A stretch of 60,696 nucleotides of DNA from NCBI GenBank assembly GCA_026025795.1, contig JAPEUG010000065.1, forward strand, positions 1 through 60,696. Direction: 5' to 3'. Source of the DNA: Thelocarpon superellum (taxonomy: Eukaryota). Positions 1 to 60,696 of the stretch are shown here, one piece after another. The position numbers and the translations under genes are program-made. The notes under the pieces are model-generated. The model was not told the DNA's origin. It saw only the letters and a list, made by a program, of their open reading frames with translations, and made no database searches. Position 1 is the stretch's first letter. Each line of letters opens with the position of its first letter.

Positions 1-42
<42 letters not shown>
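1..42. repeat. (GA)n microsatellite, 21 units visible, truncated by the window edge
   Basis: Perfect GA repeat at 1-42. Confidence 0.97.
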
Positions 43-45
<3 letters not shown>

Positions 46-558
46 GGGATGTGCTGGCGCGTACAAAGCAACAACCCGAAGGAAGGGTCGATGTGTGGCA
101 GTGTTTTATAGAGTGTCTTGTCTTCCTTTGAGTTGTGGGAGGAGGGAGGATGGTGGTGGATCAGTGTGGCTGGACTTGCTCTGGATGCGGACAATCAAGA
201 CAGAAGCAGAAACAGTGAGACGATTCAAGAATTGTCTCCGAGCTCGATAAACTTGCACCTCAGGCAATGTTGGATTTCATCGACGTATCTGCATTCTCCC
301 AGGTCGCCTCCTGTAGTCCTGTAGTGTCCTGTCGTCAATCGCTATTCTCCCGCCGCCTGGGACTGGCTGGCGATTCAAACAAATTCACACCCGACGCGGT
401 GCATGACACGGACCCCAACGCCTTGCTAATGATGTAAGATCTTCCTGACCCTGCCGACCGTATCTTCCATTCCATCCCATTGCGTACAATCCCATTCCAT
501 AATGTATCCTCTTTCCGTCCGTCCAGACCTTTCTAAGCCGCCAGGTGTCGTCTCGTCT

Positions 559-3500
559 TCATGCCGTTGTGGATCGTGCACAATCCCATTGATACTGCGG
601 CTGGTTAGAAGCGTGTCTTCCCCTCAGAAGCTGTGATGAACACATACCACGCGCCCATCTTCATCCCCTGCATACACCGCCTGAGCCATGGGTAAGACGG
701 AGGTGATGCTCGGGCTTGTGGCGGACCCCTCGTCGCTCCCCGAGTTGTGTGCGTCGAGGCGTTTGATGAGCTCGAGCACAAACGCTCCATTGCGAATCAC
801 TTTGGCCCACACCTGCACGACTCCGCGCTTATGTCCGGTCACGATGATCTCGCGCTCGAGCCACTCGTCACCGGTGCCTTCGTAGAAGGCGCAGCATGTC
901 ACGTAGTCATCGCTCCGCTCACAAACGCTTTGCTCCAACAGCATCTGACCATTCAACGAGCAGAGGCTGACACGCCGTCCGCGGCAGATCATGATGTTGC
1001 CCGTGACATCGTTGATGCGGGCACACTGTACCCGACCGTTAGCCTGCCCCGCATCCTGCTGTTCGAGTCCGCTCACCTCCACTGGACCGCCGGAAGAAAG
1101 TTTTCGCACAAAACGTAAGCGATTGAGATCCCACAACAGCACGACACCGTCCGTCGAGGCGGACACAAAGGTACTAAGCGATCGCGAAACGGCCAGAGCG
1201 GTGACGGGGGTGTTGTGCCCACAGAGACACGTCTTTGGCTGTAATTCAACGGTCTTGCCGGCCGCCTGCACTGCCCACACGGACACGGTGCAGTCCATCC
1301 CCGCCGTGATAAGGGTGCGCGAATCGGCAAACGTCGCGCACGACAGTTGACCTTGATGCAGATGCTCGAACAGGCCGATGAGCTTATGGTTGTCCGTCAC
1401 ATGGAACCGGACACTGTGGTCTGCGTATCCCCACTCCAAATACTTTTCGTAATGGGGGGGCATGTTGAGTCTGAAGGCTGTCGAGGCGAGGAGCCGTTCA
1501 TGCTTGCCAGAGTACTGCAATGAGGTTACACGCTCACGTTTCTCTATTCTCTCGAATCAGCGTTGCGCTCGACAGCCAAGGGGCCAGCTGGCAACTCACC
1601 GAGTACGGGAAACGGGAGACGGGTCAAGGACTCGGCCGCCGTGTCCAGCCGCTTGGACCGCGGTTCCCCATCTTCGCGGCGTGGATGCGCCTTGGGGAAG
1701 ACTTGATGGGGAGTCTGGCCAAAATTGTGGATGATGCCGATTGTCGCAAGACGCTCGACCGGATCCTCGATATGGTCCAGGTCCTTCGCGCCGTGATAGG
1801 AGAGGTGATGAAAGACGTTGGTGGCATCGATCGCCGCCTCCCCTCGCTGTTTGAAGCCAAACACCAGATCGATCCATTGGTGCAAGTGTTTGCTCACGTG
1901 CGGACTCTCCAACGCCTCCCGGTGCTTCGCGACGAAGATCTTCGGGTCACCCTTGGCCCACGGTGGTAGGACCACCTGGTCGATGCGCTGCCCCGTGCCT
2001 TGTCGAACGCCAAAATCATACCCGTTCGCATTCTCCAGGAAATCGGGAAGATAGTAGAACTCAGGGATCAGCTCGCGCACGTCCGTCATGTTCTCGCGCG
2101 ACGCCGACCGCCACGCCTTCTCAACGGAGAAGAAGAGCCGATCGGCATGATCGAAGCTGCCGCCTTGCAAGAGCAAGTATGATTGTACGAACGGCTGCAA
2201 CCGAATCAGGTACGAGGCCACGATCATGGCGGACGAGTAGTGCGTGCCATAGTGGAAGGGTGGGGCCGAGTCGTCGCCCATCTCCGCGAATGACTGGTAC
2301 CGGTCGCGGAACTCGGCCTGTCGGTCATGCGTCTGACATCCCATAGGCAGGGAGAGGTCACGGAAGGAGTAAGGACTGTCGAGATCCAGCTCCTCGCTCG
2401 TGTAGTCGGCCAAGACCCACGGAAAGACGGGGTACTGGGTCAAATCGTTGAAGGTGCGTCCAGCCATGGTGTTGACGAGCATGAGGTAGTGAAAGTTGGA
2501 CAGCTCACCCTTGAGCCAGCGTCGCGTCGCCGGGTTCGACGAGGCGGAGGTGAAGACGTTGGCAAACTTGGTGCCCAACGACTGCGGCGCGTCTTCGTGG
2601 CTACGCAACGCCTCGACCCGCCACGCATCCTCTGGGTAGGGCGAGGTCGCGTGGCCACTGACGTGTGGAGCTTTGCCGAGAAGCTTCTGGTGGAGAGTGT
2701 CGCGGAGGCTAGGTGAGAAGGCCGTGAGTAGATAGCTCCGACCATCGGTGAAGAAGACCTCGATTGCGACGTCGCGGAAGAGAAAGCGCCGCTTCGAGAT
2801 GCTGATGACTTCGCCCCAGCGCCAGCTGCGCGAATCATGCTCGGTGCCGCCCACTGAGGCCCGTTTGTCCTGCGCCTGACGTCCCGCAATCATCTGGAGG
2901 TAGGGGTCCCGCTCCTCCTTGGGTGCTTGCCACACGTTCACAATCTCCCCGTCCGTGCGTTGGAAGTAGTTGTCCAGTAAATAGAGCGCGTCCTTGCCAA
3001 GGATGAGCAAGCCTTCCACGGCCTCCAGCCCGACGATGCGTGACACGTTGTACACGTGCTGGACCTGGTCGCCCCGCTGGAGGCTGCGCATGACCTTACG
3101 ATTCTTGTCCTCAAAGCCATCGCCTTCATTTGGATCCTCGACCATCTCAAAATCGTCTTCAGGCGCCAGGGCGTCGTCCGACGATCCGTTGTCGGCATCC
3201 TCACCGGAGGCCTCGGTCCCACCGGTCGTGCGTGGGGTCAAGGGAAGCGGGGAGCCAGTGCGCATGGACGGGTCAGGCTTCGGCGTCCCGTTGGCAGGCA
3301 CCTCGATCGGCTTGCCTTTTGGCCGATACTCGTCCTCCTGCGCGGTGCGGTCGTCAGGTACTAGCCGGAGCCGAACGCGATTGCGGCCCTCGGTCTGATC
3401 GAGCCGCCATCGCTGAGCGGCGCCATCGGCGAGCAGGCCGCACGGACGCCGCAAATCTCGCTCCAACGTGGCGTAGGTGGACGCGATGTAGTGGAGCGTA

Positions 3501-6500
3501 TCCTGCTGGTCCTGCAGAGCGCGCTGATGTTTGACATGTTCTGAGGCGTAGATGTTGACATTCCAATGCTGCGTAGCGACTTCATGCCGGCGCAACGTCT
3601 CCTCCTGGCTGGCATCCTCGGCCACCCAGCCTTTCAGGCGGTCACGACGCCGGCCCACGCGGGATTTGGCCGTCTCTTGCGTCCGCTGGTTCTCCTGCGA
3701 GACAAACGTCTCCCACGATGTGGCCATGGAGCCAAAGAAGAACACATCGAGGTCCTCGCGATGCTCGTCGATCCAGAAGAGGAAGGTCTCGTTATCGAGC
3801 TCCATGATCTTTTGGAAGCCCGACGAGAGTTGCTTCTGATCCATCGTGACGGCATGGTTCAAGATGGCCGAGGTCTCGGCAGGCTTCTGCACAAGGATCA
3901 AGCGCCAGAGGTTCGCCGCGGCCAGCCGGACCTCCTCCCGTCGGTCGATCAGCTTAGTGTATAGTAGATAGCATATCAGGCGCAGAAAGTCGCCCTCGGT
4001 GTTGTCCGGTGAGAGAATGATGGTCTGCCAATAAGCCATCCGATCCAAAAAGACGCGTGGATCGCCTTCCTCCGGGTCTTGCTCATCGAGCTCCGAGAGC
4101 CGGAGCAGGACAACACGCAGGAAGACGGTACGGATTGTAGCAACCGCCTGGCTACACAGACGCACGCTCTTGCTCTGCGCCACGTCCGGCCGCTGCAGGT
4201 ACTCCAGCAATGTGCCGGCGAAGTCCAAAAGCGGCGTGGCTCCATTCAGAAACCATCCCTCGAAGACGGCCTCGCCCAGATGAGAAGTGAAGCGCGACAA
4301 GTTGTTGAGCACGTGTGGCTTTGACAAGACCCGCGAATCCAGCTGGACCGTATTCCCGAGGTGAGTGAGGGTGTTACGGAGGATATATGACTCGAAGTAG
4401 GCCTGGTGCTCCTGGAAACCCGGCGGCACCTTGAAGAACACGCCAAAGCCGGTGAAGTCTTTTCGCTCCAAGACCTGATCCATGAAGACGCCGATGACGA
4501 TTTCCAGTAGGGCCTCGACTGTAGCATGGCTGGTATTAGCCACCGGGAAGGACGAGGTCTTGGGCGACATGATCGGGTTCAGCCGTGCCGTGGACGGGCT
4601 GCGTGGCGCCCGGTCAGATGTGACGAGGATGAACGATGAGCCACGGCGGAGGACGGGTACCCGCGGGTTTCGGGGACTCGGGGGCCGCTCGACCGACGAG
4701 GTGCGCACGATGGGCAGGGTCTGGTCGCGGGCGCGGGAGGGCGGACGAATGACGACGTCTGCCCCATCAAAGGTCAAGGCAGAGTCTCTCGAATGAAGTT
4801 CGGTAGTGGCGCTCACGGGGTCGGCGGTGACGATGACGGGGAACAAAACAAACAAGAGCTCTTGCACATAGTCCGAGGAGAAGGCAAAGTCGCGGAAGGC
4901 CGGTGACCTGGCGTGGATATCGGCGAGGAAGGAAAGGACTGTGCGCAGAACGGAGGCGTCGTCTTCCATGCGCTGTGCGGGCGCCTGCTCCGCGTCTGAT
5001 CCTGGTTAGCTTAAAGCGAGCGCGAGCCAGGAAGAACGGAGTATGGGTCACTCACTTCGCAGTGCAAAGTCGGTGTTCATTGACATCGACCGCCCTCGGG
5101 CATGCTTCGAGCGTGACACGTTCGGCTCATGCCTGGCCGGGTCCTCGTTCGTGCCGGCAGGCCGCGGCACGGGCTCCTCGTGATATGTTGACACCGACTT
5201 CAGCCCGCTGCGCAGCATGGCAGTGATGACTGGGAGCACCTCTGGGTACACCACTTTGGCGTGGCCGTCGGATGAGAAGGTATCTAAGAGACTGTACAGA
5301 TCAAAGGCGCGCTCAAAGTTCAACTTGGCCAGGTCGTAGTCGAAGAGGATGGCGAAAAGAACGGGCCAGAGGGTTGGGATATTCCACCACCGCTGTAGGC
5401 GTTGCTTCATGATGACGAACCCTCCGCTCTTGGACGCAAACTTGCCAATGTAAGCGGCACCATGTACGACCAGGACCCGCGACAAGATCTTCGCCGCTAA
5501 GACCACGACCCGCGGCTCGTCTTCGGCCAGGAGGTAGAGCAGCCACTGCGGTGGGATCAGGATAAGCCTTGAGCAGTTGCGGGGGGATGACTTGCCTTGT
5601 TCGTCACAGTGCGGGCGAACTTCTTGACGATTGTTGGATCGGAATCTTCGCACAAGATTTCGCATATCATTTCGAGAATCTTCAACCCCAATTCTGCACG
5701 TAAGAGCCGAGTTCCACCTGCGGCGCCTTCGGCATCAGGCCCCGTTGGCGTGTTGGACCGACTCATCGAGGCGGACGAGTCCGTGCGGCGACGGCGGAGA
5801 GTCATCAGGCCCAGCCGTGGCTTGACGCTCGTGACGCGCATGATGGGGCTCTTGTGCAGAGCATAGGTAACGAAGAGGGCCAAGGAGCGTAAGACCTCCG
5901 CCGAGACGCTACAGCGGACGAGACTCTTGAGTGCCTGGAGAAAGTCGGGAAAGGTGTCGTGGTAGAAGGTCTCACTCTTCAAGGCGTCGAGGAAACGGCG
6001 GACGATGCGCATGCGCACGAGGCGCTTGGCGTTGTAGCCGTGGTAGGTACTGTCAGTGGCAAAGTCCAGGAATTGGCAGTAGTACTCATGCTGAGTCGTG
6101 GGGTTCGTGCGTCGCCAGGTGTCGAAGTCGACGAGGAGGATGCGGTAAGCCAGCGGATTGACGATAAGCGACGCTTTGGGACGATCACGTTCGTATCCAA
6201 TGAAGGCCAAGATGATGCGGAGTAGTTCGCGGCTGAGTCGTTGCTGCTCGTCGATGCCACCGTCGATGGGCCGCACGTCGCCGAGCGGGCCGGCGGCGAC
6301 AGTGGTGCCGATGCCCATCTTGGCGCGCAGGAGGGCGGCGAGGATGGCAAAGGCATTCTGTCGCTCCATGGCCTCGCTGTTGCGCCAATTGTCGCGGACG
6401 GCCTCGAGGAGAATCTCGACGGCGCGAACCAGATCTGGGCGGTTGTGGGCCACCTCGACCATCTTCAGACCGATCGCCGGGGATCCGCCGATGCGCCAGT

Positions 6501-8577
6501 TCGCCTCGTCGAGCGGTGCTCGCACAGCCACAACTGGCTCGCCGGTCAGAATTGCGGTACCGTGGGGTAGCATTAACGCGTCATTGATAGCCGGGACGGC
6601 GATGTTGAGAGCGATGGCGTTCGCGCCGGCGCGTGTCAGGTGATGCAAGCTGGCGGCGGCTTGTTCGGTCAAGCCATGAACGACGGGAAGATCCTCGAGG
6701 GCGGCGCTTGGAATATCGGCGAAGACGGCGAGCGGCGTGATGCTGAAGTAGATGCGGCCTTCGGACAGGATACCGCTAGCTTTGAGACGGACGGCGGCGG
6801 CGATGTCTGATTTGTCCTCTTTACCCGGATGCATAGTCTCGTTACGCAGATTGAGCAAGGCGGAGGCTTCGTACGTCTGAAAGGAGCCCAGACAATCTTG
6901 AAAGTTCCCTTGATACCGTGGGCCTAGGCGATAGTAGACCACGATGAGATCGTCGCTGAGTGCTTCGCCAAACAGGTGACAGGAGGCGAGGGACCACCGC
7001 GACGACACGACGTCCTTGCCGAGCCGCGAGGACAGATCCTGCGGCGTGCCAAGGAATACTTGCACCGGGCTCTGGCGCTGGCCGGACGAGGAGGGGGCGC
7101 TAGGCGGCGACGACGGGTACTGACAGCGTACATGCTCAACGAGGTGACCGTTGACGAAGAGCGCGGCACGACTGGCGGCCATGGCCCGTGGCCGACGGTG
7201 CACCAGGGCAACATGATACCAGCTACCCGGTTGGAAGGCCACCGCCTTGAAGCGCACACTGGGCCGGGACGATGTGACCGAGGTCTGCAGAATGAAGTTC
7301 CGCGTGTCCTTCTCCAGGTACGCCAGCACAAAACAGGTCTGGGAAGCATCAAAAGCCCCGAAGATGGTGGTATGTGTGCTCTCATCGAAGGTATCAAAGT
7401 ACACCCAGGCGGCCAAAGTGTAGCCCAAGGATGGGGACATCGGTGGAAAGGGTCGGCCTAGGGTGGATAGTTCGACAGAAGCAAAACCATGGAGCGACAA
7501 GTCAAATTGGATATGCGATGGGCTCTTGGAGGAGCGAAGGGCGGCCAACAGAAAGTCGGCCGCCGGCGCTGCAGTGGTGGCGGCACGATAGAGGAATTTG
7601 GCATCCTCAAGACTCGTGATGCCGAGGCTGATGATCGTCTCGGCCAGGACACGCAGCAGGGATGCCCCTAATGATGAGTGATTGCCCTCGAAGACGTGGG
7701 GTAGGATGGCGGACAGGAGACCCGTCTGGTGTATTGCCACCAAATTGTATTCTGAGGACGATGCCAGGGCTTGCAGCACCGCCAAGAGACACAACAAGGT
7801 CACGTTGGCCGAACCCTGCTTCTCCGTGTCCTGTCCATACCACGACCGCCAGAAGGTGAAAATGGTGGTGACAATCTCGGGATTGTACAGAAGCTCTTTG
7901 CCGGTGAGAAAGTCTCCGCACCGTGCTCTAATGGCAAGAAGGGCACCATCTCCCTGAGCGACGGCGATGTTGGGGGAGTTTCTCCGGATATTCGTGAACA
8001 TGGCGGCATAGCTCTCGTCGGCCAGGGCCAACGCGAGTAGACTGCCGAAAAGCTGATCCGTGCCGTCATTGTCGAGGTCATTGGTGGTAGTCACGGCAGC
8101 GCCCAGACCGGTGCTGGCTAAGGCCTGCTCGAGGGCCGTCCAGCCCCCACCCTCCACGCACCGGGCAAAGAAGCGCCTGTTCCCCGGATGTCCCTGCAGG
8201 GCCGCGGCGAGGAGACTAAGGATAGCATTCAGCAGCTGAAAGAAAGTCGTCCTGTCCTCAGGAGACAGATGACCGGGAACGTAGTAGCCCGACAACGATC
8301 GCAGCAGTCCAAGCAGATCCTGGAAGCCCCCCAGGTGACGGAAGGCATCTTTGGGGCGCTGAGGCGGGGCAGTCTGAAGCAGGCAGGATCGGATGCTGTA
8401 GAGGCGCTGAGTCTGGGTCTCGAGGGTTTCACGGGTCGGGCGGGTGCCGGGGTCGGCAGGGGGGTCGGGCTCTAAGAGAGACTCGAGCAGTGGCTGCAGC
8501 TCGGGCGTCGCAGCGGCGCTGGCGGAGGAGGTGGAGGCGGTAGTCCAGGAACGCTGCCGGTGCGCCAGCAAGGGCAT
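559..8577 (-). CDS. BPH1: BEACH/Beige domain protein (ConA-like, PH-BEACH, WD40); BPH1/ALFY-like
   Basis: Exons 8577-5596, 5545-5056, 4995-1600, 1543-1077, 1025-648, 594-559. Intron 1 is GC-AG and the rest are GT-AG. BEACH motifs GRTFNDLTQYPVFPWVLADY, HYGTHYSS, RELIPEFYY, WIDLVFG and NFGQTPHQ are present, preceded by PH-BEACH (KRRFLFRDVAIEVFF) and followed by WD repeats. Ends YQWDCARSTTA*. Confidence 0.95.
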
Positions 8578-9725
8578 GGCGGAGCGGGCAAAAGGGTTAG
8601 GAAGGGGTGGAAATCATCGAGTTCCGGCACCCGCTAATGTTGGGGCTCAGCGCTGCTCGACGGGAGGCAGGTGGAGCTTGGCGGGGAAGGCCAATCGAAC
8701 GAGTGACATCACTCTCACGCACGAGGAAGTGGAAGCGGGCGCGGGAGCAGCAGCGGGGCGGACGAGGTGCGCAGCGTGGCCATGGAAGTGATGGAGATGC
8801 AGTATACGATCAGCTGGTCAGTACCGTGGACATGTAGCATTTCCACCCACGATGGTCGAATACAGAGGTACGAATTACGACAATACGGGTAAGGGCTGCA
8901 GATCAGGGGAGCGTAGCAGGCGCGGTGGCCGTCGCAGTGAGCATGGAGAGCTGTCCGTATCACGATCTCATGATGGCCGGTGGGTGAGTCATGCGGGACC
9001 TGGTCATCGACGGAGGACGTGTAGACGGATTCGTCGATCGCACACACGTCTCGCATTCATACATGGCAGCGTACTTCAGCTCGCGTGTCTCGAACACGTC
9101 GGACGGATGACTGCTCGAGCCCGTTGATTGGGTTATCATGCAACACTACTTACTAGTAGTAAGTCGTAGTTGTTGAGTGGGACGGGCAGCGGTGTTGGAC
9201 TGTTTCGCCCGCCGTGGCTGATCAAGCGTGGTGCTCAGCTGCAGGGTAGGTCCGCATGCCCGGCAGCTGGCTGCTCAGACGACCGTGTGGGTAGTGAAGT
9301 CCGTTAGCCTATTGGAGTCACGCGATCGCGTACTCCGACCAGGCAACGGTACGGACTCTGGCTACTCGTGCTGGTACTGCCAGAGTGGTGCTCGGTGCCC
9401 GGTCGCACGCAATCCGGTGCAGATCTACCTCACTACTCGTCCCGCCGAGCTACGCCGGCGCCAGGCCCCGGGCCGGTTGTCTCATCATCGCCCGCAGCCC
9501 TCGCTGCTCCCTCTCTCTCCGCTGCTGTCTCACGGCGGACACTTGACCGTGACCTGCCAACCTCCGCCTCCCTCTTCTCGCCACTGCCCATCATCATTTG
9601 TAGTCCCCACTGAGTCCTTTCCTTCCATCTTCTTTGTCTTATCATTATCGCTGTCTCCCTTGTGGTGCCGCCCGACGCCGCCATATCGCTTATCGAACGT
9701 CATCGTTGCCACCTACCGCGGCACC

Positions 9726-11522
9726 ATGCGGTCGCTTCTCCTCCAGGCGTTGTTGCCCTTGCTGGCCACAGCGTCGCCCGTCTTCAACGTCGGCACCGTG
9801 CACAACGATGCCGCCCCGCTCCTCTCGTCCTCGACGGCCGAGGAAGTGCCCAACTCGTACATCGTCGTCTTCAAGGACCATGTTGACGCCCACGGCGCTG
9901 CCTCCCACCACGACTGGGTTCAAGCCCTGCACATCTCCACCCAGGATACCAAGTTTGAGCTCCGGAAACGCTCGCAGCTACCCTTGGTCGATGACTTCTT
10001 CCACGGCCTTCGTCATACCTACGATATCGCTGGCTCGCTGCTTGGCTACTCCGGTCATTTTGACGAAGACGTGATCGAGCAGGTCCGAAGACATCCGGAT
10101 GTATGTCGTCCCCATACCTTCTCCCTGTTTCCCAGCCTCCCCTCTTGCTCGTCATGGCCCTTCTCTCTCTGTCTCCGGGCCGCGTGACCGCGGTCCAATC
10201 GAGGCGTCGTGATCCCGGGCGGAGCTTATCTCTCTTATCCTGCCCGCACGTGACTCGTGGTCCAGCCCTCGCGGCGCAGTCTCTGAATCGTTGCTGACCA
10301 GCACTGGGACAGGTGGCGTACGTGGAGAGGGACTCCGTCGTCCATACGATGGGCGGTGATGAGGGCGAGCTCGAGAAGAATTCGCCTTGGGGTCTGGCGC
10401 GCATCTCGCACCGCAAGAGCCTCAGCTTCGGCACGTTCAACAAGTACTTGTATTCGGCCGACGGCGGCGAGGGCGTGGACGTCTACGTCATCGACACTGG
10501 CACCAACACGGAGCACGTCGACTTCGAAGGCCGTGCATCTTGGGGCAAGACGATCCCGGCTGACGACGAGGACAAGGACGGCAACGGGCATGGCACGCAC
10601 TGCTCGGGCACGGTGGCTGGTAAGAAGTACGGCGTGGCCAAGAAGGCCAGCGTCTACGCCGTCAAGGTGCTCAAGTCCAACGGCTCTGGGACCATGTCGG
10701 ACGTGGTCAAGGGCGTCGAGTGGGCGGCCGAGAGCCACATCGCCAAGGTGCAGGCGGCCAAGAAGGGCAAGGGGAAGAAGGGATTCAAGGGCAGCGCCGC
10801 CAACATGAGCCTTGGCGGCGGCAAGTCGGTGACGCTTGACAAGGCCGTCAATGCCGCCGTGGCAGTAGGTATCCACTTCGCCGTCGCGGCCGGCAACGAC
10901 AACGCCGACTCCTGCAAGTACTCGCCCGCGGCGGCGGAGAATGCGGTGACTGTGGGGGCGTCGACCCTTTCGGACGAGCGTGCCTACTTCTCCAACTACG
11001 GCAAGTGCAACGACATCTTCGCCCCGGGCCTGAACATTCAGTCCACGTGGATCGGCAGCAAGTACGCTATCAACACCATCTCCGGCACGTCCATGGCTTC
11101 GCCCCACATCGCCGGCCTCTTGGCGTACTTCCTCTCGCTCCAGCCGGCGGCCGACTCGGCCTATGCCGTGGCGGAAATCACGCCCAAGAAGCTTAAGGCG
11201 AACCTGATCAGCGTCGCCACGCAAGGCGCCCTGTCCGACGTGCCAAGCGACACCGAGAACGTAAGTCTTGTCGGAGCGCCCTCCCTCACGGCGCTCAGAT
11301 GGCTAACCATGCCGGCAGATCCTGGCCTGGAACGGCGGTGGATCGTCCAACTACAGTGGGATCGTGCATGAGGGCGGATATACGGTCCAGCGGGGTCAGG
11401 ACAAAGCCACCTTGGCCCAGGTGACCGAGGACGTGGAGGCGCTGTCGCACGAGGTCGAGAACCTCGTGGCCACCGAGGTCAAGGATTTCCTCGAGGAGGT
11501 GATGATTGCCATGACGCAGTAA
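9726..11522 (+). CDS. PRB1: Vacuolar subtilisin-like serine protease (protease B/cerevisin, S8 family) with signal peptide and I9 prodomain
   Basis: Exons 9726-10100, 10313-11260, 11319-11522. Catalytic triad motifs VIDTG, HGTHCSG and SGTSMASPH; prodomain SYIVVFK...GYSGHF; vacuolar-type C-terminal extension ILAWNGGGSSNY. Confidence 0.96.
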
Positions 11523-11719
11523 GGCGCGGGCGATGGACGTAGCAAGCATCTTTTTGTGCGCTTTCGGTCTCGGCAGCATGAATGGGACGTCGGATCACCC
11601 GGTGGTTTGACGGTCGGAGGATGGATGAATGGATCGATGGGGCGGCGAGGCCACCTTGACGGGTAGTTTGACTAGTCTTTCTCTAGACGTCCGTTTCCTT
11701 GTAGTTACATAACCACATT

Positions 11720-11760
11720 CACGCATGCACATGCACATGCACATGCACACGCGCATGCAC
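11720..11760. repeat. (ACATGC)n-based perfectly alternating purine-pyrimidine tract downstream of PRB1
   Basis: cacgcatgcacatgcacatgcacatgcacacgcgcatgcac. Confidence 0.85.
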
Positions 11761-11985
11761 CCGAAGACGGGCGGAGACGATGAGGGCCGCTCGTAGAGCA
11801 TCGAGTCGTGGACTGATTGTTGGCGGGGCATCTGGCCCTGGAGGGCGATTCCGGGATACTCGCGTGCCGAACGGAACGGACGAAGTACGACGTACCACCT
11901 ACGACGGACTCCTTTAGCGAGGCCTGCGTCCGGCGGCAAGAGCCACGAGCAAACAGAGCAAACAAGTCGAGCTCCCTGGTCGGCT

Positions 11986-12019
11986 GTACGAGTAGTCTGG
12001 TACGAGTAGTCTGGTACGA
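11986..12019. repeat. 14-bp tandem repeat (GTACGAGTAGTCTG x2.4) upstream of EMC1
   Basis: Read directly from the sequence. Confidence 0.85.
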
Positions 12020-12136
12020 CAACTCCACAATAGCTGCACGTCGAACTGGCCGTTCCGAACCCCGAGCTTCCATCCATGTGTCACGGTCCGGCGCCGCGCT
12101 CACCCTCCCTTATTCTCTTCCCCCCTCTCCTCGACA

Positions 12137-15133
12137 ATGCGCCTTCACGGCCTCGCCGTGACATGGGTTGCGCTATGCTCCTCCGCCGCCCACGCCGTCT
12201 TCGTCGATGAGGCCTACCACACCGATTTCCATCACGCTCTCCTCGGCCTGCCCCAGCAACACGCCACCTTCTTCCACCGACCCCAGGCCGAATCCAAAGC
12301 CTCCCTCCTCTACACCCTCTCCGCCAAGCACGTCGTCGGTGCCGTCAACCCTAAGGATGGCGCGCTGGTCTGGCGGCAACGACTCGAGCCGCCATCTTCG
12401 GCCGCCCCGGCCTTCCTTCGCGCGGGTGAGCACGAAGCCGCGGTGATCAGTGCCGTCGGCGGACGAGTGCAGGCGTGGGACGCTTTGGATGGCCGACTGG
12501 TGTGGGGCAACGAGTTTGCTGCCGCCAATGCGACCAACCTCGAGGTCATCGAGTCCGCCGGCGACGGCGGGCAGGGACCCAAGGACTGCCTCGTGCTGTT
12601 TCGCGAGAAGGGCCATGGAGTGCTACGACGACTGCGAGGAGACACCGGAGACGTGGCGTGGGAGTTCCAGGACGCCACCGGCGACGTCCCCTTCCAAGTC
12701 TCAACCTCGGCCACGGTCGTCTACCTGGTGACGCTCCACCCGATTTCGAGAGGTGGGCACAAGATCAGGGTCACCTCGTTGGATCCGCAGACGGGCCGCC
12801 AGACGGGGCAACACGTGCTCAGCGCCGATGTCGACGTGACCGGGCCGGAGTCCATCATCTACGTCGGCTCCAATCTCGCCGCGCCCATCATCGCCTGGGC
12901 GGACAAGTCGCTCACGACCTTGAAAGTCAACATCATCGGCACCAACCAGATCAACAGCCTCCCCATCACCAACGAGAGCGGCGAAGAGATTGTGAGCATC
13001 ACCTGCCACGCCCCGCACCTAGTTCACTCGCGTACGCATTTCTTGGTGCACTACGAGACAGGCACAGCGCACTGGGCAGACGTGTATCATGTCGACATCG
13101 CGACGTCAGCGGTCTCACACGCCTACCACCTACCACGGCTCGGTGGGAAAGGAGCGTTTGCGACGAGCACCCAGGATGCCAACGTCTACTTCACACGGGT
13201 GACGGAGTCCGAGGTGGTGCTTCTCTCATCGGCCTCTCATGGCATCCTTGAACGCTGGTCGATGCCCGTGGCAGAGACGCAGTCGCCGTGGCATGCCGTG
13301 TCGGAAGTCGTGCCAAAGTCTGGCTCATCATACGCCGTACGCGCGGCCGTGGTGCTCTCGAACGGATCCTGGCGGCTGGTGCGCAATGGCGAGCCCACTT
13401 GGGCTCGGCCTGAAGCTTTGGCGCATGCGGTGGCGGTAGCGTGGGCCGAGCTGACGGAGGAAGAAGACCTAGCCTACCAGCTCGAGGTCGAGGGGCATGA
13501 AGATGTCTTCTCTGCCTATACACACCGGCTGGGTCGACACTTCCGGGATCTTCAGCATCTTCCGTCATGGCTGAGCCGGCTACCGGGACGAGTGCTTGGT
13601 GGGCTCGGGGGGGGAAATGTTGCGAAGGATGATGCGACGTTGCAGAAGGACAGTTTCGGATTTCGAAAGCTGGCCATCGTGGCCACCGATAATGGGCGAC
13701 TGTTTGCCCTGGACGTCGCGGCCCAAGGGAGAATCGTCTGGACGATTGGAGTCGTGGACTTGGCCCCAGGCCAGGTTTGGGAGGTCAAGGGGATCCTTGC
13801 CGACAATGAGCGCGGAGCGATCAGCGTGAAAGGGGCCCAAGGCGACTCGATCATGGTCGAGAGCATGACGGGCACAGTCTTGAACCGCCTCCCGCCCGGC
13901 TCGACTCCGCCCGTGGAGAGCACGGCTTACGTTGAGGCGGAGTCAGGAACATTCATCATGGACATCTACCAGGAGGGCGATCCGGGCCAAATCCCCCTGA
14001 CCCAACGACCCAAGGGGCGATCGACGATGGTGGTCCGGGGCGGCGACAACGTGGTCAAGGGCATCACATATATTGGCGATGGCTCCCTACTACGTCCCGT
14101 GACGGTCTGGGAGTTCTCTCCGGCGCCAGGATCTCACATCACCACCTTGACCTCTCGTCCGGCCCATGACCCCGTCGCCTCAATCGGACGCGTCTTGGGC
14201 GATCGCTCGGTCCTGTACAAGTACCTGAATCCGAATCTCCTCCTGGTCATCGCCGTCGATGAGGCCACTGCCCACATGACCGTCTACCTTTTGGACGCCA
14301 TCTCAGGCGAGGTCCTGTACAGCACCGTGCACCAGGGCGTCGACTCAGCCGCGCCCATCAGCGCCGTGCTGTGCGAGAACTGGATCGCGTATTCCTTCTG
14401 GGAAGACGGCACCCGCTCTGGCTCCAAAGGCTACAAACTCGCCGTCGCCGACCTGTTCGAATCCGACATCCCCAACGACCGCGGCCCGCTCGGCGCAGCC
14501 CGCAACTTCTCCAGCATTACCCCGACCGCACCCGACGGCCAATCGCTGCGGCCCTACGTCATGCGCCAGTCCTTCGCCATCTCCGAAGCCATCACCAACA
14601 TGGCCGTGACGCAGACCCGCCAAGGCATTACCTCACGCGGCCTGCTCGTCACGCTCGACGCCTCCAACGCCATCCTCGCCATCCCACGCCACGTGTTGGA
14701 CCCGCGCCGGCCCGTTGGCCGCGACCCGACGCCGGCGGAGATGGAGGAGGGCCTGGCGCGATACAACGCTCGCCTCGACTTCTCGCCCGAGTCCTCCCTG
14801 TCGCACCAGCGCGAAGTCATGGGGATTCGGCACATCTCGACCTGCCCGGCGGTGCTGGAGAGCACCAGCTTAGTCTTTGCGTACGGTCTCGATATCTTCG
14901 GGACCCGCGCCACGCCCAGTCTCGCATTTGATCTCCTGGGGAAGGGCTTCGCCAAGGGCCAACTTCTCTTGACCGTCGCCGCGCTGTTCGTTGGGGTTGG
15001 GGTCTTGGCTCCTATGGTACGTCATGCCCGCCGCCCACCACCCCACCTTTGTCGTATGCTGCCTGTGCTGACGAGACCGCTGAATGCGCAGGTACGGAAG
15101 AAGCAAATCAACGCACAATGGCAAGCCACATGA
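12137..15133 (+). CDS. EMC1: ER membrane protein complex subunit 1 (PQQ-like beta-propeller plus DUF1620)
   Basis: Signal peptide then AVFVDEAYHTDFHHALLG; motifs DSFGFRKL, GRVLGDRSVLYKYLNPN, TRQGITSR, LESTSLVFAYGLDIF and PSLAFDLL; C-terminal TM helix. One in-frame 75-nt intron at 15017-15091. Confidence 0.95.
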   Translation: MRLHGLAVTWVALCSSAAHAVFVDEAYHTDFHHALLGLPQQHATFFHRPQAESKASLLYTLSAKHVVGAVNPKDGALVWRQRLEPPSSAAPAFLRAGEHEAAVISAVGGRVQAWDALDGRLVWGNEFAAANATNLEVIESAGDGGQGPKDCLVLFREKGHGVLRRLRGDTGDVAWEFQDATGDVPFQVSTSATVVYLVTLHPISRGGHKIRVTSLDPQTGRQTGQHVLSADVDVTGPESIIYVGSNLAAPIIAWADKSLTTLKVNIIGTNQINSLPITNESGEEIVSITCHAPHLVHSRTHFLVHYETGTAHWADVYHVDIATSAVSHAYHLPRLGGKGAFATSTQDANVYFTRVTESEVVLLSSASHGILERWSMPVAETQSPWHAVSEVVPKSGSSYAVRAAVVLSNGSWRLVRNGEPTWARPEALAHAVAVAWAELTEEEDLAYQLEVEGHEDVFSAYTHRLGRHFRDLQHLPSWLSRLPGRVLGGLGGGNVAKDDATLQKDSFGFRKLAIVATDNGRLFALDVAAQGRIVWTIGVVDLAPGQVWEVKGILADNERGAISVKGAQGDSIMVESMTGTVLNRLPPGSTPPVESTAYVEAESGTFIMDIYQEGDPGQIPLTQRPKGRSTMVVRGGDNVVKGITYIGDGSLLRPVTVWEFSPAPGSHITTLTSRPAHDPVASIGRVLGDRSVLYKYLNPNLLLVIAVDEATAHMTVYLLDAISGEVLYSTVHQGVDSAAPISAVLCENWIAYSFWEDGTRSGSKGYKLAVADLFESDIPNDRGPLGAARNFSSITPTAPDGQSLRPYVMRQSFAISEAITNMAVTQTRQGITSRGLLVTLDASNAILAIPRHVLDPRRPVGRDPTPAEMEEGLARYNARLDFSPESSLSHQREVMGIRHISTCPAVLESTSLVFAYGLDIFGTRATPSLAFDLLGKGFAKGQLLLTVAALFVGVGVLAPMVRHARRPPPHLCRMLPVLTRPLNAQVRKKQINAQWQAT

Positions 15134-16200
15134 ACGACTTCGGCCTCGAAAGCCACCAGATCTTCTCAACCTATCTGAGATAGGAAGAGCATTCTTGTTG
15201 CATCTGTGAAGCAATCTCCATCGTACAAACGACGTCCACTTCAGGAGAATGAAGCGTGTGATGACGAAGCACTCTGCCAGGCGGAAACCGTAGACGCCGT
15301 CGATGTGCTAGGAGCTCGTGATGCAACAGGTTTCCAAGACCTATTCCTGACTCCGTCGGAGTACTCGAGTTGAGTTGAACGCTGAAGCTCTGCCTGCCAC
15401 ATGCGCGACCTGCCGTATCCAGTACATGGGTCACGTGGTACTATACCCGATGATCACGTGACTTCTCGTCCGTCCCATGACTGTTGCGCAGAAAGAATAC
15501 ACTGTAGATGGTATTAAGGCTAGCTATTAAAACCCTGCTTGGGTCTCCCCATACCAATTGTATGGGAACCTACAAAGCGGCATTTCCCGTTCCGCCTTCA
15601 ATGACCAATTGCTGATTGTGTCATCTTCAACAATGACGAGTAGGCTCCCGGCGCCACCCCCAAACAGTCAATTTACTTTGCTCCGCGACTCGGATTTGGG
15701 AGCGACCAGACGCCCTCGTTCCCCTACTCGCGCCCGAGTCTCTTGAGGGGAGCGTTGTTACCTATGCTCGACAGCGAGGCGCCGGCCCAAGGCCGGCCTA
15801 ATGCTCGGTTCTAGACCATGAACATCTCCAGGTATTCGGCCATGATTTCCAATCGCTGGCACGCAACCATGCAATGAAGAGGCACAGCGTCGCGAGGCTT
15901 GCAGACGCCGGCAGGAGGCTCCGTGGCGTTTGTCTTACCCTCTACTCTCCCCTTGCCTCCCAGCCTTGCACGTGGCGCGGTTCCCTCCCTCTTGGCCCCT
16001 AGCCTCCTCTACAGCGCAAGGCAACCGCGCCCACGCCGCCTAGCCAACGCGGGATGTGAGGGATGTGAATACCCGTAGGGTCACGTGAACACCACGTGAC
16101 CCGGCAGCATCCACATATAGCAGCCGTAGCTTGGCCTAGCTAGGAGGACATTCAACCAATCTGCTTCTAAAGACAAGAGGCCAAGAGCCTGACACGGGAC

Positions 16201-16800
16201 ATGCTAGACGTATCCCGTGTGGCGCTGGATGCTTCAAGCGTCTCGACACAACAGTCGTCGAAGATGGAAGCACTGGCGGGCACAGTGAATTGCAACTCGT
16301 TGCCCAAGACCGCGGGCTTCCCTCATCACGAGCTAAAGGCTCATCTCGCCTCAGTAGCTTGACTTGGTGCCCGGGTGCGTCCTCCTACATATGCGGGATG
16401 GTGACCTCGAGTTCAGCGTGACCAACCTGTGGACGCCTGCTCTCAACCACAGCTTTCCAGGAGATGCTGGAGATTTCAGCTTGGGAGCCTATAGCCAGCG
16501 ACAGCAGGTACGACCATGCGGTCCAACACGCATCCGCCACCGGGACCATTGTGGCGCTGCTGATCATGGACATCGAGCGACAATCATTCGAATCAAGGAC
16601 CAGGGAGTGGGAAGAGACGCTTGAACAGCTCCAGTACTACGGGCCATATATGAGAAACCAGGATGGGCAAGGCGAATCTTTGCAGCGATCGCAGTAGGAC
16701 GATACGTGCAAGTCTTTGAAATTTGCGGTACCGCGAGAAGCCCAATGAGCCCACACCAAGGACTCTGTCGTGGGGAGAGGGATGCAAATGGCGTACAGGG
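16201..16800 (+). pseudogene. Frameshifted relic of a small fungal PD-(D/E)xK-nuclease-like uncharacterised protein
   Basis: Pieces in different frames: ELKAHL; EFSVTNLWTPALNHSFP; SRYDHAV...LLIMDIERQSFESRTREWEETLEQLQYY; IFAAIAVGRYVQVFEI (16676-16723). The order matches a fungal family pattern recalled from memory. Interrupted by a stop and at least two frameshifts. Confidence 0.45.
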
Positions 16801-16873
16801 ATGGCTTGATTTCATTCGCGGGAACCATTAGCCGCATCGCAGGGATGGATTGCGAGAAAATTGAAAGATACGC

Positions 16874-18700
16874 TTATGGGGTACGGAGACTCGGAGATGA
16901 TTTCGAGATGATTTCGAACTCGAGCAGTCCCTCCAGAGGCGACTGTCAGACGAGACAGATCAGCTCGAGCCAAGAGTCAGAGGGGGAACGGTGCAGAAGG
17001 TCAACGACCTACACAAGCGGCGTAGATTCCTATGGGACTGGGGACCAGGGATTCCGTCGGCGCCGGGAACGTTGCGTCAGGGGGATGGACACGTCTTATC
17101 CCACGATTCGTCGTCACCTACAAGTCCTCCTAGTACGCAGAATCTCTCATACGCCTCGCTCCGAATCTTTACTTCGATCGCATTGAACCGACCCCTGCAT
17201 CTATCCTAATCCGTTCTCAAGCCTGTGATCTGTTCGCCCCTAGGACCGTCGATCTCAAGGCTGAGCTCCCTGAATCGCCCCCTCCACACATCATCTACCC
17301 TAGCAGCGCCGCAGAGACCAACGGTGTGCCAGTCTTTGTCACCGAGAAATTCGCTGAATTTAACCCCGATGCCAAGAATGGCGTGGGTCGCAACACCCAG
17401 AAAGCTACCCGGATCAATTTGGAGCAACGGAATGGGCCGCCAAAGAGGAGATATGAGAGAGGTTTGTATTGCAGCCCCTCCCAGTGGTCCCCTTCGTAGT
17501 GTTCTGTATTTAAACAGAGACGGCTGTCGGGAACATCGGGCGTCCATGGTGGCGAGTATCGCAAGGACAAGGGAGAGTACTCGTATTGGGGTGAGCTTGT
17601 GGCCGGCAGGATGTTAACAGCCACCATCTCGAAGCCCCGAAGTGCGAGACGAGATGGGTACTATGCCGTCCGTACCACGCAACACCCACATCAAATGATC
17701 CCTTCACGATGACACGGGCTCGGCTGGCGAAAAGAGCCGCATGAGTGGCACTCCAGCGGGGTTGCCGGCCTTTGCGTGCCTCAAAGACCGTGTCCTGTTC
17801 GAATCCCCACCCAAAGCGAGAGCACCAAAAGGACTGGGCGAGTGGACGACCTGCAAAAACTCGAGAGGCCAGTCGAAGCCTGCGTACGTCCGTCGACTCC
17901 GAGAAGAGCAGAATGTCCTCCAAAAGCTCCGGCGGGAAAATAGCAAAGCAGTCGCTGGAGACCTTGACCGCGGTGTCACCTTTGGCGGCCGGCTCCATCG
18001 CTGGCCTAGTTTGGACCACATGTCAGTATCGGCCAACGCGTCTTGTAGGGCGGTAAGTGGCAAGGATCATATTGCCACGGAGCTGCAGAGCCGCACGCTG
18101 CCAACAGCCCGGACGTTCCAGGCCTCTGAGCCGACTGTCCTCCCCTGGTAGAAGGCGCTGATGACCAACGTACCACTCCCTGTTTCCCCCGCAATCGTGC
18201 CCCCAATTGATTTGTGTGACAGGAGAATGAATGGCAAATGTCATTTAGAGTGTCGAATGGAACCTCGCCGGACGGGATAAAGGCCTCTAGAATCCCCCAG
18301 CACGACGCATGGCAGACAAAGCCTCAGGGACAGTCCTCGTACCGGAACTCGTCAGGCCACCCTGCACAAGCCGTGGTTCGAAACATGGGGCGCATGGGGA
18401 ACATAAGGCTCTGGTCGGTTTGTTGGAAATTGGCATCGTCGTATCGCTGCCAACGGCCAGTGGGAACTTCGGGGCTGTCGAGCTCAGTGCGGAGACCTAC
18501 GCCCGACAAAAAGTGCTCAGACCATTGATAGCCTACGGTATAGCCTACGGTACAAACTGCGTCGACGGCTCAGCCATGCGGACTAGGAGGATACGGTTTG
18601 CAATACTCACCTACGCGGATTTCGTCGAGCCACTTCCATCTGTCGGCGCCGACCAGCTCGCCGCAGACGAAGCAGGCGACCAGTGTCGGGCTCACTGTGT
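16874..18700 (-). pseudogene. Disrupted fungal F-box-containing protein gene (CxxCG...GFxxHxxCW...WGHD...F-box...IDGPxGE family)
   Basis: Segments: CFVCG..W.W; FLSGVGLR; CP*GFVCHASCWGIL (in-frame TGA at about 18324); NWGHDCGG; F-box DCFAIFPPELLEDILLF...LRLASR (about 17861-17953); LLFGG; EIDGPRGEQITG; VTTNRG. They fall in different frames with residual GT-AG introns. Boundaries are approximate. Confidence 0.7.
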
Positions 18701-19178
18701 TTCTGAAGATGTTAGACGCATGGATTTCAGGCGCACAGGATCGAGAAGATGAGTGGGCAGCTCTTTTATCCTCATCTCTGAGCGGCATCGAATGGGCTTC
18801 ACTCTTCGCAACGTTTCAGTCTACGCCGCACAATAATGAGTACCGAGTACTGAGTCCGAACTCGCACCTACAGGCTACAGTAAAGCTGTAGGGCTAGTAG
18901 CGAATGGAGAGGTAAGAGCATTGTCCGGAGTCCCATAATTACCAGGATGTGCGCAGACCGGCGGTTATGGCGCCATGTCGGCAGCGCTCGCCCGAGCTCG
19001 CTTCGTCTCGCTTCTGCTGAGTTCCGCGGCTCGAGGCTTGAAATTTTACTAGTGGTGATTCCCGGGAGGGCCCCCCTCCGGCCCGTCCGTACCGAGCTTG
19101 AGCCTATTTCCCTCCGCTTGGGTCTTTCCCTGGCTCCCTCACGGAGTTCGACGCACTCCATTCACGAGTAGCCTCAAC

Positions 19179-21071
19179 ATGGACCTTGAGTCGAGGAAGG
19201 CCAAGGAGCCCAAGGAACCCAAGTCGCTCAATTTCTTGCTGCACAAGAAGTTGGAATATCCTTTAGAGGGCTCGAACTATCGGAACCTGAGGATCCTGTC
19301 CGAGGCGTGTGTGAAGCAATACACACCGCCTCCGGGCGTCGACTCCAAATTCGACTTGATCCATCCCAAGTCCCCACGGCAGCTCAGCGCCCTGAGCTCG
19401 ATGGCGCAGCAATTCTTTGACACCAACAAGGCAGAGTTCTTGTCAGAGACCTGGACCAAGGACAAGCTTGCTAGAGAGACGGAACAGTATGTAAATGAAA
19501 CCTCATGGGTGCTTCCTGGTAAGCCTGACGAGATTGAAGGGTCAAGTCAGTCGTGCAGAGAATGATGCAACGCAACCTCTCGAAAGAGCGCGGGGAGATG
19601 CATGAAGTACGAGTACGTCAGATGCTCTTACTCGCACGATGCTTGCTCATCGACTGATTTGGTAGGAGCACCTGCAGCCGGCCGAGCATGTCTCAGATCA
19701 CCCACGACAAGTTCCACGCGATGCCCGTGCATCCCACCTAGGCGAGCCGGAATTGTCCCCCGGCATGAAAACACCATCCTTCTTGAACTCTGAAGGCCCT
19801 GAAGTACAACAGGGCATCAATCCTGGGGGTGCTCAGACAACGGTTTTGGTGAGTCATGGTCTCTCACGTGACGACAATGGCGCCCGAAGCTGATGACAGG
19901 AAAGCCATCTGACCGTGGACTTCGTGATGGCACGTCTGGCGAAAGCTCGTCGTCATCGGAAGTGCGGCCTTCTGCTCAAGACCCCGCCCATCAAGCGACT
20001 GTAGAGGATTGCCCAGAGGACTCCGCCAACCACCGTCGCCGAGTTTCCTTTGACGTACCGGTCCATGCCCAGGACTCAGATGCCGAGGATGTCAGCATGG
20101 AAATGCTAGAGGCGGACGAGAATCAGGCAAGCTATGAGATTGCTGAGGAGGAGATGGATCGAGAATCCTCGGAATCCGATTCTTCATCCGATGAGTACCG
20201 TCCGAACAGCACCCAACGACAAAGTCTACCGGCGAAGAGGAAGAGAGCAACGAAAGTCGCGAGACCGACCAAATTGCGGCAGAAAAACAAAGAGCCCCCG
20301 ACACCGCAACGTCTGCAGCAACTAGCAAAAGCTCGAGCGGTGTGGAGAGAGAAAAGCCGGCAAAAGAAAGAGTTGGCTTTCCACCGCAATCAGCAGACAG
20401 CAGGCACGCGCACGGGGACCGATCAGCCTGTTGGCGATCAATCAAGTGTTCCCGCGGCCACGAGCATGAGCACCACCAGCCCGAGAGCCTCGGATCGTGG
20501 CACCGGGGAGGAGACGGCGCACGTCCCTCGCGATTCTGAATCGAACGATCCTTCCCCAGTCGATCCGGTAAATGGCTCGGTCGCACCCCAGCCGACCAAT
20601 GACGTCGGCCCAGGCGTGAGCAATTCCACGACGACAACCACCCCGGCCGTCCCCAGTCCCGCAGGTGGGCACATGGTCAAAAAAGGCGACATCCGAGTCT
20701 TTTCTCTCATTCGCTATCTGCCGCCCGACCAACCTCCGTGCCAAATTGGGCAACATCTGGATCTCAACATGAGTTGGGAGAAGGTGACGCAGAATGTCTC
20801 CACTCTATTGAGCATTCGTCACGTGGATGCTCTCCGGATATGCATAGGAGACATCCTCACCGTGGTCACGAACCAGCGAGAATGGACGATTGTTCAGTGG
20901 GATATCGTGAGGATCTTGTGCACGAAACACATCGATCTCGAGGTCAAGAAACGCCATGGCGAGGAGATCACAGAGCATTCGAAGATTTTATGCTGCGTCT
21001 TGAGCGTTGTGGACCCTGATCCGTCGTTGAGACACACGATATCCAGGTCGCTAGTGCGGCAAAAAGTCTAA
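19179..21071 (+). CDS. Hypothetical (orphan-like) protein with an acidic/basic disordered middle and a globular C-terminus
   Basis: Three plausible introns (about 19487-19539, 19613-19665, 19849-19904) join ORFs 19098-19565 and 19893-21071 in frame. Basic NLS-like stretches (AKRKRATK, KSRQKK). No family recognised. Confidence 0.65.
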
Positions 21072-21728
21072 GCAGCCAAAGATGGACATGAGGGTCTTTC
21101 GACGTCGGAGTTGTTCCAAAAAGGGTCTCTTCTTCCTTTCATCTTCCTCTTGGTGTCACGCATTCTCGCATGGGGCTCTCCCATCTCTTTTTATCCCACA
21201 GGACAGGACAACGGCGAGCTGGAAAGCGAGTTCCGGGCGTTTTTAATGTTGGATATAATGGATGGCATTGGAGGACAAGGGGGGCATCAAGAAATGGAAT
21301 GCAACGGTTTGACAACGACGTATTAGGTGGTAAAGCAGATGGATGGGCGAGGAAGAAAAGATGTCACGTCCTTCTCTGTCGTGATACAACGAAATCAGAC
21401 GAGGTCCCATGGCGAGTAATTGGTAGCTCTAGCTATGCAGGTCATGAATGAGCAGCTCTCACCATATTAGCTTCATACATTATCATGGATACTGTAATCT
21501 AAGAACATTACTTCACAGGCTTCTCGAATAAGCAAGCCCTTTATATCAGAAAGTAAAGGTGAATGGAAGAATACCAGCCGAGATCGCTGTGTTCCCTCTC
21601 GATCCACCACAGATGTCATTATTAGTTTGATGGTCGTCACATATCATGACCTGAAAGTTGAATTATATATCCCCTCGACCCCGACGATTTCCTCCCTGCC
21701 CCCGCGGAGAAAGAGACCGTCGACCGTC

Positions 21729-23894
21729 CTAAGGAGTGATCTGGACGGTCTCGGCAATGCTCGGCACGCCATCGTCGTTCAAGGCGAAGAGCATCCAAGC
21801 CCCGGGGAGGGCGACGCCGGGATCGTTCGGCACTGCAAAGGTGTACTTGTTGGTCCCTACAGTCTCGAGCGACAGGGGGATGCGTCGTTGATCCGTGTTG
21901 ACCGTGTGCGTGGTCGAGCCATAGCGCACGAGCGACATGGCGCCCACGGATGAATCTGTCGTCACCGTGAGGCTGCCGCCCACCGCGACGGTGGAGCCGG
22001 AGACGGACGTGATGGCCGGTCGAGTGGCCGGGGAGCCGTCGTCGTTCAACAGATACGGCGGCGTGAAGACCTGGGCGTCAAAGTGATTGGTGGAGCAGGT
22101 CTCGCCGCAGAGACCACCGCCGCCGCTGAAGACGGTGCCGTCGAGCATCAGCAACGCCACGCTGTGATAGACGCGCGCGATGGAGTTGGAGAGCAATGGC
22201 GTAAACAGCTGGGTGTCGGGGTCCCAGATCTCCGGCGTCAGATCGAGGTTGTTGTCGGAGAAGGGGATGCCGAACGACTGGCCGCCGGTGATGAAGACGT
22301 GACCATTGGGCAGCACCACGCCATTGGCAAAGATGCGCTCGTAGGACATGTTGCCGATCGGATTGACCGCGGCATTGCCGCCCGGGGCCCCGATGGTGAC
22401 GACGTGCGCCGCGCTCGAGGCGGTCGTTTGTTGGTAGTTGGTCGCCCCGCCCACCGTCAAGATCTGGCCGGCCACGGCGTCAAACATCACGGCGTTGCCG
22501 CACATGGCGTCGGCATCGCCCGCACGTGGCCCCGCCGGGCTCTGGCTCCCTTCGCCTTCCGTCCCGTACCAATTCATCGCCAGACTTGGCCCGGCTTGGA
22601 AGACCGATCCGTTCTTCCAGCCGAAGAGCCAGGCGTGATTGTCGGCGCGGTAGACGCCTTGCGCATCGTCCGTGAGCATGGGAGCGACCGGGCAGCCAGG
22701 CAAGAGCGACCACGCGCCGGTTGTCGGGTCATACACCTCCCCGTTCTTGCCGCCGTAGCCGCCGGCCCAAGACCCACCGATGGTGAAGGTCCGTCCATCC
22801 GAGGTCGTGGCCGAGGCTTGGTAGCCACGGGGGATTTGCATGTACGGCCCGGGCACCCAAGCATCGAGGCTTTGGTCGTAGATGCTGGTCGAGTAATCAT
22901 TGTCGCCGCCCGTGACGATCAAGGAGCCGTTGAAATCGGTGGACAAGCCGACGCAGAACATGTCGTGATTTGTGTTGGTCACGATCATCTGCGACACGGT
23001 CTGGTTGGCCGGGAAGTAGGTGGCGGTGTACGTTTGGCTGCCGCCGCCGCCAATCTCCCACGGCGTCGACGAGGCCCAGACCAGCACGTTCCCCGTCCCC
23101 TGTTCCACCGCCGCCGACACAATGACCAAGGGAAAGTCGATGGTCGCTCCCCACGACCCGAGATTCGTGGGCGGAGGCGCGTAGGAAGGCGCGGCGAAGA
23201 CGTTGAATTCGGCGATGCTGGACCACGGACCACGATTGCCAGCCTCGCTGAGGGCCCGGAGTTGGACGTACCGGGCGGGTACGGTCTCAAAGGTGGTGTA
23301 CTTGGTGATGTTGTTATCGATGTACGTGCCGATGGCCACGGGCGACCCCCAGTGGACGCCGTCGGTGCTCAGGAGAATCTGGTGCTCTCCAATGTTGCCG
23401 TTGGAGCCCCCTGACGGATTGACGCCCAGATCCTGGCGCGGGAGATAGCCGATGCCGTTGACATTCTGCACGACCTGCATGTCGACCGTGATGTTATGGG
23501 GCAACGGCGCCAGATAGGGGTCCCACTCGCTGTGCCAAAAGGTGTTCGGGTCGCCGTCGATGGCGTAGGTTGGTGGGTGACTGCCTTCGCTGATATCGGC
23601 GGTGATGGTCCAACTGCTCCGGTCGATTTCGGTCCCCACGGCAGGCGGCGCCTGACGCATGCGAAGGTATTTGTTGTTGGGAATGTCGAGATTGGTGTGA
23701 TTGTGCGAGAAGCTGACTTTAGGATCTCCTTGCGGTCTCGGCGGTCTCGCCACGGTGTGTGCTTTCGTCACGTTGAGTCCTTCCAATCTCAACGAATGTG
23801 CCGTGGGAGGGTGGAAAGGCACGGATACGGCGTCGTTGCGCGTGGCCCACATACTGGCGACCAGCAACAACGGGGTGATCCATCGTGACGGCAT
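21729..23894 (-). CDS. Secreted galactose oxidase (copper radical oxidase AA5_2: CBM32, Kelch propeller, C-terminal Ig-like domain), intronless
   Basis: 721-aa ORF with signal and propeptide ending LRMR. Motifs HDMFC (cofactor Cys), RGYQ (cofactor Tyr), GGSW, YRADNH, RVYHS (Cu ligands Tyr/His) and THTVNTDQRR (His). Confidence 0.96.
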   Translation of the reverse strand: MPSRWITPLLLVASMWATRNDAVSVPFHPPTAHSLRLEGLNVTKAHTVARPPRPQGDPKVSFSHNHTNLDIPNNKYLRMRQAPPAVGTEIDRSSWTITADISEGSHPPTYAIDGDPNTFWHSEWDPYLAPLPHNITVDMQVVQNVNGIGYLPRQDLGVNPSGGSNGNIGEHQILLSTDGVHWGSPVAIGTYIDNNITKYTTFETVPARYVQLRALSEAGNRGPWSSIAEFNVFAAPSYAPPPTNLGSWGATIDFPLVIVSAAVEQGTGNVLVWASSTPWEIGGGGSQTYTATYFPANQTVSQMIVTNTNHDMFCVGLSTDFNGSLIVTGGDNDYSTSIYDQSLDAWVPGPYMQIPRGYQASATTSDGRTFTIGGSWAGGYGGKNGEVYDPTTGAWSLLPGCPVAPMLTDDAQGVYRADNHAWLFGWKNGSVFQAGPSLAMNWYGTEGEGSQSPAGPRAGDADAMCGNAVMFDAVAGQILTVGGATNYQQTTASSAAHVVTIGAPGGNAAVNPIGNMSYERIFANGVVLPNGHVFITGGQSFGIPFSDNNLDLTPEIWDPDTQLFTPLLSNSIARVYHSVALLMLDGTVFSGGGGLCGETCSTNHFDAQVFTPPYLLNDDGSPATRPAITSVSGSTVAVGGSLTVTTDSSVGAMSLVRYGSTTHTVNTDQRRIPLSLETVGTNKYTFAVPNDPGVALPGAWMLFALNDDGVPSIAETVQITP

Positions 23895-25451
23895 GGTCAG
23901 TGAGCAATGAATGTGAGCGGCGACCAGGGACGAAGAAGGCTCGTCGTGAGCTCTTCAGAGAAATGAAGGTGAGTCTGAGCAGGTCAGAGCGCGAGAGGAC
24001 AACGAGGGAAGGTCAGCCGGCCAAGGCAAAGGAGTGACGTGATGACCAGCGAAAAGGGTCCAGGTGAAGTGACGACGAAATGGAGAAACAGGAGGGCGAC
24101 CTCTCCAATGCAGGAGAAGGCATTGGAACGGAGGGAAAGCACGCGTCTTTATCTCTCGGAGAGCTCATCGGAGACTCATCCAGGCGTCCCTAGATCGACA
24201 GTCTATCAGCAGACCGCGCCACTGTGCTCGCGCCCTGTGCTTGCGCCGAACGAGAAAGTTGAGTCGATGCTCCACGGTGAGCTGATGAAAAACACGATCC
24301 ATGCAGATCCAAACCGCAAGAAGGCCATTTTCCCTTTTCAACTACACCCGAAGGTAGCGTTTGTGAAAATTAGTGCAGCAGTTGTGCCGCGCCATGCCGT
24401 TGTTCTGCTGTGATGGCTGCCAGATAGGGGGACCTGGGACGGGAGCAAGCGATGGGCGATCGGACGATGGACGCGCCTAACCGGCCTCGCCGTGGCTTGG
24501 CAGCCTGGGTGGTATTCCCATGACCGCGAGCTCTGTCGTCGTCCAAGCTTCCATGGCGTCCATGGCTGGGCCCCTGCATGCCGCATCGCATCAGCTCGGT
24601 CGTGACTGAAAGACAAATCTCACCCGTCAAATGGATCTACGGTGTGCATCGATTAGCTTCTTTTCCCTGCCGGAGGAGACTCCTATGTCTTTGTCCGAAC
24701 CCAGTCGGATCTGGTCGGCCTTGAGCTGCGACGCTGATCCCTTAGGTTGACGGATCCGGGCTCAAGCGCTCCTTGGCCACGGACCCACGCGCCGAGGAAG
24801 GCGCGGCGCCGCCGGGCGAGACTTGGGAAACGGCGAACACGCCGGTTCATTGGTTAGACTTGGTCGGCTGGCGAGGCCGCGGAAGATCCGATCGGCACGA
24901 GCCGCGCACCATGGCGAGAATGACAAACCGGTTCTAGGGCAGTTCTGGAAGCCGCAAACTCGACCATCACAACGCAAAGAGATGTAATCGCTGTAGAGGA
25001 TAGAATACCTGGGCATGAGACCTCTATCTCCTTGACGAGAATTGCAGTTGCTGCGTTGTTGTTTGCTGGGCAACTATCGGGGTTATGTCATGGCTGTTAG
25101 AGCTTCAGCCGGAACTGATGTGCAGTGGTCTCGCTATTCTTCCCGTCGGTTGCGTGCCGGGACCTTTCCCGCACCTTCGCCAGGCAGCTCAGGGCGCTCG
25201 CGTCGCACATCCCCGGCACAACCATGACGTGAACCGGGTCGCGCGATGGCCACGCGGGGCGTGCGAGCATAGGGCGGCGGGGTGCACCAGCTAGATCGGA
25301 ACAGACGTCCCATGGGAACGCCCCACTTATTTCCTCCACCTGTAGGCATCAGAGCTGTAGTTATTGCAAATTCTACGTGTGTAGGAATCAGAGCTGAAAT
25401 GCTAATCTACGCGTAGTCGGGATGGTAATAGGAGTGGACATGTGACCAGAT

Positions 25452-25546
25452 CACGTGCGTGCTCCTACACGTGTAGCTGAGGTAGTATGGATGCGCACGT
25501 GACTTGATCACGTGCGCCACCCTACACACCTAGGAACAAACACGTG
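25452..25546. promoter_or_regulatory. Cluster of five CACGTG (E-box/bHLH, Cbf1-like) sites
   Basis: CACGTG at 25452, 25468, 25496, 25509 and 25541. The motifs are certain; function is inferred. Confidence 0.5.
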
Positions 25547-26389
25547 AATAGTAGCAGCGTCGTTTGGGCAAATTACTGGACTTACCTGTCCTCAGACGCG
25601 AATGATCGGCTGATCGACGACGATGGTTTCCTTCTCCAAGAAGACGAGCACGACAATGCTCTCGGCGCGCGAAGAGAAGGAACAGGAACTCTCTATATCC
25701 AGCTAGGATGGTGGGGATTCAAGTGGATGGTCGTTGTACTAGTCATGAAAATCAACCGCGCGATCAATCCATGTCTCGGCCGGATGAAAGCGGCATGGGC
25801 TCGATTTTGGCAGTCAGTGGCGGAAGCCGTGGAAAGGTTCAAGAAAGGGGTGGCGAGAAATTCTCAACAAGGACAGCGGACGGCGCGGCCTTGGTGAAAA
25901 GGCAGAGGAGGACGTCGCGCCTGTGGCAGCGGGGGAGGAGACGAACGAGGAGGAAGCCAGCAACGAGTGACCTGTTCGAGGCTTGGTCTCGCCAATACTG
26001 GTCTTTTTTCTGAAACAAGCCTTTCTTAAGGCTAGGGTGTGGGACAGATGGACGAGAAGTGCGGTATCGTTGTGATGGTGACAGTAGCTCGATACCTTTC
26101 CCCACAGAAGTGGTCTCGGCGAGAACCTCCGTTGCCGCATCGTCTGCCGACCCTCCTAGGGTCGATGGGACACGAAACCAGTACCAAAGAATCCATGTGC
26201 TTTGATCAATCTAGCCATACACCATGCGACGAGAAGAGGGAAAGAGAGGCCCTAAGACCATAAGATGCGGCGCGCAAAGAGAAGCATGTCTGCCCGCCAA
26301 GGCTCCAATCTATTCGTCTCATCCGAACCCTTACGGCACCAACATCTCAGCTGATCTTTGCGCCCATGCTCGGCATCGTAGCCGTCAAT

Positions 26390-27057
26390 CTAAAAGGAGC
26401 CGGTGACGTTGGTGGCAATCAGGGTGATGTCGACGCAAACCGTGTTGTCATAAGCGGTTTGGCTGTTGTCGTCGTACTTCAGCGTGAGGATCCAGCTGCC
26501 GTAGCGCGTGCACGCGGTGAAATCCGACGCTTGCGGGTCGGTCTTTTGCTTGTCGTAGGCCAAGACGACCTCGGAGCCCTGGGTCGTCGGAAGGACGTGG
26601 ATGTAATCCGGGCCGAAGGAGCCCACGTGCGCCGGCTCGATGCCAGAGGCTCCATTCACGCTGAAGACGAACGGAGTGGGATCATTGGCCCATTGCTATT
26701 CACGTTCACCGTCAGCTGTGTTCGCAGTCTCTTGCGGTAAACGGTGCGCCTTACAAGATCGTGCGTCGCCAGAGTCGAGGGCTTCGACTCTTTCACACCA
26801 TCGGAAGTGATGAGAGTAAAAGACGTGGGTGCCAAGTTCGGCGTCTCTGTCCGGGGAACGCTGTCCGGCGTGCCAATGATGATCACCTCGTACGCATAGG
26901 CGAAAAGCTTTGCGCCGTTGAGGGTCCCGTTGCTAGATTGCACGGTGATTTCGAAGGAAGGCGCCGCGCTGGAATCGCGGGGGGCGAGGGACGGCGCGGC
27001 GAGGGCCGACCCGAGCATCGACGCCGCCGTCAGGAGGGAAAGCGCGAAGGTATACAT
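26390..27057 (-). CDS. Small secreted protein (about 202 aa), cell-wall PhiA/IgE-binding-protein-like
   Basis: Exons 27057-26755 and 26695-26390, intron GTAAGG...CTGAC...TAG. Signal peptide MYTFALSLLTAASMLGSALAAP; C-terminal FxAC...W.L...C..I.L two-cysteine pattern; upstream TATATA run near 27225. Confidence 0.8.
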
Positions 27058-28908
27058 CTTCAATGGAGGGGGATGAAGCAAGACTTAGGCTGCTTGAATA
27101 GAGCTGAGGTTGTCGTAGGATGGAGCTTGGAGAACGCTGTGCTGGAAAGAAGTGCTTGTAGGATGAGACTGAAGGCGAGAGACAGGATGCTGAGCCGATA
27201 CTTGACGCCCAGGCTTCGTCTGGATATATATATTCCGAGGAAACTGGCTGCAGAGGCCCGCCATACGGCCTCTGGCAGCGTGCTGAAAGGATTACAGGAT
27301 ATGGGCATGATAGCAATTAGTGGCTGAGAGCACCTCTAGGCGGCTCGCTTTTGGCAAGTGCATATGGCTGACGAAGATCATCCCTCCTCTGGCCGTGCCT
27401 TTGGTAGGATGGATGTCGACCCTTGGTCCTCTCCTAAGACCGTGACATTCCAAGGCATGGCTCAGAATCCGGAATGGCAGGTGGCGAGGAAGCCGAGACC
27501 GACTATGGTCGAGAGAGGATTGGGGAAAAGGTGGGAAGGCGATAAATGCAGACTCGTGTGGGCAGGCACTGGTATTGCCTAGCCGAAGGAATATTGATAC
27601 CATGGCGTTCTGACGGGGGGGATGTCATGTCGATGACGAACCCATGGTTGCAGGGCTTTTAGTGTATCCTCCCATGAACATGGTACACAAGCTGGTAAGA
27701 TGAAGATGGCCATATTTGGTATCTGAGTCTGGTATAGGGCAGGTTCCTTTGGCCATGATAGCTGCCTGACCTGGCATAGACCTGGCAATGCGTCGTGAGG
27801 CTTTAACGGGTGGCCCTAATGAAGGGACCATCTCCTTAAAGCATCGGCCTCGGCATGAGTGTTGGAGGCGGTGGTAGTAAGCGAGAAGATCCGGCTCGGT
27901 ACCTTGTAATTAGTCATTGTAATCTGATGGTGTGGAGGATCTGGACGATCACGTGCTCTCTTACCTAATTATTTACTAGTTCGCACTGCTTACCGAGACG
28001 GTACCCTATACTATAGTTTGAAAAGGGTCGTCTCGCAGATAGTTTAACTCACTATCTTCACCCTCCATTGTGATTGGTCCAATTAGCTGAATCCAAGAGG
28101 GAACCCTGCCCCAACCTTCAACGCATATGAGCTCAGCCGTGGCCATGCCTCCATAGTGACCATCCGGCATAGAGGCATAACTTATCCTATAAGTAGTACT
28201 GACTAAGGATAATATGCTTCCCTTCATAAAGTCATCGAGGCGCAGCGAGCGGTGCACCTCCCAACCCATGTCGCCTAGGTATATTTTACCGAATGGCTTT
28301 TTCGAGCCCCCATCGTTATTGAGGTGGCTCTCGCAGGCGGCCATTCTATGATCCATGCCGATCATGCCATTGTTGCATGTGTGACCCACGCAGCCGCATT
28401 TGAGAAGTATGATCAAGGACGGGAAGATAAGAGCTCTGCGAAGAATTACATATCGTCGAGAGGTGGAGCGGCTTGTCCTTTCCTCGGCGAAACGCGACGT
28501 AGCTAGGAGAACGGATCATGGCATGAGTTGGGTTAACCGAGAGAGCTGGGACATTCATGACCCCGTCTGGTTAGTTCTACACATTATTGTGGCTCATCAT
28601 GTGGAAAGTGGGTCACGTGAAAGCCTCCTCCTAGATGTGATGGCTTGTAAGCTGTTGGCGCTGTGACGACATCGTAGGTCTCAGGTAAACGTGCAGAGAC
28701 GATGAGGTGGTGAGATGTGGGCGGGCTCGTGACTCACCGTGACTCAACGATAGGCCACAATACTAGCCCTGGGCTTTGATCTGAGCCGGGAGATGTTCCA
28801 ATGGTATGAGGAGCGCGCGGATGAACACTTACCGCAGCATCCCATCTCGCTCCGGCGATTGTGACTTTCTCTACTGCTTCCTCCGCGATACACGGCCTTT
28901 ATCCTACA

Positions 28909-30177
28909 ATGCCTTCCCCACCAAAGCCCGTTCATCTACCAGGCACCACGCTTGAGGGCGGTGGACAATTATTACGTCTCGCCCTATCCTTGTCATCTTT
29001 GACTTCAACCCCAATTCGTATCACCGACATCCGAGGAAAGCGTCCGTCGGGAGGCGGACTGAAGCGTCAACATCTCACGGCCGTCGAGTGGCTTGCCCGT
29101 GCGTCTGGGGCAGACGTCGAAGGAGCCGAGAAGGGCAGCCATACTCTGCTCTTCCGTCCTGGAGCCACCAGCTACGCAGCCCAGGCTTGGTGGACGGAGG
29201 GCCCCTCGGTGGATCAGGCCTCGCTCAAAAAGGTCGTAATTGAGCAGGACAGCCCAGGCAGCATCGGCTTGGTCCTACAAGCCGTGCTCCCCTATATCCT
29301 CTTCTCTCACTCCTCTTCGCCGGCCTCCACGCCGGTCACGCTGAGCATCTCTGGCGGGACCAACGTGACCTTCTCTCCTTCTTACGAATACATCAGGCAA
29401 GTGCTCCTGCCAACTTTAGAAGCCATTGGCCTTCCCCGCATCGAGACCTCCCTCGAAGCACGGGGCTGGACGACTGGACGGCAAGAGATCGGGTCTGCCT
29501 CCTTTACCATCACCCCGTTATGCAAAGGACAAAGCTTGCCCGCCTTTCACTTGGCGCAGCGGGGCGACATCACGACCATCCATGTGACCATCCTGGCGCC
29601 AGCATCCGCCATTGCACACGTGCGGCAAGAGATCTTGTCGTCACTCGCCTCCAAGCTTCCCGAGACGGCCGTCGAGGTAGTTCTAGAAGAGGACAGTCGG
29701 TCGTCCAAACGTTTGTACCTACTGCTCGTCGCCTTGACCCAGGATGGACGTCGTCTCGGCCGTGACTGGCTCTACGACCATAAGATCACGGATCTAGATA
29801 CGGCCGTCAAGAAGTTGGTCAAGATGGTTGTCGGACAGCTTTGCGCCGAACTCCGGTCGGGAGGATGCGTGGACGAGTATTTGCAAGATCAGCTCGTCGT
29901 CTTCCAGGCCTTGGCCAACGGAAGAAGCGTCGTTCTGGGCGGAAAAGCCATAAACTCGGCCTCCCAAAATCGCGGTGGAAGAGAGACCGACGACGCTGCG
30001 GCTCGACCTGCGAGCCTCCATACACAGACCGCACGATGGGTCGCCGGTGAGGTGCTCGACGTCACGTTCGATGACGATGGGACGTGTGATGGCATTGGTT
30101 TCGTGGTTGGCAAGCGTCTTCCGAGGGAAGCGGAGCGGGATTTCGCCGAAATGGTTGGAGAGAGACTGCGAGTATGA
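28909..30177 (+). CDS. RNA 3'-terminal phosphate cyclase (RtcA type), intronless
   Basis: Motifs LEGGGQLLRLAL, IRGKR...GLKRQHL, GSIGLVLQAVLP, GGTNV..SPS and DEYLQDQL; catalytic-His motif SLHTQT. Confidence 0.92.
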   Translation: MPSPPKPVHLPGTTLEGGGQLLRLALSLSSLTSTPIRITDIRGKRPSGGGLKRQHLTAVEWLARASGADVEGAEKGSHTLLFRPGATSYAAQAWWTEGPSVDQASLKKVVIEQDSPGSIGLVLQAVLPYILFSHSSSPASTPVTLSISGGTNVTFSPSYEYIRQVLLPTLEAIGLPRIETSLEARGWTTGRQEIGSASFTITPLCKGQSLPAFHLAQRGDITTIHVTILAPASAIAHVRQEILSSLASKLPETAVEVVLEEDSRSSKRLYLLLVALTQDGRRLGRDWLYDHKITDLDTAVKKLVKMVVGQLCAELRSGGCVDEYLQDQLVVFQALANGRSVVLGGKAINSASQNRGGRETDDAAARPASLHTQTARWVAGEVLDVTFDDDGTCDGIGFVVGKRLPREAERDFAEMVGERLRV

Positions 30178-30310
30178 CGCACTGTGATCTTCGTCCGGGA
30201 TGACGAGGCATTGGTCTTTCGAAAGATAAGAAAACCCCGTAACTCCGCCTGAGATGTATGCGCCGCCCCAATGCCCATGTAAGCACCGCAAAAGGCTTCT
30301 CCTACATGTT

Positions 30311-30733
30311 TCATCGCCGCGTTTCCACCGGATCATCCTCTTCTCTCCCGTCGGTAGAGCCAGGGACCGCGCCGACGGCCGGTTTCCCCGCGTATAGCTG
30401 ACCCCCAGAGTGTCCAGACCCGCCCTCCAATTCCTTACTCAGAGCGATAGGTTGATTGCCCCGGAACCTCTTGCGCATATCGACCATACCCCGCTTGCAC
30501 TCCCCATATCCGCGCTTTAGCTGCTGACATCGTGTGGGAAGTGTATCGACGAGTGGCGGGCGGAGACAGTCGGACGGCTTATTGCGGTCGACCAGGACGC
30601 AGTCGGACGCCTGCAGACACTCGGCCAAAGCCTCACCTGACGTGATAATAAAGCCTCATTAGTTTCTAGTCGTTCTATGCGTAGAGCAGTAGGCATGGAT
30701 GGGCGTACGAATATCCTTGCAGGAGCTGGGCAT
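30311..30733 (-). CDS. PET191: Cytochrome c oxidase assembly factor Pet191/COA5
   Basis: Exons 30733-30709 and 30636-30311 give MPSSCKDIREALAECLQASDCV...CKRGMVDMRKRFRGN with twin CX9C-type cysteines. Confidence 0.93.
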
Positions 30734-31514
30734 GACGGACGGCTTCCGTCGGGAGATGGCGTGGGCTAAGGAGATAAATGATCAAGCCGCGAGTTTGGCG
30801 GAGCGAACCAATCGATCAGGCAAGACTAGCAGCTCCTGCAATGAGGTACTGGCTCTAGTAACCGTCGATTGAGTGTATGGACCCCATCACGTCTGCTTTG
30901 CTGTAGAGTCGCCGTCGAACGGTAAAGAACTTGTTATGGAGGAATTCGGAAGTCTCATCAGTTACTAAGCAAGACGTCGAGGCGGCGGGGCGAAAGTCGA
31001 GGTCCAAAGTTTTGGTGGTGTCGCCATCTCCCAACTGACAGACTGCTGCTGCCCGCCTCGTGATTCTCTGCGATGCACGTAGTGGCCAAGTTACTCGTAC
31101 TATTCTAGATACACGATAATGGGGGTTTCTGGCAGCCATATCAACTTGTATCCTCACTGCACGGGGCGCTCCCTGGGCGTCGCATGCTGTCGTGGTGGAG
31201 GGAGCCGCCCTAGGACCTCGTAAGTTTTAGTGCGAGCTACGAGCACATGCCAGCGACTTCACCCCCAGTACGCTAGAGCCAGTCCTTCGTACTACTGCGG
31301 CGCCATCTGCGTCACGCCGTCGGTCCCTCGCAAACGGAGGATCGGACCTTCCACAGTACAGCAACGGTCGGTCCGCGGCCTTTCATTGGATCTGCCGTCG
31401 ACCGGTGCCCAATCTTCCAGGCACCACCACCCACGCCTTCTGGACGACGATGTGGCGACGGTGGCTACGAAGCATCCACATGACTCCGCGAAACGCACCC
31501 TGAGAACGGATGAC

Positions 31515-33677
31515 ATGGCGGGGCAATTACTCCTGTACGTGACTGGGCTGTTTCCCGGCCTCGGAGTAGGACGAAGTTTGACAGACGTTTGCTGCAGCGG
31601 CGAGTATCTGGCACTGATCGGATCTCTGATCTTGATCGGGCTTGAAGCCTTCATCCGAGTCATCACCCTGGCATTGCGTGAGCCTTCACCATCCCCTCTC
31701 CCTCTCTGACGCCCTTCGACTGACATCTCTTCAGCCGATCCGGTGATTCGATTCTTCTATAACCGCTCACGAATCATCTTCAATTTCTATTCCCCTCAGC
31801 CTCACAAGAAGAAGAGTCGGTCCACCCCTCACTTCCCTCTCCAGCCCAGCTCGCTAATCGCACGACAGCCATCGTGGATCAAATCCGAGATGCATCCGAC
31901 TTTGTCGACATGTGTGCCCTTTTTGGCTACCACGCCGAGGAGCACATCGTGCAAACCGGGGACGGATACTTCCTGGGCCTGCACCGGCTCGGCTGGCGAA
32001 AGGGCGAAGAGAGCGTCCGGGTCAATGCAGGCCACGGCAGCGTCAAGAAGCCTGTCGTGTACCTGCACCACGGTAGGCCGTATCCGCAAGTTGCGCCCGC
32101 GCCGTCGCTAATCGCTTAGGCATTCTCATGAATAGCGAAGTCTGGGTGTGCATCACGGATCAAGAACGCTGTCTCCCATTTCAGCTCGTGGAGCGCGGAT
32201 ACGACGTCTGGGTTGGTCATCACCTCTCAGAGACATAGACAATGTGCTGACCCCCCGCAGCTGGGCAACAATCGTGGCAACAAATACTCCAAAAAGTCGA
32301 CCATTCATTCCCCAACATCCACGGAATTCTGGAATTTCTCCATCGACGAGTTTGCCTTTCACGACATCCCCGACAGCATCTCCTACATCCTATCCACCAC
32401 GGCTCAACCCTCGCTGTCCTACGTCGGTTTCTCGCAGGGCACGGCGCAGGCATTTGCCTCGCTCTCCGTCCATCCCACCCTCAATGACAAGGTCGACGTC
32501 TTCATCGCCCTGGCGCCCGCCATGTCTCCAGCGGGACTGAGCAACGGCGTGGTCGATGCCCTGATGAAGGCATCGCCCGACGTCATTTTCCTCGCCTTTG
32601 GACGACGTACCATCCTGGGATCGACCACGATGTGGCAAGCCCTCTTATATCCACCACTGTTTGTGCGGATCATCGATCTCTCGCTCTCCTTTCTCTTCAA
32701 CTGGCATGGCCGCAACATCTCCCCCCACCAGAAATTGGCTGCGTACGCGCACCTCTACTCATTCACCTCTACGAAATCGGTGGTGCACTGGTTCCAGATC
32801 ATCCGTACCAAGAGCTTTCAGATGTATGATGACGATACAACTTCGATGCTCAATCTTGGAGGCGGGGGTAAGTACTCGAAGAAACATCGATATCCTACGA
32901 GAAACATCAAGACCCCGACCGTCTTGGTATACGGGGGATCCGATAGTTTGGTGGACATCACTGTGATGTTGAAGGAGCTTCCCCAGCATACGATCGCGAA
33001 AGAAGTAGGCGTTGCCCACGATTCAACCAGCCTCCCCGTCAGATGCTGATGTGGCGCCCGCCTCGTTCTAGATCCCTCATTACGAACATCTCGACTTCCT
33101 CTGGGGGAATGAGCTCGATCAACTTGTCTTTCCCCACGTATTCTCCGCCTTAGACACATATGCCGCGAAGGACCACGCCCTGGCACGCCATCAGTCACCA
33201 TCACCACTGACCAAGCCGTCTCACCCGGCCGTGTCCCGCAGCCGCGTCGGAAACGAAAAACTGGCGCCGAATGGCCTTGCAAGCACGAACGTAGGCAATG
33301 CGCCTACTGAACCTGATGATTTTAACTCCATTCGTTCCAAGCCGTCCAGCGCCACGACTGCCCCCTCAGAGAACTCCTGGCTCTCTGAGGGGTCCCTTAA
33401 ATCACCCAAGTCGGAGAAGGCGGCCAGGGAACAGGATTCTCCATCTCACAACACATCCACGGGGAAGAAATCGCAGTCCAGATCCAGAAAGCTCAGTAGC
33501 AAACGGAGCATCGAGAGTCTGACGGGCGGGTTCACGGGGGCTAGCACGGGGGCCGGGGGAATCTTCCCGGGGGCCAACGGTATTACCAACAAGTCGAAGC
33601 CTGGAGTTGGGGTTGGGGTCGAGGGCATCACCCTCGGGGCCAGTAAGGCCGTGACAGGCCTAGAGAGCGGGGCGTGA
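31515..33677 (+). CDS. TGL1: Sterol esterase/triacylglycerol lipase (AB-hydrolase associated lipase, Tgl1-like)
   Basis: Multi-exon gene. N-terminal TM EYLALIGSLILIGLEAFIR; motifs EEHIVQTGDGYFLGLHRL, GNNRGNKYS, nucleophile GFSQG, GGSDSLVD and YEHLDFLW; Ser-rich tail. Start codon uncertain. Confidence 0.9.
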
Positions 33678-34426
33678 TTCCCCGCTCTATATCACACGAG
33701 TAGACCTTGTGTGACTGTACTTTACCACCATGATGCGCATATTTCCACATCTAGATTTACAACCTCTCTCGATCCACGCACTCACCTCCATGCTGGCACT
33801 TTACTTACGAGGACAGTCCCGAGATGATCAGCAGGGGAAGGAACAGGTATCAAGTCAAAGCCGGGGGTCAAACTAAGATCAACTAAAAGTCAAGTCAAAT
33901 AAGGAAAGGTCAGGCCAAGGCGGGGGCTTGCTCCTTGTTTCTCCGCCTACTCTTTTCTTCGTCTCCGCCATCCCCCTCGACCTTCCGTTCCACGATTCCT
34001 GTCTTTCGTGTTCCCTTCGCTCCCACTTCCCTTCCCCTCTATTCCGTTCCCGTCGTCGATGGCTGCCTCGTTGACGAATTACTCTACGCCTCTCCCATCT
34101 GCCGTGTTCCCGACGTTGAGCCCGCCGTTCTTGGAGTCGAAGTAAGGTCAAGACACAATGGAAGCGGCGGAGGGGAGGGAGGGAAGAGAAAGGTAGAAGG
34201 AGACGAGGGAATGAGATCTTGATCGAGATCGGACACGTCGGTGGGACGGACGGGCTCACAGCATTAGTACAAAAGGAAGTGGAAAGGGAAGTAAAAGGAG
34301 AAGAGGAGGAAAAGAGAAGCGGGGTGGAAGGTGGCCAGAGTGCTTTTGGTTCTTGTCTTGTCAAGATTCGACATCGGAGTGGTCGCAGCCCTGGCCGACG
34401 ACGACGACATACGATCGAAGTGTCAA

Positions 34427-35958
34427 TCACATCTCGCCATTGGTATCGTCCATGCCCATGCTCTGCTCGCGGTGCATCCGGGCCTCGATCTCCTTCAGCT
34501 GGCTCTCGCGCGCCAACAGTTCCTGTCGCTTCTCGTTGATCTCGCGCTGCACCTTGACTTCGATCTCGCGCAGTTTCTCCTCCTCGCGGCGGAGCTGCTC
34601 TTCCTTGAGTCGTACCGACTGCGATGCCAGGTCCTCGGGGTTCATCGACGAGTCGCTGGAGGAGATGTTAGCAAGGATTGAGATAGGGACCCAAGTGGTG
34701 CACTCACGCAGCAGCGCCTCCATCCACGCTCTTGCTGAGCTTCTCGGTACGGTAATTCTCGTACAGGAAGTCGTGCGTGATCTCCTTCAGATCAGCCAGA
34801 TGGCTATGCAACAGCGCGCTTCGAATGGCCAGGAAGTCCGAATGTCGAGGGTTGTCAACCTCGACCACGCCCCATGGATATTGCCGGGCCCGCACTCTCC
34901 GGCCGCCCACCTCGACTACCTCTTCGGATCCGACGATGGCGAAGGGCATCAGGCCCCGGAGCTCGGCGTTCTCCTCCACCGTGTCCTCGTCATCCTCCTC
35001 GATGTCGTAGGGGAAGTTGTAGACGGGAATGCGGTAGTGTTCGATGTCCTCCATGACCAGCTTCTTGGACTCGGCCAATTCCGCCGGGGTCAAGGAATCC
35101 GCCTTACCAATGACGGGGATGACGTTGACGCGCGGCGACAGGCGCTTCATCAGCTCGATATCGAGCTCTCGGAGGCTGCCACCGCGTTAATTGTGACATG
35201 ATGGCATGTGGACCGGCGGCTACTTACCCGTGACCCGTTGGGGTGATGAAGTAGAGGAGTGCGTGAACCCGATTGTCTCGGAAGCGCGGGTTACGCTTGA
35301 TCCGAGACTCCTCCGCGAGAATGTCGTCGTACTGACGCTCGAGGTATCCCACAATCTCGGAGAAACTAAGGCATGCGTCAGGAAAAGGGACCAGCAAAAA
35401 GGCCCAGGAGCAACCAACCTGGCCTCGTTGTCGATCTGGTCGCCAAAACCGGGGGTGTCGACGATGGTGAGCGAGATGCGAGTGCCCTCTTCATCGAGCT
35501 CAAGCTCTACGGGACCACTGTTTAGCCTCCCATCCCGAATCTTGGGACCGCAAAGGCGGGTAGCATACCGACGGTGATGGGCCGAATCCTCACGCCCTCT
35601 TCGAGGTGGGCATTGGTCGCATCATCCGCGTCCTTGCCCATCAACACTCTCTTGCTACAGAGGGTGTTGACAAAGGTTGTGCGACCTAGCCAATCGTGAT
35701 TAGTCGCACGTTCGAGCCAAGGACGATGCTTGGGCAATCCTACCGGTCCCTGACGCACCGCACACCATGAGACAGAACTGGATCCCCTTCTTGACGTTCT
35801 TCTTCCGGCGCATCTTGATCTGATTGCCGCTCACACGTCAGCGCTCTCGAACTCGACGTAACTGCCAAGATGCCCTGGGGTCGGCGGCAATGGGTAACGG
35901 GGTACAGGGGGGCCGTGGAGGTCGAGGTCGAACCTACCGCGCTCAATGGGGACGACAT
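34427..35958 (-). CDS. CDC11: Septin, Cdc11/AspA group (6 introns)
   Basis: MSSPLSAIKMRRKKNVKKGIQFCLMVCGASGTGRTTFVNTL; motifs DTPGFGD, VIGKADSLT and RQYPWG; C-terminal coiled coil. Confidence 0.93.
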
Positions 35959-37107
35959 GGCTGGGGCTAGGGGTGATCGCCAACGATCACAATGCTGAGC
36001 ACGGCGGTGAGCAGGCGGGATCAAAGGTCAGGATGGAAACAGGGACGGAGGGTGAGGAGGGTGAGCAGATAGCGTGATCGGCGCGAGTAGTGCTGGTGAT
36101 GATTGAGACCTTGAATCACGACAGCTGCGACGATGTGACGGGCAAAGAGCAGAAAGTCTGTCGCGGCTCACCACCGTCCGTCTCTCGCTCGCTCGCTCAC
36201 TTCACTCGCGTTCTCTCACCGGCCGTCGTTTGGTGAAACTAGCGAGCAGGCAGTAAGGGGTTGGTCACAGCTCCTAGCGAGTCCCCCGTAGAATTGATCC
36301 CGCTGCAAGTATTCGCGCTCACCCATCGCGCTGTTCTCGTTCTGCCTCGACCACTAGCACGCTGATTCGTCAACCCCTATTACCGAGATTTTCCCACGAA
36401 TCACCGTCCGTTCTCCGAGGCCTCTCTCAAACCAAACCTACCATATACCATGCCCTTCTCCGTAAATCGTGGGCATTCAGAGACCAGATCCACATGTAGG
36501 ATAGACATTGCACGAAGGAGAATGGCCACCTCTTGAAGCTTAGATCACCATTCACCCGCTGTGGAATACCAGTGTACGTGGGGCCCGATGCTATGTTGCG
36601 AGCGGCGACCTTTCTGCTGGCCAAGAACAATCCCATTGTTAGCCGGCCCCGGTCAGTTGGACGAAGCTCGGAGGGCCGTCCCTGTGCAGAGAAGCACTGC
36701 GATCTCCACGGCGCCTCCGCGCGAGCTGTAGCTTCAGTCTTTTACGATGATCCTCTTGCTATGTTGCCTAGGTCTAAGTACGAAAGAGAATGATCCCGCC
36801 ACCCTCACATCCACAGCGTACCGAAACTGTACTCTGCAGCGCCAGGCTGGCAAACGTTCGCTTGGCCCTTGAGTATCTTTTGGCGATCGCGCTTGTCCCG
36901 GTACCGCGGCAATGTCCGAGACTCGTGAGCTAGATGCCCAAATAGCTCTCCTCCGTACCTCTCACCTGACAGACACTGCCCGGCAATGCCGACATCACGT
37001 CGCGATCATGGATTTTAGCTACCCGCATCCTCTTGGGTCATGATTTGGTCTTCTGCTCTAGGATGGGCTTCAGTACGTCTTCAGGTCGGTAGCCCACGGC
37101 TGCGAAG

Positions 37108-38530
37108 ATGAACACCAGACAACCTATCGACCGTTCAGACGGCCCCACTTCCCTATCGGCTGCCTTCAACCAAGATGGCAGCTGTTTCTCCGTCGGCTTG
37201 GACATGGGATTCTGCGGTGAGGACGGCCTAGCTTCGCCGTATGGTCGCGGCTAACTGGGCCACAGTCTTCAACTCGGAACCATGTGAGATGAAGGTCTCT
37301 CGGGGTCAGCCTCAAGTCCGATGCCGCTTCCTTCGTCGTGACTGACCCGCGAAACGGCAGACTTCAACGCCGGGATCGCCGTGGCCGAAATGCTGGGCCG
37401 AGCGAATTTCCTCGCCCTTGTAGGTGGTGGGAAACAACCCAAGTTTCCGCAGAACAAGGTCGGTAAGCTTTATGTGCGACCGGGCCGCCATGCTTCCCGA
37501 CTTGGCCGGACGTTGATTCGGGTCGCCAGGTTGTCATCTGGGACGATGCCAAAGAAAAGGCCGTCATCACGCTCGAGTTTCGGACACCGGTCCAGAGCGT
37601 CCGCCTCTCGCGCACCCGCATCGTCGTCGTCCTCCGGAATAGCGTGCACATCTATAGCTTCTCCTCCCCACCGGAGAAGGTGTCTGCTTTCGAGACGACC
37701 GACAACACACCAGGCTTATGTTGTCTTGGTACCAGCTTCATTGCCTTTCCCGGCCGAACCCCGGGCCAAGTGCAGCTCGTCGAGGCGGCACGGCGCAATG
37801 TGAGCATCATTCCCGCTCACGCCGCGCCGTTACGTGCCTTGGCCCTGAGTGCCAATGAAGAGCTCCTAGCCACCGCAAGTGAGACTGTAGGTTGCTCTCA
37901 TCGTTATGGATTCCGCATACGCTAATGAGACACTAGGGTACGCTGATTCGCATCTTCTCCACGGCGAACTGCGCACGAGTTGCCGAGCTACGACGAGGCG
38001 TAGACCATGCCACCATCTTTTCACTCGCCATCTCCCCGTCCAGTACCCTCCTCGCCGTCACGTCTGACAAATCTACCCTTCATATTTTTGATCTACCACA
38101 TGCTCTGGATGCAGCTCACCCCGAGCCCACCAACAGCGAGCGGCAGCGTCGTACTCTCAGCAACGCCTCCATCGCGAACGCCGGGGTCGACGAGGGCGAG
38201 AGTCAGAAGTGGGGCATCCTGGGCAAGATCCCAATGATGCCGCGTGTCTTCTCCGACGTGTACTCCTTCACCTCGGCCCACTTCGAGATGGGCGACGAGC
38301 CGGTGTCTAGCGCCGGAAGCGCCCTTCCCCCCTCGGCCAATGCCATCATGACGGGCATCCCCGGGGGCCGCCCGGCCAAAGGCGTGATTGGCTGGACGAG
38401 CGATGAGAGCCTCATCATCCTTGGAGCCGGACGAGATGGACGGTGGGAGCGCTTTCTGATTGGAGAAGATGAAGAAGGCAAACGGCGTTGTTTTCGTGAA
38501 GGCTGGCGCCGTTATCTTGGGCAATCATGA
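37108..38530 (+). CDS. HSV2: PROPPIN WD40 phosphoinositide-binding protein (Hsv2/SVP1-like protein 2; 4 introns)
   Basis: MNTRQPID...FNQDGSCFSVG; LALVGGGKQPKFPQNK; IIPAH; LATASETGTLIR; ELRRG motif; TSDKSTLHIF. Confidence 0.93.
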
Positions 38531-38814
38531 TGTACATACCGCCGGCTTTGATGAGCCACTGGGCCCGGGACGATAGCCTCGGATCTATCAGCCGAGCTAC
38601 GTGCAAGATAACGGGCTTCTGAGTCTCGTGTGCGGCTCTTTCAGCTCCCATAGAGCTCATGACCGACTGCTGTGCGTTGGTATTAGACAGGCCAGAACCG
38701 CTTGGGGTGGTGGAGAATAAGATCGTACTTGACGCGTAGGTCTGCCTCTCTTGATTTGTTGCGCGCCGCCCCATGGTAACGTGGTGTGATCTGGGAGGAG
38801 ATGGCATGATTCAT

Positions 38815-39622
38815 TCAACGCCGCCGCTCTCGTGAGGGTTCTCGCGGACGGGAAGCGCGGTGATGCCGATGGCGATGGCGGTCCTCTCGGCCCTTCCCAT
38901 CTCGAGATCTGTCCCGATGCCGATGTCGGTGACGACGTCCGCTTTCGTTCTCGCCTCGTCGCTTTCTCTCCTTTCTCTGCAACGCCAACGCTTGATCGAC
39001 TTCCTCTTGTTTCTCCTTGATCAGGTACTCCTTCATGGGATCGTCGTCGTCATGTTCGTGGATCAGCCTGGCCAGCTCCTCTTCCTCCTTGAGCAGCGGT
39101 CTGGCCCCTCCCTCGCTCGCGCTTCCGTCGTTCATCTCCACATCCACCTGTCCTCGGTCATCCTTGTCCTGCGCCTGACTGAGCCCCGCCAGATTATCAC
39201 CCAACTCATCCTCGTCTTTTCGCTTGTATCTCGTGTGGTCGACCTTGAGCGTCCGCCCCATCACCGTGGCGCCCCCAAGATTATCCACGGCCAGATCTGT
39301 GCTCCGTTGGTCTTCATATTTGAGAAAGGCAAAGCCTTTCGACTTGCCCGTCTCCTTGTCCCGTAGCAAGTTGACGTGCACGGGTTCGCCGAACTGCGAG
39401 AAGATTGCGATGACATCCCCTTCAGACAGCTCGAAGGGAAGACCGCCGATGTAGATGTACGCGGTGTCGCGATAATCGGCATGCCAGGATGCTTCGGGAG
39501 AGCTGAAAGGGGTTCTTAGCATGCCACGGAATCTGGACCAGCCATGATTGATCGGATGGCGCTCACACTCCGTTCTCAATCTCCCGCTTGTTCAGCGCCT
39601 GGATCTCGCGGATGGTGTTCAT
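38815..39622 (-). CDS. IST3: RES complex/U2 snRNP RRM protein Ist3/Snu17 (RBMX2)
   Basis: Exons 39622-39567 and 39502-38815: MNTIREIQALNKREIENGVSPEASWHADYRDTAYIYIGGLP...YEDQRSTDLAVDNL...VDH; Arg/His-rich tail. Confidence 0.94.
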
Positions 39623-40192
39623 CGTAGACCGCGGATCTCACCGACCACCGGACGGGGAGGGGAATATCCCGTTCAAGAATTCATCAGCGGCTTCGGAAGA
39701 ATCAGGGAGAAGATTAGAAGGTCGTAAGATAACTTGAGGTTCTTTGGGCGAGAAACGATCCGTCACAAAGGTCCCCCAAGCCCTCCTCCCTCAGCTATTC
39801 CACCACAGCGCCGTCGATCTGAAGGCGTCTCTATTGTGTTCATGATATTTGACGTGCAACTCGACATTGAATTGATATCGTTGTAGCAAAGAGGATCGGC
39901 AATTCGACTGCACGTGACGAGAACCTGTGCACGACCGCGTGGATCACATGATTTCACCATGTCAACAATTGGGCGTCATTATTCACGTCGTCAATGAGTC
40001 GTAGGGGAGCGGCGGTCCAAGCTTAGGGGTGGCTTGTGGTCACCCTATTCTTTCTTTACTGCCTCCTGGTGCGCAGGAAGGCTTGATCCAAGTGTCAAAC
40101 GACGACTGCCACTGGTGTGGCGTGTGACGAGCTCTCTTCTCGAGCCCGCCTGGGCGTCCGGGACGGTGGGCCCTGTCCACCAAGCGTTGACA

Positions 40193-42088
40193 ATGAGGCA
40201 AGTCTCCAAGACCTATATCGCGGAGGGCGAGCCCCGACCAGGGACCAGTGATGGAAAGAAGCCGGACATGTGGTCGTCCATGTTGGACGGGGTGGCGAGC
40301 GGGAAACGACTGCCTGAGAAGACGCTTCTGGTCCTAGGTCAGTGGGCGTCATCGTGGATGATGATCTATCCTGGAGGACGACCGCTGACCGCCGCTTCCT
40401 GCTAGGCGGTTCGTCCGAGTCACAAAGGTCCTTCCTTGAGGGTTTGTCCGACGATCCCAGCTCCTCCAAAGCTCCCGATCGACCTTCGACCAAAGCGTCA
40501 CACATTGCGAACCAGTTCGCTCTGGGCTATGCCTATCACGATGTGCTTGATACGGACCATGAAGGTTGATGGCCCTCGATTCTGTCCCCGTTCCCGGCTG
40601 ATTTCTCAGATACTCTCGCGAGACTCTCACTCTACCTCCTCTCCGACCCTTCACCCGCCTTTACCCCGCTCCTTCGCCCTCTATTGACGCCCCATACCAT
40701 CCGCAACACCTTACTCGTTGTTCTCCTCGACTGGGCCCAGCCATGGGCGTGGCTCAGACAGCTACGGCAGTGGATTCGACTCTTGCGGTCACTGCTGACC
40801 TCACTCGATGATGACTGCAAGGAAGCCATGGAGGAGACGATGATCAGCTGGCGGGACCGTGGACGGGGTGGGGCAACGCTCGATGGTGGAGAAGGTGGTG
40901 CAGGATCCGAGGGAGACATCTCACTGCCACTGGGTCCCGGAGAATGGGACGAGGCGCTCGGCATGCCATTATGCGTCGTGTGTCAACACGTCAGTCACCG
41001 TTTGGAAGTCTCGGACCGACTCGCTAAAGCGATCATAGGCGGATCATATCGACGTGCTCGAGAAGGACCGAGGCTGGCGTGAGGAAGAATTCGACTTTGT
41101 GCTCCAGTTTATCCGGACGATACTATTGAAGCGTGTGTGTTCGGAAGCAACGGGCACTTGGGGTTTTGGCTGACGGTCAAATCACAGACGGGGCATCGTT
41201 GATCTACACGTCGGCATCAGCGCCTCATTCTCTCCAAAGCTTGGTTCATTCCTCGTTGGGAATTCAATCGCTGCTCAAGCGACAGGCTCTAAAGCACAAC
41301 GTGATCGATCGAAGCAAAATCCTCATCCCTCCGAACTGGGATTCGTGGGGCAAGATTCGGGTGTTGAGGGAGGGTTTCGACGTGGAGGGGGTCAGCACCG
41401 GGTGGTCACGGGATATTGAAAGCCTCCCTATCCCAACGCCCAACGAAGATGAGATCGCCAACAAGGCTGATGATGGGCACACTAACGGGGAGACGGCTCC
41501 GACAGAGGCTGCCGCCACGGACAGCACCGCATTGGGGGTCTACGAAGATACGATCCGTGATCCGCGCGGCGATAACCTTCTGGATGTTCCTTCCGCCAAC
41601 GACAAACCGACGCCCATCGAGGTGGAATGTCTGAGTACCCAAGAGTTCCTCGCGAAGCAAGTGGAGGTCTTAGAGACCCTCCGGGTGGAGGAAGAGCAGG
41701 GGCGGAGCGCCGAAGATGCAGCCAAAGACGCGTCCACGCGACAGGCGCCCCATCTCAGCACACGTGACCGCATGGCCACTGACGATAGCCGGCGGGTGAA
41801 CGAGCATATTGGGCCGGTGCAGTTCAACATGGGGGGTATCCAAGTCGATGCCGATGATATGCTCAAGCGTTTGAAGGTATGATGTTCCGTACTACCTGGC
41901 GGCCCCCGGGTGTACGAGGGCTAACAGGCATGTAGGAACGAGAGGCTCTCCGCACGCCGGAGCCACAATCGACCAATTCCGCCGTGGCGTCGCCGGACGG
42001 TAAGTCGCAGAATGAAGCGTTGGCGTCCTTCTTCGCCGGGTTGATGAAGCGTGGCGGCTCGGCGGCAAACAGTCCGCGGTCAAATTGA
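40193..42088 (+). CDS. Cytoplasmic dynein light intermediate chain (5 introns)
   Basis: Motifs MWSSMLDGVASGKRLPEK, ANQFALGY, LGPGEWDEALG, IPPNWDSWGKIRVLREGFD and HIGPVQFNMGGIQVDADDML; C-terminal adaptor helix NEALASFFAGLMK. Confidence 0.92.
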
Positions 42089-42679
42089 GTTGCGTCCTTT
42101 TGGTCGCTGTGCTCATGAAGCCCCTTGGCCAGTCGTACTTCATAGCTCGAATTGCTTTGTATCTGTAGAACAACTTCATAGCAGTATATGCCATTGCGAG
42201 GACTGGCTGTCTGATGTGACCGGGCTCCTCCTATGGGCGAACTTATCGAGCGGCAAGCTAATACGCAGTGCTTGTTCATTTTTCATGGTCTCACATGAGG
42301 TACATGCGGTATTGAATCGGGAAGTTCTCCACCACCAGATCACCTCGCGTGTTGGAGTGCCTTGAGGTGCCCTACAGTATCGACAGATGGTGTATACAAT
42401 TGGAGGCGCCCTGTGCTATTACCAGAGAGTATACACAATTACAGGCAATCTGTACTGATGATAGAGAGTGAATGCATTGAGTAGAGCGTCGTGGTATCAT
42501 CCACGAGGTATGTCTAACAATAACTTTGGGCTGATTGGAGTGCCTTTTGAGCACACATTGGAGAGCAAAGGACAGCAGAGGCACGTCCGCGCCCAGGGCA
42601 AGGAAGACTATTAAGCATCTGCAGAGGTGGATATCGGAAGGACTCGTCATTTTTTCCGTGTCATCGTGCTCGTCAACGT

Positions 42680-43183
42680 TTATAAGACTGGTCCTGGAGG
42701 TGCTCCCGTCTCCGTGATCTTATCCTCGTCCTCATCTGTAATCATACGGTTTCGAAGCCGCTGGATATCGCCGTCATTCAAGCCGCATTCTTGCTTCAGG
42801 TAGCCCTCTGCGCTTCCCCACTTCGCGTGCATCATTTCTAACGCTGCTAGCATGTTGTTTGCCCTGTGCGCCCAACTCAGGTTAGTCGGTCCATGCGTCC
42901 ATTGCTGGTGCGTAAGTATCGGTAACGCGACGGGTGATGCTGATGCTGACCTCGCTGATACCATGTTCGACGCCCCCTCTCGCTTCCCCTCCAGTGCTGG
43001 GTGTTTCATCAGATGGTCGATGATGCGCGGGATCCACTCCGTGAGTCCCAGCTCCGTGAGTTCATACTCGCGCGCGATCGTGGCCTCGTCCACGCCGCAG
43101 AGCGAGAGGATCAACGCGACCAGAACGCCGGTTCGATCTTTTCCTGCCGTGCAGTGGATCAGACACGCCTGTGGCGGCGACGG

Positions 43184-43230
<47 letters not shown>

Positions 43231-43782
43231 TTGGCGCCGATCCGGAGGAACTCGGTGCACCCGAGGCAAGATGCAGCAGGATGGTCCGGTAGGCAGGCCC
43301 GGCGGACTTCAGAATGTCATAGTATGCACGCTGAAATCCCTATCCAGCGCCCACCATTGGTTAGCCAGGGACGCCAGCAGCCATTCCCGGCAGTGCGTGC
43401 ATCGTACCTCGTGGCCGTCGCTGCTTGCATAGTCCCGATACCGCAGGGCAATATGCTCCGGGGAGTAGTCCTGGTCCTTGAAGACGGGAACGAAGACCCG
43501 CTGCGTATGTGGGATCTCCACCACGGGCGAGCGATCCTTGGCAGATTCAATCTCCGGCCCGCTCCGTAAGTCGAAGACAGTCGTGATCCCCAAGGCGCGC
43601 ACCACGGCCATGCCGGCGTGGGTGATCTGGGAGGGCTCTGCACTGCGGTAGAGCTGCCCGCGCCGGATCCTTGACCGGCCCGGAGCGGACGTCGTGCGGC
43701 CTAGGGTCGTTGGGTAGCCACCGATGTCGCGGAAGTTGTGGATCCCTTCCACGAGCACGAAGGGCGGTGACGGTGGCGTCAT
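42680..43782 (-). CDS. PtpB/IphP-like tyrosine/serine (atypical lipid) phosphatase, Y_phosphatase3 family
   Basis: Introns at 43340-43407 and 42864-42950. Motifs NFRDIGGY, LYRSA and DLRS; P-loop HCTAGKDRTG; EYELT. Confidence 0.92.
43193..43228. repeat. (CGA)12 coding microsatellite encoding Ser12 in the phosphatase
   Basis: Reads TCG x12 on the minus strand, followed by CCG/TCG units (PSPPSPP). Confidence 0.92.
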
Positions 43783-45530
43783 GGCGGCCCGTCTCGGTCT
43801 GGCCCAGGAGACAGCGGCCGTCCTCTCCGAAGCGGTCTGGAGATCGGACGATGACGAGGGTCTGGCCCGGTCAGCATCTGGTCCATTCTAATGGCGCACC
43901 TGCGCGAGCCTCTTTGACGTTACACATACCAAATCCACGGGCATCTCACGAGCCTTGCAGCTGCGAAGGGCCAGGCATCTTTAAGTGACCTGTCACATCT
44001 GACGGAGCGTCCTCCCATCGTGGCGTCCACTATAAGTTGGAGCCGAGGCGGTCTTGTCTTTACTTGCGGAACGGGTGGGCGATCATGGCTACCCGACTCT
44101 CAGGTTCGTCCAATCGGGGGGGAGTGCCGTAAGGCGAGCGTCCGCCCAGTGAGCTGGCCACGAGCGAGCCTCCTGACTCGTCCACGTCACAGTGAGGACG
44201 CTTCCGTAGCCCTGAAGCCGTTGTGCGACCACTGTACAGTTATGAATCATCGTCGGCGCATCCACAGAAGCATTCTGAAAATGCAGAGGCAATTACTCTA
44301 GTGCAGCATCCCCGCCTGCCCCAGCTAGTCCCCGCCCCTCCTGTCCGAGCATTTCGCGGTTCAAGCAAAAATATGCTGTGATGTGTGCTCGTAGCATGTT
44401 AGTGGTGTAGATCGGTTTGAGGTAGTCCGGCGTGGGGGCATCATCTACAGCTTCGTTGGCGTTGGCCGTGGGTCAGGAGATTTTAGACGCAAGAACATGG
44501 CTACCCCACCGAATTCTCAGTTGGGAAAGCTGTAACGGACGGCGCTCTCGACTGTATCACGATCGACGCAAAATACTAATTACGAGAACACCAAAAAGAT
44601 TGTCTTCCTGTGCATCAACCGGGAGTCGAACTGTGTTGTAATTAGGCAATAGTTACTGGGGTGGATGATAATCGAGCTTACCCCGGGTCCCTTGCTGATT
44701 TCACATGGAAGGCAAATATTCTACCGTTGAACCATTGATGCGTAGATCGAAATTTCGCCAAGTAATCAATATAATGTCCATTCAGGATTTTTGCCTGCCT
44801 CTACCATTACGTAGATCCGACAATTTTTACTTCGACGGCATTCGTGACGCCGGACAACATTTCGCCGCCATACCCGAGGAGACTACATTAAAGACGCGCG
44901 TGACGACTTCCTTTTCCCAGAGACACGGCCCCTCGTCCAATGATGATGCCCCATCGCAAAAGCGAGGAGGGAAAGACGGTACCCAAGCCACCTGGGCAGT
45001 TTCAGCCGAATATTGGTTGAGGAGCCAAATGATTGGGCAAGCGCGGCAAACGCGTCTTGCATAAGCCTTGGCCTTGGAGTGATGATCCTGAGATGAGGCC
45101 GGTCTAGGCCTGCTGTCTCTCCTATCCGTACAGATCAGGCAACGCTGTGTCTTTAGATCAAACAATCCACATTGGTCTTTAGCTTCGCCGGCTCAAGTCT
45201 GGTCAGGAAGTGGAATTCTATGCAACCGAGCCCTGCCTAACGGCCGTGACATGACCGCCTGACGAGGATTCCTTCGGTTCTCGGAAGAGGCTGACGAAGT
45301 CGGACTTGTTCGATGCTTGGGGGCCCTCCGGCCTGTGTGCTCGGGTAGCGCGGGACTGGGGCATGTTGGCCCTGGCCCGAAGGCGTTCGGCTCCCGCCCC
45401 CCGTCACTCCGCGCCCATACTACTCCCCGAGCTCGAGAGGATCCGATGCAGCGCTCGTACCAGACCGATGGAGTCTCCATGCTGCTCTCTTTCCGCTGTA
45501 CCGCGCAGACCGTGGAGCAAACGAGATTGC

Positions 45531-45554
45531 CACCTGCACCTGCACCTGCACCTG
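45531..45554. repeat. (CACCTG)4 hexamer repeat
   Basis: Read directly from the sequence. Confidence 0.85.
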
Positions 45555-46609
45555 TGCAACCTGAGACGTGTGATTTTATCAATGTTTGATCCAGTCGTGA
45601 CCGTTGCATTTCCCGCTGCACCACGCCCGAAGCGCCCGCGGGCATGAGGCGGCCGAGGGTATTAGGGTCTGCAAACTGGCCGCCCTTCGAGCCCCTCCCA
45701 CCGGGGCGTGAATGGGAGCCCCGACTCGCAAAGCCGAGCATGTCCTTGGATGAAAAGGACAGCGACCACAGCGATCAACGTGAGCACCAGCCCCTCCTTC
45801 CACCATGTCCATCTTCTAGCGTCTTTAGCTCGGTCTAGGTACTAGCAATGCTGCGTCGACCGGTGTTAAGTGGAGTGCATCGAGCAAGCACTGGCCGGGC
45901 GACGCTGTCGCTGGCTCCACCATCCGGCTGCCGCGTCTCCGTGCATAGCTCCGTCATCGCCTCGACCATACCGGCCACGCACCTGTGGGACCAGGTGCGA
46001 ATAGATGGGCGGGAATCGCAGGGGGTAGGGTCAGAAAGGACGTCCCTACGTCCACTAGACGGGCGGAAGGTCGCCGATGCAAGCTGGCAAATAACCCCCA
46101 CCCCCTCTGGGACCCGTCCACGTCCAGGTATGCCCCGGTGGTCCATCACGAGGTCAAGGGTGCTTTTTCTTCTTCAACAGTATCCATGTCACCGCAACGG
46201 GACCCAAGTTATGCTCGCATTAGCCTCGCTTGGAATTGATAGCGGCTGCATGCGGGCCCGCATCGGACGTCATATGAAGCCTCTCGGTCTACTTCCGAAT
46301 CCGAGGTGCGGGTGCGGCAAGATCGATCGCCGCCGTTACGCTGCGTGGTAGATCTCCGCTGGAGAGGATCTTCGAGCTCGGGCCGCAGATTCGTGGGGCC
46401 TACAAAAACTCTCTTACGGCCTCTCGTTGAGGACATGTCCATATACGTCGGCCATCCCTAATCGAACACACACCTTCAATCATCACCCTCTCTTGGAATT
46501 GTCTTTGGTCGGCTTGAACTGCCTGGACTGCCCGTGTGCTCGTACATTTATCCTCTGCTCCTAGCTCGTCCAAGCGGTGCTTGATTCGCCTTGTTCGGAG
46601 TCGACGGAT

Positions 46610-48151
46610 ATGGCGCCACAGGGTGATATTCCAGTGGTATGACATGGTTTTCTTCCTACCTTGGCTCCACGAGACTGACCCTGATCTCATAGGCGGCGAA
46701 TGTGTTGGGAGTATGTATGGTTGATCTTCTCTTTGTGTCGTCGACTGACATGCCTACTCTGCTCAGACAATCGGCACAGGTATATAGAGCGGACCGGAAG
46801 ACATCGATGCCCTTGCTGATGGTGTCTAGTGTGAGCGGCGTGGACTGCGTGTGGTATACTATATGGCTGACAGCCTCCTGCCTAGCTTCTGGACAGTACA
46901 GGTCAGCTTCATGATACAAGTTAAGAATTACCTGCTGACCCACTCTAGCTCATTCCCCAGTACACCTCCCGCCTCTCTCCCGATAACCTCCCCTTCAACA
47001 AGCCCGCTGATGAATTTGAAGGATATGGAGTAACTGGCGTCACAAGAAAACGGACGGGCTACCGGGCGTCATGATGCTTCTATGGGCGTTTGGTATAACA
47101 CCTCGGTTCATGGAAAGCTCGTTCCCGCAGACTGACCGATCCAAGCGGCAATTCCTTTCGGAGTGTACGCAATCGTACAGGTAAGTCAAGCCACGACAGG
47201 CTTCTGAACACGCTCACCACGACTGATGAGCCAGAATTTCGCTGTTCCCATCCAGATCCAGCCACAGATCTTCTGTTTCCTGGCGATGTTTGGCTGGGCG
47301 CAGACGCTGATGTATCATGAGTATGACGAGCTCTTCCGGTAATGGGATATCCGACTGACGACCTGTAGTGGATGGGCGACGTGGAAGGCCATGGCCGTGT
47401 CGTCACTGACGGCTGCCTCGTTCGCGGGTATTGAAGCGGCGCTGATCCTTACACTGAGAGTGAGTCGTCGCACACACTCCCCGTCTGTCCCTCCCGCCAA
47501 CGGATGACATAGGGGCCGTACGAGCGCGGCGTCGACACTCCGATCTTTGTCGTGGGCGTAATTGCGGGAGGCATCTTGGGAATCGGCCTGCTGCCACCCT
47601 ACTACGAGATTTACAAGCGCCAGGGACGGGTCGTGGGGATTAGTACGGTTTCTCTCCTCTCGGTGCGACGTGGGTGTTGTGATGATTGATGACTGACTTT
47701 CTGTCGACAGACATGATGTTTCTGACCATTGACTGGTTCGGGGCGTTTTTCTCCCTGATGGCATTGGGTGGGTATTCCCACAAACTTGGCAGACCGGCCG
47801 CTCACATTCCTCCGTCTAGCCGCCCAACGCTCTTTTGATGTGCTGGGGGGAAGTCTGTACATAGTGGTGTGAGTGCTTTCTTCCCTTCTAGCAACTTTGT
47901 CTGCCGGCACGCTAACAAGAAGACGACATCAAAGTCTCCTCCTCGAAGCGGGCATCTTCGTCTCGCACACGATCTGGATGTACCGGAACCGCGAGGTACG
48001 CAAGAGGGCGAAGCAGGCAGGCAAGGACGTCGATGATTTCCTGTCTGTTTCCATCTCTATCCCTGACTCGGGCCTGGAAGCGGGAGAGGAAGGGGGGGCG
48101 ATGGAGAAGGAGCAGGATTCAGAGATGGGTGCAGCGCGCATGTGTACGTGA
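46610..48151 (+). CDS. PQ-loop repeat membrane transporter, 14 exons including microexons of 18, 13, 1, 16 and 11 nt
   Basis: Exons 46610-46636, 46693-46710, 46767-46779, 46830, 46886-46901, 46949-46959, 47022-47092, 47146-47180, 47235-47320, 47369-47459, 47513-47642, 47711-47767, 47820-47868, 47935-48151. Spliced product: MAPQGDIPVAANVLGTIGTVFWTVQLIPQIWSNWRHKKTDGL...QIQPQIF...GLLPPYYEIYKRQGRVVGIN..FLTIDWFGAFFSL. Confidence 0.92.
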
Positions 48152-48523
48152 GCGCCTCTCCCTTTCTTGCTCCTCCTTGTACTGTTCCCTATGCCAAGTG
48201 AGCATGTGAGCACAGCGCGGACGGCCTGTGGGATAGGAGAAGGAAGAAAGGAGGGAAAGGGGCGATGGACGAGTTTGATCGAGCGTGTTTATCCATTTGT
48301 TTCCCATTCTCTTTTCGCTCCTATCTTTCTTCTACTCTCTGAACATCGACGGCCTCTTTTCTCCTCTCTCTTTCCACTCCTTGCTTACACTCGACCTTGT
48401 AGCTTCTTTGCTTTCTTCGTCTTCTTTCGTCCTCTTAGCACTATGCTAGCCTCCAGCATGATCTGATACGTCAGAGAGAAGATGCGTACAAGTACAGCGG
48501 CGCGTCGCAGGGCTACATCTACA

Positions 48524-50038
48524 CTACACGCTCGTAGGAATCTTGACCTGTCCCCTCTTCCGATCTTCATGCGGCACGCCGTAGCGCCAGCCGGTGCCAT
48601 TGGGATCTCTCCCGTCTGCGCCGACGTCCTCCACATTGACCCTCCGAACGCGCCATTCCCAGCGTCCGCCCTTCCCGCCCTGTTCGGCAGGCAGCACGCG
48701 CAACATCTCCCTCTCCTCCCTTGCCTTCCTCCGCTCGTCGCGGCGCAGTTTGTCCCTCGCCTCCGCCTCGCCTCGCTTCCGCGCCCGCGCGATGCGTTCG
48801 TCACGCGGCACGCCCTCGGCCCGCTCGCGCTCCAGCTCGATCAGCTCCGGGTGAGGAATGCGCTCGTCGGCTGGCAAGAGGGGCAGTGTGGGATCGAAGA
48901 CGCGTCCGGCGTCGGTGCGTGTGAAGACCCGTGACTCCGACGTTGGCCAGAATATCTGCGTCCCCGTCGCTGGGTGCGTGGGCAGGTCGTTGATCGGTTC
49001 GTGCGGAACGGGGTACCGTGCCTGATACGGCGTCCGTGGGAGCATGGATAGGATGGCTCGTGCGTACGGCGTTGCGAGTTTGCGGCCCTGCTTGGGAAGA
49101 GATGAGATGGGTCAGTGCATTGGATTGGCAGGGTTGAGGCGGTGGTGAGAAGGGCCGGCAAGTAATAGCTGGGATCAGAGAGGCTCGCAAAGCGTGTTGT
49201 GTTGTAACCATGGATTTTGGTGGTCTTCAAGACCAATCGATGTATTGGGTCTCATCATGTAGAGCTGGGCCGCGGAGGGTGGATAGGGAAGGTGAAGGGA
49301 CGGTGAGAGACTGACCTCTTGGATCCATTTTTCTTCCACGGCTTTCAACCGCACCACCGCGCCGACGCGTCGCATCTCCACTCCCAATTCCGCACTGACG
49401 ACCTTGACGGACTTCCCTTGCTCCTTCACCCGTCGGTATATCTCCTGTCGGAGGTCTTCGTCCAAGACTGATTGCGACCGAAACATCGCATTGAGCGGGA
49501 ACGGTCGAAGGTCCCGTGCATCTTCTGGGGGTAATTCAGCGGAGTCGGCCGAGGCTGAAGAGGAGGGTGAGGAGGGTGAGGAGGATGAGGAGGACGAGGA
49601 GGAGGATGAAAGGGTGGAAGATGAACTAGGCGCGATAGGAGACGTTCCCGCCTGGCCTTCTTCCGTGGTGGAGGCACTCGCCGTCGCCATCTTCGAACCT
49701 CCGTCTGACGACTCTCCATCCGCCGGCTGCTGCGCCCGCTGAAGCCGCCCAAATTTATCGTAGGCGCCAAGATAATTCGTCGACCCGGGAAGAGGATTGC
49801 GAAAGACGGCTCCAGGACCGTTGAGCCAGGCATACATGGCCTGCCGCTGTCTCGTAGTGCGCTTGGAGCCGGGCGAAGTGGAGGTGCGGACGGTGCGCCG
49901 TGTCTGTCCATCATGCCATGGTAGGTCGGGAAGCGCGGCTCGACACGGTGAAGCTTGCAATGCGAGTGACGGTAGGGTCGGGGGACTGAATTGACATCGT
50001 GGCGCCTGCGATGTGATTGACGGTATTCGTGGGGGCAT
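48524..50038 (-). CDS. MRPS35: Mitochondrial small-subunit ribosomal protein mS45 (Mrps35/Bot1)
   Basis: Exons 50038-49316 and 49087-48524. Arg/Ser-rich presequence; motifs TNYLGAY, PFPLNAMFRSQSVL, VSAELGVEMRRVGAVVRL, SESRVFTR and GWRYGVPHEDRKRG. Confidence 0.92.
49175..49258 (-). ncRNA. Intronic box C/D snoRNA with two LSU-rRNA antisense elements
   Basis: C box ATGATGA (49258-49252) and D box CTGA (49178-49175). Guides TCGATTGGTCTT and TGCGAGCCTC are complementary to conserved LSU rRNA stretches AAGACUAAUCGA and GAGGCUCGCA, recalled from memory. Lies in the unusually long (228 nt) mS45 intron. Confidence 0.8.
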
Positions 50039-50632
50039 GATGTGTATGTGTGGTGGAAGAGGCTTTGAAGCTCTGGATTTGACGTCCTGGATTAAGGAAG
50101 AGTCTCGAGAAATTTCGGTTAGACGATGCTCTTCCTCGCAAGTGGCGGACACTGCGTGACTGGTCTGCGCACCCGCAACTCCACCGTCGAAGAATAGGCC
50201 GCTCATTGTACTTGGAGGCGGCCCATTCAACTGTGCACGTCTATGCCGATACTATCATATAATAGATATTAGAGACTCTCAGAGAGTACAATCGGTACAC
50301 TGGGGACCCTCTTTAGCTTTGCTCGTGTGCTGGTCATGAGGGCGGTCAGTCCAGACTCTGGGGGGTGCGCAGACTAGTGTTCACCAGTTGGTAGACAGGC
50401 GTCTTTCTCACGCGTAGTCTGGCGCCTACTCGAGATGTCGAGTTCCAGCACCGTCGCTACTCCACCATCGCGTTACAGTCCACCTCTCCATCATTCCTTT
50501 GAGTGATATCTTGCTTTTGTCTTGAATTTGGATGTGATCCCTTGTGCACATCTAATGCAATGCAAAGCTAACCACATAGCTCCTTTTATCGTTACAGCCC
50601 ATCATCTAAACCCTCAAACGATCCTCCTCTCC

Positions 50633-52557
50633 TCACCAATTCACCCACACCGCATCCGGCAAGACCTTGCGCATGATCTTCCAGTGTCCCAACGCACTCT
50701 TTTCCTGCCACCGCGTAAGCCGTTCCGTTGAATCTTTCCGTAATACGTCGTCATCCCCGGCTACATCTCCGAAGATCGTGGCGTCAATCTCGTAACGGGG
50801 AACGAGGTGCTGCCTGCGAGACAGACTGCCGAGAAAATCGGCTTCGACGGGCGATCGGAAGCGGAGGGGCGTAGCCGCCTTGGTGCAAAACAAGACCATG
50901 TTGGTAAAGTCCAGGTATTTCGACGACGTGTCCGGTTCATGGCCCTCCCGGAAGATGCGGCACGTGGGGAATACGGCTAGGATTGTTCGAACCACCAACC
51001 TCGCCGAAGGAGCAGCCACGTCGCCGGCGTAGTTCTGATCACTGTTAGCCAGCCGCGTCGCCCGTCTCATACCAGCGCAGGAGGAACAACACATACCATG
51101 GCAATAGCCCCATTTGGCTGCAGCAGGTCACGCAGCCCACTCAGGAATTCAAACGTAAAGAGATCGACCGGCTCGGCACCACCGGTGAAGACGTCATGGA
51201 TGATATAATCGAAGCGCGATTGAGACCGACGGGCCCGGTCGACAAACTGGACGGCATCCCCAATGACCGACGTATGGCGTGGCGAGAGGCCAAAGAACCG
51301 CGTCGCGTAATCGTGCACGACCGGATCGATCTCAACGATCGTCGTATTGATTCCGTGCCTGATGAGAGCGTTAGGCGACGTTCCAACGCCGAGCCCAATC
51401 ACCAGGGCAGTCTCTGCATCACGCCTGGGGCTTTCGCCTTCCACGATTCCTCCGACACCGCCCCGCTCCACCAACCGGACGGCCTCTAACATCGAAAAGA
51501 TGGCGTAGATAGGTTCGGCGACGAGAGAGCTCGGCTTCGTACCGTCCGGATATCGCAGCCAATTGCCCCCGAGCAGACTGTGATCACATCGCATCACTCG
51601 AAAGCCATCCGTATGGCTATCGAGGACTGAGATGTAGCCAGTCAGCGAGTCCTGGCGAGCGAGCAATTCATATCCCGCCGAGGCCGCCAACGCCTGCTGA
51701 AGAGACGTAGTCGTGGTGGCGAAAGGCATATGGACGTTGTACAGCAGCGAATACACGAGAGATGGGAGAGCAAGCACGAGCAACTTCGATGGCGACAGGA
51801 CCGCAAAGACGCCCGCCACGTAGAGCTGAAGCGACGAGCGAGTGAGGTGAGAGGATAACCCTAGCAGTGGGAGAAGCATCTTGGCCGACAGCTTCGACAC
51901 GTTTCGGACCACGGTGAAGACCAAGATGACCGGCACCACACTGGCTCGGCCAAAAACCTCTTCGAGCCCGAGACCGTCCAGGCGTTCGAGAGCGAGAAGA
52001 GCAGCAACCAGCAGCAGAGGGAAGTAGGTAAAGAGCTCCGTCACGAGGGGCCCGGCCGTGCCTCCCATAGACGAACTCCAGATGAACATGAAAGATTGCA
52101 AGGTCGGAATCCACATGCAGATGACCGGAAGGCTCGTGCCCAGGTGCACGGAAAGCATTCTGCGGAATGGTGTAAGGAAATGAATCACTCCGGCGAGTGC
52201 CACCACCAAAGCCACAACCGGCGAATGATAGAGCGAGGCCGGAATGGACCCGTACACCGGCGACAGCGTCAGCTGGGAGAGGGGCGCATAGCATCCCACC
52301 AGGACCACGGAGAGCACGTCCCTGATGATGGCCACGTTCCACCGGAGTGTCGCACGACGAGCTTCCTCCGCCAGGGCGCCGGGTCGGGTCGAACGGCCCG
52401 GGAGGACGCCCATTTTCCACGAAGGTGGTGAGCGAGCGTGGCTTTCCATCCCGTCTCTGCGCCCTGGCGAACGACCCCGGCTGGCGGACTTTGCAGGTGA
52501 AGCACTAGCAGTCTTCCCCAAATTCACCGATGGTCGTCGTGATCCGGACGCTGGCAT
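50633..52557 (-). CDS. Membrane-anchored spermidine/spermine-synthase-like SAM-dependent methyltransferase
   Basis: N-terminal TM helices (SQLTLSPVYGSIPA); motifs SLTGYISV, RCDHSLLGG, SAM motif LVIGLGVG, VEIDPVV and YIIHDVFTGG; intron 51035-51096 then NYAGD. Confidence 0.9.
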
Positions 52558-53032
52558 GGCGGAAGTCGAAGAACCAGGCGTCGAGCGAGAGACCCAGCTG
52601 ACAGCGGCGCGTCACGACCAAAGGGAGGGTAGAGGTGAAGTTGGACAGGCAACAACATTGTGTTCCTTTATATCCATTGCATTAGTACCGAGCAGCTTCC
52701 ATTCGGATTCGCTCTGTGGTAGATACTTACCTCAAGAGAGGGCGACTGCAGCTACTATGCCCCAATGACAAGTCGTAGACCTGCCGGCACCTGGACGAGC
52801 CCGAACGCCGACACACTGCAGGGGCAGCTCATGGCTATCCGGCTCTGGTGGGAAGGCAGGATGGCCAGGAGGCCAGGAAGGGTAGAGTGATTTGATGGGT
52901 GCAGCGTGGTCGACGTCGACGGTGCCTGACAAATCAATGACATCGCTTCCGCGGCGGGCGTGAGAGCGGTCGCCTCACCGCCGGGCCATAGCAGCCCCCC
53001 CCCGCAATGAGCTCTTCACCCACGTAGTCAGG

Positions 53033-53753
53033 ATGCCTCTCTTCCCACCTAAGATGTCATTGAATCAAGGCAGGGACGACGAGACTAGTGTCCAGTCTCC
53101 GACGGTGCAAGAGGCGGAGGAACGTGGCAAGCGGATCCGGATTAAGAACCGGCGGAAGATGTACCTGGACCGCAACCCCAGCTACTTCGGAGCCTCGTTG
53201 GAGCTCGCAGGTCCGCCCACAGACGAGGACTGAGCCCGTGGAGGCCATGGGCGGGGACGCACTGACGCCTGATACAGATCCGCTACTCTATGATCGCTGC
53301 ATCCGCCGCTTCCAGAGCGCGGCGGAGCGCGAGGCGGAAGGTCGCCGGAAGGGCTACTCGGGGGTGCTCGAGGCCGACTTGATGCGTTCCGAGGCCAAGG
53401 TGGCCGCGCTGACCGCTCCGACGGCCTCGTCCTGGACCTACACTCGTGGCCCCAACGGCGAGATCTATCCCGAGGATCCGGCCGAGGCACCGCAAGACAA
53501 GGCGGATGGGGAAGCGTGGTGGCGACGAGAGATGACGCAAAGGTTTCTCAACGGTCGAGACGATGACTTTGACTACCGCGTCGTGGATGAAAGCGACGAG
53601 TGGGACGATCGCGCGCAGGAGGAGCGTGAGGAGGAGGAGCGCTTCTTTGACCAAGAAGAGCCGAGGTGGGTGAGCGACGAGGCTGATGCGGCCGGCCAGG
53701 ACGTGATGGCGGCGGCAGTCATTTACGGCGAAACGGGGATTCAGGATTTCTAG
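53033..53753 (+). CDS. CCDC97-like (DUF2052) protein
   Basis: IRIKNRRKMYL...ADPLLYDRCIRRFQ...RFLNGRDDDFDY..VD....WDD...EEERFFD...GETGIQDF; one intron at about 53211-53278. Confidence 0.88.
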
Positions 53754-54222
53754 GTGAGACCATCTTACACGTCGTGCACCAGATCAGATGAGAGCGGGCC
53801 GTCTTCCGACAGCATGCAAGGGTTGGCTACACTATACTAGATCAACGCAAGGCACGATGATGAGTGATCAAGAGAAGCAATGAATAGATCGTGAGCAGGC
53901 ACGTTGCTCGATCTCGACAGCGAACAAGGATCCAGCGTTGTTCGTGAGGCAAAGTGATATGGATAGAGCGCCGATAGTACAAGAAAGTAACTATTGACCG
54001 AGACACGCACAGCGCACCGTTTCAACCACGAACGAGAGATGCTTAGACCGAGGTCTAAGCCATTGAGGGTAGCGGTCGAGAGCGACCGAGCGGCAACAGG
54101 GGGATGCAAAGCGGCGGGTGGGTGACGGGGAAGGGCGAGGGAGATGAGGCGCACAGACGCAAGAGGAAGACGGCGCTGAGGAGGCACAAGTACCTAGGGT
54201 TGGTACTTGCTTTGTCGAGGTC

Positions 54223-54534
54223 TTAGGAATGGACTTTGCACTCTGAGCACATGAGATGCCGACATACGGAGCAATCGTAGCCCCACCATTCCGGGTTGTT
54301 GTCGGTGATGATGTCGTCTGCGATGCATTGGCAACATCGCCACCAGCCAGCCATACTGGGCGGCGCCCTGGGAGCCGGCCCTGCGGCCGAGACAGCGAAG
54401 AAGATGGGCCCTTCAGGCCCGGTTGGAGGCCCCATTGGACAAAGCTTGTAGGCCTCGTGCTCACACCCCGGGCATGCCGGCGCGTAAACGTAGCGATTGG
54501 GCTGCCCCAAGCGGCAACGCATGCGCACGGCCAT
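54223..54534 (-). CDS. Small Cys-rich putative zinc-ribbon protein, possibly degenerate; start uncertain
   Basis: WxCCxC...N...CxxCxHxxCxxC at the C-terminus, and a degenerate first copy CPGCEHEAYKLC. Confidence 0.5.
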   Translation of the reverse strand: MAVRMRCRLGQPNRYVYAPACPGCEHEAYKLCPMGPPTGPEGPIFFAVSAAGPAPRAPPSMAGWWRCCQCIADDIITDNNPEWWGYDCSVCRHLMCSECKVHS

Positions 54535-57100
54535 GGAGGGCAGCCGGCCGGCGCGACGCTGGTGCTTTCCCCTGGGCCAACGGAGGACTAGAAGATGGAT
54601 GGAGGTCTTTCGGCAGGCCCCTGCAGCCCTACCAGCGAAGCCTGTTGTCGATGCTCTTGAAGAGACGCCAATGGGAGAGACGACCACGGTGTCTAGCGGT
54701 TGGCGGCGTCGAAAGTGTAGTCGAGGGAGAAAGGAAGGAGAGCGATTGGCTCGCTCAGGCACAAGGGAGAGTGTGGTGGAGGCGGGCGAGGGAGTCAGCG
54801 TGCGGTGAGGTGAGGGAAGAGGAAGGACGACACGGGAGACAACAAGAGTGGTGGCTGGCGTGTGGTAGATGAGACCCGGATGAGGGTGCAGCGGACGATT
54901 TATACATCGTTCTGGGGCATGCCGGGACGGCAAGGTGGAAATTAGATCGGACGGGGCGACTGCTCACAAGAGAGATTAAGCTACCTCTGCTGGTTGCCAC
55001 ACGGGACCGATTCACAGCCAAAGCACTGTTTGATTCTTCCGGCGACATGGCCCTATACCCTTAGACCGGGCAGGCGGCCGGAGGGTGTCGGCGAACGAAC
55101 CGGACTCTGAACTCTGAACGCTAAAGCTTTGAGGCGATGGATGACCAACGTCCAGCGATGACGGGAGGGGAAGGGGGTGAACGGTCGGAAAAGGAGATGG
55201 CACCGGCTCGTTCTGTTCGATGGGGCTGAGACAGGACGACGAGGTCCGTTTCAACTTATGCGAATAACCTTCGTGAGCGGTGTGGGAGCGACATCGGATC
55301 TGGCTCTCGAGTGCCGGCCGGCTCAGGAAGTGATTGGTGGGATGGAGTTTGAGAGGAGAAGACGGGCGCCTCACAACGCGTTGCTACTTTATACAAGGCG
55401 CAAGCCCACGCCACACTCTAGGCAGAATCATCGGAGAGTATGAGCAAGACAGCCAAAGCGTTCGAGATGCTATCGAGCATATGACGGCGGTAGCGGCAAC
55501 GTAGGAAGTCGTGACGGAGAAGCCTCGCCCTGTCGCGCTAGGATCAAGCTTAGCTGCCATACCGCCCGAGCACATAACGAGTCCTAACGAAGCTCAAGGA
55601 GCTCACCAACAGGACGCTGGAGCTAGAGGTGGCCTCGAACCACAGCGCCAGTCGATGTGGTTGCACAGTCTCCGCGAGGCTGGTTCCAGAGGATGGGATC
55701 GGGAGAAGGCCGTTATCGGAACCGGGAAGCCAGCAGACGCCTTAAGGCACCGCTTCGTCCGCCGTTTCGCGAGACGATTCCAAGGCGGGGGAGCGGACGC
55801 TGACGCTGACCGGGCATGCCTATGGACTTTTCGTGCTCGTCGCCTCGCGGCCTGGGGACTTATGGATGGGGGAGCGGACAGAGCGGGAATGCGTTCGATT
55901 CGTTGATCGTCGTGAGCCTCGAGGAGCTCGCCAGCCACAGAGCACGGTAAGGACCCGCGGTCGTGGATGCCGCGTCCGCCAACGCGCAGGCTCGAAACGG
56001 TGGCCATGACGCCGACCGCCTGGCGGAACGAGCCCCATGTCGTGACCGAGGTTGGAGGGCTAAAGTAGGAGACCTTCGCCGGTGCGTCCTTCCACGTGCG
56101 ATGCCGAGCAACGGGCGGTATCCGACCATAGTCCGTCAGGGCGTTTGTCCCACCAGAAACAGCGGTCAAGGACAGCCTCATCGAGAGGGGCGATGGTCGA
56201 GAGACTTCGGAAGACAAGACAGGAGGCACCTAGTACAGCGAAAGTACGAGCTGCCGAGATAGAAGGCGGCGCGGGTCTCCGGAGCCGGTGACGCCCCAGC
56301 ATTACGGGAGAGGTTACGCTACCTGGAGCCAAGACTGGCCGGACGAAGAACCGACCCGGTCTCGGTAGCGACCAGAAGAGGCTCAACGGCGGGCTCGATA
56401 CGATCGGAAGACACAGGCGAAAGACCAGCGAGATCAATCCTTGATAGGATTCTGGAGCTATAGCAGAGCATTCGCTGGAAGATCGGCTGCATCACCTGCA
56501 GAACGCGGGGTGTGCCGGGCCGGGCGACTCTCGTCGCGAGGCATTGAGTCCGGAGCCCACCGCTGGTCAGGAATTGACCGCAAGTCTCAGGCAAAGCGTC
56601 TAGCTCAGAAGCGGCATCTCATGTCCGGGTTTGACATCCAGTGTAGCCTTGCTTGTGTGAGGGTGGAGATGGAATAGGGAGCAATTTGCGGCTCAATAAT
56701 ATACGGTGGCCAAGTGCTTCGACACCACCCCCCTCACCAAGCCTAGGTAGGCTTGGAGGATAGAGTGTGGACGGAACGGAGGTCGTCACAAGACAGCGTC
56801 CTTGGGCTCGAGCACAGCCAATCACGTTGCTCCATTGCGCTCGGCAGTCGAGGTCGCTACCCTATAAGTTACGGGGTAGCGTAGATGGCGCCGCGGAATG
56901 CATGCGCGCAATCTGAGCTTCTGTACTCCCGTCCGTCGCGCACGCCTCGGATTCTTACTCGTAGGATCTCCAGCTGGCCTTGACAGGACACGCCCGCTGC
57001 AGAGAGGTGGCTCCAACGCTCATCTGTAGTGTTCCTGCGACCTACGGTCCGTGTCCGGGCACTAGGATCTATGCGAGTAGGTTGACTGAGGTCCATCTGC

Positions 57101-58275
57101 TTACATGAAGGACTTGGGTCCGTCGGACACCGCCTGGATGCGAAAGCCATGCCGTGGCGCGTGCGCCCGGACAACCTGGCCCGCCACCGTGGTCTGGCAC
57201 TCAATGACCACTTGGTGCAAGGAAAGACCCACTAGACGGCCCCGATCATGGTGATTGGAGCCCGTGTCGGTGGGCCAGATTTCGACCTCCTGGCCAAGCT
57301 TCAATCCAGTCGGATCCGCCTCATCGATCGTGACATGGGGCTCGGCGAAGTCGGCGGCCAGGATCTGTTTCAGCGCCTCGGCACCGTCGATCTTGGGCGC
57401 CTTCCCGTGGGCAGTCGTGGCCAATGATACCGCGGCGGCGAAGTGGTCAATCCAGGCAAACGTGTTGGGGTATTGTTGCTTCGAGATCAGCGACGGTGGG
57501 AGCGCGGTCTTCATGTCGTGGAGCCACCAGAAGCACCAGATTCCTGTCGTACCTTCAGCGCATAGTCTCCGTCGACACGAGTGCTGCCTCCTACCGTGAA
57601 TGTCAGCGAGCGTCAGCTGATCCGAGCTCAAGATCCAGGTACGTCCGTCGGCGAAAAAGGTGGTCTCTAGCAAGTCGAATGCCTCCCGAATGTCGGCCGT
57701 GGCCTCCGGCCGCACCTGGATCACTTCCTGAAGCGTCGTCCGTTTGCCAGAATAGTCAGCGCGATCTTTTCCAAACTCCGGTTCTCGCAGGATTGGCGTG
57801 TCCAGTGGAATCAATTGGCCAGCGCGCGTAAAGATGCCGCCGTCAATCAGCCACTTTTCTAAGAGCTTCTCCGTGCCCCTCTGTTCCGGGACGGACGCGC
57901 CCAAGCGGCCGTTGGGTAACAATTCCTCGAGTTTGTCCAGGATCAAGCGTGTGTCAAAAAAGATGTCGCGACCGATGCTGAGGATCGGAATGCGGCGATA
58001 GGCCAGGCCCAGGGCACTGATATCATGTCGAGGGAGCCATTCAGGTTGAGGCTATGTCCATTAGCAAATCCGCCCTACCTCACCTGGGCCAAATTCGATG
58101 TCCTCACGCAGATGGAAAACTTGATCCCTCGTAAAGTAAGATACCTGCGGGCCACGATCGTCAGCAGCAATTCTCAGTAGTTGAGCGAGACGCTGTGGCC
58201 ACCTCACCAGAGGATCCGTTTGCCGTAGGGCGAGAAGCTGTAATTGAACAACACGATACTATGATTAGGAGCCAT
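57101..58275 (-). CDS. Glutathione S-transferase-like protein (fungal GST N-terminal thioredoxin fold), 3 introns
   Basis: MAPNHSIVLFNYSFSPYGKRILWYLTLRGI...LPR...LGLAYRRIPILSIGRDIFFDTRLIL; TLADIH; C-terminal PTDTG...G.LVGL...HAPRHGFRI. Confidence 0.9.
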
Positions 58276-58753
58276 TTATGTTCGACGATGCCGAAAGGGT
58301 TTTTTAATGATTCGATATCAGGGAGAATTTGCAACACGCAGTCGAGGATCGTTCTGGAGCTGAGTAAAAGATGCGTGTCATGAGCTGCTGAAACCACCGG
58401 TCTTTGTATCCGCCTTCAGGGTTGATCGAGCTTATGCGGCCCCGCACCTCGTTGCCGAGGCCGGCCACTCGCTCCTCTCCACACGAAAAGGTCCGCCTTG
58501 CTCCCGTCACCGAAAATGAAGGATTTTGGAATTCTTGTAGCTACGAGAAGCAGCCCAGCAATCAACCATTTGCAGCCTCCACCATCTTACAGGCGGAGGC
58601 CTCGCGTCCGTCATTACTCGCATGCGTGCAAGCTCCACGCACGACGAAGGGTCCATAATCAATGGATGGAATTGTGCCCGGGTTCATGGAGCGAGACGAT
58701 CATCCCGTCGGATCGTGATCCATAGCCATTGCTTCATCTCCTCTCCTGTAATG

Positions 58754-59842
58754 TTAGATCTTCGAGCCACTGGGCCCAAGCTCAACCACCTGATCCACGT
58801 CGTCGTACTCGGGGACCTCGAGGTCGTACTTGCGCGCAATCTGAGGACTTACGAACCTGGACCATGCATGTCGTGAGCACGCACGGCTAGCGCTCAGGCT
58901 ACGCGGATGGATGGATGGACGGGTGGGAGCGGAGAGACCTACCGTCCTCCGAGAAAATGCCGGCCCTTGAAATGTCGGACGAGCGGCTTGGGAGCCGTCA
59001 GGCTTACCAAGGCCGAAGGCTCGAACCCTTCCCCGGGTCCCGAGCTGGGCGGTCCATCTTCAATGTCCCAGGACGAAGGAGCGTCGACCGATGTCACGGG
59101 CACGGAAGTGTTCTTCAACGCTTGAATCACGGACGGAAACGGCTCACGGACCTCGCCTGAGAAGCTGAACCCTGGCAAATCCTCAGTAACCGCGTTCCGC
59201 TGGCGGCTCTCAGTCATTCGCCACTCGCCACTCGCGCCGTACACGGCTTACCAAAGATTGCATCAACGACATGGTGAGACTCCTTCAGGGCCGAGGGGAA
59301 ATCATCGGTGAAAGGAATCTCCAGATTCTTCAACTGCGTCGAGAGTCGCTGGTGACGGTCAGGACATTGGCATGGCAGTCAATGGGACGTGCGTCTCCTA
59401 CCTGATACAGCTCGTTCTTACCCTGCTTAGGATAGTAAATGGTTGGTTGATAGCCATAGTGCCACAAATGGCGTGCGGCGACAAGCCCGTCTCCTCCTGC
59501 GTATCATTCAGGATCTAATGCAGCGTCTAGCATGGATCTCAGTACAGACCATTGTTGCCAGGCCCGCATGCCACCAAAATCTTCCGGCCCCGATGGAGCG
59601 GGTGAAGTCTGTAGACTGGGAAATCAGTCGCTTGTCCCCGTTACCTGCCGTCCTCCGGACGCGCTCAATACGAACCGGCTTGAGATACCGACAGTCCAGC
59701 AAGCTCCATCAATTGGTCGATGGAGAAGGCCCCGATGCTCATGAGGTCTTTATCAAGAGCAGCTGCACTCTTGGCAGATAGGGTCTTTACAGAAGGTCAG
59801 CGCCTGACCAAATCGAGGCTTGCTGAGCATCAAGACCTTCAT
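58754..59842 (-). CDS. NNR1: NAD(P)H-hydrate epimerase (YjeF_N; Nnr1/NAXE), 6 introns
   Basis: Largely missed by the ORF track. Spliced product: [62 protein letters not shown]...VDAIFG|FSF...SVDAPSSW...VSLTAPK...HFLGGR|FVSP. Confidence 0.93.
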
Positions 59843-60244
59843 GGCTGCGGTGCTTCTCGTGGCGTTATAGAAATGGCCCACGTTCAACTTGGAGCTTGTG
59901 AAGGCAATTGAAAGTAAACCGAGGGATAGTGGAGGTTTTACGCAGGATCATTAGAGAGGTTGCGAAAGGTCTCTAAGGAAGAACGACGGTCTTGTACCCC
60001 ATCCAACGCATGATTCGGTTATGACGTGGCGTTGCATACATGCTTCTCGGATTCCCCTAGTCGCCTGAAGCCTGGCGAGGTCCCAAACGTACTTCAAGTT
60101 GTAACAGAACGGCCCGGAGCTGGTGATTGGACGGAACCAGCGCCGACAGTTACCCGTACCTCGCTCTAGACTTCTCATCCACTCAACGCCACACATCTCC
60201 CCTTCACTTGATCAAGTGGTGATGTACCCTCCATCGCTGTCGAA

Positions 60245-60696
60245 ATGGTTGTGAAGATCCGACTGGCGCGCTTTGGAAAGCGCAACGCGCCATTCTACAA
60301 CATCGTCGTGGCCCACGCCCGGTGGGTGCCTGCGGATCCTAGTGTCTCCGTCTCAACCTCCACGTACTAACAATTCGAGCTGCAGCACGGCACGCAACAG
60401 CAAGCCCATCGAAGTCCTAGGTACGGCGCAACGCATAGTCCCCTCCGCCGCTCGCATGGCAAACCCCTCAGATACTGACACATAGCCATCGACAGGGACC
60501 TACGATCCCATTCCACAACTGCCGCGAGATGGCGACGGCGCGCGCTTCAAGGACATCCGCCTGGACACAGTCCGCGCAAAGTACTGGCTCGGCGTGGGAG
60601 CACAGCCGTCGGATCCTGCGTGGAGGCTACTCTCGATGGTGAGCCATTGCTGGTCGCAATCATGCCTAGTGCAGGCAATTCTCAGGAAGAGAGACA
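60245..60696 (+). CDS. MRPS16: Mitochondrial ribosomal protein bS16m, 5' part (runs off the window inside an intron)
   Basis: MVVKIRLARFGKRNAPFYNIVVAHAR|TARNSKPIEVLG|TYDPIP...RAKYWLGVGAQPSDPAWRLLSM. Confidence 0.93.

Follow-up and report, generated by a model that had tools for sequence, protein, structure and literature searches.

Does a single nucleotide, T46830, form an exon of its own in a gene of Thelocarpon superellum, so that one valine codon is divided over three exons? The question was raised by an earlier note on a stretch of 60,696 nt (contig JAPEUG010000065.1, positions 1 to 60,696; hereafter the window), in which the re-modelled gene for a PQ-loop membrane protein occupies positions 46610..48151 of the plus strand. 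The sequence is that of a metagenome-assembled genome (MAG). T. superellum is a lichen-associated fungus; Thelocarpon is a genus of Pezizomycotina in the order Thelocarpales.

The re-modelled gene spans 1,542 nt and comprises 14 exons of, in order, 27, 18, 13, 1, 16, 11, 71, 35, 86, 91, 130, 57, 49 and 217 nt, which are separated by 13 GT..AG introns of 47-68 nt and add up to a CDS of 822 nt encoding 273 residues. Exon 3 (46767..46779, 13 nt, plus strand as all features described here) encodes T-I-G-T and ends in ...ACAG, the final G being base 1 of the split Val codon. It is followed by intron 3 (46780..46829, 50 nt, phase 1; GTATAT...TCTAG), with a branch motif GCTGAT at 46815-46820 and its branch A at a distance of 10 nt from the intron's 3' terminus. 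Exon 4 would be the single T at 46830..46830, the middle base of the Val codon. Intron 4 (46831..46885, 55 nt, phase 2; GTGAGC...CCTAG) starts immediately thereafter, having its branch motif GCTGAC at 46866-46871 and its branch A 15 nt from the 3' end. Exon 5 (46886..46901, 16 nt) begins with C TTC TGG and contributes the last base of the Val codon as well as F-W-T-V-Q; exon 6 (46949..46959, 11 nt) encodes L-I-P and two bases of the Gln in the PQ motif, and the central part of the first PQ-loop repeat is encoded by exon 7 (47022..47092, 71 nt). Introns 3 and 4 both possess a GT donor, a branch motif and a YAG acceptor, as do the other 11 introns of the gene, and all 13 other exons of the model are intact and colinear with homologues. 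The coordinates of the one-nucleotide-exon layout proposed previously were all borne out in the sequence.

Assignment of the gene to the PQ-loop family is based on the stretch 47020-47184 around exon 7, whose contiguous translation matched positions 21-50 of the 61 positions of Pfam PF04193 with 24.8 bits, above the gathering score of 22. The homologues P0102, P0015 and P0024 matched the same family with 67.6-72.7 bits at residues 11-69, corresponding to profile positions 2-60; because exon 7 matches profile positions 21-50, the re-modelled protein shares its residue numbering with these homologues. When T46830 was included in the model, the N-terminal 65 residues were identical to those of P0102 in 56 of 65 positions.

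In the public annotation, the gene is represented by P0001, a hypothetical protein of 244 residues, which could be reproduced exactly from 11 exons. P0001 and the re-modelled protein are identical from exon 9 on (last 209 residues). The deposited model also contains intron 46780-46829 at exactly the same boundaries, but continues in a shifted frame, and its 292-nt 'intron' at 46854-47145 swallows three exons, including exon 7. As a consequence of this loss, P0001 lacks the first PQ loop and matched no Pfam family, which is in line with the previous statement that annotation tools miss exons of this kind.

A protein-database query with the exon-11 translation matched P0001 alone (one among 26 candidates) and yielded no independent record of the gene. 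A longer contiguous-translation query retrieved no candidate at all, but as it also missed P0102 despite a shared stretch of 15 identical residues, this negative carries little weight. Among solved structures related by sequence to P0102, none was of relevance, and minus-strand ORFs overlapping the gene gave no Pfam match above the cut-off (best 14.3 bits vs 27). A literature search on Thelocarpon genomes returned floristic papers only.

The spacing of the protein around the split codon was analysed in homologues retrieved with P0001 as query (E <= 1e-10; 286 proteins among 1,438 candidates), using the best 120 of the 286, almost all of which are fungal PQ-loop proteins. With P0001 left out, both motifs flanking the split codon were present in 75 of 119 homologues, and exactly one residue was found between these motifs in 73 of the 75. 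This residue is V in 39 cases, I in 29, G in 2, R in 2 and T in 1 (n = 73). Of the four bases that could stand at position 46830, T is the sole one to yield Val, the commonest residue at this site (39/73). The two exceptions to the spacing are P0075 with two residues and P0012 of T. impressellum with 15. The 15-residue insertion of P0012 at the split-codon site resembles a read-through of intron 4.

The remaining 44 of the 119 homologue records were without one or both motifs; in 26 of them the N-terminus is truncated or replaced and 18 break just after the first motifs. This suggests, as judged from the protein records, that the micro-exon run is widespread in the PQ-loop family and often defeats gene predictors. 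With 44 of 119 records broken or truncated at the N-terminal micro-exon run, the family would therefore be widely mis-annotated.

To enumerate the possible splice paths between 46767 and 46901, 21 GT/GC donors were combined in every way with 9 AG acceptors, a path being allowed one or two introns and each intron a minimum of 30 nt. There were 56 paths with a length divisible by three, of which 18 are stop-free and 10 retain the downstream frame. The earlier claim that joining G, T and C is the only way to restore the frame does not hold in view of these 18 stop-free canonical paths; the one-nucleotide-exon path is unique among them only in producing the one-residue spacing of the family. The other predictions on the reading frame were confirmed: retention of intron 3 leads to TAG after two codons, skipping of T causes a frameshift with a stop after 45 residues, and a single intron reaching to the AG at 46873, said to be out of frame, is absent from the enumerated in-frame paths. 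T46830 is, thus, required for both the reading frame and the conserved protein spacing. Single introns that would give the right spacing have the borders GT..TA, TA..AG or GG..CT; they do not belong to known intron classes and were rejected.

The resulting isoforms were scored against a profile derived from those 75 homologues that possess both motifs. The one-nucleotide-exon isoform obtained the best score of the isoforms scored (438.2 bits), a one-nucleotide exon combined with the acceptor at 46873 obtained 430.9 bits, and the T-skipped isoform 30.9 bits. For the evaluation of splice-site strength, a matrix was used that is crude, being trained on the other 11 introns of the gene only. According to this matrix, the donors at 46780 and 46831 have values of 3.1 and 1.3, respectively (training range 0.13 to 4.54), and the acceptors at 46829 and 46885 have values of 1.21 and 1.93 (training range -0.81 to 3.37). 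One base is, hence, enclosed by two complete introns whose four splice sites all lie inside the training range.

The frame problem could also be explained by one 106-nt intron (46780-46885) with either a MAG assembly indel beside the junction or a very recent real frameshift, as in a nascent pseudogene. Indels, whether from assembly or from mutation, are mundane in comparison with the rare one-nucleotide exons, and the gene does originate from a metagenome-assembled genome. However, a branch motif, an AG, one base and GTGAG would need to have come together fortuitously in such an intron, in an arrangement that leaves halves of normal size, for which the expectation is ~4e-4 (16 positions of a 106-nt intron leaving halves of at least 45 nt); the composite 'branch motif, 4-28 nt, AG, N, GTRAG' has 3 occurrences, the T46830 site among them, over the window's 121,392 strand positions. 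(Other sites of a looser composite pattern are mostly ordinary exon ends.) The intervening base would, in addition, happen to be T, alone among the four bases in yielding the commonest residue of the family, neither junction has homopolymer runs, and the 13 other exons are intact and colinear with homologues. A length of 106 nt also exceeds that of all 11 other introns (47-68 nt). Scanning the window for combinations of strong donor, branch motif and acceptor revealed an excess over shuffled sequences only at 40-79 nt (13 observed vs ~5.2 expected), with 1 observed vs 3.05 expected at 100-119 nt; two introns of about 50 nt therefore suit this genome better than one of 106 nt. We consider the 106-nt intron unlikely.

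Among the paths with canonical borders, the closest in profile score is a micro-exon of 4 nt, CGGC (46836-46839), between introns 46780-46835 and 46840-46885, by which two Ala replace the one Val. It is GT..AG, in frame and stop-free, and at 431.4 bits it trails the one-nucleotide exon by only 6.8 bits, but it inserts two residues at a site occupied by a single one in 73 of 75 homologues, and its acceptor GAG (-4.42) and donor GTGGAC (-2.22) are both below those of all 11 other introns. In 3' splice-site choice, the nearer AG downstream of the branch point is used first, and the AG at 46829, which falls between the branch point and the acceptor of the 4-nt exon, should be taken before the latter, leaving this path very unlikely. 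The same objection applies to a single 117-nt intron (46780-46896) reaching to the last 5 nt of what is here exon 5, since the AG at 46885 comes before 46896 downstream of the same branch point. While this intron is canonical, in frame and stop-free and dispenses with a one-nucleotide micro-exon, the protein would be short of four residues including the conserved Trp, the lost F-W-T-V being encoded in frame immediately behind a good acceptor, and its profile score is 17.8 bits lower (420.4 bits); its probability is rated slightly lower again. Another path starts with the removal of intron 3, upon which G46779 and T46830 would together open the donor of an external intron, GTGTGA..., as in a [D1,2] stwintron, with the main mRNA frameshifted and non-functional. 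In the crude matrix this donor is favoured over GTGAGC (2.25 vs 1.3), and [D1,2] stwintrons are described as common in some Pezizomycotina; the product, however, stops after 31 residues and scored 33.8 bits. With the remainder of the gene intact and conserved, this path cannot be the productive one, and as an account of the main mRNA it is highly improbable; its product may be a by-product. It is hardly credible that P0001, the deposited model, is correct and the protein devoid of a first PQ loop. It is the public annotation and has an open reading frame from canonical GT..AG introns, but the protein matches no Pfam family, scored 301.5 vs 438.2 bits, and requires the 292-nt intron to cover three exons, one of which is by itself a PQ-loop match above the cut-off.

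The one-nucleotide exon T46830, with its Val codon split as G, T and C over three exons, is thus the best-supported reading and probably correct, as backed by the spacing in 73 of 75 homologues, the best profile score, splice sites inside the training range and a chance expectation of ~4e-4. T46830 is predicted to be present in the mature mRNA.

In a global alignment, introns 3 and 4 scored -4 as compared with -8.2 +/- 3.5 for shuffled sequences, 66 of 500 shuffles reaching -4; without significant similarity between the two introns, a tandem-duplicated or introner-like origin was rejected. RNA structure prediction over 46767-46901 showed nothing unusual (z = +0.68), with 152 of 200 shuffles folding at least as well, and a search for Rfam families in 45500-48700 returned only two sub-threshold matches, both outside the feature.

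Natural one-nucleotide exons are known from a few systems. In APC11 of Arabidopsis thaliana, a one-nucleotide exon A is located 333 nt into an assigned 422-nt intron and was proven by cDNA sequencing together with substitution and deletion constructs; for its splicing, the authors argue for intron definition with removal of the introns one after the other (Guo and Liu 2015, PMC4674806). As in APC11, the T. superellum site has a single base between AG and GT within a presumed single intron, which is needed for the frame and was missed by annotation. In contrast to APC11, the base is T and not A, the flanking introns measure 50 and 55 nt, and T46830 is proposed from the comparison of DNA and protein.

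The CYP621A P450 genes of Fusarium contain a G exon in AGGGT that is conserved across the aligned Fusarium genes and covered by 18 SRA reads; in F. graminearum the interval measures 139 nt, roughly double the length of a usual intron, and by the authors' count the exon is the first fungal example and the second of all (Nelson and Syed 2026, PMC12940212). In both cases, an ascomycete gene has the middle base of a codon, within a conserved motif, set apart as a separate exon, as inferred via a phase mismatch and the alignment of relatives. The T. superellum exon differs in being a T in AG-T-GT that is seen in one MAG, and in belonging to the PQ-loop family and not to a P450. With 106 nt, the whole unit would be more compact than that of APC11 (422-nt assigned intron) and of F. 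graminearum CYP621A (139 nt).

A long-read annotation of Coprinopsis cinerea (2025) lists 13 one-nucleotide exons in 13 genes and 57 exons of 2 nt, and reports that omission of many micro-exons creates premature stops (PMC12230235). This catalogue shows exons of 3 nt or less to be recurrent in intron-rich fungi. Coprinopsis cinerea is, like T. superellum, a fungus in whose genome one-nucleotide exons come into play, there documented; it is, however, a basidiomycete, and its catalogue is genome-wide and has transcript support. With regard to the earlier note, such exons are indeed rare, but with 13 of them in one genome their rarity had been somewhat overstated. Beyond APC11, CYP621A and Coprinopsis cinerea, only organellar cases of one-nucleotide exons were found in the literature searched.

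The comparison with stwintrons, which had been drawn previously, was not sustained. In a stwintron, the donor, branch or acceptor of an external intron is split by an internal one, so that the external intron comes into existence only upon the first excision, and it is with stwintrons that intron definition was established in Pezizomycotina (Fekete et al. 2017, PMC5587772). The T46830 pair resembles them insofar as two short U2 introns of a Pezizomycotina gene are in direct contact and would be removed in consecutive intron-definition reactions, and the local G/GT...AG/TGTGA (slashes marking the borders of intron 3) formally permits a [D1,2] stwintron reading. However, both introns have complete signals in the genomic sequence and one base is kept, whereas stwintrons are wholly removed, and the [D1,2] reading causes a frameshift. 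The splice signals of each intron are left uninterrupted by the other one, and the pair is therefore not a stwintron in the sense of that definition. In recursive splicing at ratchet points (zero-length exons), which PMC4674806 mentions as well, very long introns are removed and no base between them is kept. The T. superellum arrangement has in common with ratchet points that an acceptor is directly followed by a donor and the interval is removed in two steps, but here one base is kept between introns of minimal size.

In the mechanism we propose, T46830 would be an internal exon flanked by two U2-type introns, independent and complete, whose sizes are ordinary for this gene; each of them would be recognised across itself (intron definition), and the two would be excised one after the other. 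As 3' and 5' splice sites that are 1 nt apart cannot plausibly serve two spliceosomes at once, we infer that introns 3 and 4 are removed sequentially; the wording of the earlier note, that they must be, is reasonable on steric grounds but too firm. The mature mRNA would read ...ACA GTC TTC..., and the Val would come to lie in the first transmembrane helix, a little upstream of the PQ motif.

Excision of either intron leaves the signals of the other unchanged, with A, G, T standing before the second donor and T after the first acceptor. If intron 3 leaves first, G46779 is joined to T46830 and the competing donor GTGTGA is created 2 nt upstream of the proper one; its use removes G and T and results in the 31-residue product. 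As the unproductive GTGTGA outscores GTGAGC in the crude matrix, mis-splicing may be frequent. The order in which intron 4 leaves first would be safer, because the GTGTGA donor then never forms. The T is lost if donor 3 is paired with acceptor 4. Use of GTGTGA and loss of the T each lead to premature stops; therefore, some unproductive splicing is plausible.

Since homologue annotations break right after the T-I-G-T motif, the likely history of the site would be that of an old phase-1 intron, with the second intron having arisen 1 nt downstream of it in the T. superellum lineage. The on/off switch suggested in the earlier note is unsupported, and we grade it as speculation. In an elaborated form, an AG-T-GT junction conserved in Thelocarpon would act as a kinetic gate, in which productive mRNA results only when intron 4 leaves before intron 3, the other routes (GTGTGA donor, T skipping) are decay-prone, and the order and speed of splicing set the level of the PQ-loop transporter; we hold this to be improbable. 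If it were true, the site would be a handy natural substrate for studying how two spliceosomes handle abutting introns.

As one-nucleotide exons have already been demonstrated elsewhere, what is known of splicing is unchanged by this case. New in relation to the known cases are the host lineage, the gene family, the retained base T and the introns of only 50 and 55 nt, which, owing to this size, offer a very small construct for analysing order and fidelity of abutting-intron splicing in a fungal minigene. If T46830 is spliced in, it would be a further natural one-nucleotide exon, in the Thelocarpales lineage of Pezizomycotina and in the PQ-loop gene family, for which none is reported in the literature searched. 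The practical gain lies in annotation: the public model loses the only recognisable domain of the gene, and a phase-aware micro-exon search would repair the annotation of the PQ-loop family.

Within the re-modelled PQ-loop membrane protein gene, six very short exons of 27, 18, 13, 1, 16 and 11 nt follow each other in the window at 46610-46959, with introns of 47-56 nt between them; the gene as a whole carries 13 introns within 1,542 nt. The gene product as deposited (P0001, 244 aa) was found to be mis-modelled across the window at 46610-47234, where exon 2 is made 4 nt too long, the wrong frame is used for exon 3 and for the 24 nt starting at 46830, and a 292-nt intron (46854-47145) is jumped. 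As a result, exons 5-7 are lost and with them the sole Pfam-recognisable domain.

Excision of intron 3 (46780-46829) joins 46779 to 46830 and thereby forms a GTGTGA donor that lies 2 nt 5' to the proper donor of intron 4; this corresponds to the reading of the intron pair as a [D1,2] stwintron. With a crude matrix trained on the other 11 introns of the gene, this donor scored as well as the proper one or better. Its use would result in a protein truncated at 31 residues.

The homologue of the sister species Thelocarpon impressellum (P0012), which has 15 residues at a position where the others have one, was compared with the window at 46821-46895, the second intron of the pair being translated in the reading frame used by the exon that follows it. 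The insertion and the intron peptide agree in the residues spanning the AG-T-GTGAG junction, in a Gly-Leu pair, in the Met at the branch site and in the Ser-Phe-Trp at the end. In view of this resemblance the junction may be conserved; going by the annotation, however, donor and acceptor would be separated by only 28 nt, a length that this reading does not account for.

Alignment of intron 1 (46637-46692, 56 nt) with intron 2 (46711-46766, 56 nt) gave a score of 12, compared with -6.9 ± 4.1 for shuffles, none of 1000 reaching 12. Since much of the match is supplied by shared splice signals (GTATG, GACTGAC, YAG), a common origin of the two introns is not established. Elsewhere in the window, three simple repeats occur: (GA)21 opens the contig (1-42), (CGA)17 occupies 43178-43228, and GAGGAGGAT, repeated about five times, lies at 49560-49603 within a long ORF on the minus strand (49175-50251). 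A search of the window for tRNA genes found none.

In a word-index protein search, 47020-47181 yielded no candidate with three common 5-residue words, although homologue P0102 has an identical 15-residue stretch in common with this region; negatives of this search mode are to be read with caution.

Among the matches listed, the same N-terminal region is truncated or broken in 44 of the 119 homologue records (P0002-P0120), the first motif being wholly absent in 26 of these and the break falling directly after it in 18. Several records diverge right after T-I-G-T, the motif preceding the split Val codon, or lack the exact exon 3-5 stretch of the T. superellum gene. Judged from these sequences, the micro-exon structure is probably old, and mis-annotation of the PQ-loop family is widespread.
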